Source: an uncultured Chloroflexia bacterium
GTDB taxonomy: Bacteria; Chloroflexota; Anaerolineae; CG2-30-64-16
DNA length: 64,000 nt
NCBI GenBank assembly: GCA_963774265.1
Contig: CAVZDU010000001.1
Coordinates: forward strand, 544,001 to 608,000
Direction of reading: 5' to 3'
Made by a program: the position numbers and the translations under genes
Part shown: piece by piece, positions 1 through 64,000 of the stretch
Position numbering within the stretch: position 1 is the stretch's first letter
How the letters are laid out: each line of letters begins with the position of its first letter
Notes under the pieces: model-generated
Databases searched by the model: none
The model's input: only the letters and a program-made list of their open reading frames with translations
What the model was told of the DNA's origin: nothing

Positions 1-63
1 GACCCGCCCGGCGTGCGTCGCAGCCGCCAGGCGGGTCGTTCCAAACTGCACATCTCCCCGGCG

Positions 64-651
64 CTACAACAGTGTTCTCTTCAAAAACGCGACGACTACG
101 TGGGCGGGAATAGCGAATCCCACATCTGGGCCGTTCATCATGGTGTTGATGCCCAGAAGCCTGCCCCGCACATCGACCAACGGACCGCCCGAATGGCCGG
201 GTCGCATGTGCAAGCTTACTACAATCCAGTCCTGCTTGCTCATGGGCATCTCGGGCCACTGTCGGCCCATGCCGATAATGACGCCCCCAGTCGCAGCATC
301 CGTTACACCCAGGGGATGCCCGAGTGCCATCACCCATTGGCCAGGACGCACCATGCGTGAGTCGGCGAGTTGGATCGTAGGTAGGCCTTTTCCTTGGATT
401 CTTAAAGCCGCGAGGTCAAGCTCGCGATCCACGGTCAGGATTTCTGCCCCAAGCACTTGCCCGTCTGCCAACTCCACCCGGAGGGGCCCGCGGCTGGCAA
501 CGTGTGCGTTTGTCACAATCAACCCCTCGGGGTGCCAGATTGTCCCCGCGCCCGCGCCCCGCCTGCCGTTACGCACCTGCACCAGGCCCGCAAGCGCGGT
601 GTCAATGACGTTGGCTGCTTCTGAGTTGATCTCAACTGCAGGGTTGAACAT
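64..651 (-). CDS. Trypsin-like (HtrA/S1C) serine protease without PDZ
   Basis: Triad motifs TNAHVA, DLAAL and PGHSGGP. Likely start MFNPAV at 651 (ORF track extends to 717). Confidence 0.88.
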   Translation of the reverse strand: MFNPAVEINSEAANVIDTALAGLVQVRNGRRGAGAGTIWHPEGLIVTNAHVASRGPLRVELADGQVLGAEILTVDRELDLAALRIQGKGLPTIQLADSRMVRPGQWVMALGHPLGVTDAATGGVIIGMGRQWPEMPMSKQDWIVVSLHMRPGHSGGPLVDVRGRLLGINTMMNGPDVGFAIPAHVVVAFLKRTLL

Positions 652-713
652 AAGAATCTCCCGTTCGACGGGCCATCGTGAGGATGGAAGTTTTCCCGTC
701 CCCACGGGGCAGG

Positions 714-1613
714 TCACCCCTGCTCCCCGATCAGAACATTGACCTCGGTCAATTGACCGCCGCGCAGGATGCGCGCTGAGACGGTTTTTCCCACGCGATC
801 TCCACTCAGCAGTCCCAACAGGTCATCCGATTGAGTCACGCGCTGGCCGTCAAACAGAATCAGCGTGTCACCCATGAACAGCCCACTGCGCTCCGCCGGA
901 CTGTCGGCCTCGACCGCCCCAAGTAGCAACCCGGTTTCTTGGCCGGCCTGTTGGACCACGGAGGTTGGCAGTCGGACGGTTTGTGCGCTCACGCCCAGGT
1001 AGCCGCGCTTAACTCGTCCGTGCGCCAGGAGCGCATCGGCCACCCGCCCGATTGTCGCCGTGGGGATGGTCAGGGTGATGCCGCGCAGCATCGCCGATGT
1101 GTTTAGGCCCAGGAAGCGGCCAGACGCATCGACCAATGGGCCGCCGGAGAAACCGGGATACATCAGTGCGTCGGTCTGAAGGTAGTGGTCCAGTTGACCG
1201 CCCGCAGGTGTGCGCCACTCTTTTTTAAGGGCGCTGATGATGCCGAGGGTGGCCATGACGCTCTGGCCCGGTCGTCCCAGGGCAAGCGCAAGATGTCCCA
1301 CATGTAGAGATTCGGCACCCGCCCAGGTCGGTGCGACCAGGCTCTGGCCAGGCGTGCGCAGCAACGCCAGATCAGTGGTGGGATCGCGGCCAACCAGGCT
1401 TGCGGCCACCGTTCGTCCATCGGGGAGCCCAATGCCGATGTTTTCATCGGTCTCGACAACATGGTGTGCGGTGATGATCAGTCCATCTGTGGACCAGACG
1501 ATGCCGCTGGCAGGCAGCCGTTGGCGCCCTTCCACCCGCACGATGCTGGGCCCCGCAGTTTCGACAGCCGACGCCAGCGCGTCGGAAAGGGATGCAAGTA
1601 CTTCCGTAGTCAT
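714..1613 (-). CDS. HtrA-like serine protease with C-terminal PDZ domain
   Basis: TAHHVV, DLALL and PGFSGGP, then a PDZ domain (GYLGV...SPAERSGL..GD). GGAGG RBS before MTTEV. Confidence 0.9.
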   Translation of the reverse strand: MTTEVLASLSDALASAVETAGPSIVRVEGRQRLPASGIVWSTDGLIITAHHVVETDENIGIGLPDGRTVAASLVGRDPTTDLALLRTPGQSLVAPTWAGAESLHVGHLALALGRPGQSVMATLGIISALKKEWRTPAGGQLDHYLQTDALMYPGFSGGPLVDASGRFLGLNTSAMLRGITLTIPTATIGRVADALLAHGRVKRGYLGVSAQTVRLPTSVVQQAGQETGLLLGAVEADSPAERSGLFMGDTLILFDGQRVTQSDDLLGLLSGDRVGKTVSARILRGGQLTEVNVLIGEQG

Positions 1614-1723
1614 GGATGCCTCCGATACGGTATTTTCGAGGGTATGATACAAGATCACGAACCTCGACGCATCGCCCGTTGGGTTGGGAAGGGACCTGTC
1701 AATAAGGCTAGGTGGCGGCGGGA

Positions 1724-2374
1724 CTATAGAAAGATGAGGCCGAGGCGGGTCGCGTGGACGACGGCTTCTGTGCGGCTGCCAACGCCGAGTTTACCGAGTA
1801 TGGCATTAACGTGAAATTTAACGGTGTGCTCGCTGATGTCGAGGCGCTGGGCGATGGTCTTGTTGGGGAGGCCCTCAGCCAGGAGGCGCAGTACCTCGCG
1901 CTCGCGCGCAGTCAGGTCCTCAGGGAGAGCCGCTTGCTCTTCCTGAGACCAGGGCGGTGAGGCGTTGGGCGTCTGTGACTCCGTCAACAGGGTGCGATAC
2001 GCCGCGTCGATCACCAGGAATCCCTGCGCGATTGCGACGACGGCTGCGGCGATGCTTGCGGGCTCGGCATCCCGACGAAGCATCCCCTGCACTCCTGTAC
2101 GCCACCCTTGCTGTGCACCTTCCTCGGTGGTGGTGAGCACTGCGACCGGTGCGGTGAGGCGGCTCTCAGCCAGCCGAGCGAGTGCGGTCTCGGGATCCCA
2201 GCCCATATCCCACAACACCACATCTGGACGGTGTACGTCCACCGCGTTGGCGAGATCGTCTGAGCCGGCAACACGGCCAACGACGTTTATATCTTCTTGA
2301 TCGGTCAGCAAGGTCGCCAGCCCGGCGCGTGCCAGTGGGTCATCCGCGACGACCAGCACGCGGACGGCGCTCAC
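1724..2374 (-). CDS. NarL/LuxR-family response regulator
   Basis: Receiver VLVVADD...PDVVLWD and LuxR HTH LTAREREVL...NKTIA...TVKFHV. GTG start overlaps the upstream TGA. Confidence 0.9.
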   Translation of the reverse strand: MSAVRVLVVADDPLARAGLATLLTDQEDINVVGRVAGSDDLANAVDVHRPDVVLWDMGWDPETALARLAESRLTAPVAVLTTTEEGAQQGWRTGVQGMLRRDAEPASIAAAVVAIAQGFLVIDAAYRTLLTESQTPNASPPWSQEEQAALPEDLTAREREVLRLLAEGLPNKTIAQRLDISEHTVKFHVNAILGKLGVGSRTEAVVHATRLGLIFL

Positions 2375-3468
2375 GCTGCCTCTCCATCCGGCAGAAAGTC
2401 GACGAGCAGGATGTCGGGCGGGCACCAAATGCGTACGGGCGGCTCTGCAGAACCGATGCCGGCCGTAACAAACAGGTGTGTGCGATCGAAAACGAAGTGG
2501 CTGCCGTCATACTGCCTGCCATACTTCGACGGCATAACCAGGGCGCCGATCCCGGGCACGCGCATCTGCCCACCATGGTAGTGGCCCGCGAAGACGGCAT
2601 CAAACGTCAATCCCTGGGGGCGATGGATGTTGTCTGGCGTATGAGTGAGCAAGAACGCCAGGTCACCCGGCATCCGATGGGGCTGGCGCCGCCCCCCGTC
2701 TCTCCACGGGTGCTCATCGCCCGCCAGGAGGATGGAAGCGCCATCGTTCAAGGGAATGCGCACACTTCCATTGCCCAGCATGCACATACCTGCTGCTTGG
2801 GCAGCCTCCTGCACAGCCGTCGCGTCTGCCCATGTGTCGTGATTGCCCAACACGCCGAACGAGCCGAGCCGGCCGCGCGCCATAGGCAGCACTTCAGAGA
2901 GCAGCGGGATGAATTCGGCATGAGTCACGAAATCGCCGGTGCACAAGAGGAGATCTGGCTGTGTCGCCGAGACGCGGCGCATGGCGTCCTGAAAGTAGCT
3001 GAGCGGAAGATGGCTGTTCAGGTGGAAATCGCTGACGTGCGCGACGCGCACCGTGGGCCCGCGCCAGTTCGGCACGCGCACCTCGTACTGCCGCAAGATG
3101 AGATCGGTGGTCGTCTGTGGCTTACTGAACCGGACGCTCGGCCCTGCTTCGGCGATGGGCGGGTCCCCGCGGTGTCTGGCGCGTAGGACCAGTCGGCGTA
3201 CTTCACCCAGGAAGGCCAGCACTACGGCGCTTGCGGGCAGCAGCATCCAGTGGGTGCGATCTGTCAGCGAGCCGAGCAGTGCGCTGAAACCGACGGACAG
3301 CAGGCCCCCCGCGCGCACCAGGAAGCCTTTGTGTCGCTTGTCGCGCAGCTGAATCAACAAACGGTTGAGGATGAACAGGTAAGATGCTGCGCCTGCCACT
3401 GCCCAGGTGAGCATTGATAGCAACCGCATCACGCGCTTCATGGCCTTGTCTCGGTCGGTGGTCTTCAT
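2371..3468 (-). CDS. Membrane-anchored calcineurin-like metallophosphoesterase (YkuE-like)
   Basis: SDFH, TGDFV, GNHD, HTPD and GHYHGGQ motifs, with N-terminal TM helices. Confidence 0.88.
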   Translation of the reverse strand: MKTTDRDKAMKRVMRLLSMLTWAVAGAASYLFILNRLLIQLRDKRHKGFLVRAGGLLSVGFSALLGSLTDRTHWMLLPASAVVLAFLGEVRRLVLRARHRGDPPIAEAGPSVRFSKPQTTTDLILRQYEVRVPNWRGPTVRVAHVSDFHLNSHLPLSYFQDAMRRVSATQPDLLLCTGDFVTHAEFIPLLSEVLPMARGRLGSFGVLGNHDTWADATAVQEAAQAAGMCMLGNGSVRIPLNDGASILLAGDEHPWRDGGRRQPHRMPGDLAFLLTHTPDNIHRPQGLTFDAVFAGHYHGGQMRVPGIGALVMPSKYGRQYDGSHFVFDRTHLFVTAGIGSAEPPVRIWCPPDILLVDFLPDGEAA

Positions 3469-5054
3469 TGCGGTGCTGCGCTGCGCGGCAGTGAGGGCGC
3501 GTCAGGCCGCATTGTTTCGCCGCGAACCACGGGCACGAGCATCTGATCCACTGGTGCGTATTGGTCTGTCAGGATTACGAGTCGGCCTTCGGAGAGCAGG
3601 GTGTTCAGGTCTTCATCAGGCAGTACCATATCGGCCAGCAACGTTTCCCCATCGCCTGCATCGATGCTGCGGAACTGCTCCAGGTCAAGAGGCTCTGCCG
3701 ATGCGACGATCACGAACGTCACGCGAGGAGATTTCTGCCACATCCGTAGGGCCGGCACGACGTAGACATGTTCGAAGGTTTTTGTGAGGGTGGTGACGTA
3801 CGCTCGCAGAAAGTCGCGGCGAGGGCCGTCGATCAGGTTAACCAGGTAGAGGCCATCATCCGCTAGCCACGCCCGGACCCGCTCGTTGAACTCCAGCGTC
3901 GTCAGGTGATACGGCACAGAATAGTCGTTGAACGCATCACCCATGATTAACGAATACCGCTTAGCAGGCTGGCGCTGGAGGAACATGCGCGCGTCTTCGT
4001 TGAAGCTCTTGATGAGGCTGTCGCGGGCCAGGCCCAGCGAGGCATAAGCCGTTTGCGTCACGCCTGGGTCAATCTCGATCACATCCAGATCGCTGTCAGG
4101 AAACAGCGCTTCCATGTAGCGCGGAAACGTATAGCCACCGCCACCGATGAAAAGTGCGGTCAGCCTATTGTGCCTCAATGATTGATAGTGGGTGGCTTCG
4201 GCATATACTTTCTCGTAGCCGTAGACCAACTGAGTAGGGTCCTCCAGCGAGCTGTAGCTGTGGACAAGCCGGTCAAGCACGAGGGTGCGCACCGGCCGAC
4301 CGGCATTCTCACTCTCGTGCACGGTTATGCAAAAGTAATTGGTTTCCAGCGTACAACGAGAACTTGTCCATCCCCGGGCTGTGGCCACCGAAGTGGCCAC
4401 ACCGATAAGCACGACGGCGAGGATGGCTGCGACCACACGCCCGCGCACCTGCAAGCCGACGAGGAAAAAACCGACCGCCATGACCAGTAACACGACGGCT
4501 ACGCCCCAGATGATTGCGTGGGTGCCAAACCAGGCGATCAGCAGAAAGCCCGTCGCAAACGTCCCGACAATGCTGCCGACCGTGCCGGCTGCGGAGATTC
4601 GACCTACGGTGCTGCCCGTGCGAGCGAGGTCGAGCACCGACAGCTTGGTCACCACGGGGGAAATCGTGCCGAGCAGGGTTGCCGGGATGAAGAAGAGCGC
4701 AGTGATCAGGATGATAATGCGAAGGACAATTGGCCATTCAGTGGGGAGCCGCGTTCCCACCGTGTCCACCAGGAACACGCCGATGCTGGTCAGACCCCCG
4801 AGCAGGAACAACAGCCCCAGCAGCCGGTGCGAAGCCCATCGGTCGGCGAGCCGGCCGCCGATGTAGTTGCCCAGGCTCATACCTGCCAGTATGATGCCAA
4901 TGATCGTGGTCCAGGTGTAGAGGGACACGCCGACGTAGGGCGCCACGATGCGGCCTGCGACCAGCTCCAGGGTCATCATGCACGCGCTCGAAGTAAAAAC
5001 GATCAGTGTCGCCGCCCATAGCCGTGGCGCGCGCATTTGCGTATCCGTTTCCAT
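3465..5054 (-). CDS. Fused MFS-like membrane domain / spermidine synthase-like SAM-binding protein
   Basis: Multi-TM N-half (LELVAGRIVAPYVG) followed by FIGGGGY, IEIDP, DAR, GDAF..SVPYHLTT and LTDQYAP. Confidence 0.85.
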   Translation of the reverse strand: METDTQMRAPRLWAATLIVFTSSACMMTLELVAGRIVAPYVGVSLYTWTTIIGIILAGMSLGNYIGGRLADRWASHRLLGLLFLLGGLTSIGVFLVDTVGTRLPTEWPIVLRIIILITALFFIPATLLGTISPVVTKLSVLDLARTGSTVGRISAAGTVGSIVGTFATGFLLIAWFGTHAIIWGVAVVLLVMAVGFFLVGLQVRGRVVAAILAVVLIGVATSVATARGWTSSRCTLETNYFCITVHESENAGRPVRTLVLDRLVHSYSSLEDPTQLVYGYEKVYAEATHYQSLRHNRLTALFIGGGGYTFPRYMEALFPDSDLDVIEIDPGVTQTAYASLGLARDSLIKSFNEDARMFLQRQPAKRYSLIMGDAFNDYSVPYHLTTLEFNERVRAWLADDGLYLVNLIDGPRRDFLRAYVTTLTKTFEHVYVVPALRMWQKSPRVTFVIVASAEPLDLEQFRSIDAGDGETLLADMVLPDEDLNTLLSEGRLVILTDQYAPVDQMLVPVVRGETMRPDAPSLPRSAAPQ

Positions 5055-5073
5055 GCAACCTCAGCGGATGTCG

Positions 5074-5943
5074 TTAGAGTGCGTCGATTATAGGTGCATC
5101 CTCCCTGCGAGGCAACTCATTTTCGTCGCATTGGCAGCGCGGGCAAAAGTGTGTGCTGCGCTGAGTCACGCGGATGCGCACAATTGGTGAGCCGCAGTTC
5201 GGACACGGTTTGCCCAGTCGGCCGTAAACGCGCAAATCGTTACGGAAATAGCCGTCTTCGCCGTAGGGCGTCCGATAGTCGCGCAGGAGCGTACCTCGCT
5301 TCTGGATCGCCTCCGTTAGCACCTGGCGGATGCTAAGGAACAGGCGCTCAAGTTCTTGGTCCGAAAGTGAAGACGCCCTGCGCAACGGGTGGATGCCGGC
5401 GCGAAAGAGCGACTCATCCGCATAGATGTTCCCGACGCCTGCGACGACCGTTTGATCCAGCAGCAACGCCTTGATGACAACCTTGCGCCGGCGGAGCCGA
5501 TCCGCAAACTCCTGGAACGTGAAGTCCCACGCCAGCGGCTCCGGCCCCAGCTTACCTGTAACTTCATCGATATGGGAAACCAACCAGATGCGGCCAAATT
5601 TCCGGGCATCGGTGAAAACCAGCGCGTCGCCGTCAGCCAGGGGGAACCACGCCCTGACGTGGCCATCCGCGAGCAGCGGGCTTTCACCTCCACCCACGGT
5701 CAGGCTTCCGGTCATGCGCAGATGCACGACCAGCGTTTGTCCATCATCGAGGTGGATCAGCAAGAACTTACCGCGACGGCTGACGTCGATGACTTGCCGT
5801 CCCTCGATCCTTTCAGACAAGCAACTGGGTTCGGGTGTGGCCAGCGTGCGCGGCCACAGGATATGCGCGCCAACAAAGCGCCGGTTGACCAGCTCTGCTC
5901 GCAGATCAGCGGCGATGGTTTCGACTTCAGGCAGTTCAGGCAT
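5074..5943 (-). CDS. mutM: Formamidopyrimidine-DNA glycosylase
   Basis: N-terminal MPELPEVET, RRGKFL, HLRMTG, GVGNIYADE and C-terminal zinc finger CPNC...FCPRCQ. Confidence 0.97.
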   Translation of the reverse strand: MPELPEVETIAADLRAELVNRRFVGAHILWPRTLATPEPSCLSERIEGRQVIDVSRRGKFLLIHLDDGQTLVVHLRMTGSLTVGGGESPLLADGHVRAWFPLADGDALVFTDARKFGRIWLVSHIDEVTGKLGPEPLAWDFTFQEFADRLRRRKVVIKALLLDQTVVAGVGNIYADESLFRAGIHPLRRASSLSDQELERLFLSIRQVLTEAIQKRGTLLRDYRTPYGEDGYFRNDLRVYGRLGKPCPNCGSPIVRIRVTQRSTHFCPRCQCDENELPRREDAPIIDAL

Positions 5944-6018
5944 ATTGAAGAATCCACAATACAAAAACGCCGGTGGCGCTGCCACACGCGGCAGCGCCAC
6001 CGGCTATCATTTATCAGT

Positions 6019-7977
6019 TCAGTGTCCTACATCCCACATGGCTTCGCGCGGCAGCGGCAGCAGACTCGCTGCATCCCCGGTTACGTCTTGCAGGGTCAGG
6101 AGCCAGCCTTCGCCTGTGTCGTGGAACGCCATTACCTGCGTATCTGACACCCAGCGCGGGCCTACCATACTTACGCTATTTGTCAGTCGTTGCGGCGCCT
6201 GCCCCGGCTCGCCGATGAAAACCTGGAAGTTGTCCTGATATAGAAAACGATCGCCTTGCGGCGACCAACTGATGAATTCGCCCTGCGCCATCGTCGCGTA
6301 GAGCTGTGGATTCGCACCATCCTTGTCGGCGAGGTAGAGTTCATTCATGGCTAATGATTCCGAAATAAATCGGGTATACGCCAATCGATCGCCCCTCGGC
6401 GACCAATAAACTTGAAACGCGTCGATCTGACCGATCTTATCCACTTTCCCCGATTCACTTATCTTGTAGAGGGTTGTGCCGTTTGGTGGCGTTGGGAGAC
6501 CGTAGTCGGTCTCAGGGATAGCCACCCAGGCCGCCCCGCCGTCGGGCGTCCAGGAGACCTGGCTTTCATAGCTATTCTTGCCGGGGCTTGCCGGAAAGGT
6601 GAGCACTGTTCGCCCTTTGCCGCTGGCCACGTCGTACAGGCTCATGCTACCCTCGGGACTCGCCTCTGTACCGTACTGAACCAGGAGATATTGTGAACCA
6701 TCGGGCGAGTCATAGGGTCGGTTGGCGCGACCCAGCTCGTTCATAAAGCTCAGTGCGCCGCTCTCCACGTCAATCCGCCATAGTTCGGTTTTCACTGGCA
6801 GCTCGGGCTGCTGCGGGTCAGGAATCAAGGACAGTGTGACGGACAGGATGTTGCCCTGCGGCGCCCAACGTGTGTCGCTAATGGCGCGTCTGACGTAGCC
6901 TGTTGGCAGATGGTCGGTCGGCAGCGTCGCGTCTTCGAGCAGCAACTTGGGCTCGCCCCCCGTCCAGCGCACGGCCCACACCTGCAGGCCCGCATCGTTG
7001 AAAATGCGGTAGACGATCCAGGTCTGATCCGGTGAAAGCTGGGGTGTGTTGACACCGCGTGCCTGCACCAGTTGCCGCGTCCCACCGTCGCGATCCACCG
7101 CCCAGAGAGCGTTGAGATCAGCATAAGCGAATCGAATTCCCGACGGTAGCGTGGTGGCCAAGGGCCGCGCAGGGGGCGCCGGCTCAGGGGTCAACAACTC
7201 AGGTGCGATGCCCACCGGCTCATTCGGGCCGCCGCCACCGCGCCCCATCGCCGCCGCCGCCAGTTCGGGAACGGGCTCAGTCGGAGCGGCTTGGGCCGAC
7301 AGCATGGGAGCAGCGGTCGCGTCAACGGTCGCTTCGGGTGCGCTGGCGGCTGCCCCTGCAAGATCGGCAGCCGATTCTGTGGCGCCCATCGCACTGGCAG
7401 GCGCAGCCTCTTTAGCAGACCGCGCTTCCGGTTCGGGAGAGGCCGCCATAGCCAGGGCAGCCTCTTGCGAAGGCTCCACGACGGCAGCCGGCGCCTGCTC
7501 TTGCGTTTTCGCTTGAGGCGCCTCCGCAGCGGTTGGCGCCACTGGGGCCGCCGCAAGCGGTTTCTCCGTCGCGGGGACGGTTGTCGGTTGTACGCGTGCG
7601 ACAGTCTGGTTAGGGCTCCACGGCGCCTGCTCGGGGCGCAGTATGGTAACGGCCACGAACGCGACCAAAGCGATGGCAGCGACCGCGCCCAAACCGCGTG
7701 CAAGCCCGCCAAACCAGCCCGGCGCAACGATGGGCCGGCGTATGCCGGCCTTGGCCTCTGACAGGGTGAATGCGCGAGGAACGGCGACGCGCGGCAGCGA
7801 GTGCAATATAATTACGGTTTGGCGCAGGCTGCCAAGCTCTGCGCGGCACTCCGTGCATTGCTGCAGGTGCGCGTCTATGGTCGCTCGCTCGGCCGGAGAA
7901 ACCTGTTGATCCAGGTAGGCTGAAAGCAGCTCGACCTGGAGGTGGCCCCGGACCGGCCCTCCGAAGATAGATCTCAT
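6019..7977 (-). CDS. Zinc-binding (zf-HC2) anti-sigma factor with TM helix, Ala/Pro linker and TolB-like beta-propeller
   Basis: LLSAYLD...HLQQCTEC, a TM helix, then repeated SPD/WSP blades. Lies directly downstream of an ECF sigma gene. Confidence 0.82.
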   Translation of the reverse strand: MRSIFGGPVRGHLQVELLSAYLDQQVSPAERATIDAHLQQCTECRAELGSLRQTVIILHSLPRVAVPRAFTLSEAKAGIRRPIVAPGWFGGLARGLGAVAAIALVAFVAVTILRPEQAPWSPNQTVARVQPTTVPATEKPLAAAPVAPTAAEAPQAKTQEQAPAAVVEPSQEAALAMAASPEPEARSAKEAAPASAMGATESAADLAGAAASAPEATVDATAAPMLSAQAAPTEPVPELAAAAMGRGGGGPNEPVGIAPELLTPEPAPPARPLATTLPSGIRFAYADLNALWAVDRDGGTRQLVQARGVNTPQLSPDQTWIVYRIFNDAGLQVWAVRWTGGEPKLLLEDATLPTDHLPTGYVRRAISDTRWAPQGNILSVTLSLIPDPQQPELPVKTELWRIDVESGALSFMNELGRANRPYDSPDGSQYLLVQYGTEASPEGSMSLYDVASGKGRTVLTFPASPGKNSYESQVSWTPDGGAAWVAIPETDYGLPTPPNGTTLYKISESGKVDKIGQIDAFQVYWSPRGDRLAYTRFISESLAMNELYLADKDGANPQLYATMAQGEFISWSPQGDRFLYQDNFQVFIGEPGQAPQRLTNSVSMVGPRWVSDTQVMAFHDTGEGWLLTLQDVTGDAASLLPLPREAMWDVGH

Positions 7978-8080
7978 TGATGACTCACGATCAAAAGTGC
8001 AAGATTTGTCAGCTTACATGGACGATTGGGGCGCAGGCAGGCCTAATCTCCGCCTTGTGATGATGCCTACGCTATATGTG

Positions 8081-8815
8081 CTAACTATCAGTGAGACGGT
8101 AGCTCGCGGGTAAAAGTTCCTGGTGCTCCATCAGGAGGTCGCGCACCTTGGCGCGGGCCCGGCTCAGCCGGGACTTTACGGTTCCCAGGGCCGCACCGGT
8201 GGCGTCGGCGATTTCCTGATAGTCGAGCCCTTCGACATCTGAGAGCACCAGCGCGGTCCGCTGGTCGGGCGGCAATTGCCCGATGGCCCCCTGGATCGCC
8301 ACCGCCAGCTCCTGGCGCATCACGTAAGCGTCAGGTCGCTCTGAGTTGTCGATCAGCCGAGAGTCGTACTCGGGATCATCCTCATCCTCGTCGCTCTCCA
8401 GGGGTGTGGTGGGCCGCCGCTTGCGTGCGCGCAACGCGTCATAGCACGTATTCGTGACGATACGCAGCAACCAGGACTTAAACGAACCGCCGCGATACTG
8501 GTTTAGCCGCTGGAAAGCCTTGACAAAGGCATCCTGCGTGGCATCCGCAGATAGGTCCGCATCTCCAGTAAGGCGGTAGGCGATGTTGTAGGCAAGGCTT
8601 TGATAGTGGAGAACGAGCTGATTGAACGCCGGAAGGTCCCCACGCTGCGCGGCAGCCAGAAGGGCGGCCTCATCATATTCGGGCCTGCCCGGCGACCCGC
8701 GGCGCCCGCCGCGATATCCGTCGTCAGCCAGCGACGCCGCCAGCACGACGAACGAGGCGCTGGTCTGCCAGGCTAGCTTGTAGAGATCAAACATCCGAAT
8801 CACCGGTTGTGACAA
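8081..8815 (-). CDS. ECF RNA polymerase sigma factor (start uncertain)
   Basis: Region 2 (DATQDAFVKAF...FKSWLLRIVTN) and region 4 (LPPDQR...YQEIA...GTVKSRLSRAR). Confidence 0.93.
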   Translation of the reverse strand: MSQPVIRMFDLYKLAWQTSASFVVLAASLADDGYRGGRRGSPGRPEYDEAALLAAAQRGDLPAFNQLVLHYQSLAYNIAYRLTGDADLSADATQDAFVKAFQRLNQYRGGSFKSWLLRIVTNTCYDALRARKRRPTTPLESDEDEDDPEYDSRLIDNSERPDAYVMRQELAVAIQGAIGQLPPDQRTALVLSDVEGLDYQEIADATGAALGTVKSRLSRARAKVRDLLMEHQELLPASYRLTDS

Positions 8816-8822
8816 GAAAAAC

Positions 8823-8851
8823 TTGACGCAGCATGCGCCTTCTGCTATACT
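8823..8851 (+). promoter_or_regulatory. Sigma70 promoter of tRNA-Leu
   Basis: TTGACG-17 bp-TATACT with extended -10 TG, 13 bp upstream of the tRNA. Confidence 0.75.
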
Positions 8852-8864
8852 CGTCTCTTGCTAC

Positions 8865-8947
8865 GCCGAAGTGGCGGAACGGTAGACGCGACGGTCTCAA
8901 ACACCGTTGGGGGTTGCCCCATGTGGGTTCGATTCCCACCTTCGGCA
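8865..8947 (+). tRNA. tRNA-Leu (anticodon CAA), CCA not encoded
   Basis: Acceptor GCCGAAG/CTTCGGC, D-arm GGCGGAACGGTAGACG, anticodon arm ACGGT-CTCAAAC-ACCGT, long variable arm and T-arm GGTTCGATTCC. Confidence 0.95.
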
Positions 8948-9180
8948 CTTTTGGCGGAATCCTCGCAGGTCACTTTATCTCATTATGTTGCGGGGTCCGC
9001 TACCACCCATGTGGAGCCATTATAGCAGTCTTGTCGCGAACCAGGCAAAGCCTGCATCCCAAACATGCACATGGGAATCTATACCAAATGCACGATGCTT
9101 CGGGTGGAGCGTCTGAACTGCCCTGCATGAGCTGTAAGGCGGCGAGGGTGCAACACCCCGGATCTCTGTACGAAAGTTAC

Positions 9181-10479
9181 ATGTCAGAACATCGAAGCTC
9201 TAACCGCGGCCCGATGGGCTTGCGGTCATTTCGTTTGTGCTCATTCCTCTTGCTGTTAGCCATCCTTGTATTCGCCGCCGCCTGCTCTTCATCTGCGGGT
9301 GGTTCAGGCTCTGCGACGGCTCGCGAGGCAGCCCTGCGACAGATTGCTGCGGAATATGCGCGCACGGGTGACCTGACGCAGGCGCAGGCCGCGTTGGACA
9401 GGCTGAATCTTGCCAACCCCGGCCAGTTGCTCCTGTCCCTGGCAGAGGCGGACGTCGCCACCGGCCGCGCCCGCGAGGAAATCGAGGCGACTGCCGCACT
9501 TGCTGAGATGTTGGGAGCGCGCAGTCAGAAGCTCACCGCCTATCTCTCGCCGACGATGGCGCCGGTCCCCACTCGGGAAGCTGTCCCTCCAACCGCTGCC
9601 CCAACCGTTGTGGTCGCGACGATAGAGCCGGCTTCGCCCATCCCGCCTTCACCGACGAGTATGGCGACGGCAACATTGGCGCCTACTGCTATTGAGCCGC
9701 CGCCCACCGCCAGCTCGACGCCCGAACCGCAAGAGCCGCGCGTCATAGCAGATGGCAATGTGAATTTACGCAGTGGTCCCGGCAGGGCCTACCCGGTGAT
9801 CGGCCAGCTGCGCGGGGGCCAGGAGACGCCGATTATCGGTCGTAACGCGAGCGGCGATTGGTGGCAGATAGAGTTCACGGGCGCACGCCAGGCGTGGGTT
9901 GCCGGCACGGTGGTTCGCGTCCTGGGTGCAATCGACACGGTCGCCGTGGCCAAGAATATTCCTGCGCCGCCCACCGCTGCCCCGCGGCCCACTGCCGCGC
10001 CCCAACCGACTGCGCCTCCCGCCGCGCCGGCAGGACCGCATTTCACGCTTGTGGTGCGGCGTCTGTGGACCCTGGAGGAAACGGGGGGCCATCTTGCAGG
10101 TGGAATATCGGTGAATTGCGGTTATGCGCATAATCTTCATGTCTACGTAAAGGATGCGGCCGGCAATTTACTCAACGGCGTGACCATCAGAGAGGCGGGT
10201 GGCGTTCAGCAGGAGCTGGCGAGCGGAAGCAAGGCGCCCGGGATGGCTGAGTTCGACCTGTATCCTCCCGGCAAAGATGTCTATATCATTCGTGATGTCG
10301 ACGGACGGCAGGCAACCAGTGACACCGGCGCGGCGCCGACCCTTACCGCCCCGATACCTTACGATATTCTGAGGGGTTCGCATTACTGCACGGACGATGC
10401 CGACTGCGCACACTTTGTCTCGGAGGGTGGCTGCAACGGTCACTATACCTGGGATATGGAATTCCGGCGGAACTACTAG
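9181..10479 (+). CDS. Lipoprotein with helical N-domain, Pro/Thr linker, bacterial SH3 domain and Cys-containing C-terminal domain
   Basis: Lipobox FAAAC and SH3 NVNLRSGPG.AYPVIG...GDWWQI...WVAG. The longer ORF start at 8833 overlaps the tRNA and is rejected. Confidence 0.8.
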   Translation: MSEHRSSNRGPMGLRSFRLCSFLLLLAILVFAAACSSSAGGSGSATAREAALRQIAAEYARTGDLTQAQAALDRLNLANPGQLLLSLAEADVATGRAREEIEATAALAEMLGARSQKLTAYLSPTMAPVPTREAVPPTAAPTVVVATIEPASPIPPSPTSMATATLAPTAIEPPPTASSTPEPQEPRVIADGNVNLRSGPGRAYPVIGQLRGGQETPIIGRNASGDWWQIEFTGARQAWVAGTVVRVLGAIDTVAVAKNIPAPPTAAPRPTAAPQPTAPPAAPAGPHFTLVVRRLWTLEETGGHLAGGISVNCGYAHNLHVYVKDAAGNLLNGVTIREAGGVQQELASGSKAPGMAEFDLYPPGKDVYIIRDVDGRQATSDTGAAPTLTAPIPYDILRGSHYCTDDADCAHFVSEGGCNGHYTWDMEFRRNY

Positions 10480-10544
10480 ACGCCGCTGCCTTTGATGCCT
10501 GAGTTGCCCGTCGCACGTTAGCGGGTAAATGAGGAGAATTGCTA

Positions 10545-12317
10545 GTGAAAGAATCTATGATGGAAAACACGCCGCTATTCTCGGTCCTGACCGAGGAGCA
10601 GCGTTCCCTGATCGCAGACCGCATGGTCGCCGAAACGCGTCGCGCTGGCGAGATCGTGTACCAGCAGGGACGACCCGCTTCAGCCCTCTACCTGATCCGT
10701 TCCGGCTGGGCTCGACTGCTCAGCGACCAACTCGGCGTGCTCAGCAATGTGGGCTCAGGCTCGTTGCTGGGCGAAACCGATATGGTCCTCGGTCGAAGCT
10801 ACAGCGTCTCCGCGGAGGCTGCGTCTGACTTGTCGCTGTGGGCCTTGCGGGATACGGATCTGAAAGCGGTCTTCGAGCAGAATCCCACCATTGCACGGGC
10901 CCTCAAGGTGGCATTGGGCGTAAGCGAGGACCAGACGCTGGAGCGGCATCTCCGCAAGCTCGAGCTGATGCATGGGTTGCAACCTCACGAGTTGCGCGAT
11001 GTGGCTGCGCATCTGCGGCCAGAGCATTTTGACGCCGGTCAGACCGTCTACCGCCAGGGTGCGGAGGGGGAGGCGCTCTACCTGCTTGACCAGGGTCAGG
11101 TGCAGGTCAGTAGCAATGCAGGCGTCATTGCCACAATCGGCGCCGGCGACGTCTTCGGCGAAGGTGCATTCCTCACCGGGGAGACGCGCAGCACGACCAT
11201 TACGGCGCTTACGGACGTAGTCGCCTGGTCGCTCGGCCGGACCGATTTCGAGCAATTGGCGTTGCGCTACCCGTCCCTGGCATTGAACCTCAGCCGGACG
11301 ATGAGCCGCAGGTTGCGCGAACGCAATCTCCGCGCCGCTGTTATTACGACGGCTCCGGCCGTCACTCCCGCCGTGACGTCATTGCCGGCGGCCGCTCCTG
11401 TGGTGATGCCGCCGCCCGCGGCCCCACCCTCGGCGGTGCCTGGCGCCTTGACCGGTCTTCATCGTGCTGCTGGAGCGGCCCCCTCCTGGTGGAGCCAGAG
11501 CAGCACGGGCGCGAAGGTGCGCCTGGTTGCTGTGATCGTCCTGTTGCTTTGGGTGCTCGGTGCGGCCGCCATTGCGGTGATCAACTCGCTCGTCGCTCAG
11601 AACACGGGCGTGAGTCGCTCAGCACCCATCGCTGCCGGGTTCCAGGAACGTGCAGTCCGCGTGGCGCTGGCTGCAGATCTGCCGGTGGATGTGACGGCAA
11701 CCTACACGCCTTGGCCGACCGAGACGCCCATTCCGACCGCGACGTTCACGCCCACTCCGATACCTACAGAGACGCCCATTCCGACCGCGACATTTACCCC
11801 GACGGATACCCCGGTGCCGCCGACGGACACGCCGGCGCCGACGCGTGTGCCGGTGAGGTCAGTCGCCCGCGCAGCCGCCGCACCTGCGGTGCAGGCTGCC
11901 GTAGCTGCCGCACCCGCTCCTGCGCCGAAGTCAAGCACACAGTTCACCGTGATCGAATCTCGCCGTCTTAGCCCTTGCGAGAACCGCGGCATGCACAACA
12001 TCTTTATGAAGGTAGTAGATGGGGCCGGCAACCCGGTCGACGGGGTTACGTTGGTGCAGACCCCCAATGGGCAGCCTGGCAACGTGCTGGATAAGCAGGT
12101 TTCGGGCTCCAAGGGGCCGGGGCAGGCCGAGTTCTTGCTGTGGAAGATGGCCGAGTACAGCGTCTATGTGAGCGGAGATGGTGTGAACCCCGGCAACAGC
12201 GAGATCGCTCAGCCGCTCCATTCGAATTTCACCGACGAGGCGGAGTGTAGTTCGGGCGGTGGTGGCAACACCCTGTTCCACAACTCCTTCAGCGTGGTGT
12301 TTCGCAAGAATTTCTAA
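10545..12317 (+). CDS. Membrane protein with two cyclic-nucleotide-binding domains, one TM helix, PT repeats and an extracellular C-terminal domain
   Basis: Two cNMP folds (YQQG..ASALYLIRSG; YRQG..GEALYLLDQG...FGEGAFLTGETRST) and TM VAVIVLLLWVLGAAAI. GAGGAG RBS before GTG at 10545. Confidence 0.83.
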   Translation: MKESMMENTPLFSVLTEEQRSLIADRMVAETRRAGEIVYQQGRPASALYLIRSGWARLLSDQLGVLSNVGSGSLLGETDMVLGRSYSVSAEAASDLSLWALRDTDLKAVFEQNPTIARALKVALGVSEDQTLERHLRKLELMHGLQPHELRDVAAHLRPEHFDAGQTVYRQGAEGEALYLLDQGQVQVSSNAGVIATIGAGDVFGEGAFLTGETRSTTITALTDVVAWSLGRTDFEQLALRYPSLALNLSRTMSRRLRERNLRAAVITTAPAVTPAVTSLPAAAPVVMPPPAAPPSAVPGALTGLHRAAGAAPSWWSQSSTGAKVRLVAVIVLLLWVLGAAAIAVINSLVAQNTGVSRSAPIAAGFQERAVRVALAADLPVDVTATYTPWPTETPIPTATFTPTPIPTETPIPTATFTPTDTPVPPTDTPAPTRVPVRSVARAAAAPAVQAAVAAAPAPAPKSSTQFTVIESRRLSPCENRGMHNIFMKVVDGAGNPVDGVTLVQTPNGQPGNVLDKQVSGSKGPGQAEFLLWKMAEYSVYVSGDGVNPGNSEIAQPLHSNFTDEAECSSGGGGNTLFHNSFSVVFRKNF

Positions 12318-12339
12318 ACCACAGACCTTACGCCTTCAG

Positions 12340-12366
12340 GCCCCGAGTCCAACTCGGGGCTTTTTT
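12340..12366 (+). terminator. Intrinsic terminator
   Basis: GCCCCGAGT-CCA-ACTCGGGGC followed by TTTTTT. Confidence 0.85.
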
Positions 12367-12460
12367 GTTCTCGTTGACACCGGCAAGGCGGAAATGCTAA
12401 ACTGGTCGCGAGCGCATCTATCGGCCGCCGCCTGGACTATGTGTCGGATGGAGTAGCACC

Positions 12461-13603
12461 ATGTTGGACTACACGTTGACCGGGGAACAGGAGATGATCC
12501 GGGATCTGGCCCGGAGCTTCGCAAAGAAAGAGATCCTCCCCGTCGCCGAATTGTACGACCGCAACGATGAATACCCCTGGCCCGTCGTCAAGAAAGCCCA
12601 GAAACTCGGGCTGATCAGCTCGAATGTTCCCGAGCGTTACGGCGGTCCTGGCTTTGGAGTAGTGGAAGAATGCATCATCAACGAGGAGCTCGCCTGGGGC
12701 TGCTCCGGCATTCAGACCGCGTTGATGCTAAACAACGTTGCCGCCTGGCCCATCATCCTGGTCGGAACAGAGGACCAGAAGCAGCGCTATCTGCCGAGGC
12801 TTACACAGGGCGGTGAATTGGGCGCTTATGCCCTGACCGAACCTGCTGCGGGTTCCGACGTTGCGGGCCTCCTCACAGCAGCCGTCAGGCAGGGCGAAGA
12901 ATATCTCCTCACCGGCACGAAAACCTGGATCACTAACGCACCGGTTGCTAGCTTTTTCATCGCTTTTGCCAAAACCGACTTCGAGGCGCGACATCGCGGC
13001 ATGAGTGCCTTTATCGTGGATCGGGAATGGCCAGGCGTCACTTTGAGCAAGCCGATGAAGAAGATGGGCCAGCACGCCGCGTGGACGGGCGAAATCGTCA
13101 TGGAAGACGTGCGTGTGCCAGCAGAAAACCGGTTGGGGAATGAAGGCGACGGCTTTGCGATCGCAATGAGGGTGTTCGACCGTTCTCGACCGCCTGTGGC
13201 TGCGGCCGCGGTCGGAGTTGCTCGCCGCGCCCTCGACGAAGCAACCCGATACGCGATGCAACGCAAGGCCTTCGGCAAGCGTATCGTCGAGCACCAGGGC
13301 ATCGGCTTCATGCTGGCCGACATGGCCATGAGTATCGAGGCCGCTGAACACCTGGTTCGTCATTCGGCCTGGCTGATCGATCAAGGCTTACCCAACGTGA
13401 AGGAAGCGGCTATGGCGAAGGCCTTTGCTGCTGACGCATGTATGAAAGTCACGACCGACGCGGTTCAGGTTTTTGGTGGTTACGGGTACAGTGCAGAGTA
13501 TCCGGTCGAGAAGCTGATGCGCGATGCCAAGATTTATCAGATCTACGAGGGCACGAGTCAGATCCAGCGTGTGATTATTGCACGTGAGCTGACCAGGCGT
13601 TAG
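12461..13603 (+). CDS. Acyl-CoA dehydrogenase
   Basis: ALTEPAAGSDV, GTKTWITNA, RKAFG, GGYGY...VEKLMRDAK...IYEGTSQIQR. Confidence 0.95.
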   Translation: MLDYTLTGEQEMIRDLARSFAKKEILPVAELYDRNDEYPWPVVKKAQKLGLISSNVPERYGGPGFGVVEECIINEELAWGCSGIQTALMLNNVAAWPIILVGTEDQKQRYLPRLTQGGELGAYALTEPAAGSDVAGLLTAAVRQGEEYLLTGTKTWITNAPVASFFIAFAKTDFEARHRGMSAFIVDREWPGVTLSKPMKKMGQHAAWTGEIVMEDVRVPAENRLGNEGDGFAIAMRVFDRSRPPVAAAAVGVARRALDEATRYAMQRKAFGKRIVEHQGIGFMLADMAMSIEAAEHLVRHSAWLIDQGLPNVKEAAMAKAFAADACMKVTTDAVQVFGGYGYSAEYPVEKLMRDAKIYQIYEGTSQIQRVIIARELTRR

Positions 13604-13621
13604 GAGCGGGATAGAGGTGCT

Positions 13622-16222
13622 TTGTTGAATCGCACAGCCACCACCGCCTTAAACGTCACACTGAAAGGCTTCGAACGCACCCGTAGGCCGAAAACCGCAG
13701 GACGTCTGCGCCTGGATGGATTGCACGAATGGGTCGAGATCTTTCGCGATTCATGGGGCGTCCCCCACATCTACGCGCACAGCGCACATGACCTCCTCTT
13801 CGCGCAGGGCTTCGTTCACGCGCAGGATCGGCTATGGCAGATGGACTTCCAACGACGGGTGGTCGCTGGACGCCTGGCCGAGGTGCTGGGAGATATCGCC
13901 CTCCAGACAGATCGCGGCCTCCGCATTCTTGGCATGTATCGAGTCGCTGAGGCTGAAGTCGGCCTGCTCGGGGATGAAAGCCGGGTCGAGCTGGAGGCGT
14001 ACACGGCCGGCGTCAATGCGTGCATTGCGCGGCAGCCGCTTCCGGTTGAGTTCACGCTGCTGCGTTATCAACCCGAGCCGTGGACCCCGGCCGATTCGCT
14101 GTGCTGGGCGAAAATGATCTCGTGGGGCCTGTCCATCAACTGGGAGACAGAGCTGCTGCGGGCGCGTCTGATTGCCGAATTGGGTCCCGATCTGGCCGCA
14201 GAGCTGGAGCCGCCGCAGCCGTTTGGCACCTGGCCGATTGTCACAGCGGGCTTGGGCGGTAAGCTCTCCGAGCGCAGTTCCGAACAAAACGAAGGAACGC
14301 AGGGGGCGCTTGCGCCGCACGCGCTGCCGCACAGTGCAAGCAGGGATGCTCACCGCCCCCGGCCGACCGTCTCCGCGGGAATGGACCCTGACCCACGGTC
14401 CGCGGGTGGTTCGATGGGCAGCAACAACTGGGTCCTCGCCGGCTCGCGCACCGTGACCGGCAAACCAATCCTTGCCAACGACATGCATCTGCCACTCACG
14501 GCGCCTGCCATCTGGTACGAGAACCACCTGGTGTCGGCTGGCGAACCCGACGCGCTCGATGTCACAGGCATCACCTTTCCCGGCATCCCCTACGTTATCG
14601 CCGGGCACAACGGGCGGGTGGCCTGGGGCTTCACCAACGGCTACCCCGATGTGCAGGACCTTTACATGGAGCGCCTGCGCCGCACTCCGAGCGGAGTGCA
14701 GTTCGAGTACGACGGTGAGTGGCATGATGCGGAGGTGCATCGGGAGGAAATCCGGGTCAAGGGCAGCCCGTCCGTTGTTCAGGAAGTGATCGTCACCCGC
14801 CATGGTCCGATTATCAATGAATTGGCGCCAGGCCTGGCCACGGGCTTGGGGTCGGACGGTCTGCCTGAAGAGCCTCTCGCACTGCGATGGACCTCCCTCG
14901 ATCCCGCGACGATGGTTGAGGCTCTGCGCGTTATGAACCACAGCCGGACCTGTGATGAGTTTCGTGAGGCCCTGCGGCACTGGGTCGCGCCGGTGCAGAA
15001 CGTTGTCTATGCTGACACACACGGCGACATCGGCTACAGCTATCCTGGTCGTGTGCCGATCCGCGCAAAAGGAGATGGTCGTGTTCCTGTCCCTGGCTGG
15101 ACGAGCGAGCACGAATGGCTCGGCTACATCCCGTTTGACGAGCTGCCGCATCAAAAGAATCCGGCCTCCGGCTACGTGATCTCCGCGAATAACAGAGCGG
15201 TCGACGACAGATATCCATACTTCCTTGGCCGTGAGTTCGGTATGGGCGACAGGGCCGAGAGGATCCTTGCTTTGGTCGAGTCCACCCCGAGGATGGATGT
15301 CATTGATATTCGCAGGATGCACCTGGATCAAATCTCACCATCTCTGGGCCGGCTCGCGAGGCGCCTGGCCAGCCTGGAGGTTGCTGACCCTGCCTTGCAG
15401 GGCCTGGTGACCCTGGTCAAAGGGTGGGATGGCTGGCTGTCGGCCGACAGCCCGGCGACCTCCGTGTGTGAAGTGTTCGGACTGCTGTTGCAAAAGGTGG
15501 TCATGGAGGCGAAGCTCGACGCCGGGCGACAGGCCGACAGCGCCGGGCACACCCTTACACAGCGAGTCATGGGGGTCGGGCCCATGCCGGGTATACAAGA
15601 GGCCACCTTCTTCTCGCATCGCCTGTGGGAATGGATGTACACCGCGCTCGAACGGCCGGATTGGCACTGGTTTGACCTCGGCGGCGGGGAGAGGCGCGAC
15701 GATGTGATGCGCCTGGCGCTGCAGCGAACGTACGACTATCTGCAAGATCGGCTGGGTGAGCCCCAAATGCCGGATTATCACAGTTGGGCGTGGGGACGGC
15801 TGCACATGTTGACGTTTGGGCACGTGGCCGGCCGCGTGCCGGCCCTCGCGGGGCATTTCAACCGCGGCCCGTACCCGGTCGGGGGCGACGGGAATACCAT
15901 TTTTGCGACTGGCGGTGGGTTGACCGTCGAAGCGAGCACCGCGGTTATTGGGCCGCCGTTCAGGTTCATCGCGGATCTGTCAGATCTCTCGAAATGTTAT
16001 GGCTTGTTAGCGCCCGGCAATTCTGGCCGGCCGGACAGTCCGCACTACGATGATCAGATCGAGGCATGGTTCAAGGGGCAATACCATCCGATGCTCTACG
16101 CACGCGACGATGTTGAGCACGGCGCGCGCCATTGGTTGCTGCTTTCCCCGCAACAGCAAGTCACCGCCGCGTCAGGCCCCAGAGGAAGGCGGCTGCGGCT
16201 GCGACGAAAAGGCCAGTCGTGA
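13622..16222 (+). CDS. Penicillin acylase family Ntn-hydrolase (peptidase S45)
   Basis: RDSWGVPHIYA, HAQDRLWQMD, catalytic GSNNW, LANDMHL and PGNSG..DSPHYDDQ. Confidence 0.93.
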   Translation: MLNRTATTALNVTLKGFERTRRPKTAGRLRLDGLHEWVEIFRDSWGVPHIYAHSAHDLLFAQGFVHAQDRLWQMDFQRRVVAGRLAEVLGDIALQTDRGLRILGMYRVAEAEVGLLGDESRVELEAYTAGVNACIARQPLPVEFTLLRYQPEPWTPADSLCWAKMISWGLSINWETELLRARLIAELGPDLAAELEPPQPFGTWPIVTAGLGGKLSERSSEQNEGTQGALAPHALPHSASRDAHRPRPTVSAGMDPDPRSAGGSMGSNNWVLAGSRTVTGKPILANDMHLPLTAPAIWYENHLVSAGEPDALDVTGITFPGIPYVIAGHNGRVAWGFTNGYPDVQDLYMERLRRTPSGVQFEYDGEWHDAEVHREEIRVKGSPSVVQEVIVTRHGPIINELAPGLATGLGSDGLPEEPLALRWTSLDPATMVEALRVMNHSRTCDEFREALRHWVAPVQNVVYADTHGDIGYSYPGRVPIRAKGDGRVPVPGWTSEHEWLGYIPFDELPHQKNPASGYVISANNRAVDDRYPYFLGREFGMGDRAERILALVESTPRMDVIDIRRMHLDQISPSLGRLARRLASLEVADPALQGLVTLVKGWDGWLSADSPATSVCEVFGLLLQKVVMEAKLDAGRQADSAGHTLTQRVMGVGPMPGIQEATFFSHRLWEWMYTALERPDWHWFDLGGGERRDDVMRLALQRTYDYLQDRLGEPQMPDYHSWAWGRLHMLTFGHVAGRVPALAGHFNRGPYPVGGDGNTIFATGGGLTVEASTAVIGPPFRFIADLSDLSKCYGLLAPGNSGRPDSPHYDDQIEAWFKGQYHPMLYARDDVEHGARHWLLLSPQQQVTAASGPRGRRLRLRRKGQS

Positions 16223-17934
16223 CGGCGGTGGAGCCATCTGTTGAACGTAACACCACCCCCGCGATCAGAAGGCCTGCGGCGAATATCCCCCAGGTGAGCC
16301 TGTCCACAGCGCGTTCGAGACGGCGCACGGCCTTTGCAGCATCTGGGGCGAGCGCGGTTTGCTGCGTCAGCTCTCCCCGCTCGGCCGCGGTAAGGAGTCG
16401 ATCCAGCCGAGCAGGCAGCAGGAGCGCCAACTGCACCATTCTGCCCAACTCATCCAGGATGCCGCGCCAGTCGCGCGTGAGCTGGGCTGAAGCCAGTCGC
16501 TCGGCGAAGGGCAGTGTCGCGGCCCACGGATCGAAGTGTGGGTCGAGGGTCGTTGCCATGCCCGAGAGGATGGCGACCGCGCGCATGGCAAAAAGCACGT
16601 CCGTGGGAAATTGGAATGGCATCTCGTAGATGAGATCGCTGTACTCGCGTACCATGAACTGCGCCTGCTGCATGGCGACATCGCTGAGCTGCCCCATCCG
16701 TACGCCGCCGAACCGGGCGAACATGACCTCGTGCAATTCTTCGATGCGCTGTCGGTCCGCCCCAGGTAGCAACACCCCGGCATCGTAGTAGGCTTGCACC
16801 AGTCTCCGCGCATCTCGCGTCCCCACCGCAATGGCCACATCTCGCATGGCGCCGCGCATGCTCTCAGGGATCACCGCAACCATGCCGAAGTCAACGAAGA
16901 TCAGCCAGAATGGTCGGGGTGCATCGGGTCGGGCCTTGGGGTCCGGGTCCAGCGGGTGGATGAACAGGTTGCCCGGGTGCGGATCGGCATGGACGAAGCT
17001 GTGGACGAAGATTTGCTCCAGGTAGGTATCGTATAGCCTGCGGGCGACCTCCGCTCGGCTGATGCCTGCCGCTTCAATCGCCTTCAAATCATCGACCTTG
17101 ATGCTGGCGACATTCTCCAGGGTCAACACGCGTCGTGTGGTGTACTCCCAGAAGACATCTGCAATGTAGATGCCGTGATCGTTCGCGAAGTCACCTGCAA
17201 AACGGTCCGCATTGCGGCCTTCAGCGACGAAATCCAGTTCCAGCGCGCGTGGTGCGCGCGAATTCCTCATATAGCCGGTCAAGGTCCGCATGCCGGGTGA
17301 TCGGTCCGTAGAATTTGAGCCAGTTGGCGGCGAGCCGCAGCGCCGCCAGATCCGTCTCGACGAGCGACTCGATCCGCGGCCGTTGCACCTTGACCACCAC
17401 TTCCTCTCCGGTGTGTAATCGCGCCTGATGCACCTGGGCCAACGATGCCGCCGCTTGGGGCACGGGGGAGAGCCAGGCGTAGACCTCTTCGACCGATCGT
17501 TTGAATTCCTCCTCGATGACCCTGCGCACGTCGTCTAGCGTCTCGGCAGGCACCTCATCTTGCAGGCCGCGCAACTCCGCGGTGACCTCCGGTGGCAAGA
17601 CATCCACGCGAATGCTGAGAAACTGACCGAGCTTGATCAGTACACCGCCATAATGCAGCGCAAGCACACGGTAATGTCGGGCATGGCCGCGCCAACGCGG
17701 CAGGGTTGTGGAGCGCACGTAAGTGCGGAAGCCGGGCACATGCCCCAGGATCAGGTCCCAGGCGATAAACGAGAGGAAAACGCGGGCGAAGAAGAAGGCG
17801 ACGCGCAGGTAGCGGCCGCGATCGAGGGCTGGTGCAATGTTCTCCGAGGTTTGCACCAACTGGGCAAGCTCATCCAACACTGCCTGCCCGCCGGGCGCCG
17901 TTCTGGCGCGTCGAAAGCGGCGCCCTATCGTCAT
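16161..17934 (-). CDS. ABC1/UbiB/AarF atypical kinase (one apparent frameshift near 17245)
   Basis: IKLGQFLS, AASLAQVH and VVVKVQRP in one frame; ELDF..EG, HADPHPGN and DFGM in the next. Confidence 0.88.
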
Positions 17935-17940
17935 GGTGTC

Positions 17941-18016
17941 ATTGTACCCCTCTTCATTTGCGTGTCAACAAATCACGGCGCAAGGGTTTTGACAGAAGCA
18001 CATTGGCGTCTATAAT
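17941..18016. promoter_or_regulatory. Back-to-back sigma70 promoters for the UbiB-family gene (-) and tupB (+)
   Basis: Minus strand TTGACA-16-TACAAT (17968-17941); plus strand TTGACA-16-TATAAT (17989-18016). Confidence 0.65.
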
Positions 18017-18062
18017 CGCACCAATACAATTATACACGCCCCCGGCGTGAGACGTACGGGAC

Positions 18063-18755
18063 ATGATTGAAGCATTCCGCTTGATCTTTGGTGGTGATTC
18101 AGGCCTATTCGAAATCGTGCTGCTTTCGCTGCGGGTATCGGGCATCGCGTTGGCGCTCAGCACGCTGATCGGTATTCCATTAGGCGCCGTGTTAGGGCTG
18201 GGACGTTTTGGGGGTCGCCGCGCGCTCGTTGCGCTCATGTACACCGGCATGGGCTTTCCGCCGGTGGTTGTGGGCCTTTTTGTCTATTTGCTGCTTTCGC
18301 GCAGCGGTCCGTTGGGTCAACTCAATTCGTCTCTTATCCCGGACCTGTTTACGCCCGGCGCAATGGTCATCGCACAGTGCATAATCGCATTTCCCTTGGT
18401 CGCCGGGTTTACAATGGCCGCGGTCATGGGCGTCGACGCGGGTTTGCGCCAGCAAGTGCGGTCGCTCGGCGCTACAGATTGGCAGACGACGCTTACCGTG
18501 CTCCTCGAAGCGCGCGTCGGCGTAATTGTCTCGATCATCGCCGGTTTCGGGGGAATCATTTCCGAAGTCGGCGCGGTCATGCTCGTGGGCGGCAACATCG
18601 AAGGACGCACTCGCGTCCTGACAACGGCCATCGTGCTTGAAACGCGCCAGGGCAACTTCGACCTGGCGCTTGCGCTTGGCGCCATCCTGCTTGCGATCAC
18701 GTTTGTGGTCAATGTGGTCATGCTACGCCTGCAGGGAAAGGCTTTCAGCGAATGA
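18063..18755 (+). CDS. tupB: Tungstate/molybdate ABC transporter permease
   Basis: PPVVVGL.VY.LLSRSGPLG and ISEVGAVMLVGGNIEGRTRVLTTAIVLETRQG, typical of TupB. Confidence 0.85.
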   Translation: MIEAFRLIFGGDSGLFEIVLLSLRVSGIALALSTLIGIPLGAVLGLGRFGGRRALVALMYTGMGFPPVVVGLFVYLLLSRSGPLGQLNSSLIPDLFTPGAMVIAQCIIAFPLVAGFTMAAVMGVDAGLRQQVRSLGATDWQTTLTVLLEARVGVIVSIIAGFGGIISEVGAVMLVGGNIEGRTRVLTTAIVLETRQGNFDLALALGAILLAITFVVNVVMLRLQGKAFSE

Positions 18756-19493
18756 ATCTCGATATGAACCCCTCTTACTATGTTCAAAATTTGACCAAGG
18801 TCTACCATGATCGACAGGTGCTGGGGATTGACCGGCTGGACATTCGCCCGGGGGAAATCCTGGCCATCGTGGGCCCAAGTGGTTCGGGGAAAAGCACTCT
18901 GTTGCGGCTCCTTAATTTTTTGGAGCCTCCCACTGCTGGGCGCATCGACTACCGGGGCGAGCAGTTTGAAGCTACCGGGAGTGTTTCACTGGATGTTCGT
19001 CGCAGCGTGACGACGGTGGCGCAGCGGCCGGTCCTTTTGAATCGCTCGGTCAAGGCGAACGTGGAGTTTGGCTTGCGCCTGCGGGGTCGGCGAGATAGTG
19101 TCGGAGAGGTGCGCGCGGCTCTGGAAAAGGTGGGTCTGGCTGCGTTGGAAGGGCAGCCGGCCCGCACCCTTTCAGGAGGCGAGGCGCAACGCGTGGCATT
19201 GGCTCGCGCAATGGTCATCCGGCCCGATGTCCTGCTGCTCGATGAGCCGACCGCCAACCTCGATCCATACAATGTTGGGGTCATTGAAGATGCGGTGCGT
19301 CGACTAAACGAAGAACAAGGCACCACAGTGATCTTGGTGACGCACAATGTTTTCCAGGCGCGCACGTCTCGCACACCGCGTCGCCCTGATCCTCGACGGC
19401 AAAATCGTGGAGGTCGAGAACACGGAGGTCTTCTTCGAGCACCCGAAGGATCCACGAACTACAGCGTTTGTCCGCGGTGAAATGGTTTACTAG
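18752..19493 (+). CDS. tupC: Tungstate ABC transporter ATP-binding protein (apparent frameshift near 19363)
   Basis: GPSGSGKST, LSGGEAQR, LLLDEPT and VTHN. The shifted frame restores RLAHRVALILDGKIVE...FVRGEMVY*. Confidence 0.82.
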
Positions 19494-19552
19494 CGTGAGC
19501 CGGAGCGCGCAGGTGCGGCTTCAGTTGTTCCGGGTTGCTGTCAGCCGTTCCT

Positions 19553-20554
19553 TTATTTCCGGGTCTTCTGTTCGACTTGCTTCGTCCGCTCGCGTGGCTT
19601 GCCCAGGCCCCCAAAGAACAGGTCGCGAAACGTTGAACCGGCAGTGGGGACTTGCGGCTGCGGCCCTTCGGCGTCCCAGTTTCCGGTCAGGCTTGCAGCA
19701 AGCCAGCTATGCCCCGCGGCCAGGCCTCGATCGACGTCCACCGTGAGATCTGCGGCCTCGCCGGCCAGCAATTGCTCCCGATACGCTGACAACTCCCCAA
19801 TCACCGCATCCAGCCAGTGCACCACATGCTCGCGATTTGCCAGTGGGCCCGCGAGTGCGGCTTTCCCCGATTCCGCCAATATGAGCGTGCTCGCATAGTA
19901 CTGATTACCGGCGAGCTTTCGCATATCCTTCCACCCGGCGCTGCGCGAGGTGACCGACATGAGCGCAGTGGCGAGGAGCGAAGGCAGATGCTCCACAGCG
20001 GCAGCCAGGCCGTCGTGCTCCTGTGCGTCCATGAAGAAGGGCTTGGCGCCCATCGCTTCAACGACATCCGCAGCCAGGCGAACTGCGGAGCCGTCGGTGC
20101 GGTTGTCGGGCGTCAGGCAGAATAGCTTGTTTTCGAAAAGATCGGGACGCGCACCTTCCACATCCAGGCGATCCGACAGGACGATGGGATGGCCGCCGAC
20201 GAAATGGACTTCAGGGGGCAACAATTCGGCGGCCCATTGCATCACCGGCTCTTTTACGTCTGCGGTGTCGATAATGACACAACCTGGTCGCAGGTCTTGC
20301 TTGATTGCATCCAGCGTGTCCCGAATTTCCTCAAGCGGCAATGCCAGGATGACCCGATCCGCGTTCATCACAGTGCTGATCAGATTCCACTCGGTGCGGT
20401 CTACGGCGCCGAGCTTCTTGGCCGTGCTCGCCACCTCAGGTCTGCGGTCATGGCCGACCACGGTCACCTTTTCCTGGAACTTATGCAGCGCCAATCCGGC
20501 GGATGCACCGACAAGGCCGAGGCCCACAATTGCGACTTGTAGTTTGTCAGGCAT
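19553..20554 (-). CDS. tyrA: Prephenate/arogenate dehydrogenase family protein
   Basis: GLGLVG Rossmann motif, DTADVK, FVGGHP and EHDGLAAAVEHLP. Confidence 0.8.
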   Translation of the reverse strand: MPDKLQVAIVGLGLVGASAGLALHKFQEKVTVVGHDRRPEVASTAKKLGAVDRTEWNLISTVMNADRVILALPLEEIRDTLDAIKQDLRPGCVIIDTADVKEPVMQWAAELLPPEVHFVGGHPIVLSDRLDVEGARPDLFENKLFCLTPDNRTDGSAVRLAADVVEAMGAKPFFMDAQEHDGLAAAVEHLPSLLATALMSVTSRSAGWKDMRKLAGNQYYASTLILAESGKAALAGPLANREHVVHWLDAVIGELSAYREQLLAGEAADLTVDVDRGLAAGHSWLAASLTGNWDAEGPQPQVPTAGSTFRDLFFGGLGKPRERTKQVEQKTRK

Positions 20555-20566
20555 GGTGTGCTCTTT

Positions 20567-21127
20567 CTAATTATCGTCATCTGCGGCCTGTAAGGCTGCC
20601 AGGAGAGTCTGGGCCGGGGTGTGCGATGGGGAGGTTGCCAGGACTTCTTGGTGCCGGCGGATAAGGTCGACGGCTTGCGGTGAACAACCGGCTGCTGCGG
20701 CAAGCGCGGCGCTGCCGGCGGGATGGTTGGCATGAGCCCAGAGTGGATAACGCAGATCTGTGCGCAGTGGCTCGGCCAGAACCTTTAGATGTTGCCACGT
20801 GCGGCGTGCAAATGCCTTAATCAGGACGACGACTACACGATGGAATAGCGTCACTCCTCCTCGGTATTTGGCCGCATCGTGAAGGAGGGCTGCTTGTGCC
20901 AGTTCAGGCTGTTCATACCCCGCCGACTTGAGTGAGCGCCACACGTTCAGCGCATGTTTCTGCTCGGCACGTGGCATTTTTGCAAAAAGCTGCCAACCCG
21001 CTTGGGGCAGCAAGCGCCGTGCCTGCTCAAGCTCCTCCTGATTGGGTCCGCGCCAGGCTGCCAGGAGCGCTCGGCCGAACTGCTGAACGCGATACGCCGC
21101 GCGGCGCGACAGAGCGGCACTCATCAA
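20567..21127 (-). CDS. HD-domain protein
   Basis: HA...AALLHDAAK...HP..SA...IRRHQ...LQAADDDN. Confidence 0.8.
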   Translation of the reverse strand: MMSAALSRRAAYRVQQFGRALLAAWRGPNQEELEQARRLLPQAGWQLFAKMPRAEQKHALNVWRSLKSAGYEQPELAQAALLHDAAKYRGGVTLFHRVVVVLIKAFARRTWQHLKVLAEPLRTDLRYPLWAHANHPAGSAALAAAAGCSPQAVDLIRRHQEVLATSPSHTPAQTLLAALQAADDDN

Positions 21128-21754
21128 ATGCCCAGCAGAAATCTGGACACGTTGGTGACCCCTTGTCCCAGGTAGCGGCCGAGAATATTAAGCTGCGGCG
21201 ACACCCAACTCAACAGAAACAAGCCCATCAAGATGAGGGGACCATATGCCTGCAACGGCCGCAGCACGCGCGCGGCGCTCTCTCCAACGATCCCGCTCAA
21301 TACACTATTCCCGTCCAACGGAGCGAGCGGAATGAGGTTGAAGAGAAACGAGCGCGACGTTCACGCCGACAAAAATGATTGCGAAACGGGCTACTTCCGG
21401 CGAAGCGCCCTCGAACACGCCCAGCCGCCAGGGAATGGCGATTAGCGCGGCCATGAGCAGGTTGCTGAGCGGACCTGCCGCCGAGACAATTGCATGGCCG
21501 ACCCGCGGCCCATAGCGCAGATGGTAGGGATTGACGGGCACGGGCTTCGCCCAACCGATGACACTGACCAGCAGCAGCAACGAGCCAAGGGGGTCGAGAT
21601 GTTTGAGCGGGTTAAGCGTCAACCGGCCCTGATTCTTCGCGGTGTTGTCACCAAGTCGATACGCCACCCAGGCATGCGCCAGCTCATGAATAGGAAACCC
21701 CACCAGCAGAATCACAATCTTCGCCAGGAGGGTCGGGAGATCGAGATCGTACAA
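21124..21754 (-). CDS. Site-2 (M50) membrane metalloprotease (apparent frameshift near 21350)
   Basis: HELAH, GRLTLNPLKHLDP, GWAKPVP and AGPLSN. The shifted frame gives FNLIPLAPLDG. Confidence 0.87.
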
Positions 21755-21879
21755 AGGAAACTCCAGCTATCTTTCTTGCAGCCAGTATAGCACACCGCAC
21801 GTCCGTTCCCAAGGCATCTCTCTTCCGTTTTATCGCGTTTATCGCGCTCGCAATGCCTGTGCTATTATGCCGGTCTCAC

Positions 21880-24165
21880 ATGGCGCGCGACATCCTCGAT
21901 CTTGCAACGGCTGCGTGGCAGATGGGTCAGGTCCGCCGCCAGCCATTCACACCTCAGCCCATCGACGACCGTTCAGCGGTTGCCGGGTGGCTGCCCGCAC
22001 GCGTCCCAGGCGATGTTCGCGCTGATCTCCTGGCGGCTGGCCGCGTTTCCTCCCTGGATACACCGGGCGGCATCGAGCAGAGTGCATGGGTCGACGACCA
22101 CGATTGGTGGTATCGCACCGGGCTGGAAGCGGTCGATGGCAACACGTCGGTTGTTTTGGAGGCAGACGGCGTCGACTATTACAGCAGCGTCTGGCTCGAC
22201 GGCTACTGCCTTGCGCGGCACGCCGGCATGTTTGCCCGGCAATCGATCGTCCTCTCGCCATATCTCAACGCAGCCGGCCCACACGAGCTGGCGATTCGTG
22301 TGTGGGGCGGCGGGGCGCTGCCGCGCCTGCCAAATTCCACGTCGCGTCGCACGATGCGCACTTTGCTGGGCCGGTTAGGTCTGGCGACCGAGTATTTTCC
22401 AGACCGGATGGCGACTCCAAAGGCGCAGTTCAGCTTCGGTTGGGACTTCGCGCCACGCGTCTTGAGCACAGGGATCTGGGATGATATTCGACTGGTGCGC
22501 TGCCGGGGCGCCTATCTGGCGGACGCTTGGGCCTGGGCCGAGCCGCTATCCGGATTTGACGATCCGACGCCGGTGCGATGGCACATTCGTGTCAGGGTGC
22601 AGCGGTTGCATGAGGCCGCCCTGCGGCTGGACCTGATGATCTGTGATGCCGGGGGCGAGGCCGTTGAGGTGTCGGCCGGCCCCTATGCCCTGGCCGATGA
22701 GGTGGAGCAGTCGTTCACCGTTGATGCGCCGGCCGCGCGGCGCTGGTGGCCCTGGGATCAGGGCCATCCTCATCTTTACCGGGTTATCGTTCGCATCAGC
22801 GACGAGTCCGGCCCGGTTGATGAGATTGGGGTCACGGCTGGTGTTCGTACTGTGGAGCGCGGCCGGCTGGCGAACGGCCAGCCGTGGCGTTTCATCCTCA
22901 ATGGTCGTCCCATGTTTCTGCGCGGCGCCAACTGGGTTCCCACAGACATCTTGCCCGGCCGAGCCGGCCCGCACGACTACGCGCGTATGATCGGCCTCGC
23001 AAGGGATGCGGGCGTCAACTTCCTGCGCATCTGGGGCGGCGGCATCCGTGAGAAGGCCGCGTTCTGGGAACAATGTGACCGCCAGGGCATCATGGCCATG
23101 CAGGAGTTCCCCCTCGCCTGTTCGTTTCTTGATCACTATGGACGTGACGCCCAATACCTGGAGGTGCTCGCGTCCGAAGCTCAGGGGATCGTGCGCGCGC
23201 TGCGCGGGCGCCCTGCCTTGATCGCCTGGTGTGGTGGCAATGAAATCAGTCCGCAACGCGAACGGGTCCCGCTGCGTATTATTGAGCAGGTGCTTGTGGC
23301 TGAGGATGGCACGCGGCCGTGGATTCCTGCCTCTCCCTCCCAGGGCGACGTGCATCAGTGGGATGTCTGGCATGGCTTGGCGCCGTGGCAATCGCTTGAC
23401 CAGGTCAGGGCGCCGTTCATGAGCGAGTTTGGCCTGCAGGCGTTGCCGGATGTCAGCACCATTGCGACCTTCTTCGGCGCCGCCGCGCCACAGTCGCTGG
23501 ACGATGTGCGTTGGGTCGAGCGCAAGCTCCAGGCCGGCAAGATCCGCCATTACAGCGGGCCGATGGATGAGGCCGATTTGGTGGCCACAATTGGGGCCAC
23601 GCAACGTGCCCAGGCAGCAGGGCTGCAAAGGGGGATAGAGGCGTGTCGTCTGAGAAGGGAAGGCTCAGGGCACGCACATCCGTGCGGCGGTGTCGCGTTT
23701 TGGCAGTTCAATGAGCCGTGGCCGGCGGTGACGTGGGCGGTGGTTGATCGATGCGGGCAGCCCAAGGCTGCATATGCGATGCTGTGTCGCTCCTACCAGC
23801 CGCTGCTGATTGCCGCCAGGTTCGAGTGGCGCAACTGGCGCTCCGGAGACACATTCAACGCGAAGATCTGGTGGGTCAATGATGGGCCGGATCACTTTAC
23901 GGGGTGTGCTGTGAAGGCGGTCCTGGATGAAGAGTTGGTCTTGTCTGCGGACGGTCTGGTGATCCAGCCCGCTTCTGCGCAACGAGCCGGCGCTTTTGCC
24001 GTCACCCTGGCCGCTCGACCGTCGCAGCTGGAATTGACCTTGCTCTGCGACACTCGTGTCATCGCCGTTAACAGCTACGATCTCCGTGCCTATTTGCCGC
24101 CCAGGCAGCCCACGCGAGTATGGTTCATGCGTCGGGCCGCAGACCTGATGTTGCGAATCGGTTGA
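21880..24165 (+). CDS. GH2 beta-mannosidase-like glycoside hydrolase
   Basis: AQFSFGWDFAP, RGANWVP, LRIWGGG, WCGGNE, FMSEFG and WQFNEPWP. Confidence 0.9.
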   Translation: MARDILDLATAAWQMGQVRRQPFTPQPIDDRSAVAGWLPARVPGDVRADLLAAGRVSSLDTPGGIEQSAWVDDHDWWYRTGLEAVDGNTSVVLEADGVDYYSSVWLDGYCLARHAGMFARQSIVLSPYLNAAGPHELAIRVWGGGALPRLPNSTSRRTMRTLLGRLGLATEYFPDRMATPKAQFSFGWDFAPRVLSTGIWDDIRLVRCRGAYLADAWAWAEPLSGFDDPTPVRWHIRVRVQRLHEAALRLDLMICDAGGEAVEVSAGPYALADEVEQSFTVDAPAARRWWPWDQGHPHLYRVIVRISDESGPVDEIGVTAGVRTVERGRLANGQPWRFILNGRPMFLRGANWVPTDILPGRAGPHDYARMIGLARDAGVNFLRIWGGGIREKAAFWEQCDRQGIMAMQEFPLACSFLDHYGRDAQYLEVLASEAQGIVRALRGRPALIAWCGGNEISPQRERVPLRIIEQVLVAEDGTRPWIPASPSQGDVHQWDVWHGLAPWQSLDQVRAPFMSEFGLQALPDVSTIATFFGAAAPQSLDDVRWVERKLQAGKIRHYSGPMDEADLVATIGATQRAQAAGLQRGIEACRLRREGSGHAHPCGGVAFWQFNEPWPAVTWAVVDRCGQPKAAYAMLCRSYQPLLIAARFEWRNWRSGDTFNAKIWWVNDGPDHFTGCAVKAVLDEELVLSADGLVIQPASAQRAGAFAVTLAARPSQLELTLLCDTRVIAVNSYDLRAYLPPRQPTRVWFMRRAADLMLRIG

Positions 24166-24204
24166 CATATCGTTCTCGATCGACTATTCTCTCCGAGAAA
24201 TCGT

Positions 24205-25162
24205 ATGCGAATTGTCGTCAATGGTTGGTTTTGGAATCAAATGGCTACGGGAAGCGGGCAGTATCTGACCGCGCTCACAGAGACGTTGCCAGCGCGCCGG
24301 GCGCTCGCATGAGTTCATCCTGGTTTGCTCCCAAACTAACAAGGGCGCAGAGCGATTGCCGGAGGGTTGGCAGGTGGCGCATCTGGCGACGCCGTTCGAC
24401 CGGATAGGCAAGAATCTGGCAAAGCTCTGGTTCGAGCAGGTGACGTTTCCGCGAACATGTGTTCGTAGCGGGGCAGATGTGGCGTTCGTGCCCTATTGGG
24501 GTTCGCCCTGGTGGCGACCGTGCCCGGTTGTCGTGACGGTGCATGACTTGATTCCTTTGTTGCTCCCCCTCTATCAGGGTGGGGCTGCCCAGCGGGCCTA
24601 TACGCAGTTGGTGTCCCGAACCGCGCGGCGCGCATCGGCCGTGCTGACCGACTCCGAGGCGAGTCGTCAGGACATCATTCGTCATTTGCGCATTCCCGCA
24701 GAGCAAGTTCATGCGGTGCACCTGGCGGTAGCGCCGTCCAGCACCGGCCCGCTCACGCCCGAGCATCTCGCGGCCGTACGAGTTCGGTATGGCCTGCCTG
24801 AAGGCCCCATTCTGTTATACTTAGGCGGCTTTGACGTGCGCAAGAATCTTTTGCGGACGCTTGAAGGCTACGGCCGTCTTGCTGCCAGGTGCGCAGCCGA
24901 AGGAACGACCTTTCCCACGCTCGTGATCGCGGGTAAGTTGCCGGCGGTCGATTCGGCCATTGCGCCGGATCCCAGGCCGATGGTTGAACGGTTTGGCTTG
25001 GCGAACCGTGTCCATTTTGCAGGTTGGGTGGAGGAAGCGGACAAGCCTGCCCTGTACGCCCTTGCAGAAGGGTTCCTGTTTCTCAGCGAGTATGAGGGGT
25101 TTGGCCTGCCGGTGCTCGAAGCCATGGCGGGCGACTCCACGATCACGAAAGCGCTGGAGTAA
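24205..25162 (+). pseudogene. GT4 glycosyltransferase, frameshifted near 24295 and C-terminally truncated
   Basis: MRIVVNG...GSGQY, VTVHDLIP, RKNL and SEYEGFGLPVLEAMA, then an abrupt GDSTITKALE* lacking the usual C-terminal GT4 segment. Confidence 0.7.
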
Positions 25163-25165
25163 CTC

Positions 25166-26554
25166 GTGCCTGATAATGCAAAATTGTCCCGCGCCGCACA
25201 CAACATCCTGGTCCATTCTTTTGGCCTGAGGCGAGACCAGAACTTGTTAATTTTCGCTGACATCACATCGCTGGATGTGATTGAGGTTGTGGCGCGGGTC
25301 GCGCGCGATCTCCACGTCACTACGACTGCTCTATTCGTGCCGCGGGTGCTGCAGCTCGATATGGGTCCGTTTGAGAGCCTGCCCCTGCCTACGGAGGCGG
25401 CGGTGCGTGAAGCGGATGCGATCCTGAGCTGTTTGTCCGATCATCCTGAGCACTTGCACTACCGGATGCGCGTGCTTCACGCCAGTTGGGGTCGTCGGGC
25501 GAAGCTGGCTCATGCCCCAGGCATGAGCGTCGAGATGCTCAGAACGCTGGACACTGACTACGCTGCTATCAGCGAGCAAGCCCAAATCCTCAGCCTTGCC
25601 CTTATCCTGGGCAAGCGCGTCGAAATCGTGACTACCGACAGCAGCCGTCGCGAGCACCGGCTCAGTGTGCGGGTGGGCGGTTGGGCTTATCCGCCGGGGA
25701 TCAATGACGGAATGATCCGTGAAGGCTCGTGGAGCACGCTTCCGCCAGGGGAAGTCAATTTCGTGCCCCGTGATGGGGATGGCCGCATCGTGGTCAACGG
25801 CTCAGTTCCTGGCAAGGTGCTCGGGCCGGGTGAGGAGCTATTGCTGACGTTTCGCGAGGGTCGGGTGGTGACGATCGAGCCGGAGGATAGCCCGGTCGCG
25901 CGTTACTTATACGAGTCGCAATTCATCTATGCAGAGCGTCGGGGCGACACAAACTGGTCGAACCTGGCTGAGGTTGGCTTCGGTCTGAATCCGGCGGTGC
26001 AAGACTTGACGGGGTTGGGCGTGGTGGATGAGAAAAAGGCCCACACGATCCACATCGCGCTCGGTAACAGCGCCGGCCTCGGCGGCGATGTCGAGTCGGT
26101 GATTCATTGCGACATGGTCGTCAAGAAGCCTACGGTTTATGTCAACGGCCGGCTGATCATGAAACGCGGCGACTGGCGGATCAATGAAGGCGACTGGCGG
26201 CTTGACCATCGCAGCGTCACTGTGCCGGTCGGGTGGTGGGAGAGCGTGAGTCAGGTGGGGCGTAGCGCTGCACGTACTGAGCGTGAGGGAGGCCGGTTGA
26301 CGTGTGTGTGGAACGCGGGCCGCGGCCGTTGGGACAGTGCACCGATCGGAGTGGAGCAAACGGCGCGTCTCGCGGCTCGCCTTTATGACCTGCTGCCTGA
26401 GAATGGCAGTCCTGTTAGTAGAGACCATATGATTTCCATCGCTGAGCAGGCGGGCATCCCTGCGATGGTGCTGCCGCGCCTGTGTTGGGTAATGGCTCAG
26501 TTCGATCTGGTTCGCATGGCGACTGCCCGCGAGCCATCGCTGCTGGCAACATAA
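25166..26554 (+). CDS. M29/aminopeptidase T-like metallopeptidase with C-terminal extension
   Basis: LPPGEV, AEVGFGLN, DEKK..TIHIALG and S.IHCD metal-ligand motifs, plus an extra C-terminal region of ~120 aa. Confidence 0.75.
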   Translation: MPDNAKLSRAAHNILVHSFGLRRDQNLLIFADITSLDVIEVVARVARDLHVTTTALFVPRVLQLDMGPFESLPLPTEAAVREADAILSCLSDHPEHLHYRMRVLHASWGRRAKLAHAPGMSVEMLRTLDTDYAAISEQAQILSLALILGKRVEIVTTDSSRREHRLSVRVGGWAYPPGINDGMIREGSWSTLPPGEVNFVPRDGDGRIVVNGSVPGKVLGPGEELLLTFREGRVVTIEPEDSPVARYLYESQFIYAERRGDTNWSNLAEVGFGLNPAVQDLTGLGVVDEKKAHTIHIALGNSAGLGGDVESVIHCDMVVKKPTVYVNGRLIMKRGDWRINEGDWRLDHRSVTVPVGWWESVSQVGRSAARTEREGGRLTCVWNAGRGRWDSAPIGVEQTARLAARLYDLLPENGSPVSRDHMISIAEQAGIPAMVLPRLCWVMAQFDLVRMATAREPSLLAT

Positions 26555-26581
26555 AAGACCGATGGGATTGAGGGGAGCGCT

Positions 26582-28120
26582 ATGAACGCGGTCAAAACCC
26601 CGTGGCGTCAGGCGATGCCGGAATTCCTGCAGTTGCTCGATGGGACCCTTGGGCACACGGTCCGGCTGCACGAAGAAGTGCTGGGCTATGACCTCTACTT
26701 TGTAGACCTGTCGGATTGGAAGCTGCGCTTCTCCGACCGCACACCCGTGATCTGGGTCAAGGAATCGGACCTGGCGGCGATGCACCGCGCGCGATCTGGC
26801 CCAGAGGCTGACTGACCTGGTGCGTGCACAGTCGCTGGTGGAGCGAAACCCGATTCTCGTGGTGCAGGGACCAGGGGGAGAGCTGAAGCAGCAGCTCAAG
26901 CCTCTTCTCAGCCGCTGTTGGTGCTCGACGAGGGGGACGTAAGTGCCGTGCGCGAGTCGCGACGGCCCTCGGGCGAGTTGCTCGATCGTCTGGCGCCGCA
27001 GCTCGACCTGTCACTGCTGACCCCCTATGAGACCAGCAAGCCGGTTACCGGCTCGCGATTCTTCGGCCGCGAATTCGAGGTGCGCCGGATCCTGCAAACC
27101 GGTGACAGCAACTTCGCGATCATGGGGATTCGGCGCATCGGCAAGACGTCGCTGATGCGCGAGATCGAGCGGCAGCTTAAGGAACAGGCACAAGATGCGG
27201 AAAGCGACGAATCCTTGGAGCGCATCATCTTCATGGATTGCAGCGCGATCTCGTCCCCGAATAGCTTTATCCAGGAGGTCGTGCGCAAGCTGCGGCCGCA
27301 AGAACTGACCCGCCTCTCGTCCAAGCAGTACCCCATTTTCTTCCCTGACTTCTTGGAACGAATGTCGCAGCGCTATGGGGGTCCGATTGTCTTTTTCCTC
27401 GATGAGTTCGACAAGGTGCTCACCTGGCACTATGAGGATGACTCCCTGCTAAATGCGTTGCGCGCTTCCAGCAACCAGGGTTACTCGCGTTACATCGTCG
27501 GCGGTTTTCGCGATGTCATGCGTGCGTTCAGTGATCTGGATTCGCCTCTTTACAACTTTGCCAGGCCGATCCGGCTCAAGGAATTCAGCCGTGAGCAGGC
27601 TGCAGCGATGATCCTCGGTCCCCTGGAGAGGCTGGGGGTGCAATTCGAGCGCCGGAACGATGTGGTCAATCGCATTTTCGACGAGACTGCGGGCCAACCG
27701 AACCTTATCCAGTTCTACTGCAGCATCCTGGTCGAACGGCTGGACCGTGAGGCCAGCCGGTCCGTCTCGCCCGAGAGCCTGTTCGACGTGTACGGCAATG
27801 ATGATTTCCGTGCATTTGTGCTAAGCACGTTCATGGATAACACGACGCATCTGGAAAAGGCCATCGTGTTCGCCGTGATGGCGGACCTGGGTGCAGAGCA
27901 TCCTTTCGGCGTCCAGCAGATCGACGGCGCCTTGGAGCGTCGCGGCGTGGAGATCCCGCTTTCGGATCTGGATTTGGCTTGCCGTAACCTGGAGCTGGCA
28001 GGTACGTTTACTTCGCGCGGTCCATTGTTCCGTTTCGCCACGCCTGTCTTCCCGAGAATGCTGAGCGAGAATTACGACGTGGACTACCTGTTCCGCAAAG
28101 TGTTACAGGAAGGCATCTAG
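26582..28120 (+). CDS. STAND-class P-loop ATPase (two apparent frameshifts near 26790 and 26908)
   Basis: TPYETSKPVTGSRFFGRE, Walker A GIRRIGKTS, Walker B FFLDEFD and GxP motif ETAGQPNLIQ. Confidence 0.8.
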
Positions 28121-28123
28121 CTC

Positions 28124-30958
28124 ATGGCAGACGGTGCGCCACCCTGGCGTGTGGTTCCCTACGAAGAGGCATCGCCGTTCAAAAAGGTGCGTGTGCGCGA
28201 TGAAGCGCGGGTGCGCACGGTCGTGCGGCGCCTGATGAACGACGAGTGTGTTGCTCTGTTGGGCCCACCGATGAGCGAAAAAAGCCGCTTGCTGCGCGAC
28301 GTGGCTGAAGAGCTGCTGCAAAGCGGTCGTTACCGGCCGCTGCACATAGACTTGTGGCGCACCCGGTCGAACGATGAGGCGGCTTTCTTCACAAGCCTGG
28401 CGGATCTGATTGCCAGTGAGCTGGGAGACGCCGCTCCGCGCGCTCCCGTGGAGTGTGGCGAAGCAATCGCAGACGCGCGTAGCTTCCAGGGTTATCTGGC
28501 GCAGGCCGCGAATAGCAGCAATACGAACATCGCTCTGCTGATCGATCACCTGCAAGCGTTGCCTCATGATCTCGTGCACAGCTTGCTCGTCGCGCTGCGT
28601 GCCGCGTACATGGAGCGCGAGGCAGATGCGCCGCACAGCCTGGTCGCGGTGGTCGCTGGCGGCATGAACCTGGTAGGTCTCTCCACCGGCCCTACCTCGC
28701 CGTTCAACATCGCGAAACCCGTGGTCGCCGAGCCCTTGACGGTGGAGCAAAGCCGCGCGCTTGCGGCGGCATCGCTGGAGGCCCTAGAGTGTTCGGCATC
28801 GGCACGCGGCATGGAGCGTCTCGTCCAATGGGGTGCAGGCGACCGCTACCTGATCACGCGACTGTGTGCGGATAGCTCAGAATTGGTCCGGCTGCACCGC
28901 CATCGCCGGGTGACGTCGGCGATTGTGGAGCGGGCCGGCGCGGCGCTTGTCGCGCACGGATCGCCGCCGCCGGTGCGCGCTGCCATCCGCATGATCGAGG
29001 AGGACCCGGACACTGTTTTGGATGTCCTCCACCTGTTGGATAATGACTCGTTGCCGCGTACACGCTCGCGCCAGGCGCCCACTCGCACCGGCACGGATCG
29101 CCTGCAGCTTTCCGGAGCTGTCATCCTGGCCGACGGATGTTACATGTTCATGAACGAGGTCTACCGGAGGGCCTTGGCCGCGCATTTCACAACGGATCGG
29201 GTTGGTCACGTGTTGCGGATTGCCGGACGTTGGAGCGAGGCGATTGCCTATCTGGCGCCGCGGCGCGCCCAGTTGGCCCGCCCCCAGCTTCTTGAAGCCA
29301 TCGTTCAGTCGATTTATGCAAGTGACTCGTCAGAGCAGGCGTATGGGTTGCTGGCCGACGGTCTGCGCTTTGGTTTCGGCCTGGCCGACATTGGCATCTA
29401 CCGCGCGCATCCCGCCGCGGCGCTGCTGCAACAGGTCTACCCGGCGGCCAGCAACGGACAGCCGGTGCATGTTGACCTGCGCGATCCCGGCTGCGTCGAA
29501 GCCCAGACGTTCAACTTGGGTAACTATGCCCTGCGGGGCAGCGCAGACGAGGCGCGCCTGGTGGTTTGCCTTGCCTCCACCGTTCGATCGCTCGGCGTGG
29601 TAACTGTTGAGCACTACGTGCAGGACCGCGATCCTCACGAGCTTCCCGACGAACTGCCGGACCTGCTGCGTTTTCTGCAGCATGCAGCGGGTGCGCTGGA
29701 AAACGTGATCACCCGTGGGGCCTACCGCGCCATCGGACAGGCCGTCCTCGATGCCAAGGCCATGCAGCCAACCGTCGAGCGTGTTCTTGACACGGTTGCT
29801 GAGGCGCTAGGGTGCGACTACGGCGTGTTGTACCTGACGGATGATGCGCGCCGCCAGCTTGATATGGCAGCCGGCGTCGGCACAGTGGTCACCCAGGAAT
29901 GGCAGGCGCAAGCGCACTTTCCCCTGAACGGCCAGCATCCTGCTGTCACTGCACTGACAGGCGCCCGGATGATCACCGCGCGCGGCGGCGAGGATGCGCA
30001 GGACCGTGCTTTATTCGATCGTTTTGGCCTCCATCGCTACGTGCGCGTGTTTTTGCCTCTGGCGGCCGGGGGTGAACAGCTCGGCGTCTTGGAGCTCGGC
30101 TACGCGGTCGGGCGCGCGCGCCTCTCTGACGAGCACAAACGGACCCTCTCGGCCTTTGCCGATCAGGTGGCCATTGCCGTACACAACATGCTGCTGCTGC
30201 GGCGGACGGATGAGGCATTAGCCCGGAAGCTGGCAGAGCTGTCGGTTGGACGAGAAATTCAATTGAGCTTGCTGCCGAAAGCGTGTCCCACGATCCCCGG
30301 TTGGCAATTTGAGGCTGTCTATCAGGCCGCGCGTACGGTCGGAGGTGACTTCTACGATTTCTGTGATCTGCCCGGCCCACCCGCCCGCCTTGGCGTTGTG
30401 ATCGCTGACGTGGCCGATAAGGGTGTGCCTGCTGCGTTGTTCATGGCATTAAGCAGGACAATCATTCGCAGCGTAGCTTTTACCGGCCGAGGTCCTGCGT
30501 CCGCGCTCATGCGCGCAAACCAACTGATTCTGGCCGACAGTCAGTCCGATTTGTTCTTGAGCGCGGTATACCTGGTGATCGAAACCGGCACGGGTCGTGT
30601 TTCTTACACCAACGCGGGTCACACCCGGCCGCTGCTTTACCGTGCGGCGAGCGGCGTGCTGAGCGAACTGACCCAGCGCGGCATCATCTTGGGTACGTTT
30701 GAGGAGATCACGTTGCGGGATGACCGCGTGGATCTTGCGCCAGGCGATGTGTTGGTGCTCTACACCGATGGGGTCACCGACGCGCTCAACGCTGACGGTG
30801 AGGAGTTCGGCGAGCAACGCTTGTTCGATGTGATAACGGCACACGCCAGGGGCAGCGCGCAGGAGATCCTGTGGGCGATCACCGGTGCGCTGGCGGGTTT
30901 CATCGACGGCACGGAGCCGGCTGACGACGTGACGTGTGTCGTTATCAAGCGCGGTTAA
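28124..30958 (+). CDS. Degenerate STAND/AAA domain + GAF domains + SpoIIE/PP2C phosphatase
   Basis: Degenerate Walker A GPPMSEKS and Walker B LLIDHL; GAF (PL...GEQLGVLEL...FADQVAIAVHN); PP2C GGDFYD, IADVADKG, NAGH, YTDGVTD, DDVT. Confidence 0.85.
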   Translation: MADGAPPWRVVPYEEASPFKKVRVRDEARVRTVVRRLMNDECVALLGPPMSEKSRLLRDVAEELLQSGRYRPLHIDLWRTRSNDEAAFFTSLADLIASELGDAAPRAPVECGEAIADARSFQGYLAQAANSSNTNIALLIDHLQALPHDLVHSLLVALRAAYMEREADAPHSLVAVVAGGMNLVGLSTGPTSPFNIAKPVVAEPLTVEQSRALAAASLEALECSASARGMERLVQWGAGDRYLITRLCADSSELVRLHRHRRVTSAIVERAGAALVAHGSPPPVRAAIRMIEEDPDTVLDVLHLLDNDSLPRTRSRQAPTRTGTDRLQLSGAVILADGCYMFMNEVYRRALAAHFTTDRVGHVLRIAGRWSEAIAYLAPRRAQLARPQLLEAIVQSIYASDSSEQAYGLLADGLRFGFGLADIGIYRAHPAAALLQQVYPAASNGQPVHVDLRDPGCVEAQTFNLGNYALRGSADEARLVVCLASTVRSLGVVTVEHYVQDRDPHELPDELPDLLRFLQHAAGALENVITRGAYRAIGQAVLDAKAMQPTVERVLDTVAEALGCDYGVLYLTDDARRQLDMAAGVGTVVTQEWQAQAHFPLNGQHPAVTALTGARMITARGGEDAQDRALFDRFGLHRYVRVFLPLAAGGEQLGVLELGYAVGRARLSDEHKRTLSAFADQVAIAVHNMLLLRRTDEALARKLAELSVGREIQLSLLPKACPTIPGWQFEAVYQAARTVGGDFYDFCDLPGPPARLGVVIADVADKGVPAALFMALSRTIIRSVAFTGRGPASALMRANQLILADSQSDLFLSAVYLVIETGTGRVSYTNAGHTRPLLYRAASGVLSELTQRGIILGTFEEITLRDDRVDLAPGDVLVLYTDGVTDALNADGEEFGEQRLFDVITAHARGSAQEILWAITGALAGFIDGTEPADDVTCVVIKRG

Positions 30959-30985
30959 TCAAGCGCGGCTAATCAAGCGCGGTTA
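30944..30985. repeat. 3 x 14-bp tandem repeat ATCAAGCGCGG(T/C)TA at a convergent gene junction
   Basis: Units at 30944, 30958 and 30972. Confidence 0.9.
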
Positions 30986-33457
30986 GGGATCGAGTCGCGC
31001 ACCTGTCACCGGCAGAAAGGCCGGTCCATTGACCACATCCGACCGGAACCGCGGAATGATCTGGTAGCCGCTGTCGGTCGTTTTCTCCCCAACATACTGT
31101 CCCAACACGCCTTGCGCCGCCCATGTCTCCCCGATGTTGACATACGGCCGGCGCCAGGACAGGCTCTCCGGGAAGTAGATGCGAATTATCCCGCCCCTGT
31201 CCTTGAGCACCAGCGCCTGGGGCTCGAATTTGATGACGGCCCCAACCACCTGCACGAGATGCCCTTCGTTGGCCTCAATGAGTCCAGCCGAGGTCACTGG
31301 CGCCGGAGTGATCGCTTTGCCGGGTCCAAGATAGGTCAGGTAGCTTGGGTCCGGGACAGACAATTCGGTCTCACCGTAGAAATTGCGCGTCCAACCAGTG
31401 ACCCGCACCTGGTCGCCCAGAGCCAGCTTGCCATACTCGCCCGATCGCAAGTAGATCTTGATGCCCCCCGTCGCGTCCTCCAAGTAGATCGTCTTCGGGA
31501 TGAGCCCCGGCGGAAACGTGACACTGCCGGTGATGGTTGCGCGCGTATCCTCGGGGGCCGCGCGTGCCGCGGCGACTGTTTGAGGGACTGTCGCAGTGGG
31601 GGCGACGTAACTCGTTCCGGATGACGGCGGCGATGACGGCCGCAGCCGGTTCGCTGCTCCAGGCGTAACCTCACAGTCGCCCGTCCATTCCCCTGTCCCG
31701 TCCCCGTCGCGGCAGTAGCTGCGATCATCACCGGGACCACCATTGTAGGTGAATTGGTCCGCCAGCGCCCCGTCGCTCCGCGTCAAGGTGATGGTGTCGC
31801 GCCAATCCCCAAGCGAAAGGCGAGTTTGCGCCCGATACAACAGCAGGAAGCTATGCGGCCAGATGACTGTGCCCGCGGGGAGCCTGTACGTACTGGTATC
31901 ATCCGAGATCGTCCAGCCATCCAGCGCCGCAGGCGATGGCGCGGCGTTATACAGTTCGATCCATTCATCCGCAAAAGTGGCCTCCCCATCGTTGTCCCAG
32001 TCCACCTGTTTGGGATCGGGCAAAACCTCGTTCAGTGTCACTTGGAACGGCTGCTGGGGCAGGGGCGTCGGCGTCGCGGTCGTGGTCGGTGTGGCGGTTT
32101 GTGTGGGGGTGGTAAGTGTTCCCAGGGTCGGCGTCGCGGTGGGAGTCTGTGTTGGCGTAGGCGTAGCTGCGACCGCAGGCGCCCCAGGGTTGGGCGCTGC
32201 CTGCACTTGCCAATCCAGCGCCGTGTCGCTATCAGCAACACCGTCGATTCGGGCGAGGGACTGTCCCGGATCGACGCCGCTACAGGGCGGGTCGAAGACG
32301 TCCTTGTTCGTCCCGTAGCTCATGGCATCGACCACGCTGTTATCGGGTGCCAGGAGCTGGACTGCATCCCCGCTGTTACCAAGTCCGTTTCCGATTGTTC
32401 CTTTCAGGCCGATCAGCTTGCCGGAGAAGGTGGGATGCTCCGCAGTGAACATGGCCGACCTCGCCGCGATCACCGCGAATTCTCCCGGGGCTAACTCGAA
32501 CGACGGCAATTCATCCTGTCCGGCGTTATCCTTGATCCACCAACCCACCAGGGCCACCTTAACTATTGTCGGGTTGTGAACCTCGACCCATTCGTAATCA
32601 TTATCCGTTCCTTCTTGCAGCGCATCGTAAAGCACTTCGGAAAGCAGCAGCCTTGGCCACCCCCCCGGGGGCGTCACCGAGACGGTCGGGGTCGGTGTTG
32701 CGGTGAGTGTGGCCGTGGCTGTGACAGTGGGCGTCAGCGTGGCGGTCGGGGTGGTGGTCGCCTGTTCGGTTGGCGTAGGGGTGAGCGTGTCGCCGGCGGT
32801 GACCGTTGACGAAGGCGTCGTCGTGGGCTCGCTGCTGGGAGTGAGGGTCGGTGTGAAGGTGGAGGTGGGTGTGTCGGTGGCTGGTGGTGGTGCGGATGCT
32901 CCCCCCGGCGTGGGCGTCCCCGTCACCCAATCGCCCGCGCTGTCACTATCCGCATCCGGCGGCTGGCGCGCCAGAGACTGGCCTTCATTCACATCCGGGC
33001 AAGGCGGATTGAAGGCGCTGGAATCGGAGCCATAGCTTACTGCATCAATCGTCCCTCCGCCTCCATCCACCAGGGAGAGGACATCGCCCGAGTTGCTTAA
33101 TCCGTTGCCGATCGGCCCATCGAGCGACACAAGGGCGCCGGTGAAGCCGGGGTTTGCACCCCGAAAGTCACCCTCATTGCTGGCGATAACCAGATACTGG
33201 CCGGGTCCGATGGTGGGTGCTGGCAACGGGTCGGTGCTCGTGTTGTCCCTTATCGTCCAACCGGTCAGGTCAACCGCGTTGGACGTTGGGTTGTACAACT
33301 CGACCCACTCCGCCCCCGGCTCACTCGCGGCCGGGTCGTAGAGCACTTCACTGATGAGCGGGTGGTCGGCGGCGGTCCCTTGAGTCGTGGCGGGGGCCAG
33401 GAACAAGGAGCAGAACAAGATCAGGGCAAGGGAAGCGTACAGGCAGCGATGCGGCAT
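30983..33457 (-). CDS. Secreted protein with three lamin-tail domains, Pro/Thr linkers and C-terminal OB folds
   Basis: Signal peptide, three copies of (I/L)(S/N)EV...EW(V/I)E..N...L.GW.I.D, OB-like ITGSVT...YLEDATGGIKIY, and terminal LPVTG. Confidence 0.8.
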   Translation of the reverse strand: MPHRCLYASLALILFCSLFLAPATTQGTAADHPLISEVLYDPAASEPGAEWVELYNPTSNAVDLTGWTIRDNTSTDPLPAPTIGPGQYLVIASNEGDFRGANPGFTGALVSLDGPIGNGLSNSGDVLSLVDGGGGTIDAVSYGSDSSAFNPPCPDVNEGQSLARQPPDADSDSAGDWVTGTPTPGGASAPPPATDTPTSTFTPTLTPSSEPTTTPSSTVTAGDTLTPTPTEQATTTPTATLTPTVTATATLTATPTPTVSVTPPGGWPRLLLSEVLYDALQEGTDNDYEWVEVHNPTIVKVALVGWWIKDNAGQDELPSFELAPGEFAVIAARSAMFTAEHPTFSGKLIGLKGTIGNGLGNSGDAVQLLAPDNSVVDAMSYGTNKDVFDPPCSGVDPGQSLARIDGVADSDTALDWQVQAAPNPGAPAVAATPTPTQTPTATPTLGTLTTPTQTATPTTTATPTPLPQQPFQVTLNEVLPDPKQVDWDNDGEATFADEWIELYNAAPSPAALDGWTISDDTSTYRLPAGTVIWPHSFLLLYRAQTRLSLGDWRDTITLTRSDGALADQFTYNGGPGDDRSYCRDGDGTGEWTGDCEVTPGAANRLRPSSPPSSGTSYVAPTATVPQTVAAARAAPEDTRATITGSVTFPPGLIPKTIYLEDATGGIKIYLRSGEYGKLALGDQVRVTGWTRNFYGETELSVPDPSYLTYLGPGKAITPAPVTSAGLIEANEGHLVQVVGAVIKFEPQALVLKDRGGIIRIYFPESLSWRRPYVNIGETWAAQGVLGQYVGEKTTDSGYQIIPRFRSDVVNGPAFLPVTGARLDP

Positions 33458-33563
33458 GATGTCCACCTTTTGTGTTGGCGTCGTTGGCGCAGCGAGAGAA
33501 GGAGTCATGCTTCCGAGGTGATTATATGACTGTGAAAACCAACCTGTCAACTGGGGAAGTGAC

Positions 33564-33599
33564 AAAAAACTCGCCGTCTCCTGACGAGTGACGGCGAGT
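33564..33599 (-). terminator. Intrinsic terminator of rpoD
   Basis: ACTCGCCGTC...GACGGCGAGT stem followed by a T-run on the minus strand. Confidence 0.8.
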
Positions 33600-33628
33600 C
33601 CGTACCAGTGCTCTATTAGCGAATTGAC

Positions 33629-34855
33629 TCAGGTCAGATAATCGCGTAATTTCCGGCTGCGGCTGGGGTGACGAAGCCGGCCCAGCGCCTGCGCCTCGAT
33701 CTGCCGGATGCGCTCGCGCGTCACGCCGAATTTCTTGCCCACCTCTTCGAGTGTGTATGAGTACCCATCCACCAGGCCAAAGCGAAGCTGCAGGATGCGC
33801 ACCTCACGCGGGGTCAACGACTCGAAGATTTCGTCGATGACCTGTCGCAGCATGGTCTGAGAGGCCGAGTCGGTCGGGCTTTCGGCCTCCTCATCCTCGA
33901 TGAAATCGCCCAGGTAGCTGTCCTCTTCCTCGCCTACCGGCATCTCCAGCGACAGCGGCCGCTGTGAGACGCGAATGATCTGCTCCACCTTACGCGGCGG
34001 AACGCCCAGGCGCTCGGCGATTTCCTCGGTCGTCGGGTCGCGACCCAACTCCTGCACCAACTGCCGGCTGGTGCGCGTCAGCCGGTTGATCTGTTCGTAC
34101 ATGTGCACGGGCACGCGGATGGTGCGCCCCTGATCTGCGATGGCGCGTGTCACAGCCTGGCGAATCCACCACGTCGCATAGGTGCTGAACTTATAGCCGC
34201 GGCGATAGTCGAATTTCTTTACAGCGCGGATCAGACCGATGTTGCCTTCCTGGATGAGGTCCAGGAACGGCACACCCCGACCCACGTACTTCTTGGCGAC
34301 GCTGACGACGAGACGGGAGTTGGCCTTGATCAGGTGCTCCTGTGCTGCCTGGCCATCCCGCACGGCGAGCAATAGCTTATCGCGCTCGTCCGGATCCTCG
34401 ACACCCAGGGTCAGCTTCTGCCGGGCTTCGCGCCCGTGCTCCATCCGCTTGGCGAGACTGACCTCTTCATCGGCGGTCAGAAGCGGGACCCGTCCGATCT
34501 CCTTCAGGTACAGGCTGATCGAATCGTCAATGTCGATCAGGTCCAGGTCGATATCCAACTCTGCTGGCTCAGCTCGTTCGTCTTCAGCCGCCTCGTTGTC
34601 GTCTCCTTCACGAAAAGCACTGACCTCGATGCCCTGTTCAAATAAGTTGGCGAACAGGTCTTCGAGTTGCTCCATATTGGTTTCGGCTTCTGGGAAGGCA
34701 TTCAGGACATCATCGTAAGTCACAAAGCCTTGGTCGCGCCCCAGGGTGAACAGTTGCGCGGTCGCTTCTTTGGACTTGCTTGGGCTGTCGTCCTGACCCT
34801 CCCCATCGACTTCGGGTTGGTGTTCTAGCTCGTCATCTAGTGCGCCCATCAGCAC
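33629..34855 (-). CDS. rpoD: Primary sigma factor RpoD/SigA
   Basis: Region 1.1, [43 protein letters not shown] and [18 protein letters not shown]. Confidence 0.97.
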
Positions 34856-35747
34856 ACTCCTTCACCGGACTCTTAAAGTCGTAAATTCCGTCGTCAATGG
34901 CCCACACCGCGTCACAGTGTGCACATCTTAACGTGTTATGCTCGGCACTTAGTTCCGTTGCGGTGCAGGCCGGGCAGCGGAATGGACTGCCAATAGTGGT
35001 CGGCCCGTTCCCCAGCCGCGTCGTACGGAGAAATAGACTGGGCGATAATTTCCAGGCAGCGCTGATCTTTTGAATGCTCCCGTCAAGCGATGCCAGGACC
35101 GTTGGGGGAACGAGTCGCTTCAGGGACCCCGAGCGAAAATGTGAGACCGCGCGCCCGGCTTCAAGTCTAAAACCTGCGCTGCGCAACTGCTCCTTCATCC
35201 AGTCAGGATGAAAATCGAAATTAAGACTGGCGAACTCGTAGGGATCCGAGGTGAAAGGTGACCAACTTTGCCGGCGGAGCAAGTAGCGCCCGATGGCCTT
35301 TATGTTGCGTTTGTTGGCATATTCAAGGATGTAGGCGCCCCGCGGTTGAAGCGTCTCTGCTATACCTCGTAAGGCGGCGGCGACGTCAACCAGGTGATGC
35401 AACACCCGGACGGTTACGGCGGCATCGCAGGCGCCGGGAGCCAGGGGAAGATGGTAGATATCAGCCGCAACGTAGATAAACCGCCCGGATCGTCCGAGCC
35501 GTTCCTGCGCTTCGCGGAGGCCTGACTTGGCATAATCGAGCAGAATCACTTGATCGTAACCGCTGTAGAGGTCGGTCAGCCGGCCAAATCCGGCGCCAAA
35601 TTCGACAATACGACGACCCTTCGCCGGCAACAGGTGGCGTAGTGCGATGCGCTCAGCCAGGTCTTCATATTCGCGTCCCTGGCCTTCCCAAAATCGGGCT
35701 CGATAGCTCGTGCCCTCATAGTCACAGATCGTGTAATCTCGCTCCAA
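34833..35747 (-). CDS. Class I SAM-dependent methyltransferase with C-terminal Zn-ribbon (start uncertain)
   Basis: [22 protein letters not shown] and C-terminal CPAC...CAHC. Confidence 0.8.
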
Positions 35748-35768
35748 ATCGCTTCGCCGCCCCTCTAC

Positions 35769-35784
35769 TGTTTCACGTGAAACA
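35769..35784. promoter_or_regulatory. parS: parS centromere-like site (ParB binding)
   Basis: Perfect 16-bp palindrome TGTTTCACGTGAAACA, identical to the widespread bacterial parS consensus. Confidence 0.88.
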
Positions 35785-35829
35785 TCTTGCCGCCGCCAGC
35801 GCAGGATCACGGAAACTATCATCCCATAA

Positions 35830-35865
35830 TTAACAAGAATGGGCGGTGGCTAACCCACCGCCCAT
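35830..35865 (-). terminator. Intrinsic terminator downstream of infA
   Basis: 11-bp stem ATGGGCGGTGG/CCACCGCCCAT followed by TCTTGTTAATT on the minus strand. Confidence 0.6.
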
Positions 35866-35992
35866 GTCGGCTTGCGCTTCTGCGACATAATTATAGCACG
35901 CTCTGTCAATCCCTGGCGTGGTATGGATGATAAACATGCCAAATAATGCGCCAGCTTATGATCAGATGGCGCGTGGGGCTATCTGACTCCTG

Positions 35993-36232
35993 TTACAGCG
36001 GGCCGCTCGGATTGCGATGGCGATACACGATCCGGCCTTTGGTCAGATCGTAGGGCGAAAGCTCGACGCGCACCCGGTCACCCAGCAATACGCGAATGTA
36101 GTACTTCCGCATCTTGCCAGACAGATACGCCAGAACTTCGGGTCCATTTTCGAGCTTGATCCGGAATGTTGTGTTCGGCAGAGCCTCCACAACCTTTCCA
36201 TCCAGGGTCAGCTTCTCCTCTTTGTTTGTCAT
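35993..36232 (-). CDS. infA: Translation initiation factor IF-1
   Basis: [49 protein letters not shown]. Confidence 0.97.
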
Positions 36233-36308
36233 GCCTTGTCACCTTCTGATCGGGCCACCAACCGGGCTAGGTCAGTGGCCCACACCTATGGCGTGCGGAG
36301 GAGCAGGC

Positions 36309-36521
36309 CTAGCGCATGCTCTCGCGACCCTCGCGGCGCCGCTGCGCCTGCCGCGCCTTACGGATCGCCTTCTGCTTCTTTAGACGCCGCAATTCGCTCG
36401 GCGGCGTGAACCAGCGCTTCTTGCGGACGGTAGGCAGGATGCGCTCCTTCATCACTTCCTTGCGGAAGCGTTTGAGCAGCGACTCCTGGGACTCCCCGGT
36501 TCGCAATGTCACGGTTGCCAT
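36309..36521 (-). CDS. rpsU: 30S ribosomal protein S21
   Basis: V.LR.GESQESLLKRFRK.V...IL...RKKRWF.PPSE.RR.KK. Confidence 0.88.
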   Translation of the reverse strand: MATVTLRTGESQESLLKRFRKEVMKERILPTVRKKRWFTPPSELRRLKKQKAIRKARQAQRRREGRESMR

Positions 36522-36566
36522 GCACTCACCCCCTTCCCCGCCAGGTCTTCCAACACCAGTCACCTT

Positions 36567-36743
36567 AACAATAAAACCTCACCTTGCGGTGAGGCCCCTC
36601 GCTTGCCTGTTACAGAACCGATCACGCTGCTACATCCGCCGTCAGCCTTCCGTTCAGAAACTGACTCGTTCGCGCCGTGTGTTACGTTTCCTTCTTTCAG
36701 GCCATCCGCGCTCCTGCCAGGGACACGTGTGGGATATTGGGCC
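36567..36743 (-). ncRNA. Candidate structured leader or ncRNA (~175 nt) ending in an intrinsic terminator upstream of rpsU
   Basis: Lies between a consensus promoter and CCTCACC-GCAA-GGTGAGG-TTTTATTGTT, with internal long-range pairing. Family not recognised. Confidence 0.45.
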
Positions 36744-36747
36744 GACC

Positions 36748-36778
36748 GCAGTATAGCGTATACTGCAGGTGGTGTCAA
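36748..36778 (-). promoter_or_regulatory. Sigma70 promoter with 8-bp inverted repeat over the -10
   Basis: TTGACA-17-TATACT on the minus strand; GCAGTATA-GCG-TATACTGC palindrome at 36748-36766. Confidence 0.72.
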
Positions 36779-36804
36779 AAACAGCACGGAATCCCGCTGC
36801 CAGG

Positions 36805-38473
36805 TCAGCGAGACGATCTTGCGCCCCCCTCCGGGGGCTTTCGCAACCCCTGCATGAGGCGGCGCCACGCGCTTTGGGCGTTCGTCGCCCGCTGCTCGTC
36901 GATCTCGTGATCCGAATAGCGAGCATCAACGAAGGCTGCCGTCAAATCTGTGACGTCGGTTTCCGTCTCAGGCCACGTCTCGGCCAGGTCCTTCGCATAC
37001 TCCAGTGGCGTCCTGTGGCTGGGTCGGGGCTTCCCGCCTTCCGTGGCTTCCTGCACTGCACGAAGGTAGTATTGGCGTACTTTGCCCCTCGGCGTCGCCG
37101 GCGCCCGGACACCTTCCCGCTCTGTCGAAAGCCGCGGCACTTTGCGCCGTACGCGTCTGAGCCTGAGAACAGCGCTGTTCAGTTGCCGCGTCATCGCCAG
37201 GCTGAAACGTTTCTGCCGCGCACGCCACCACAACCGCATGTGCAGTAATCGCTCTCCCAGCGGGCCCTGCAGCAACTCGGTGGATCGCAAAAAGTTCACC
37301 AGGAGAAACCCTGTCACCAACACGATCATGATCCACAAGACCGCTCCCCCCAACCAGGGGGGCAGCCGGCTCGTCATTTCTGCCTGGGAAGGGATCGTTA
37401 GGGGAAAGGGGGCCGGTTCGGCCTGGGCCGCTTCTTCGTTTGCAGCGCCAAAGAGGGTGCGTAGCATCTGCTCAACCAGTGCAAAGAGCATGCCGAACAG
37501 CAGGACGAGTCCCATTATGATTCGTGCCAGTAGCGCGAAGAACCACTCTATCGCCAGGGCCAGCCAGCCGGTCTGTCCCAACGGCAGCAAGAGCGCGACC
37601 AGCGCGACCAGCCCGACAAAGGCAAGGCTGATGCGATGCCACCGGCTCAGCATTGCCTTGTTGATCTCCACATCCTGGTTGAACCACCTGCCGCGCAGAA
37701 CTGCGAGTCGGCCGTGGCTCATGAGCAGCAGCCCGGCCAGAAAATAGCACACCAGGCTGGCCAGCGCTTCGGGGCGTAGTCCTAATCCTCGCAGACTCGC
37801 GCGCAGCAGGCCGGCTGGGGTCGTGGTGATGGCGACGCGCGTCAAGGCCGCACATACCACGAGCAGCATCCCGGAACTGATCCAACGCAGCGCAAAGCGC
37901 TGGAGAATGTCGGCGCGCGCCATCGGTATCGCCACGCGCCACTGGCTCTTGCTGTCGCCCCACTCCCGGCTGCGTTGTGCTGCAACCTCGTCGGGCTGAA
38001 TCGCCAGGTCCAGAAAATCCGCCGTAACGCCGATCGCGAAGCCCCAAACAAAGAGCAGGGTGAGGGACGCAAACAAAAACTCGCCCGTGAAGAACAACGC
38101 GGGGTCCATCAGCCAGGCTTGCAGCGCGCCAGGGCCCGGAAATTCCTCATAAAGCGCCCACACAACGAGGCGCGTCGACCACCAGCAGCAATACCACCTC
38201 GCCGAGTCGAAAGACCATCCCCCGCCGATCGCGCCACGTGGGACGCCCCAAGAGACTGGTCGTCACGACGCCGAAGATCCCCGCGATCGCCGCCGCTGGG
38301 AGCAGGTAGATCGGCCATTCAAATCCGAGCCCAATGCGTATCAGCCCCGGACCTGCGGCCAGGCTGGCCGCCATCAGAGCGATCAGCGCGAGACGAAACA
38401 GGCTGACCTGCCAGGCTTCATCCCGATACTCTGCAAAAGGTTGGCCTCCGCCCCTACCCGGCATGCTACGCAT
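36805..38473 (-). CDS. DUF4129-type multi-pass membrane protein (apparent frameshift near 38175)
   Basis: Many TM helices and C-terminal VRQYY...G.PRP..RTPLEY...LTAAFVDARYS. Downstream of MoxR/DUF58. Confidence 0.75.
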
Positions 38474-39683
38474 AACGAGCTCCTAAGCCAACACCGGTTT
38501 TAAGGATCTGCCAGCGCCGCAGAGCGGCTTCGTCCGCTACCTCGAAGGCGCCGACGCCTAAGCGGCGGCAGCGCTCCTTGATCACCGCGAAGTGCGCATG
38601 CGGCTCAACCGCAACCAGCACCGGGTTCAAACCTGCTCGATAGAGGCGGCCGAGCGCCGCGGACGTTGCTTCATCGCCCGTTGCCGTCACTGCAATCACC
38701 GTCGTCCCCCAGGCCAGGTTCACCGTCGCCTGGGGCAGCCATTCGGGCAAGGAGCGGGTCTCGCCCGCCTGAACGCGAGCCAGCCACTCCAGCAGCTTCA
38801 TCAGGTGAGTGCGACCGGACCTCGGCGAGATGCTCCAGCATGTCGTGTTCGTCAATTCATCGTGGCCATTGCTGCCCAATCCCACCTCCTGGCGCTGTTC
38901 GATCAGGTAATTCGCCAGTGATGCGGCAACAACGATAGCCCATTCCGTTCCACTATAGCGGTACGACCGGGAATACGCGGGCATATGGAGGTCGACAAAG
39001 ATAGTGGTGGACAGGGAGACGGCCGGCTCAGTTTTCTTTACCTGCAACTGGCCAGCGCGAGCGCTGGTCTTCCAGTCAATCCCGCGAATTGGATCACCGG
39101 GTTGGTAATTCCGCACGCCGCTGACGCGGGTCGGGTCCGCAAAGATGGGCTGGCGGCTGGCAATGGTTCCGTACGGTGCGCGTGAGCTCAGCGGTACGTG
39201 CATCAAGGTAACGACGCGCGGATATACAACGAGGGGGCGAGGCTCCTCGGCCGTCCCGCGTGCCTCCGCGAATCCAAACAGGTCGCCCGAGGTCAGGCGT
39301 CCGGGGCCGATAGGATAGAAACCGCGCTGGTGCCCTGAAAGCTCATAATGCAACGTCACCTGTTCCTTGGGGCCAAGCGCCATCGCCTGCAGCAAACGGC
39401 TGCTGCCAGATAGCTTTGTGGGAGGCGACTCATCGTAGTGCAGCCAGGGGACCGGCAGGATGCTGCGATTCCGAATGCTGATTTCGACGGTAGTCGTTTC
39501 GGCCGTAAAGATGTGGTCGACAAAACGGCGTTCAACCGACAGCTGCTTCAAGCTGCGCGCAGCCCACCACCGCGCCAACCCATAGCTCCCGGCCAGCACA
39601 TAGACGAGGTAGAAGACGATGTCCATCCGAAGCAGGATAGCAACGATTAGGAAGAACAGCAGGACAATGGGGAGCTCAGCCAT
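38466..39683 (-). CDS. DUF58 family protein (MoxR partner)
   Basis: RGFY.IGP...GDLFG, LVVYP and VRNYQPGD..R.IDWKTSAR.G.LQVK. Confidence 0.88.
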   Translation of the reverse strand: MAELPIVLLFFLIVAILLRMDIVFYLVYVLAGSYGLARWWAARSLKQLSVERRFVDHIFTAETTTVEISIRNRSILPVPWLHYDESPPTKLSGSSRLLQAMALGPKEQVTLHYELSGHQRGFYPIGPGRLTSGDLFGFAEARGTAEEPRPLVVYPRVVTLMHVPLSSRAPYGTIASRQPIFADPTRVSGVRNYQPGDPIRGIDWKTSARAGQLQVKKTEPAVSLSTTIFVDLHMPAYSRSYRYSGTEWAIVVAASLANYLIEQRQEVGLGSNGHDELTNTTCWSISPRSGRTHLMKLLEWLARVQAGETRSLPEWLPQATVNLAWGTTVIAVTATGDEATSAALGRLYRAGLNPVLVAVEPHAHFAVIKERCRRLGVGAFEVADEAALRRWQILKTGVGLGARYA

Positions 39684-39685
39684 CG

Positions 39686-40387
39686 TTAGTCGTCTTCGGG
39701 GGACGGCGCCTCCGTTATGTTGCGGCCTGCGCCAGCTATCACGACCACGTATTCGCCCCTTGGTTTTGCGTGCTGGACCAACGCGAGTAGCTCCGCGATC
39801 GTGCCGCGCTCGACTGACTCGTGCAGCTTGGTCAGCTCATGCGCCAGGGCCGCGGGTCGGTCCCCGTAAATGCTGAGCGCATCTTGCAGGAATTGTGCGA
39901 CCCGGTACGGGCTCTCATAAAAGACCAATGTATGTGGCGAATCAACATCAACCTGGAGGAATCTTCGGCGCGGTCCACCTTTGTGGGGCGCGAAGCCGCG
40001 ATAGGTGAAGCTGTGGACGGGGAGGCCGGACAGTACCACGGCCATGATGACCGCCGCCGGCCCCGGCGCCATACTGACCGTTTCGCCTGCCTCGATGGCC
40101 CGGCGGAGGATGGTATAGCCAGGGTCCGAAATGCCTGGGGTGCCCGCTTCACTGACCACCGCCACTGACTTCCCGTCGGCCAGCAAACCCATGATGCGGT
40201 CGCCGGCGCGATCCTCGTTGTGTTCATGGAAGGCCATTTGGGGCTTCGAGATCCCGAAGTGCTTGAGCAGGATGCCGGTCTTGCGAGTATCCTCGCTCGC
40301 GATGATATCGACGCTTCGCAGGATCTCCAGCGCTCGTAGGGTGATGTCGCCGAGGTTGCCGATAGGTGTCGCCACCAGGTAGAGCAT
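39686..40387 (-). CDS. rsmI: 16S rRNA (C1402-2'-O)-methyltransferase
   Basis: [48 protein letters not shown] and RGEYV. Confidence 0.95.
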
Positions 40388-40388
40388 A

Positions 40389-41334
40389 TCAGGCCTTCCC
40401 AAGGTCGAGCGGCGTCTGGGCGAGCAGCTCGGCAATGATGATGCCGGCGGTGCGGCCGCGCAATGCGCTTTCCGGGTGTACCAGGCATCGATGGGCGAGG
40501 GTGAGCGGCGCAAGCCGCTTGACGTCGTCGGGCAATACGTAATCGCGGCCGTGCAGTGCCGCCCATGCCTGGCTGGTCTTGTAAAGCGCCAGCGAGCCGC
40601 GAGGGCTCGCTCCCAGCAGCAGGTCGGGCTGGGTGCGTGTCGCCTGGACGAGCCGGATGATATAGTTGCGCACGGTCTCGTCTACGTGGACCTCCCAGGC
40701 GAGCTGCGTGAGTTCTGGCAGCCGCAGCCCTTCGAACACTGGCCCAAGGCTTTCGATGGGATGCTGCCGCTGCAAATTGAGCAACATCTGCCCCTCAGCC
40801 GCCGCATCCAGGTAACCCAATCGCAATCTTAATGAGAAAACGGTCCAACTGCGCCTCAGGCAGCGGAAAGGTTCCCTCGTATTCAATCGGATTCTGCGTT
40901 GCCAGCACGATGAAAGGCCGCGCCAGGGCGCGTGTGACGCCATCCGCAGTGACCTGCCGTTCTCCCATGCACTCCAGCAGCGCAGATTGCGTCCGCGGCG
41001 TCGCGCGGTTGATCTCGTCTGCCAGCAATAGATTTGCGAACGCCGGGCCAGGGATGAAGTCGAACTTGCCAGCCTGCTGGTTATAAACCGATACGCCCGT
41101 AACGTCATTCGGCAACAGATCAGGAGTACATTGCAGGCGGCGGAATGTGACGTCGAGGGAGCTTGCGACCGCGCGGGCCAGCATGGTCTTGCCGACGCCA
41201 GGTACATCCTCGATCAGCACATGTCCTTCGCACAGCAATGCCGCGAGGATCAGCTCGATCGCATCGCGTTGTCCAAGGATGACTTTCTCGACATTGTTGA
41301 TCACGCGATCGGCGAAAACCTGGATTTCGTTCAC
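40389..41334 (-). CDS. moxR: MoxR-family AAA+ ATPase (apparent frameshift near 40830)
   Basis: [30 protein letters not shown] and [19 protein letters not shown], then GASPRG...YVLPDDVK...LAHR. Confidence 0.92.
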
Positions 41335-41383
41335 GGTGTCAGCTCCTGCACGTAAGAGAGAGTTTATCACAGCGAATGACCAC

Positions 41384-41432
41384 TTGACAAAAGAACAGCC
41401 GTTCAGTATAATGTCCACAAGAACATAGTTTC
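41384..41432 (+). promoter_or_regulatory. lexA promoter with two SOS boxes
   Basis: TTGACA-17-TATAAT; GAAC-AGCC-GTTC at 41393-41404 in the spacer and GAAC-ATAG-TTTC at 41421-41432. Confidence 0.88.
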
Positions 41433-41459
41433 GTGTCGCAACTTCGAGGAGTAAACACA

Positions 41460-42116
41460 ATGAGCCTATCCGATCGACAAGTACGCATACTCCAGTTCAT
41501 TCGTTCGTATCTGGAGGAGCACAGCTATCCGCCAACCATCCGGGAAATCGGCAAAGCTGTCGGCATCCCTTCGACATCGGTGGTAAAGTACAACCTTGAG
41601 CGCTTGCAAGAAAAGGGCTACATCGAGCGCAGCGAAGAAGTCTCGCGCGGCTTGAAGCTCGTAGGCGGCCCCAGGTTGGTGTCCATCCCGCGCAGCGAGG
41701 TGCTCGGGATCGTGGAAGTGCCGAAGCTGGGCAAGATCTCGGCCGGCGAACCGATCCTCGCGTTCGGACAGCAGGATGATCCCTACGCCGGGGAGATGCT
41801 GACGCTGACCTCGGACCTGGTTGGTGATCCCACACATGTCTACACGCTGCAGGTCAAGGGCGATTCGATGATCGATGCCCTGGTCAACGATGGCGACTGG
41901 GTGGTGATTCGACACCAGAATACTGCGCATCCGCATGAGATGATTGTAGCGTGGCTGCGAGACCGCGAAGAGACCACGCTCAAGTACTACTTTCCGGAGG
42001 GCGAGCGCGTCCGGCTGCAACCGGCCAACCCCGCCTATCACCCGATCTTCGTCAAAACGGACCAGTTGGAAATTCAGGGCAAGGTGATCGCGATCGTCCG
42101 GCAAATCCCGCAGTAA
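41460..42116 (+). CDS. lexA: SOS repressor LexA
   Basis: [14 protein letters not shown], Ala-Gly cleavage site ISAGEP, catalytic GDSM and TLK. Confidence 0.96.
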
Positions 42117-42187
42117 TCTGGCAGGGTGAGGAGTCAACCCATCATGACTCTCTTCACTTCGCGCCTCCGCGTGAGTAATCTCGCCGC

Positions 42188-42784
42188 ATGACCGTCACAC
42201 TGTCCAGATCATTCTACGCTCGAGACAGCGTGGCGGTTGCGCGGGCATTGCTGGGCCAGCGCCTGGTGCGCGTGCTCAATGGCGTGCGCCTTGCCGGCCG
42301 AATTATCGAGACCGAGGCGTACGCCGGGCCCGATGACTCTGCCTCCCACGCCTATCGGCGCACCCCGCGCAGCGACATCATGTACGGCCTGCCGGGGCGT
42401 GCTTACGTCTATTTCATCTACGGAACCCACCACTGTCTCAACGCCGTGACCGATGCGGACGGCGTCCCCGGTGCGGTCCTGATCCGCGCATTGCTTCCCC
42501 AAGAGGGCGTTGACCTGATGTGGCAAAATCGCGGCCTGCCCCCGCAGCCGGTCGTGCAGACGGTTCGCGGCATTGCCGATGGCCCCGGCAAGCTATGCCA
42601 GGCCTTGGGCATCTCAATCTCGGAAAATGGCCTTGATCTGACAGAGAACGCCCGGCTTTTCATTGAGGACGATGTAACAGCACCGGTGGATCAAATCGAG
42701 GCGACGCCGCGTATCGGCGTCCGCGGGGACGAGGAAACCCGCGCGCGGCCCTGGCGTTTCGTTTGGTCACCGCCGCCGCGGTAG
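42188..42784 (+). CDS. mpg: DNA-3-methyladenine glycosylase (MPG family)
   Basis: VARALLG, IIETEAY...D.ASH, YVYFIYG.H.CLN, AVLIRA, GPGKLC.AL, PRIG and WRF. Confidence 0.92.
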   Translation: MTVTLSRSFYARDSVAVARALLGQRLVRVLNGVRLAGRIIETEAYAGPDDSASHAYRRTPRSDIMYGLPGRAYVYFIYGTHHCLNAVTDADGVPGAVLIRALLPQEGVDLMWQNRGLPPQPVVQTVRGIADGPGKLCQALGISISENGLDLTENARLFIEDDVTAPVDQIEATPRIGVRGDEETRARPWRFVWSPPPR

Positions 42785-44327
42785 CAGCCGCCGCAACGTC
42801 GCCATTTCAGGCGTCCGGAGCGCAAGGGCAACCCCCAGAAACACCGGTGCGCCCACCAGAAGCCCCCCAATCCCGACGAGAGTCTTTGATCCGCCTGCCC
42901 ATTGACTGGACGCCCAGATCAGCACCGCTGCCATGACGGCAGACGCAGCCGCGGTCTTACCGATCGTGGCCCACAGGCCTTTCCAGTCCAGGCCGCCGAT
43001 CCTGCGCGCCAACAGGGCGAAGAGCAGCACCATCTCCAATGTCGTCGCGATTGTGTTGGCGAGCGCCAGCCCGCCGTGTGCCAGTCGGCCCCGCAGGATC
43101 ATACTTAGCACTACGTTAAGCGCCATTGCGCCGACCCCGATGATCACCGGCGTGCGCGTGTCGTGCAGTGCAGAGAAGGCGCGTGCCTGGATCTCCACGG
43201 CGGAGTGCCCGATCAGGCCCAGGCTGTAAAACGCGAGCGCAAACGTGGTCAAGGCCGTCGATTGAGTTGTGAATTCCCCGCGTTCGAGCAGCAAGCGCAC
43301 CAGGGGCGTGCGCCAGACGAGGAGGCCGACTGCTGCCGGGATAGCCAGGAAGAGCACCCGCGTAAAGTCGTCGTCACCGTCCGCCGCAGTTCCTGCCGCC
43401 GGCCCTGCGCCTCAAGCGACGCAAAAGTGGGAAATGCGGCGGTGGCGACGCCTTGTGCGACGATCCCCTGCGGCAGCAGCATCAGCAACCACGCGTAGTT
43501 CAGCGCGGCCAGGCTTCCGGTGGAGAGCGAGGACGCGAGCAGCGTGTTGACCCAGAAATTAACCTGCACGGCGGCGAGGCCCAGCACACGCGGCCCCATC
43601 AACCGCGCGACTTCGCGCACCTTCGGGTCCTCCAGCCCCAACGTCGGCGTGTAACGGGCGCCGTACCACCACAGGCCGAACAATTGCACATCCAGGTGTA
43701 ACGCTGCGCCGACAACAACACCCAGCACCAGGCCGAACACGCCGAAGGTCGGCGCAAGGAACCAGGCCCCGGCGATGATCGATAGGTTGTATAATATCGG
43801 CGCCAGCGCGGGCAGCAGGAAGTGTTGGAAGCTGTTCAGGACGCCCATGACGATGCCGCTGACGCCGAAGATAACCGTGCTGACCAGCATCCAGCGCACC
43901 AGTTCTGCCGTGAGCGCCTGCTGTGCAGCTGAGAAGCCGGGCGCAAGCACCGTGTGCACCAGCCACGGCGCAGCGAGTGCCAGCAGCACGCGGCCAGCGC
44001 GGTCAGCAGGATAAGCACTAGGTTGACGATCGAACTGAAGAGCCGCCAGCCGTCCTTGAGGTCTTTGCGGGCCAGGCAGCCGGCGAACACGGGGATGAAT
44101 GCTGAGCCGAGCGCGCCGCCCGCAACGAGTTGGAACAGCAGGTCTGGCACGCGGAATGCGGCTTGATACGCGTCCAACTCCGCGCTCGTGCCGAAGCGCG
44201 CGCCGATGATCATCTCGCGTGCCAGCCCCGCGACGCGGCTGATTAAGAACAGGCCCATGACGAGCACCGCGGCGCGGGCGATTTGCCGTGTGGCGCCGGA
44301 TGAGGCAGAGATGGGGCGAGCGGTCAT
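42767..44327 (-). CDS. murJ: Lipid II flippase MurJ (two apparent frameshifts near 43358 and 43988)
   Basis: SRVAGLARE..IG.RFG...DAYQAAFRVPD...GGALGSAFIPVF, LPQGIV, RGEF and RAF.ALHDTRTP across three frames. Confidence 0.9.
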
Positions 44328-44400
44328 GGCGGCGATTATAGCATTGCGCGGGTGAACCCGCATACTGTAGGGGCGCCCTGCGCAAAAGAAAGGAACCGAC

Positions 44401-44919
44401 ATGGGTCGTGAAGATCAGGGCGTGGCGGCCAGCCGCCATCGTTACCATGTGGTCCCGCGCACGCTCTGTTTCGTGCGTGACGGCGACGAGGTGCTTCTGT
44501 TGAAGGGCGCGCCGCACAAGCGCATCTGGGCGGGACGCTACAACGGCTTGGGCGGCCACGTCGAGGCTGGTGAGGATTTACTCGGCGCGACCCTTCGTGA
44601 GGTCCGCGAAGAGGCCGGCCTGGAGGTGCATGACGTGCGTCTCGTGGCAGTGGTTCACGCAGACGGCGGCGACGCCCAGCTCGGCATCCTCTTCTTCGTC
44701 TTTACTGCTTGGGCAGACACCAAAGATGTCATCGAATCGTCGGAGGGGTCGTTGCACTGGGTTCCACTTCTAGCCCTCCCCGTCGAGGACATGGCGTCCG
44801 ACCTGCCCGTCATCCTGCCCCGCGTGATGGCGCTCCCGCCGGCTGCACCCCCACTCTTTCTTGCGTACCGTTACGATGAAAAGGACCAGCTCGTGATCCG
44901 TTTCGCTGAACCCGTCTGA
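44401..44919 (+). CDS. NUDIX hydrolase
   Basis: Nudix box GGHVEAGEDLLGATLREVREEAGL. Confidence 0.9.
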   Translation: MGREDQGVAASRHRYHVVPRTLCFVRDGDEVLLLKGAPHKRIWAGRYNGLGGHVEAGEDLLGATLREVREEAGLEVHDVRLVAVVHADGGDAQLGILFFVFTAWADTKDVIESSEGSLHWVPLLALPVEDMASDLPVILPRVMALPPAAPPLFLAYRYDEKDQLVIRFAEPV

Positions 44920-45121
44920 CATTGCCTTAAAGTGCTTTACATTCGTTCTGGATTGTGGTATTAGTTTCAATGACGGTCATGCATACTCCGTAGCATCGTC
45001 GACTTTGCCGTCTGCCTCCTGAATGATTTGTCCCGGCTTGCCTGCATATCTAGCGGATTTCATCACTTTGCTACGATAAATTCTATGTCCGTGGTGCCTT
45101 TCAAAGGGGAGGTTTGCAGCG

Positions 45122-48100
45122 ATGTCTGGTCTCCGCTCTCTGCGCCTCGTATTGGTGTTCACCCTGCTCCTTGCGCTCGTGCCCCCTGTTTCAGCCCGAT
45201 CCACCATTCCCATCCCTGACGCAAAACCACTGGCTGCCAATGGTGTCTCGGGACTAGTTTGGCATGATACGGACGCCGATCGACTGCAAGGGGGCAGCGA
45301 GCCAGGCCTGCCCCATGTCAAACTTTGCCTGTACCAGGAGCTTGCCCCTCCTAACGGCCACGTGGACCCCGGCGAGTCGCCGATCGCCTGCGCGTTCTCC
45401 AGTGGGATCGACGGGACGTTCACCATCACCGACGTGACTCCGGCCGATTATGTGCTCGCCGTGGAAACGGCGACCGTGCTATCGCTCTACGAACTGACCA
45501 CCGCGAGCACCGAGTTCGGCACGCTGAGCATCGAAGCGGAGATGCTGACCGGCTTCGATGTGGGCTACCGCACCAACCTGCCCGCCGATGTGGACAACGA
45601 CTGCACGGTGGACGTGGTGGACATCGAGATTGTGTCGACCGCATTCGGGTCTACCTCATCCCCATACGACCTCAACGGTGATGACATTGTGGACGAGCTC
45701 GATCTCGAGATCGCAGCGCGGTTCTGGGGCAGCCGCCACGCCTGTGACTTTGCGGATGGCGACCTTGACTGGCTCCCCGATGCCTTCGAGGACCCAAACG
45801 CAAATGGAACGGTGGACCCCGGCGAAAGTGATCCGGGTTTCGCCGATACCGATGGGGATGCGCTCGACGATTATCACGAAGTGATGTTCTATGGCACGGA
45901 TCCGTTGGCGAGGGATAGCGACGGCGACGGGCTGGACGACCGTGACGAGGTGCTCAACTACGCCAGTGATCCCGAGAATGCGGACTCTGACGCGGATGGC
46001 ATTTCTGACGGGGTTGAGGTCCACTTCACGGGCACCGACCCCGTGCGCGGAGACACCGATGGCGACGGTCTTCTCGATCCGGTTGAAGACGCTGACTACG
46101 ACGGCGTCCTCGACGCAGGGGAGACCTCGCCCAACAGCGCCGATACGGATGAAGATGGGTTATGGGATGGCAACAATGTGGTCCAAGCCCTTGCGCTGGC
46201 CGCGGCCATGCCGGAGGTGTCCATCCTGCCGATGGCCGACACCATCTTTGGCGAACTGGATGCAGGGACGAATCCCCGCCTGGCTGACACCGACAGTGAC
46301 ACCATCGGCGACGGTGAGGAAGTGCGTCTCGGCACGAACCCGCTGGCTCCGGATACGGATGCGGATGGGTTGAACGACGCTGAGGAGCTGAGCGAGGGGA
46401 TCGACGGCTTCTTCACCGATCCGAAGTCGGCCGACTCGGACGCCGACACAATTGAGGATGGCGCGGAGCGGGATTATGGCTGCAATCCGCTCATCGTGGA
46501 CGGCGATGGCGATAAGCTCGATGACGCCCGCGAGCTGAAGGAAGCGGGAACGCTCTGCAATGACCCGGACAGCGACGACGACGGCTTGCTCGACGGCGCG
46601 GAAGTAGACGTGTACGGAACCGATCCCCTGTCTGGCGACAGCGACGAGGACAAGATGCCCGACCCGTGGGAGGTCGAGCATGCTTTGAATCCGTTGGCCG
46701 ACGACGCCGGCGCCGATCCAGATGAGGATCTCGTGATTAACCTGCGCGAGTACATCGGCGCGGACGGCGACCCGGCCACCACCGCGGATGCCACGGATCC
46801 GAACAACCCAGACACCGACGCCGATCTGCTCTCAGATGGGGACGAGCTGGACAAATACCTTACCAAGGCGTACGACAGCGACAGCGACGGCGACCAGGCG
46901 CGCGACGGCGATGAGGTCCGCTTCGGAACCTACCCGCTAGTTTCCGACAGCGACGGTGACGGCATCCCCGACGGCGTCGAGGCCGCGTGGGCGGTGGACG
47001 TCGACAACGACGGCCTGATCTGCGCGCTAGACTTGGACTGCGACGGTGATGGCATCCCGGACAACCAGGAGGACACGGACCTGGATGGCAAGATCGCAGG
47101 GGACACGAATGAAGACCGCCGCCGGGACGCGGGCGAGACCTGGACGGAGAGCGATCCCGCATCGGTCGATAGTGACAACGACGGCATGTCCGACGACTGG
47201 GAGGTCGCTCATGGCTTCGATCCCAGGAACCCGGCTGACGGCGACAGCGATGCGGATGCCGACGGCCTGACCAACACCCTGGAGTGTTCGCTTGGCAGCA
47301 ACCCTCGCGCGACCGACAGCGACGGCGACTCCCTGCCCGACGGGTTCGAGCACGCCCAGGGCCTGGACCCCACGGATCCTGCCGACGCCGACCAGGACAA
47401 GGATAGCGATGGCCTCTCGAACCGGGTGGAGTACGCGGCCGGCCTGCCCATCGACGACTTCGACGCGGATGACGACGGCCTGCGTGATGGTGAGGAGCTC
47501 GCCTGGTCCGCGGACACGGACGGCGACGGGACGATCGACGCGAAGGATGCCGATGCAGACAACGACGGCATCGTGGACGGCGTCGAGGTGTTCAATTACA
47601 CCACCTCTCCCGTGTTGGCCGACACCGACGGCGATACCCTCTCGGACTACACCGAGCTGTTCACCTGCCATTCTGATCCGCTGCTGGTCGACACCGACGG
47701 CGATACCCTGGCTGACGATGAGGAAGTGCGGCTGGGCGCCGATGACTATCTCACGAACCCGCTCAGCCGCGACACGGACGGCGACACCCTCACGGACGAC
47801 TTCGAGGTGACGACCGACCCGACCCGGGCCGACACCGACAGCGACGGTGCGGACGACGCCCAGGAGATCATCCTGGGCTCGAACCCGCTCAACCCCGACA
47901 CCGACGCGGACGGCTTGGCGGATGGGCAGGAGATCAGACTGGGGACCAGCCCGACCAGCCCGGACACGGACGGCGACGGCGTGCCGGACGGCATCGACCC
48001 CGATCCGCTCTCGGTGGACACTGACCGAGACGGCCTGCGGGACGGTGTGGAGCTGGTGCCCGGCTGGAACGGCGACTGGATGGAGGCCGAGGACGGGGAC

Positions 48101-51100
48101 GCACATCCCAGCGCGGTGACGACCGACCCGGATTTCGGCAATGAGGTGGCGATGCGAGGCGGGGGCGACGAGGTCGTGAACTGGACCAGCATCGAGCTGG
48201 GACCCGGCGCCTATCGTGTCCTGGTGCGTGGCCGCGCCGTGAAGTACCCCCGCGACCTGATGCGGGTTGAGATTCTCGCCGGCAAAACGCCTCTCTTCGA
48301 GCGTGAGTATCCGCTGATGTCGGGCGTATACCGCTGGCATAGTTCTGATCTCATCACCCTGGCTGCGCCCGCAACGTTGCAGGTGGTTGTCCGCGACCTG
48401 GGTGAAGCTGAAGCGAGTGTGATGGTGGATCAACTCATGATCGCGGCCGCGGACGACGAGTTTGCTTTCTTACGCACCCTGGCGCTCGACGACGACACCG
48501 ATGAGGATGGGCTGACCGACGGCGATGAATCGGCCGAGCGCACGCTCTGGTTGGAGGCGGAGGACTACCGCGAATCGGGGCAGGGGCTCGTGGCCGACCT
48601 CGGTGCGTCAAACAGCTTCGCGTTAGCCACGGCCTCTCTCCAGGAGACCATGGTGACCTTCGCGCCCGAATACAAGTTCCTGCCGGGGGAGTACCAGGTC
48701 TTTGCACGCGTCCGGTGGGATCCCCGGGCTGGGCACCAGCCGGACCTGCTCTTCCACGTCGAGACCCCGGGCGGCGCTAGCGACCTGCACCTGCAAGAGA
48801 TCACCGATCAGTACGAGTGGCAGCCGCTTAGCGACGTTTTCGAGATCGGGCAGGATGGCGCGCTCTCGCTGACCGTTCAGGCGAACGGAGCCGAGCCGGG
48901 GGCCGCGTACCTGGACAAGTTGCTGCTCGTGCCGCTACCGTTCACACTGCGCGCCGTTGAAGTTGGCGACCCTGTCTGGTCTGAACCCTTCGAGGGTGTG
49001 CGCCCCTTCCCCGGCGACCCGTGGGGCGGCGGCCCGCCGGCCACCAAGATGCAGTTCATCGTCGGACAGCCGCGGCTCAAGACCGACCCGCTCGATATGG
49101 ACACGGACGGCGACGGCGAGCGCCTGTACCCTGGTGTCATCGCGGACTCCAAAGGTTGGCTGACCGATGCCTTCGAGGTCAAGAGCCTGGGCACCAACCC
49201 CTTCTCAATAGACACGGACGGGGACGCGGACTTGTACCTCTGGGACGGCCATGGATGGACCTTCCAGCCCGACTTCATCCTCGACGACAACGGCGGTTGG
49301 GATGCGAACAACGACTGCATCCCTGACGGCGCGCCAGGCAACCCCGACGGCATGCCCGACTGGACCGACGCGACCGACTGCAATCCGTTGAGCATGGACT
49401 CGGATGACGACAATCTGCTGGATTCTATCGACCCGCTGCCCGCCGACGCCGACATTGATGATGATGGGCTCACGGACGGCGAGGAAGACCTCAGCCTCAA
49501 CGGTCACTTCGACGGGGACCCGGAAACCGATCTCGGCATGAACTACCCCGGCGACCCGAGCTACGATTGCCTTGAGGATGGGCTTCTGCCCGGGTGGGAT
49601 ACCGATGGGGATCTTATCTCCGACGGCACGGAACGCGGCCGGACCGAGCCGCAGGTGGACCCCCTGTACACTGATCTGCACTGTTTCATCGAAGACGCCG
49701 ATCCAAAAACAACCACCGATCCGCGACGCGATGACACGGACGGCGATGTGATCACCGACGGCGCGGAAGACACCGATCGCAACGGCCGGCAAGACGCCGG
49801 AGAGACCGCCAGCCACACACCCGATTCGGACGGCGACGGCCTGTGGGATGCCACGGACGTAGGCGCCCACTGGGGTGAGCTGACCGTCCACTATCTGGGG
49901 TCGGTCGGTCCCACCGACCCGCTTCTCACAGATACCGATGGTGACGGGCTGGGCGATGGCTTTGAGGTCGCGAGCCAGAAGCCCACGGACCCGCGCGACT
50001 CCGACACCGACCGAGACGGCGCGACGGACGGCCAGGAAGTCCTGGGCATGTTCGGCTACAAGACCGATCCCACGATCCAGGATACCGATGGCGACGGCAT
50101 CACAGACCACGAGGAGCTGGTCGCGGGCGCCGACGGCTATCTTACCAACCCGCTGGCCGCCGACACGGACAACGACGGCGTGGCTGACCAAGAGGAAGTG
50201 ACCTCAGGGGACGACGATTTCTCGACCGACCCGACGAAGGCAGATACCGACGGCGAGGGGCTCTCGGACGGCGAGGAGGTGACGGCGGGCGCGGACGGTT
50301 ATCTCACTGACCCGACGCAGGCCGATACGGACGGCGACGGCTTCTCCGACAAGGTTGAAGCCGACTACGGCGCGGATCCCATCGACGCCGCGGACAAGCC
50401 GGCCGAGGTGACGGCTGGCAGCGTCGCGGTGCAGACCGTCGGCGGCACGCAGTGGACCGCCCTCGGTGATGGCAGCTATCAGGCGACGGGCACGCTCATC
50501 CTGGCCGCGGTTGGCTCTGGCGAAACCACCTTAAGTTATGTCAACTCAAGGTGGGGGCCGTATGTCTACATGGCATACCCAGAGCAGCTGACCATTGAGC
50601 CGGCCGCGCTCCCACGGCCCGTGCGCGAGCGTTTGATGAGCGCGGACCAGGTCGACGCCGGCGCGGGCACGGTCACCATCAACGGCACCGTGACCGTGCT
50701 GCCGGGCGGCGTGGGCATCGACGCGACGGGCGCGCTGGTCGTCTCGCTCGGGCCCGGCGGGGACATGACGCTGGCCAGCAACGCATCCTACTCGGTGAAC
50801 CCCAGCACAGGGACTCTCACGGTCACCGGTAGCATGAACAGCCATGTCCAGATCGGAACGTGGAGCTTCGCGAGCTTTGACTCCTTCGACACCGGCGCCC
50901 AGGTCACAATCGACCTGGCTACAGGCGCAGTGGCTGGCAAGGCGGACGTCAAGGTGCTTATGGCGGTCACACCGCCGGTCTACAGCACGTTGACCGCCAG
51001 CTTCGTCTTCAGCCCGACCGGGCTGCTCCACCTGTATGCGCGTGGCGGAAGCGACGTCATCCCGCTCGACATGATTGGCGTGGACAATGACTTCACGATG

Positions 51101-53104
51101 GCCGAGGCGGAGATTTACATAAACGTACCGAATGTATCCTTCCTGGGCCGCGCCAAGCTGATCGATTGGCAGATCGGTGACGAGTTCTTCGAGGGCGGTG
51201 GGCCTTCGCTGGAGATCGGCCTGGATCGGACCCGGGATCGCTTCTGGTTCAGCGCGGACCTGTCCGTCGAGGCGAAGATCCAGGCAGGCGGTCTTTCACT
51301 GACGGTTTCCCCGCCTGCGGGAGGCCACTTCGCCTTTGAAACCGGCATCGTCCGTCCCTATTGGTTGATCCGTGCCGGTCTCGAGCTGCCGCCGGTGAGC
51401 GAGGTGCTGAGCATCAACGAGGTGCTCATCGAGATCGATCCTTCGGGCCACGCCATGCTGACGCCCACCTATCCGGTCGGTGACATCCTGACCGGCCCGA
51501 TCGCCGGACATCTCCGCCTGCTGGGAGACGTGACGGTCCATGTCCCGATACCTCTTCCGGCGGCCGCCGCACAGACGGACGCCGAGGAGCCCAACGAGAC
51601 CGAGGCGGCGCCCGATGGCGCCTCCTCCGAGGGCCCGACGTTGGACATCCACCTGGCCGGCGAAATCCTGTGGCGGTTGGACCTCACCGGCTGCAATCAC
51701 GTCCTGGCCGCCAACTCGACGATCGGGCTAGGTGTATCGGTGGCGGGGGTGGGCCTGATGTATGACTTCGGTGGGAGTAGCATGCATCTGGCCATGGGCG
51801 GCGACCTGCCTTATTGCTCCCCGGAACTGCTGTCCATCTCGATGGTCCAGAACGGGATCGAGCTGGGCAACTTCGGCAGTCCGGCGCTCGACGAGCTGGG
51901 CAGGATCAATCTGCAGCCCCAGGTGGGCGTCGCCGTGGAGTTCAACATCCCTGCAGCAACGATGCAGCTTGCCGGCGAGTATGAAGTCGGGCCGTTTGAG
52001 TTCGGGGCGTCATTCCTCCTGGACGTGCAGAAAAACGAGATGACCGTGTCGGCATCCCTCGACATGGCGGTGCTGGATGCAGGCGTTCTACTGACGGGAT
52101 CGCTGGGGTTCGACGGCGTGCTGGCGTTGGGCGGCAGCGCGACCGTGGGTGTGGCCGGCTTCGATGTTTTCAACAGCAGCTTTGCCTTCACCAACAACCC
52201 GGCCCCGCCGGGGACGCATATGCTCACCGCTTCCGGCAGCCTCACCATCCCCGTCGTCGGCAACGCGATGATGAGCGGGTGGCTGGATGCCGACGGCAGC
52301 TTCAGGCTGACCGGCGGCGGCGGCCTCTCGCCCGGTGGATTTAGCCTTGCGAGCGCCACTTTCACATGGACACAGACCCAGCTGAGCTTCGGCGGCACGC
52401 TGACAGTGCCCGGCGGGATCGGGACGGTCGCCGTCAGCGGTGCGGCCACGCCCACCAGCTTCAATCTGACCGGGAGCGCCACCCTGGGGTTGGGCGGCTT
52501 CAACATGGGCGCGACCGTCACCCTCAACAATTACGGCCTCAACGCGTCCGGCAGTGTGGGGGTGGCGGGCACGACGGTGTCTATGGCTGGCTACATCCAC
52601 ACCGACGGCACCTATCTGCTCACGGCAAGCACCACCGTCGCCTTGCAGGGCTATCAGCTCGCCTCGGCCACGTTCACGCTCGAGAAGACGACGAGCAACT
52701 TCCGCTTCCAGGCGCTCGGCGACCTGACCCTCGGCAGCCGGACGCTCGCGTCGGTCACGGTCAACTTCCAGACTGACGGTGGGTTCAGCGCGGGCATCGC
52801 GATCACCTGGGGTTACACCTTCACCGCGACGCTGTCTGTGAGCAATACCGGCAGCTTCGACTTCACGACCGCCGCACAAAACCTTGGCCTGTCGGCAGCC
52901 GGTTGTTCGCTCAGCGGCAGCTACAGCTTGCATGTGTGGGGCACGGATGCGCTCCACGTTAGCTTCAGCGCCAGTGGTACGGCTAGCGTGAAACTCAGTG
53001 GCGTGACCGTCTTCAGCGGCGGCATTGGGGTGTCAAGTGCGGGGAAGATCACTGTGACTTACAGCACCTGGCTTGGCAATGTATCGGTGACGTTCTCGAT
53101 CTGA
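45122..53104 (+). CDS. Giant secreted protein (2660 aa): SdrD-B-like domain, dockerin-like module, TSP3-like Ca-binding repeats, two CBM-like modules, beta-rich C-terminal region
   Basis: Signal peptide; GLVWHDTDAD...EPGL...DVGY; paired EF-hand-like DVDNDC.VD..D / DLNGD..VD..DL; dozens of DP...DTDGDGL.DG.E units; two EAED...PG.Y...(V/L)D modules. Confidence 0.8.
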   Translation: MSGLRSLRLVLVFTLLLALVPPVSARSTIPIPDAKPLAANGVSGLVWHDTDADRLQGGSEPGLPHVKLCLYQELAPPNGHVDPGESPIACAFSSGIDGTFTITDVTPADYVLAVETATVLSLYELTTASTEFGTLSIEAEMLTGFDVGYRTNLPADVDNDCTVDVVDIEIVSTAFGSTSSPYDLNGDDIVDELDLEIAARFWGSRHACDFADGDLDWLPDAFEDPNANGTVDPGESDPGFADTDGDALDDYHEVMFYGTDPLARDSDGDGLDDRDEVLNYASDPENADSDADGISDGVEVHFTGTDPVRGDTDGDGLLDPVEDADYDGVLDAGETSPNSADTDEDGLWDGNNVVQALALAAAMPEVSILPMADTIFGELDAGTNPRLADTDSDTIGDGEEVRLGTNPLAPDTDADGLNDAEELSEGIDGFFTDPKSADSDADTIEDGAERDYGCNPLIVDGDGDKLDDARELKEAGTLCNDPDSDDDGLLDGAEVDVYGTDPLSGDSDEDKMPDPWEVEHALNPLADDAGADPDEDLVINLREYIGADGDPATTADATDPNNPDTDADLLSDGDELDKYLTKAYDSDSDGDQARDGDEVRFGTYPLVSDSDGDGIPDGVEAAWAVDVDNDGLICALDLDCDGDGIPDNQEDTDLDGKIAGDTNEDRRRDAGETWTESDPASVDSDNDGMSDDWEVAHGFDPRNPADGDSDADADGLTNTLECSLGSNPRATDSDGDSLPDGFEHAQGLDPTDPADADQDKDSDGLSNRVEYAAGLPIDDFDADDDGLRDGEELAWSADTDGDGTIDAKDADADNDGIVDGVEVFNYTTSPVLADTDGDTLSDYTELFTCHSDPLLVDTDGDTLADDEEVRLGADDYLTNPLSRDTDGDTLTDDFEVTTDPTRADTDSDGADDAQEIILGSNPLNPDTDADGLADGQEIRLGTSPTSPDTDGDGVPDGIDPDPLSVDTDRDGLRDGVELVPGWNGDWMEAEDGDAHPSAVTTDPDFGNEVAMRGGGDEVVNWTSIELGPGAYRVLVRGRAVKYPRDLMRVEILAGKTPLFEREYPLMSGVYRWHSSDLITLAAPATLQVVVRDLGEAEASVMVDQLMIAAADDEFAFLRTLALDDDTDEDGLTDGDESAERTLWLEAEDYRESGQGLVADLGASNSFALATASLQETMVTFAPEYKFLPGEYQVFARVRWDPRAGHQPDLLFHVETPGGASDLHLQEITDQYEWQPLSDVFEIGQDGALSLTVQANGAEPGAAYLDKLLLVPLPFTLRAVEVGDPVWSEPFEGVRPFPGDPWGGGPPATKMQFIVGQPRLKTDPLDMDTDGDGERLYPGVIADSKGWLTDAFEVKSLGTNPFSIDTDGDADLYLWDGHGWTFQPDFILDDNGGWDANNDCIPDGAPGNPDGMPDWTDATDCNPLSMDSDDDNLLDSIDPLPADADIDDDGLTDGEEDLSLNGHFDGDPETDLGMNYPGDPSYDCLEDGLLPGWDTDGDLISDGTERGRTEPQVDPLYTDLHCFIEDADPKTTTDPRRDDTDGDVITDGAEDTDRNGRQDAGETASHTPDSDGDGLWDATDVGAHWGELTVHYLGSVGPTDPLLTDTDGDGLGDGFEVASQKPTDPRDSDTDRDGATDGQEVLGMFGYKTDPTIQDTDGDGITDHEELVAGADGYLTNPLAADTDNDGVADQEEVTSGDDDFSTDPTKADTDGEGLSDGEEVTAGADGYLTDPTQADTDGDGFSDKVEADYGADPIDAADKPAEVTAGSVAVQTVGGTQWTALGDGSYQATGTLILAAVGSGETTLSYVNSRWGPYVYMAYPEQLTIEPAALPRPVRERLMSADQVDAGAGTVTINGTVTVLPGGVGIDATGALVVSLGPGGDMTLASNASYSVNPSTGTLTVTGSMNSHVQIGTWSFASFDSFDTGAQVTIDLATGAVAGKADVKVLMAVTPPVYSTLTASFVFSPTGLLHLYARGGSDVIPLDMIGVDNDFTMAEAEIYINVPNVSFLGRAKLIDWQIGDEFFEGGGPSLEIGLDRTRDRFWFSADLSVEAKIQAGGLSLTVSPPAGGHFAFETGIVRPYWLIRAGLELPPVSEVLSINEVLIEIDPSGHAMLTPTYPVGDILTGPIAGHLRLLGDVTVHVPIPLPAAAAQTDAEEPNETEAAPDGASSEGPTLDIHLAGEILWRLDLTGCNHVLAANSTIGLGVSVAGVGLMYDFGGSSMHLAMGGDLPYCSPELLSISMVQNGIELGNFGSPALDELGRINLQPQVGVAVEFNIPAATMQLAGEYEVGPFEFGASFLLDVQKNEMTVSASLDMAVLDAGVLLTGSLGFDGVLALGGSATVGVAGFDVFNSSFAFTNNPAPPGTHMLTASGSLTIPVVGNAMMSGWLDADGSFRLTGGGGLSPGGFSLASATFTWTQTQLSFGGTLTVPGGIGTVAVSGAATPTSFNLTGSATLGLGGFNMGATVTLNNYGLNASGSVGVAGTTVSMAGYIHTDGTYLLTASTTVALQGYQLASATFTLEKTTSNFRFQALGDLTLGSRTLASVTVNFQTDGGFSAGIAITWGYTFTATLSVSNTGSFDFTTAAQNLGLSAAGCSLSGSYSLHVWGTDALHVSFSASGTASVKLSGVTVFSGGIGVSSAGKITVTYSTWLGNVSVTFSI

Positions 53105-53117
53105 TCAGGAGGGCGCG

Positions 53118-54005
53118 ATGAACCGTACAGTGCAGTCCATTGTGGTGGTGGCAGGCCTTCTCGCGTTCCTGCTGGCAACGCCAGCAGGAACGCGGGTCGA
53201 TGCCCGCGCTTTGGCGGGGCCGGATGCCACCGCTCGCATTGGCTTCAGCCAGGATGTCTACGACGTCACTGTCGGCGATGATTTCTCCGTCGTGATGATC
53301 GTGGAGGATGCCGACGCGCTGGGAGGATGGGAGACTGTCCTCGCCTATGATCCGGCTGTGGTGGGGTCCACTGCGCTCTCTGCAGGCGGTTTTCTGACCG
53401 CAGGGGGTCGCGAGGCGGCGCTGCTCGGGCCGGACGGCGATCCTGGGAGCGGGCAGGTCGCGCTGGGCGGCTATTCCTGGGACCCTACAGGGGGCATCCC
53501 GCACGGGGTCAGTGGCGGGGGTGAGCTCGCCCGCCTCGATCTGCACGCCGTTGCGGTCGGCCAGTCCGTGCTGGCTCTTAGCGATACCGCTACCTTGCTC
53601 GCCTCGGTTCACGCCACAAGCGTGACGCCCCAGTACGCCGAGCAGCACACGGCGCTGGTTAACGTGTACGCCGCGCCCAGCGCGCCGGAGGCAGCCCCCG
53701 CCCTCGATGGTAGCCAGGTCGAGATCACATGGCACGTTGCAGCTAACACGTCCTATCAGATGTGGAGGAGTACCTCACCATACTTCGTGCCAGGTGAGGG
53801 CGACAGCATTGTGATCGCGGACTATTCCTCGACCGTCCAGAACAACTGCAGCTTGGTTGGAGAGACGATCACCTGCTTCGACCCCTACGAGCACGTGGTG
53901 CCGGGCACGTTTTTCTACATCGTCCAGAGCCTCAATCCTGCCGGCGCAACAGCGACTTCGCGATGCATCGGTGCGTTTATCTTTCCCATCCAGGGAGGGA
54001 GTTGA
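53118..54005 (+). CDS. Secreted cohesin-domain protein with FN3-like C-terminal domain
   Basis: Signal peptide; V.VGDDFSV.M.V....L.GWE..L.YDP.VV...G.FL...SG.G.LA.L.L.A..VG.S.L.L cohesin pattern; ITW...YQMWRS...FFYIVQS.N..G. Confidence 0.75.
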   Translation: MNRTVQSIVVVAGLLAFLLATPAGTRVDARALAGPDATARIGFSQDVYDVTVGDDFSVVMIVEDADALGGWETVLAYDPAVVGSTALSAGGFLTAGGREAALLGPDGDPGSGQVALGGYSWDPTGGIPHGVSGGGELARLDLHAVAVGQSVLALSDTATLLASVHATSVTPQYAEQHTALVNVYAAPSAPEAAPALDGSQVEITWHVAANTSYQMWRSTSPYFVPGEGDSIVIADYSSTVQNNCSLVGETITCFDPYEHVVPGTFFYIVQSLNPAGATATSRCIGAFIFPIQGGS

Positions 54006-54305
54006 GACGCAGATAGGTGGCCAGGCACATACATCGGCATCTAGCCGGGCGCAGTCTTCCCGGCCGCTGAGCGCATGCCAGGCTGTTCCGCCCTGGTCTT
54101 CATGATTCGCTTGAGCGTCCATTACTTGTCCTCGCCTCGATCCATTTCCCAGAAACACAGCACAAACGCCTGTCCGCAAATGAGCCATCTCGGTCCGAGT
54201 TTACAGGCCGGTCGCAATGCACTATAGTTTCCCAATCAACGGTCAATTACGTATGCCTTGGCTGTGTTCTCATCGGCCAAGCCCACTGGGGGCTTTTGAA
54301 GAACT

Positions 54306-55580
54306 ATGATTACAGAACCTCAAGCAGCGCCGATTGACGCGCCGGCCCTAAAAACCGGTATTCGTCAGCTACCCCGTAACGTGTGGGCGGTGAGCCTGAC
54401 GAGTTTCTTGATGGACATCTCCAGCGAGATGGTCATCAATATCCTGCCGCTCTTCCTGTCCAACGTCCTCGGCGTCAAAACCAACGTCATCGGCGTCATC
54501 GAGGGCACGGCCGAGGCAGTCGCGAGCATCTTGAAAGTCTTTTCGGGCTGGCTGTCAGATCGGGTGGGTGGTCGCAAGTGGCTGGCGGTGGTCGGCTATG
54601 GCTTTTCAGCCCTCACTAAGCCCTTCTTCTACTTCGCCAATACATGGGGGGCAGTGGCTGGTGCGCGCTGGGCCGACCGCGTGGGCAAAGGCATCCGCAC
54701 GGCGCCCCGTGACGCGCTCGTCGCCGATTCGATCGACGAGCGCAACCGTGGGCTGGCCTTCGGCTTTCACCGCGCGGCCGACACGGCGGGGGCCATGCTC
54801 GGTCTGCTCATCGCACTCGGAATCGTCTGGGCCGCGCAGCGTGGCGCGGTCGCGTTGGGCGAGGGCCCCTTCCGAACCATCGTCTTGGTCAGTATCATCC
54901 CAGCCGTGTTGGCGGTGGTGTCACTCACCGTTTTGGCCCGCGACGTCCCCGTTGCAGGGCAGCGCGCGGCCCCGAAGTTCGCCTTCCGCGCCCTCGGCAA
55001 GCCGTTCATGATCTTCATGCTGATCGTAGGCGTGTTTGACCTCGGCAACTCCTCCGATGCCTTCCTGGTTCTGCGCGCTCAAGAGCGTGGCCTCAGCGTG
55101 GTCGGCATCCTCGCGATGCTCATCACCTTCAATCTCATTTACACGCTGATCTCCACGCCCGCGGGTGCGCTATCCGACCGCATCGGCCGCCGCAAGATCA
55201 TCATCGGCGGCTGGATCGCCTACGCAGTCATCTATCTCGGCTTTGGCTTCGCGCAAACCGCCTGGCAAATCTGGGTGCTCTACGCCATCTATGGGCTGTA
55301 CTATGGCATGGCCTACGGCACGGCCAAGGCATTGGTGGCCGATCTGGTTCCCGCCGAGCTGCGCGGCACGGCCTACGGCACCTACAACGCCATCTTGGGA
55401 ATCCTGGATTTCCCCGCTTCGGCCATCGCCGGCATCCTGTGGCAGGGGATCGGTGGCTGGCAGGGGTTCGGCCCGTCCGCACCCTTCATCTTCGGCGGCG
55501 TGCTCGCGCTGCTCGCCACCCTGCTGCTCTCCGTCACAGGCATTGGCCGTGCGCCTCACCCTCCGTCCGCGACAGCGTGA
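54306..55580 (+). CDS. MFS transporter
   Basis: About 12 TMs; DISSEM, GWLSDRVGGRK, DRVGKGIRTAPRDAL and GALSDRIGRR. Confidence 0.9.
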   Translation: MITEPQAAPIDAPALKTGIRQLPRNVWAVSLTSFLMDISSEMVINILPLFLSNVLGVKTNVIGVIEGTAEAVASILKVFSGWLSDRVGGRKWLAVVGYGFSALTKPFFYFANTWGAVAGARWADRVGKGIRTAPRDALVADSIDERNRGLAFGFHRAADTAGAMLGLLIALGIVWAAQRGAVALGEGPFRTIVLVSIIPAVLAVVSLTVLARDVPVAGQRAAPKFAFRALGKPFMIFMLIVGVFDLGNSSDAFLVLRAQERGLSVVGILAMLITFNLIYTLISTPAGALSDRIGRRKIIIGGWIAYAVIYLGFGFAQTAWQIWVLYAIYGLYYGMAYGTAKALVADLVPAELRGTAYGTYNAILGILDFPASAIAGILWQGIGGWQGFGPSAPFIFGGVLALLATLLLSVTGIGRAPHPPSATA

Positions 55581-55587
55581 TCAAGGG

Positions 55588-55615
55588 CCTGACAGGTTTC
55601 CCCGAACCTGTCAGG
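55588..55615. repeat. REP-like inverted repeat between convergent genes
   Basis: CCTGACAGGTT-TCCCCG-AACCTGTCAGG. Confidence 0.7.
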
Positions 55616-56412
55616 TGCCCACGACTCTCTCCATCAATCCCACCAAGGCCTGATTCACCGCGTGAGGGTTCTCCAACGGGCTCAAGTGTCCCGCATGGGG
55701 GATCACGACCAACCGCGCGCCTGGGTATCCGTGCGGCCATGGCCGCTGCGTCGGCCGGCGGCGTGATCGCATCCGCGTCACCAACGATGACCAGGGTCGG
55801 GACTGTGATCGTCGCCAGGGTGGCCGCGCTATCGATCCGGTCTCTCATCGCGCCCAGTGCACCGATCAGCCCCTCGACGGGCTGGCTCTGGATCATCTCC
55901 CGGAGCTGCGTTGTGATTCGCTCGTCAGCCAGGCTCTGTGGCGCCAGCAATTTGGGCATCATCTCGTCGGCCAGTAGGCCGGCGCCGGCCTCTCGCACCC
56001 ATGCCGCGGTCACATCCCGATTCGCTTTCCCGGCTGGCGTATCCGGCTCCGCCCGCGTGTCTACCAGAGCGATTCCCGCCACCCTCTCCGGGTGTCGCCT
56101 CCACAATGCCAGCGTTACATATCCGCCCATGCTAAGGCCCGCAACAATCGCCTTTTTCACGTCCAACCGGTCGAGCAGCGCGGCCAGATCGTCTGCGTGC
56201 TGGTCCATGGAGGATGGCCTTTGCGATGCGTCGGACAGCCCATGGCCCCGCAGGTCTGGCGCAATGACGCGCGTGTATCTTGCCAGTCCACTCAATTGTT
56301 CGCGCCACATCCGGCTATCCAGCGGGAATCCATGCACCAGCAGTAGCGTTTGCCCATCGCCTTCACCGCGCTCGCGAACCATCATCCGTACACCGTTAAC
56401 ATTGACGTCCAA
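55611..56412 (-). CDS. Alpha/beta hydrolase (PcaD-like; apparent frameshift near 55725)
   Basis: LVHGFP, PDLRGHG, nucleophile GLSMGG and VGDAD. The shifted frame restores IPHAGHLSPLENP with stop at 55611. Confidence 0.87.
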
Positions 56413-56588
56413 CTTGACCTCCTCATCGCCTGAGCTGGCCCCGCCTTGAACCCGCCGAGGTCTGGCCTTGATTCATCCTGCGCACACTCTCCAGGCTCAG
56501 CCTGCACAGTGTATCACAGGCCTGTATTCACAGGCCCGTATTCCCAGGCCGTGGTATACTTCGGCCGACTTCTTAAGCGGAGCGCGCA

Positions 56589-57761
56589 GTGATCGAGGCC
56601 ACATCTACGCGCCAGGTGGCGTTTCGTCAGCGTCTGGCCGTCGCGGTCTGCTACGCGGCCATGTTTATGTTGGGTTTCACGATTTCCCTGCTCGGCCCCA
56701 GCCTGCCCGGCATCGCCACACGCACGGGTGTCACGCTTCCCCAGGCGGGTTTCCTCTTCACTCTTTTCTCTGGCGGCTCGATCCTGGCCACGCTTCTCGT
56801 CGCGCGGTTGAACGATCATCCCGTCCGGCGGTGGACCTTTTTTGTGGGTGCGCTGTTGATGGCTGCAGGCCTGTGGTTCATAGCGGTCAGCGGGACGTTT
56901 GTCCTGGTCGGCGCGGCGATCGCGGTGACTGGCCTGGCGATGAGCACCGAAGGCACCGTCCCGAACGCCGTGTTTGTCGATCTTTACCGGGAACGCGCCG
57001 GGCGTGCACTCAACAAGCTGCACGTCTCTGTCGGCGTAGGCTCCTTCGTCGGCCCGCTGGTGTTGGCGGTGGCCTACCGCTCTGGTGGTGACTACACCGT
57101 GGCGTACCGCATCGCTGCGGTCTTGATGACTGCCGTGGCACTGCTGTGGCTCGCGGGCAAGCCACCCGCGCCGGCCCGTGCCCCGGGTAGCGCGCTTCGG
57201 TTGGACCGCGCACTGCTCCTGCCCCTGCTATTGGTGTTTGGGTTGGCAGTCCTCTACACGGGCACCGAGCAGGTGCTCGCCGGTTGGCTGTTTACCTATG
57301 CCGGTGACGCGTTGCGGCTAGCTGCGGCTGTGGCCAGCCTGGCCACTTCCCTGTTGTGGGGTGCGGTGCTCCTGGGGCGGCTCCTGGCAGTGGCGGCGCT
57401 GCGGCGCATAAGCAATGCCCGACTGGTGCAACTGGGCTTGGCCGCTGCTCTTGTGGGCGTTCTCCTAATCCTTGGCGGCCGCGCCTGGACGCCTCTGTTC
57501 TGGGTTGGGGTAGGGCTGGTGGGTTTGGGCTTTGGCCCGATCTTCCCTACATCTCTTGCCCTCGCCAGTGAGTTGGCGCCCGACCGTGCGGGCGCAGCTG
57601 GGTCGATCGTGGTCGCTTCGGGCTCGATCGGCGCCATGACCCTTCCCCTGGCTGCCGGTTCCTTGATCCCCTCCCTCGGCATCGCGGGCAGCATCGCCCT
57701 GGCCCTCGTGCCTCTCGCCCTCATGCTGGTCCTTGCCCAGGCAATTTCCCGCCGCGTCTGA
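56589..57761 (+). CDS. MFS transporter (FucP/TsgA-like)
   Basis: About 12 hydrophobic helices; LGPSLP.IA, LYTGTEQ...GW and GPIFPT. Confidence 0.85.
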   Translation: MIEATSTRQVAFRQRLAVAVCYAAMFMLGFTISLLGPSLPGIATRTGVTLPQAGFLFTLFSGGSILATLLVARLNDHPVRRWTFFVGALLMAAGLWFIAVSGTFVLVGAAIAVTGLAMSTEGTVPNAVFVDLYRERAGRALNKLHVSVGVGSFVGPLVLAVAYRSGGDYTVAYRIAAVLMTAVALLWLAGKPPAPARAPGSALRLDRALLLPLLLVFGLAVLYTGTEQVLAGWLFTYAGDALRLAAAVASLATSLLWGAVLLGRLLAVAALRRISNARLVQLGLAAALVGVLLILGGRAWTPLFWVGVGLVGLGFGPIFPTSLALASELAPDRAGAAGSIVVASGSIGAMTLPLAAGSLIPSLGIAGSIALALVPLALMLVLAQAISRRV

Positions 57762-57859
57762 AAGAACTTTAACCTTATTCCGCATAGATTTCATCCCCGA
57801 TTCATTTCCACGAGTTATCCTTAGCGCAATACTTCGATGAAGTTGGTGTTATCGAGTTT

Positions 57860-57888
57860 GGAACCAGGGCAGGTAGATCGTCGTCTGA
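57860..57888 (+). promoter_or_regulatory. Candidate ECF-sigma promoter
   Basis: GGAACC-16 bp-CGTCTGA, matching the GGAAC/GTCTGA pattern of sigmaE-like ECF promoters. Confidence 0.55.
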
Positions 57889-57923
57889 ATAACACGACAT
57901 GAAATGATTGAAGGAGTCAACCC

Positions 57924-58067
57924 ATGGATATCCCACTGTTGATCGCGATCTTGGCTTTGCTCACTTGGACTCTCCTGCCCCAGTTGGACCGTTACGCGGA
58001 CACCGAACTCCCGGGCGAGGGTAAGCCGTCGCATCTTCAACGCCTGGCGCGTTGGATCAACAACTAA
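57924..58067 (+). CDS. Small (47 aa) single-pass membrane protein, absent from the ORF track
   Basis: GAAGGAG RBS 7 nt upstream; MDIPLLIAILALLTWTLLPQLDRYADTELPGEGKPSHLQRLARWINN*; own terminator downstream. Confidence 0.65.
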   Translation: MDIPLLIAILALLTWTLLPQLDRYADTELPGEGKPSHLQRLARWINN

Positions 58068-58113
58068 GTTGCCCTTGACCGCTTGATAATTGCTGTCTTG
58101 AGTGACGCACCAG

Positions 58114-58145
58114 GAGCGTTGTGGCCTCACAACGCTCTTTTTGTT
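58114..58145 (+). terminator. Intrinsic terminator after the small ORF
   Basis: GAGCGTTGTG-GCCT-CACAACGCTC-TTTTTGTT. Confidence 0.85.
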
Positions 58146-58246
58146 GCCCCGATCCGAAAACTGCGCCGCAAAGTGCGCCGCAAAGTGCGCCGCGTCATTG
58201 CTGCGGTCATGCTACCAGGAGTATCTTGTCTACAAATACAACCTTC

Positions 58247-58310
58247 GACAGAAACCTTCGAGGTCGTGCCAACCTACGGTTGGCCTGAGACCGCGAAGGT
58301 TCGATCTGTC
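58247..58310. repeat. Long imperfect hairpin (REP-doublet-like) upstream of the oxidoreductase operon
   Basis: GACAGA/TCTGTC, AACCTTCG/CGAAGGTT, GGTC/GACC and GCCAACC-TAC-GGTTGGC nested arms. Confidence 0.65.
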
Positions 58311-58342
58311 GTTGAGCTTCTCAGCGCGGAGATTGAACTATT

Positions 58343-59529
58343 ATGCGTGAATTCATCGATGGCGCCACGGCGATCGCGCGCGGCGCAATGGATGCCGGCT
58401 GCACCTTCTTTGCCGGCTATCCGATCTCGCCGGCGACCCCCATCCTGCTTCACATGATCCGCGAGCTGCCGAAAGTCGGCGGCGTCGCGATCCAGGCGGA
58501 AGACGAGATCGCATCCATCAGCATGTGCATTGCCGCGGCGATGACGGGCGCGCGTGCATTCACCGCCACCTCGGGCCCCGGCATCTCCCTTTACAGCGAG
58601 AATATCGGTCTGGCGATCATGGGTGAGGTTCCTCTGGTGATCGCCGACGTACAGCGCATGGGCCCGGCCACGGGCGGAGCGACCACCCCTGCGCAGGGTG
58701 ACGTGCAGTTCGTGCGCTGGGGAATGTCGGGCGGTTACCCGATCATCGCGCTCGCGCCCGGCACGGTGCCCGAGTGCTACAGCCTGACCCGCCGCGCGTT
58801 TGATCTCGCGGAGCGATTCCGCTGCCCGGTCTTCCTGTTGACGGACAAGGAGCTGTTCCAGGCGCTGACCACGGTGGATGTGGAGGTCTATGAACATCCG
58901 CCTGTGCGGGGCGCGTTATTGCGTCGCCGTTCCCCGCCGAGACGCCTGGGTTGCGTCCCGAAGAAACGCTTGTGCCCTATCGCATCGCATCGCCTGACGC
59001 TGTCCCCGACTACGCCCCCATTGGCGGCCCGCACATCGTCCGCTTCACCGGTTCCACTCACGACGAGCACGGGTTCCTGACCAAGGACCCGGCCAAAGTT
59101 GGGCGGTTGAACGAGCATTTGAGAAGAAAGATCGAAGATCACCTGGATGAGCTGGAGTTCAGCCAGCCCGACCTGCAACCCGATGCGACCACCCTGCTGA
59201 TCTCCTACGGCGTCACCGCACGCGCGATGGCAGAGGCCGTGCAGGCAGCGCGACTGGACGGACACGCGGTCTCGGCGCTGGCCGTGCAAAGCTTGTGGCC
59301 GGTGCCGGAGAACGCGTTGCTCAGCGCTGCTTGGCCGGAGCAAGGTGAGTGGGACATTCGCCGGATCATCGTCGCCGAGCTAAACCACGGCGACTTTCGC
59401 CGGGAAGTCGAGCGCGTGGTGTATGGTTACGCGGCGCGGCAGGGGCGCCTCGCGCCCGAGATCATCGGCATCCACCGCGTAGACGGCGAGCTCATTACCC
59501 CCAGCCAGTTCCTGGCGGAGATCATGTGA
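58343..59529 (+). CDS. 2-oxoacid:ferredoxin oxidoreductase alpha subunit (apparent frameshift near 58910)
   Basis: FFAGYPISPAT, QAEDEIAS, TATSGPG.SL..E and QRMGPATG, then ISYGVTAR, LWPVP and AELNHG. Confidence 0.9.
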
Positions 59530-59536
59530 GGCGGCC

Positions 59537-60843
59537 ATGTTGCATACCTATCGTAACGAGCGCGACTATCCCTTCTGTCCCGGTTGCGGGCACTCGCTGA
59601 TCCTGAACCACCTGAACACTGCGTTCGTCAAGCTGGGCCTGGACCCACACCGCGTCGCCCTGGTCACTGACATCGGCTGCCAGGGCCTCGGCGACCAGTA
59701 CTTCGTCGTCAACGCCTTTCACGGCCTGCATGGCCGCAGCCTGGCATATGCCACAGGTATCAAGCTCGCAGACCCTGACCTTAAGGTCTTTGTCCTCATC
59801 GGCGATGGTGGAACGGGCATCGGCGGTGCACACCTGCTCAATGCCGCGCGGCGCAACATCGGCGTGACCGTGCTGGTGATGAACAATTTCAACTTCGGCA
59901 TGACCGGCGGCGAGCACAGCGTCACCACACCGCCTGGCGGGGTCACGGTGACCACGCGCAGGGGCAACCTGGAGCGGCCACTGGACATTTGCAGCACGGT
60001 CGCGGTCAACGGCGCGGGCTACGTCTGGCGCGGCACGGCGTTCGACCGCGAGCTGCCCGACGCCATTGTAGAGGCCGCGAACAGCGAGAGTTTTGCGCTG
60101 CTGGATATCTGGGAGCTGTGCACCGCGTATTACGTGCCCAACAACGATTTCTCGCGCAAGGCGTTGCTGGAGCTGCGCGAGCAGCTCGGGATGCCGGTGG
60201 GCCTGCTGCACCGGGAGCAGCGGCCTGAATATGCGAGAGCGGTCCGTACTGCGAACGAGCCATTGGCTGGCAAACCGATCTTGCCTGCCAACCCTTTGCC
60301 GGCGCAGTTCACCTCGTCGCTTGCCAGCGAGTTCCGGCTGGTCATCGCGGGCTCAGCCGGCGGCAAGGTGCGCTCGACCGCACGTGTGCTGGGCGAAGCC
60401 GCCATTCTCTCGGGTCTGTGGGCCGCGCAGCAGGACGATTACCCGGTTACCGTGCAGACCGGTCACAGCATCAGCGAATTGATCTTCAGCCCCGCGAGAT
60501 CCTTTTCACCGGCGTCACTCGTCCGGATGCGCTGGTGTTGGCCACAGAGGACGGCCGGAAGGCATCCGGCCGCTACCTCAGAGCATTGACCGCGGAGAGC
60601 TGGCTCTTCACCACGCCCGAATTCGCCAACCTGGACACGCCAGCGCGCAAGGTGGTTTTCGACTTCGAGGCTATGGGCGTGAAGGGGAGCAAGAAAAACC
60701 TGGCTCTGCTGATGGCTGCATCCGCGCTGCAACACCTGGGCCTGTTCCCATTGGCCGCATGCGAAGAAGCCGCGCGTCGCGGCCAACGGCCGGAGGTGGC
60801 GGAGGAGATCGTGGGCGCGCGACGCGCGGTGGGGGTGGGGTGA
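59537..60843 (+). CDS. 2-oxoacid:ferredoxin oxidoreductase beta subunit fused to gamma-like domain (apparent frameshift near 60492)
   Basis: FCPGCGH, DIGC, HGLHGR and GDGG...NN..FGMTGG TPP motif, then IAGSAGGKV...DYP.TV.TG.S.SE gamma motif. Confidence 0.88.
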
Positions 60844-60860
60844 AGACCTCCGAGGTCTTC
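60842..60860. repeat. Perfect palindrome (REP-like)
   Basis: GAAGACCTC-C-GAGGTCTTC between convergent stops. Confidence 0.7.
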
Positions 60861-60864
60861 GCAC

Positions 60865-61356
60865 CTATTCGTGTGTTTGATACACCTCGCCTTCCTCGTT
60901 CAGCGTGGGCTGACCCAGGATCAGCACATCCAGTCCTCGAAACTCCCAGAAACCGCGATCCAGCGTGACCAGTCGCATGCCGGCAGCAATCGCGAAGGCC
61001 GCAAGGTATGCGTCAGTCCACTTCTTCGGCGCAACCGTCTGAGGCGGGCACAGCGCGCGCCACAATTCCGTGACCCCCTCCGGCTCCGAGCAGAAGCGAA
61101 ATCGCGAATCCGCTAGCAACTGGTCGTAGACCCGCCACGCCTCCGCCATCGTGCACACATCTTCCTGCATGACACTGCGGATGGTCAGGAGCCGCAGCAG
61201 GCCCGCCTGCGACGTCCTGCAGATTAGGACACCGTCATCCGGCACGGTATCGAGCCACCTCACGACCGGGCGATGGTGTTCGTGACCGCCATAGACCAAC
61301 GCCAGGAGGACGTTAACGTCGCACAAGACGCGGATATTCGTGCGCTTCCTCCTCAT
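60865..61356 (-). CDS. vapC: VapC-family PIN toxin
   Basis: LCDVNVLLAL...HEHH, GLLRLLT, WTDAYLAAFA and LVTLDRGF. Confidence 0.9.
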   Translation of the reverse strand: MRRKRTNIRVLCDVNVLLALVYGGHEHHRPVVRWLDTVPDDGVLICRTSQAGLLRLLTIRSVMQEDVCTMAEAWRVYDQLLADSRFRFCSEPEGVTELWRALCPPQTVAPKKWTDAYLAAFAIAAGMRLVTLDRGFWEFRGLDVLILGQPTLNEEGEVYQTHE

Positions 61357-61585
61357 CGGCCTCGTTCATCGCCCGGTAAACGCCCTCCGAAGTAATGCGA
61401 TGGCTTGGGTCCTTTGACTCGATCAGTGGAAACTTGATTCTTGTCCCCCTGGCCGGCGCTCCTTCCCCCGCGATCGCCATTTGCAGCCCCATTTGAACCA
61501 GTTCCTTCAGAGTAATCCCGCGCTGCGCAGCCAGAATCTTGGCTTGCCGAAACAGGTCGTTATCTATTTCAATCGTGGTCTTCAT
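61313..61585 (-). CDS. vapB: VapB-family RHH antitoxin
   Basis: MKTTIEIDNDLFRQAK..AA.RG.TL.ELV..GL; upstream of and overlapping the PIN gene. Confidence 0.87.
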   Translation of the reverse strand: MKTTIEIDNDLFRQAKILAAQRGITLKELVQMGLQMAIAGEGAPARGTRIKFPLIESKDPSHRITSEGVYRAMNEADEEEAHEYPRLVRR

Positions 61586-61600
61586 GATCTGCCCCCAGCA

Positions 61601-61632
61601 CCCATATTACCATATTTATGGGCTAGCGTCAA
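61601..61632 (-). promoter_or_regulatory. vapBC promoter with inverted-repeat operator
   Basis: TTGACG-17-TAATAT on the minus strand; CCCATA-N10-TATGGG overlaps the -10. Confidence 0.65.
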
Positions 61633-61677
61633 GGCGTCCGACACTGGGGACAGAAGCCAAACCTCTGAGGTCTTCCC

Positions 61678-64000
61678 TTATCCGAGCGGCTTCCTCGCGA
61701 CCACGAGGGCGTTCACGCTGCGCCATGGCACGGTCTGTCCCGTCAGTTGCCTGCGGTACAGGTCCTCGACCGCGGCCAGCTCGTCCGTCGTGAGTATCGC
61801 GCTCAAGCGCGCTTTGTATGACAGACGTTCGCCTGCGGGTGCTGCGCCGAACCACCGGTCCAGCGTCGCGGACTGGATGCGCGCCTCAGCCGTGCTCTCA
61901 ACCACATCCACGGTCACATCGGAGAACCCCGCGGCCTCCAACGCAGCGGCCAGGCTCCGCTCGTCCCAGTTCACCCACCGATCATCGTCCGCCTCATAGA
62001 TCGCCTCTTCCGCAGCGACCAGCTTTTCAGCCAGATCGGGGTCGAGTCGCGCGCGGTCGATCAACGCATGCAGCCGTTGGCTGCGCCGGCCAATCAGCTC
62101 TGCCAGGCTCAGGGTCCCGCCCGCGCGCAGCAGGGCGGCAAGGGTGTGGCCCGCCCCGACGAGGTGGCTGGGCAGCGCAGGGTAGTGTTCGCGCGCTTCA
62201 GCGATCAGATCCGGGCTGACCGCGGTCATTTCGTGTGCGGGGGTCAATGCGTTGCGTCCAAGGATCGCATCGAAACGCAGGTCGCCCTCCCCGCGCAGTT
62301 CCAGCAGCTCTGCCACGTCACTCAGGCTGCCCTGGAGGACAACGGGGCGGTCCACCGATGACAGGCGGGCGACCCATTCGCGAAGCGCCGCGGCCTCGTC
62401 AGCGGACGCAGCCAGGGACCACACGCCGCCTTCAGGAGTCCGTCGCGCGGCCTCCCATGTCAGCAAGCCCGTGCCTGCGTTCAAGTCCAGCACCAGGCTG
62501 TGGCGCTGCAGTCGCGCCGCCTCAATGAGCCGGTCACGCAAGAGGGCAAGCCGTTCTCCCGCGCCGCTGATGGATCGGTCCAGCCAACGGTCGCGCTCGC
62601 TGCCGGCCCGATCGCCGGTGTAGGTCAGCACTTCGGTCGCGCCGAAACCCTCCCCACCTTCGAGCATCGCGGCCAATTGCGCTTCGCGGCGCCGCTCGAC
62701 CTCTGCCTTGATCGCAGCTTCATGGCCCAGTTCGCCCGGCTGGTAGAACACGCGACCCTGCAACGCCTCCGGCAGGTACTGCTGCGCCACCCAGTGGTCG
62801 CGGTAGGCGTGCGGATACAGATAGCCCTCGCCGTGGCCGAACCCCTCCGCGTCGCGGTTCGCGTCGCGGCAAGTGCGACGGCACCTCGGCCTCGCGCTCC
62901 TTTTCCACCGCAGCGAGCGCATCGAAGAAGGCGAACCCCGAATTGCTCTTGGGCGCGGTCGCCAGGTAAAGCGCCGCTTCGGCCAGGTGGAACCGTCCCT
63001 CGGGCAGCCCAACATAATCGAACGCCTGGGCACACGCCATCACCACGCGCACGGCGTTCGGGTCTGCCAGCCCAACATCCTCGCCTGCAAGGATGATCAT
63101 GCGGCGGAAAATGAAGCGCGGATCTTCGCCCGCATAGACCATGCGCGCCATCCAATACATGGCCGCATCCGGGTCTGACCCGCGCAGGCTCTTGATGAAC
63201 GCACTGATCGTGTCGTAGTGGACATCGCCCTCTTTGTCGTAGAGCACCGCGCGGCGCTGAATGCTTTCCTCGGCCACTGGCAGGTCGATGCGGATCAGGC
63301 CCTGCTCATCAGGCGGAGTGGTCTCGACTGCGAGCTCGAGCGCGTTCAGCACCCCCCGCGCGTCGCCGTTGGCCACATCGACGAGGTGCGCCAGTGCATC
63401 GTCAGCGATCTGCACGTTGAGTTTGCCATAGCCGCGCTCGGGATCCGCAAGCGCCTGCCGCGCGACGGCGTACAGATCTGCTTCGACGAGAGGCTTGAGC
63501 TGGAAGATGCGGCTGCGGCTGACCAGGGCCTTGTTCACCTCGAAATAGGGGTTCTCGGTGGTTGCGCCGATGAGGATCACTGTGCCGTTCTCGACCCAAG
63601 GCAGGAGCGCGTCCTGCTGCGCCTTATTGAACCGGTGTACTTCGTCGACGAAGAGGATGGTGCGCTGCCCGAACTGCCCGCGGCGCTCCTGAGCCTCCGC
63701 GATAGCCTGGCGGATGTCGGCCACGCCCGCGAGCACTGCGTTCAGGGCGATAAAGTGCCCGCGCGTCGTGTTGGCGATGATGCGGGCGAGGGTCGTCTTG
63801 CCGGTGCCCGGCGGGCCATAGAAGATAACTGAGCTGAGCTGGTCGGCCTGGATCGCGTGGCGCAGCAGCCTGCCCGGCCCAACGATGTGCTCCTGCCCGA
63901 TGAACTCGTCGAGTGTGCGCGGACGTATGCGCGCAGCCAACGGCGCTTCTTTATCAGCCAGCTCATTTCGGCGGAGAGCAAAGAGATCGTTTGGCTTGGG
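61678..64000 (-). CDS. rarA: RarA/MgsA replication-associated AAA+ ATPase with C-terminal methyltransferase-like domain (5' end beyond window; apparent frameshift near 62869)
   Basis: [62 protein letters not shown] and QQYLP, then VLDLNAGTG. Frame open to the window end. Confidence 0.92.

Follow-up and report, generated by a model that had tools for sequence, protein, structure and literature searches.

An apparently undescribed gene set combining a peptidase-like enzyme, a STAND ATPase, and a decayed STAND-phosphatase in an uncultured Anaerolineae bacterium

Gene content of the locus

The window analyzed here is a 64,000-nucleotide stretch of the genome of an uncultured Anaerolineae bacterium. 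Four open reading frames lie together on its forward strand, at 25166-26554 (462 aa, GTG start), 26582-26815 (77 aa), 26918-28120 (400 aa), and 28124-30958 (944 aa), of which the second and third share one frame and are two pieces of the same gene (gene 2). The spacing is as tight as an earlier note on this DNA had claimed, with gaps of 27 nt between genes 1 and 2 and 3 nt between genes 2 and 3. We regard genes 1 to 3 as real genes and not chance reading frames because they are conserved across 79 related loci. Their neighbors encode a GH2 protein, a GT4 protein, an LTD protein, and RpoD, and no defense or mobile genes were seen beside the locus within the window. The set of a peptidase-like enzyme, a STAND ATPase, and a decayed STAND-phosphatase appears to be undescribed. 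Its features are as follows.

25166..26554, + strand: gene 1, 462-aa M29/NicX-fold metalloenzyme-like protein (open reading frame, AF2 model, Foldseek)
26582..28120, + strand: gene 2, nSTAND1-type AAA+/STAND ATPase, 512 aa if intact (open reading frames, Pfam, alignment of relatives)
26790..26915, + strand: out-of-frame part of gene 2 (aligned at the DNA level to L001 and L002)
27125..27151, + strand: gene 2 Walker A, GIRRIGKTS (K188; invariant in 22 aligned relatives)
27398..27412, + strand: gene 2 Walker B, LDEFD (motif reading, alignment of relatives)
28124..30958, + strand: gene 3, 944 aa, STAND module with decayed motifs, GAF, helical linker, and PP2C of the SpoIIE/RsbU type (Pfam, hhalign)
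28124..29200, + strand: gene 3 STAND module, residues ~10 to 357, paralogous to gene 2 residues 146 to 500 (hhalign)
28262..28285, + strand: deviant Walker A of gene 3, GPPMSEKS, with the Gly before Lys replaced by Glu and K53 and S54 kept (motif reading)
28544..28549, + strand: Walker B remnant of gene 3, D141-H142 (IDHL), second acidic residue lost (motif reading)
29768..30187, + strand: GAF domain, residues 549 to 688 (Pfam GAF_2, 1.3e-12)
30380..30952, + strand: PP2C phosphatase domain, residues 753 to 943 (Pfam SpoIIE, 1.7e-50, profile positions 2 to 191 of 192)

The AF2 model of gene 1 (pLDDT 95.2) divides into a catalytic fold (residues ~1 to 345) and a beta-meander with a winged-helix-like end (~357 to 455), arranged a1-b1-a2-a3-b2 as is typical of a winged helix and as the earlier note had suspected from the sequence. 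The model has the two-domain M29/NicX fold, with Foldseek matches to NicX (1.8e-20; TM by target, 0.72), PepS (6.1e-16), AmpT (1.0e-14), and AmpS (1.3e-14); the fold is thus shared with a dioxygenase (NicX), and the crocagin proteins CgnB and CgnE have it as well. No Pfam family matches the protein at E 0.01, and against Peptidase_M29 (PF02073) it reaches 10.7 bits (E 0.23, confined to an N-terminal stretch), below the curated cutoff of 27 bits. The same profile is matched at E 0.01 or better by 35 of 46 gene 1 family members (best, 1.1e-11), and the relative in locus L115 scores 46.8 bits. Gene 1 was said to keep the M29 metal ligands, and a putative Glu/Glu/His/His/Asp set, which we take to be the two-metal ligand set of M29, is indeed conserved: the family alignment (A2) shows no variation at E196, E269, or H296 and at least 90% conservation of H314 and D316, and the five are kept in 37, 38, 39, 38, and 35, respectively, of 40 STAND-linked copies. 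In the alignment to PepS, GE196 of gene 1 corresponds to TEEVF and H314xD316 to HVD; NicX carries His where gene 1 has E269.

Gene 2 scores above the cutoff of Pfam nSTAND1 (PF20703; 40 bits versus 27.1) and, as claimed, keeps its Walker A (GIRRIGKTS), Walker B (LDEFD), and GxP (GQP) motifs intact, all of them invariant among 22 aligned relatives; it belongs to nSTAND1 on these grounds and is predicted to be an ATPase-competent nSTAND1-type switch. The N-terminal domain that had been proposed is present, at ~140 aa and with no assigned fold family. Pfam searches found no TPR, WD40, or HEAT repeats in the 512-aa form, in agreement with the reported lack of TPR and WD40 and in departure from the tripartite STAND plan; distant relatives bear BNR, HEAT, or beta-propeller arrays at the N-terminus. 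The AF2 model (pLDDT 80.4) matches SSO1545, ORC/Cdc6, RFC, Avs3, NRC2, RPP1, and CED-4 in Foldseek.

The N-terminal domain of gene 3 aligns with the gene 2 family by hhalign (99.6%, E 1.7e-23, 323 columns) and by blastp with a CHAT-carrying relative whose motifs are intact (E 1e-7), and its relatives match AAA_35, ATPase_2, AAA_16, and AAA_22. We therefore read it, in line with the related NTPase proposed at this position, as a P-loop STAND module that is paralogous to the STAND module of gene 2 over its whole length. The label "inactive" given to this P-loop stands as far as its motifs are degenerate, but the Lys and Ser are kept and the motif is fully intact in sister clades. The plural "GAF domains" holds for one, as the putative second GAF at about residues 400 to 545 has no Pfam match. 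The PP2C domain is as intact as had been stated, scoring 172 bits against SpoIIE (cutoff, 25) with motifs GGDFYD, DVADKG, YTDGVTD, and DDVT present; Pfam found neither a kinase nor a TPR in gene 3. As judged from its sequence, gene 3 is a STAND protein with decayed nucleotide motifs that is joined to an intact PP2C through GAF and a helical linker.

Alignment with the intact relatives L001 and L002 shows one extra nucleotide in gene 2 around 26797 (+1) and one missing around 26911 (−1), with a resulting in-frame TGA at 26813-26815 (a search of the own genome gave 1 TGA inside the match); in L001 the intact gene encodes 512 aa. Since gene 2 is broken in the assembly, the system may be dead in this genome, and the locus could be a decaying remnant, with gene 2 a genuine pseudogene and the P-loop of gene 3 decayed through loss of function and not through division of labor. 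The TGA and the two indels would fit such a remnant, as would the decay of all three gene 3 motifs (Walker A, Walker B, and GxP). We nonetheless consider it unlikely, as the indels compensate within 115 nt, the neighboring GT4 gene likewise has two close frameshifts, and the genome is in 10 contigs but just 84% complete, which fits consensus errors. Moreover, GPPxSEK[ST] is kept across two clades, with K53 of gene 3 invariant (alignment A4) and the PP2C or kinase outputs intact, which indicates selection. The breakage of gene 2 is probably two compensating frameshifts that are consensus errors; no sequencing runs containing the gene 2 stretch were found (best share of words, 0.12).

Conservation and variation among related loci

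Among related loci with at least 1,000 nt downstream of gene 2, a gene 3-type partner follows directly in 71 of 71, mostly at junctions of −4, −14, or +3 nt, and 15 of 20 gene 2-like loci that are less closely related also have a partner. The co-occurrence expected from the earlier note is thus borne out for genes 2 and 3 and, in 31 of 69 loci, for gene 1 upstream of them. One singleton protein, P0276, is a fusion of genes 2 and 3 and could be a frameshift artifact.

The nucleotide motifs of gene 2 are invariant, and those of the partner decay stepwise toward the clade of the window: the CHAT and TIR types have GKT/DE/GHP in full, a 777-aa PP2C clade retains GKT and has lost DE, and the window's clade carries GPPxSEK, DH, and GDR. 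The gene 3 position holds interchangeable output enzymes. Pfam assigned SpoIIE to 11 and HATPase_c to 7 of 18 partners tested, and CHAT, TIR, SIR2_2, DUF4062, GAF plus TCAD9, and HATPase_c to further ones; partners in other phyla carry Metallophos (calcineurin-like phosphoesterase), CHAT, and GAF-HATPase_c. On the gene 2 tree (quick search, midpoint root), the exchange of PP2C and histidine kinase requires at least 3 changes. A gene combining a receiver (REC) domain with TCAD9 follows the kinase-type partner, and TCAD9 was not found above the cutoff in the genome of the window. As components of signaling proteins, the GAF, PP2C, histidine kinase, and receiver domains are commonplace.

Gene 1 is missing from 38 of 69 loci and is therefore nonessential; as a facultative component it is excluded as an obligatory source of the signal, which the earlier note had the peptidase produce or sense. 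Its absence from these loci, together with the size of the M29/NicX superfamily (2,036 representatives) and the other contexts in which most members occur, might suggest an unrelated housekeeping aminopeptidase that lies upstream by chance. This is very improbable given that gene 1 is on the same strand as and adjacent to gene 2 in 31 of 31 occurrences, and given that its C-terminally extended form stands with a gene 2-like gene in 13 of 77 new loci examined. In the 12 new loci where the gene 1 match passes residue 410, a gene 2-like gene is next in 12 of 12, but none of the 64 loci without such a neighbor matches beyond residue 378, the match there covering the catalytic part alone. Gene 1 is a predicted M29-fold enzyme whose C-terminally extended subfamily accompanies these ATPases across phyla, namely Chloroflexota, Acidobacteriota, Gemmatimonadota, and Pseudomonadota (a gammaproteobacterium).

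Proposed mechanism and biological role

We lean, with limited confidence, toward reading genes 1 to 3 as one conserved operon encoding a modular two-STAND system, a sensor and an effector carrier, with an ancestry in conflict systems, a phospho-signaling output, and an accessory peptidase. Upon a trigger, gene 2 would bind ATP and co-assemble with the STAND module of gene 3, much as a sensor NLR pairs with its executor or helper, or as in an ORC or clamp-loader ring with degenerate sites. Assembly would gather the linkers and PP2C domains and switch the phosphatase on by dimerization, as in RsbU, with the GAF domain of gene 3 possibly adding a small-ligand gate. Gene 1 would be an optional input or processing module that docks by its winged-helix-like end, perhaps trimming or sensing the N-terminus of a protein. 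The family would descend from, or belong to, an immune-type conflict system; TIR, SIR2, and CHAT outputs in the wider family make a conflict system a more concrete option than was first proposed. With its phospho-signaling output, the window's clade may be a dormancy or stress switch and not a killer.

It is possible, if doubtful, that the locus is instead an ordinary cytoplasmic signal transduction module with no conflict role, in which the STAND pair senses a metabolic or stress cue, GAF binds a ligand, the PP2C or kinase delivers its output to a partner-switching or two-component pathway, and the relatives with TIR, SIR2, and CHAT branched off separately. The two main clades of the window carry signaling outputs throughout (PP2C in 57 and histidine kinase in 9 of 83 loci), a cognate receiver gene accompanies the kinase type, close relatives share the housekeeping flanks GH2 and GT4, and the system occurs in one copy per genome and without a match in the viral contigs searched; plasmids gave just one weak, differently built match. 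Exchange of PP2C and kinase behind the same sensors also occurs in normal signaling (PMC12143880). Such a module fits less well with a patchy distribution (at E 1e-40, 31 of the 201 Anaerolineae genomes have it, as does 1 of 5 in the family of the window), with an identical gene order in four phyla, with TIR, SIR2, CHAT, DUF4062, and calcineurin-like domains at orthologous partner positions, or with the fusion of the receiver gene to TCAD9, a domain that takes its name from conflict systems (PMC7159879).

Comparison with known systems

Gene 1 resembles the M29 aminopeptidases AmpS, AmpT, and PepS in fold and Glu/Glu/His/His/Asp pattern, and the NicX dioxygenase in fold. It differs in adding a C-terminal beta-meander and winged-helix-like domain of ~110 residues, in being dedicated to STAND operons, and in scoring under the Pfam cutoff.

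At the output end, gene 3 resembles RsbU/SpoIIE-type phosphatases in having its PP2C behind GAF and a helical linker and in being exchangeable with a kinase; activation of PP2C by linker dimerization and PP2C/kinase exchange behind shared sensors are described in Baral et al. 2025 (PMC12143880). It has the SpoIIE-family PP2C of RsbU/RsbV/RsbW-type partner switching, but the neighbor clusters hold no linked STAS antagonist or RsbW-like kinase, no STAS, RsbV, RsbW, or RsbT is conserved nearby, and upstream control would fall to a STAND module together with a STAND ATPase encoded by another gene. Among the conserved neighbor clusters of PP2C-type loci there is no STAS, RsbW-like, or kinase partner, nor any cluster beyond genes 1 to 3.

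The searched literature and PADLOC-DB 2.0.0 hold no description of this gene set, which agrees with the earlier note's failure to recognize the combination. In PADLOC-DB 2.0.0, the sole gene 2 matches are PDC-S27 and PDC-S01, neither better than E 1.8e-4, and genes 1 and 3 have no match; in relatives, the effector domains alone match (ThsA-type SIR2, 1.4e-37; SAVED_CHAT, 3.8e-8; TIR). The nearest described relatives are the STAND/NLR-like conflict systems, nSTAND1-type NTPases with swappable effectors (Kaur, Burroughs, Iyer & Aravind, eLife 2020, PMC7159879, and 2021, PMC8195603). These share with our locus a central STAND NTPase with swappable effectors (TIR, caspase-like, calcineurin, and kinase), and gene 2 passes the nSTAND1 cutoff and relatives carry the TCAD9 kinase domain. 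The locus differs from these systems in that the work is split between two paralogous STAND genes, the effector is C-terminal to the second, AAA_35/ATPase_2-like STAND, the outputs include PP2C and histidine kinase, and an M29-fold protein is attached. The 2020 paper (PMC7159879) reports finding no histidine kinase among its vWA-associated effectors, and PP2C, M29, SpoIIE, and aminopeptidase are not mentioned in the searched supplements of PMC7159879 and PMC8195603. The iSTAND of the MoxR-vWA ternary systems, presented in PMC7159879 as a catalytically decayed STAND scaffold in a multigene system, likewise parallels the decayed module of gene 3, but in our locus a second STAND is the active partner and the effectors sit at the C-terminus and not at the N-terminus. 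We rejected an iSTAND MoxR-vWA ternary system as an identity for the locus, MoxR and vWA genes being absent from the window neighbors and from the conserved neighbor clusters of the 79 loci.

Plant sensor/helper NLR pairs and heteromeric AAA+ rings such as ORC and clamp loaders combine paralogous switch ATPases of which one has lost its nucleotide motifs. The locus is like them in its adjacent paralogous STAND genes, one decayed, and in the fold of the gene 2 model (NRC2, RPP1, ORC, and RFC); it is unlike them in being bacterial and of other effector chemistry, and the likeness is an analogy and not membership. More speculatively, we entertain the idea of a bacterial counterpart of paired sensor/executor NLRs, in which an ATP-competent STAND would drive a progressively deadened, effector-carrying STAND. 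This pair would have had a TIR/SIR2/CHAT/phosphoesterase immune origin and been retooled at least twice, to a histidine kinase with receiver-TCAD9 and then to PP2C, with an M29-fold peptidase that docks by its winged helix as the N-terminus-processing input.

Gene order and reading frames of the operon

The three genes lie on the forward strand, and their open reading frames reproduce the gaps of 27 nt between genes 1 and 2 and 3 nt between genes 2 and 3 that had been read from the sequence in the earlier note.

Open reading frames of the operon (position, strand, feature)
25166-26554, +, gene 1, 462 aa, GTG start
26582-26815, +, gene 2, first piece, 77 aa
26918-28120, +, gene 2, second piece, 400 aa, in the same frame as the first piece
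28124-30958, +, gene 3, 944 aa

Translation of gene 2 from 26582 meets a premature TGA at 26813-26815. DNA alignment with two intact relatives locates one extra nucleotide near 26797 and one missing nucleotide near 26911, which together put ∼38 codons out of frame; the intact protein, as encoded in the related locus L001, has 512 aa. Compared with its intact 346-aa counterpart in L001, the upstream GT4 glycosyltransferase gene (24120-25159, + strand) has the same pattern of two close compensating indels: its frame changes near 24195 and near 24292, in the order 3, 1, 2. No frameshift interrupts the GH2 gene, gene 1, or gene 3. Judging from these alignments, the gene 2 indels are probable consensus errors in a source genome of 5.5 Mb, 10 contigs, and 84% completeness; among the public sequencing runs searched, none contains the stretch (best share, 0.12). 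Promoter and terminator counts were not above those of shuffled sequence, and an Rfam search matched no RNA family.

At the 3' end of the operon, a 14-nt unit, ATCAAGCGCGGTTA, occurs in three copies (30944-30985; 92% matches), covering the gene 3 stop codon and extending to the 3' end of a convergent LTD gene (30983-33565, - strand) whose 860-aa product has three lamin-tail domains and an OB-fold-like match. This gene is followed by one for a primary sigma-70 factor of the RpoD type (33629-34855, - strand). Neither of the two is conserved beside the operon in relatives.

Paired STAND modules and exchangeable outputs

Gene 2 scores above the Pfam cut-off for nSTAND1 (40 bits versus 27.1), and its GIRRIGKTS, LDEFD, and GQP motifs are invariant across 22 relatives. 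Foldseek matched the AlphaFold2 (AF2) model of the protein (pLDDT 80.4) to the archaeal AAA+ ATPases SSO1545 and PAB2304, ORC/Cdc6, Avs3, NRC2, CED-4, and RPP1. The well-conserved alpha/beta domain at residues ∼1-145 had no match in Pfam, nothing useful among PDB profiles (best E value, 0.36), and a value of 0.83 in the Atlas search, under the useful level there; the full-length model returned AAA+ matches only and none for this domain.

The suggestion that gene 3 begins with an NTPase related to gene 2 was confirmed by profile comparison. The N-domain profile of gene 3-type partners (n = 27) aligned with the gene 2 family profile at 99.6% probability in hhalign (E value, 1.7e-23; 323 columns), pairing gene 3 residues 10-357 with gene 2 residues 146-500, which makes the gene 3 N-domain a paralogue of the entire STAND module and not of the P-loop alone. 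Pfam itself gave only a subthreshold ATPase_2 match at residues 41-178. Downstream of this module Pfam places a GAF domain at residues 549-688 and a SpoIIE/PP2C domain at residues 753-943 (E value, 1.7e-50), separated by a helical stretch at residues ∼689-752. The earlier note had spoken of GAF domains in the plural, of which the second, at residues ∼400-545, lacks Pfam support.

With the gene 2 alignment as query, a search of one genome for each species turned up 188 related stretches, and the 80 best of these gave 79 loci. Among these, a gene 3-type STAND gene directly follows gene 2 in every locus with at least 1,000 nt downstream (71/71), mostly at junctions of -4, -14, or +3 nt, so the proposed association of these two genes holds elsewhere. 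Gene 1 is a less constant member of the proposed set: among the loci from the same best 80 of 188 stretches, 69 have at least 1,500 nt upstream, and of these 31 carry it immediately before gene 2 in the same orientation and 38 lack it. The only further conserved neighbours in this sample were the GH2/GT4 flank, shared by close relatives, and a gene that accompanies only the kinase type.

The nucleotide-binding motifs of the partner decay stepwise across clades around an invariant K53, and those of gene 2 are unchanged.

Partner motifs by clade (Walker A; Walker B; GxP region)
CHAT/TIR type: GxRQTGKTT; LLDE; GHPYL
777-aa PP2C clade: GPRLxGKT; IID[PH]LE; mostly GDPYL
Window's clade and kinase clade: GPPxSEK[ST]; LIDHLQ; GD[RYCSQ]YL

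The C-terminal outputs of the partners vary as well. By Pfam, 18 partners carry 0 to 3 GAF domains and end in SpoIIE (11 partners) or HATPase_c (7 partners). A local tblastn census of 83 loci assigned a PP2C output to 57 and a histidine kinase to 9, with a receiver domain (REC) gene next in 8 of these; the output was unknown in 5 loci, and in 12 the contig end truncated the region. All three REC genes tested encode APH-like kinase domains together with TCAD9, a kinase domain named from conflict systems (PMC7159879). No TCAD9 domain scored above the cut-off in the window's genome. Related loci in which a histidine kinase-ended partner is followed by a receiver-TCAD9/APH-like kinase gene are L020, L027, L030, L031, L034, L035, L045, L056, and L112; at L102 the TCAD9 kinase is fused straight onto the STAND-GAF partner. 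The kinase-variant trio at L030 comes from a Litorilinea aerophila MAG.

Weaker matches were gene 2-like proteins of greater length, some with BNR/sortilin arrays at the N terminus and others with HEAT and NACHT domains or beta-propellers. An AAA_35-type partner lies directly downstream in 15 of 20 examined loci of these longer proteins, and its C terminus is variously CHAT, a Pycsar-type TIR, SIR2_2 (ThsA-like; 1.4e-37 in PADLOC), DUF4062, GAF plus TCAD9, HATPase_c, or ∼200 residues without assignment. In other phyla, the domains found in the third gene are Metallophos, CHAT, or GAF-HATPase_c plus REC. As a whole, the AAA_35-like family is far broader and mostly unpaired, with a gene 2-like gene upstream in 7 of 79 loci (best 80 of 275). 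Giant gene 2-like proteins with two NTPase modules, each followed by an AAA_35-type partner, are a 1,472-aa NACHT-HEAT-nSTAND1 protein in a cyanobacterial MAG (L197:684-5099) and a 1,757-aa protein with beta-propellers and two AAA+ modules in a Pseudomonadota MAG (L206:723-5993). Partners of ∼545 to 610 aa at L092, L105, L106, L107, and L191-L195 have a ∼200-residue C-terminal region without a Pfam match, possibly an unrecognised effector domain.

A dedicated M29/NicX-fold protein

Gene 1 had no Pfam match at an E value of 0.01, with Peptidase_M29 reaching only 10.7 bits. Its family, comprising 2,036 representatives at an E value of 1e-3, is matched by Peptidase_M29 in 35 of 46 aligned members, and the family profile matched NicX (2.5e-10), PepS (0.012), and AmpS (0.046) in the PDB. 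The AF2 model (pLDDT 95.2; pTM 0.92) gave NicX, PepS, AmpT, AmpS, and the crocagin proteins CgnE and CgnB as top Foldseek matches. Residues E196, E269, H296, H314, and D316, which we take to be the positions of the M29 metal ligands, are conserved, align with the TEEVF and HxD motifs of PepS, and are kept in 35 to 39 of 40 STAND-adjacent copies. NicX has His at the position of E269, and gene 1 thus looks like a peptidase-type rather than a dioxygenase-type protein.

In the AF2 model, a four-stranded meander opens the stretch of residues 357-455, and the remainder runs helix, short strand, helix, helix, strand. This order of elements suggests a winged helix at the C-terminal end, a call that combines model topology with weak sequence support in the form of single Pfam HTH matches in 4 of 46 relatives. 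PDB profile matches to the domain were weak (CtsR, 0.37; ZBP1 Z-alpha, 0.54; Rrf2, 0.83), and an Atlas search was uninformative. A search for a long form of gene 1 found none, which is weak evidence. The gene 1 homologue of one Acidobacteriota MAG (L115:3795-6350) has 852 aa with ∼400 extra N-terminal residues, and the third gene carries a calcineurin-like phosphoesterase.

Searching in the opposite direction, from the gene 1 family (best 80 of 267 stretches), gave 77 new loci (L108-L184) and three re-finds (L029, L046, and L065). A gene 2-like gene comes right after gene 1 in 13 of the 77, from Chloroflexota, Acidobacteriota (including a Thermoanaerobaculia MAG), a Gemmatimonadota MAG, and a Lamprocystis MAG. 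All 12 new loci in which the gene 1 match extends past residue 410 fall within those 13, whereas the other 64, many of them archaeal, have no gene 2-like gene and match the catalytic part only, up to residue 378 at most. This pattern ties a C-terminally extended gene 1 subfamily to gene 2-like ATPases across phyla.

In a quick maximum-likelihood analysis of 82 gene 2 proteins (midpoint root; one minus-strand row left out), the tree requires at least 3 changes of PP2C/kinase state and at least 8 of gene 1 presence, and its deep branches under that root are held by gene 1-positive loci. We tentatively infer that gene 1 was present in the ancestor and repeatedly lost and that PP2C displaced the kinase more than once.

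A possible two-STAND switch and its relation to known systems

We hypothesize that the ATP-competent gene 2 protein drives the decayed, paralogous STAND module of gene 3 and with it the attached output, a model that we judge to have slightly better than even chances. It is supported by the operon-like packing, the universal pairing of gene 2 with its partner, and the paralogy of the STAND modules, and further by the asymmetric nucleotide motifs and the exchangeable outputs on the partner. One 1,257-aa protein fuses gene 2 and gene 3 (nSTAND1, residues 151-360; second NTPase, 515-631; SpoIIE, 1063-1256); this singleton, which could be an artefact, lends weak support to physical coupling. Under the model, both STAND modules would co-assemble, driven by ATP, and draw the GAF-linker-PP2C arms together so that the phosphatase is switched on by dimerisation, with gene 1 potentially serving as an optional input or processing enzyme. 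A study of RsbU (PMC12143880) reports PP2C activation of this dimerisation type and proposes that the mechanism applies generally where PP2C, GGDEF, or kinase outputs follow shared sensors; the helical stretch at gene 3 residues ∼689-752 fits the linker of an RsbU-like mechanism.

Such a switch could serve conflict or ordinary signalling. Immune-typical effectors in the orthologous position, TCAD9 in relatives, an identical gene order across four phyla, and a patchy distribution all point to conflict-system ancestry. We regard a purely regulatory role as less likely than not. In our Anaerolineae sample, 31 of 201 genomes match at an E value of 1e-40 (18/156 among high-quality genomes), and one of five genomes matches in the window's own family; a sample of 400 other Chloroflexota genomes gave none at 1e-60, a weak result with three candidates per genome scored. 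A conflict role of the window's own variant is nevertheless countered by the outputs of its clades, all of them signalling domains, by its housekeeping neighbours, by the lack of any PADLOC system match, and by a lack of viral or plasmid presence: no relatives occurred in the viral contigs searched. The single plasmid match is part of a 2,285-aa Cupriavidus protein and was rejected as an instance of the gene 1-3 system. Elsewhere in the window's genome, on contig C3 (∼408,500-410,200, - strand; loci L007, L187, and L189), adjacent ORFs of 792 and 520 aa show weak similarity to the STAND profiles of genes 2 and 3 (E values, 6e-9 to 6e-4) and are possibly a second, very divergent STAND pair.

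Membership in the iSTAND/MoxR-vWA systems was rejected, there being no MoxR or vWA genes among the window's neighbours or the conserved neighbours of the 79 loci, as was membership in Rsb partner-switching, there being no STAS or RsbW-like genes conserved beside the PP2C-type loci. No model in PADLOC-DB 2.0.0 covers the core proteins. The accessible text supplements of Kaur et al. 2020 (PMC7159879) contain no PP2C, M29, SpoIIE, aminopeptidase, or TCAD9, and those of Kaur et al. 2021 (PMC8195603) contain nSTAND1 without PP2C, M29, SpoIIE, or aminopeptidase. Full-text searches returned no description of the gene set, though one could yet lie in nontext supplements or in subscription journals.

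The individual parts are all of known kinds; what appears to be new is the STAND pairing, the stepwise decay of motifs, the use of PP2C and kinases as outputs, and the presence of a dedicated M29-fold partner. Even as merely an accessory stress-signalling module, the operon would represent an unnamed three-gene family in at least four phyla. If the two-STAND switch is correct, it would show two bacterial STAND ATPases dividing labour in a compact form whose evolution can be traced, with decay trackable clade by clade, and would join immune-type effectors and ordinary phospho-signalling outputs on a single chassis. It would also supply the first functional context for a large, unstudied M29/NicX-fold branch, and a tractable system for how an ATP switch is transmitted to a dead-site partner, the question raised by plant helper NLRs and ORC-like rings.
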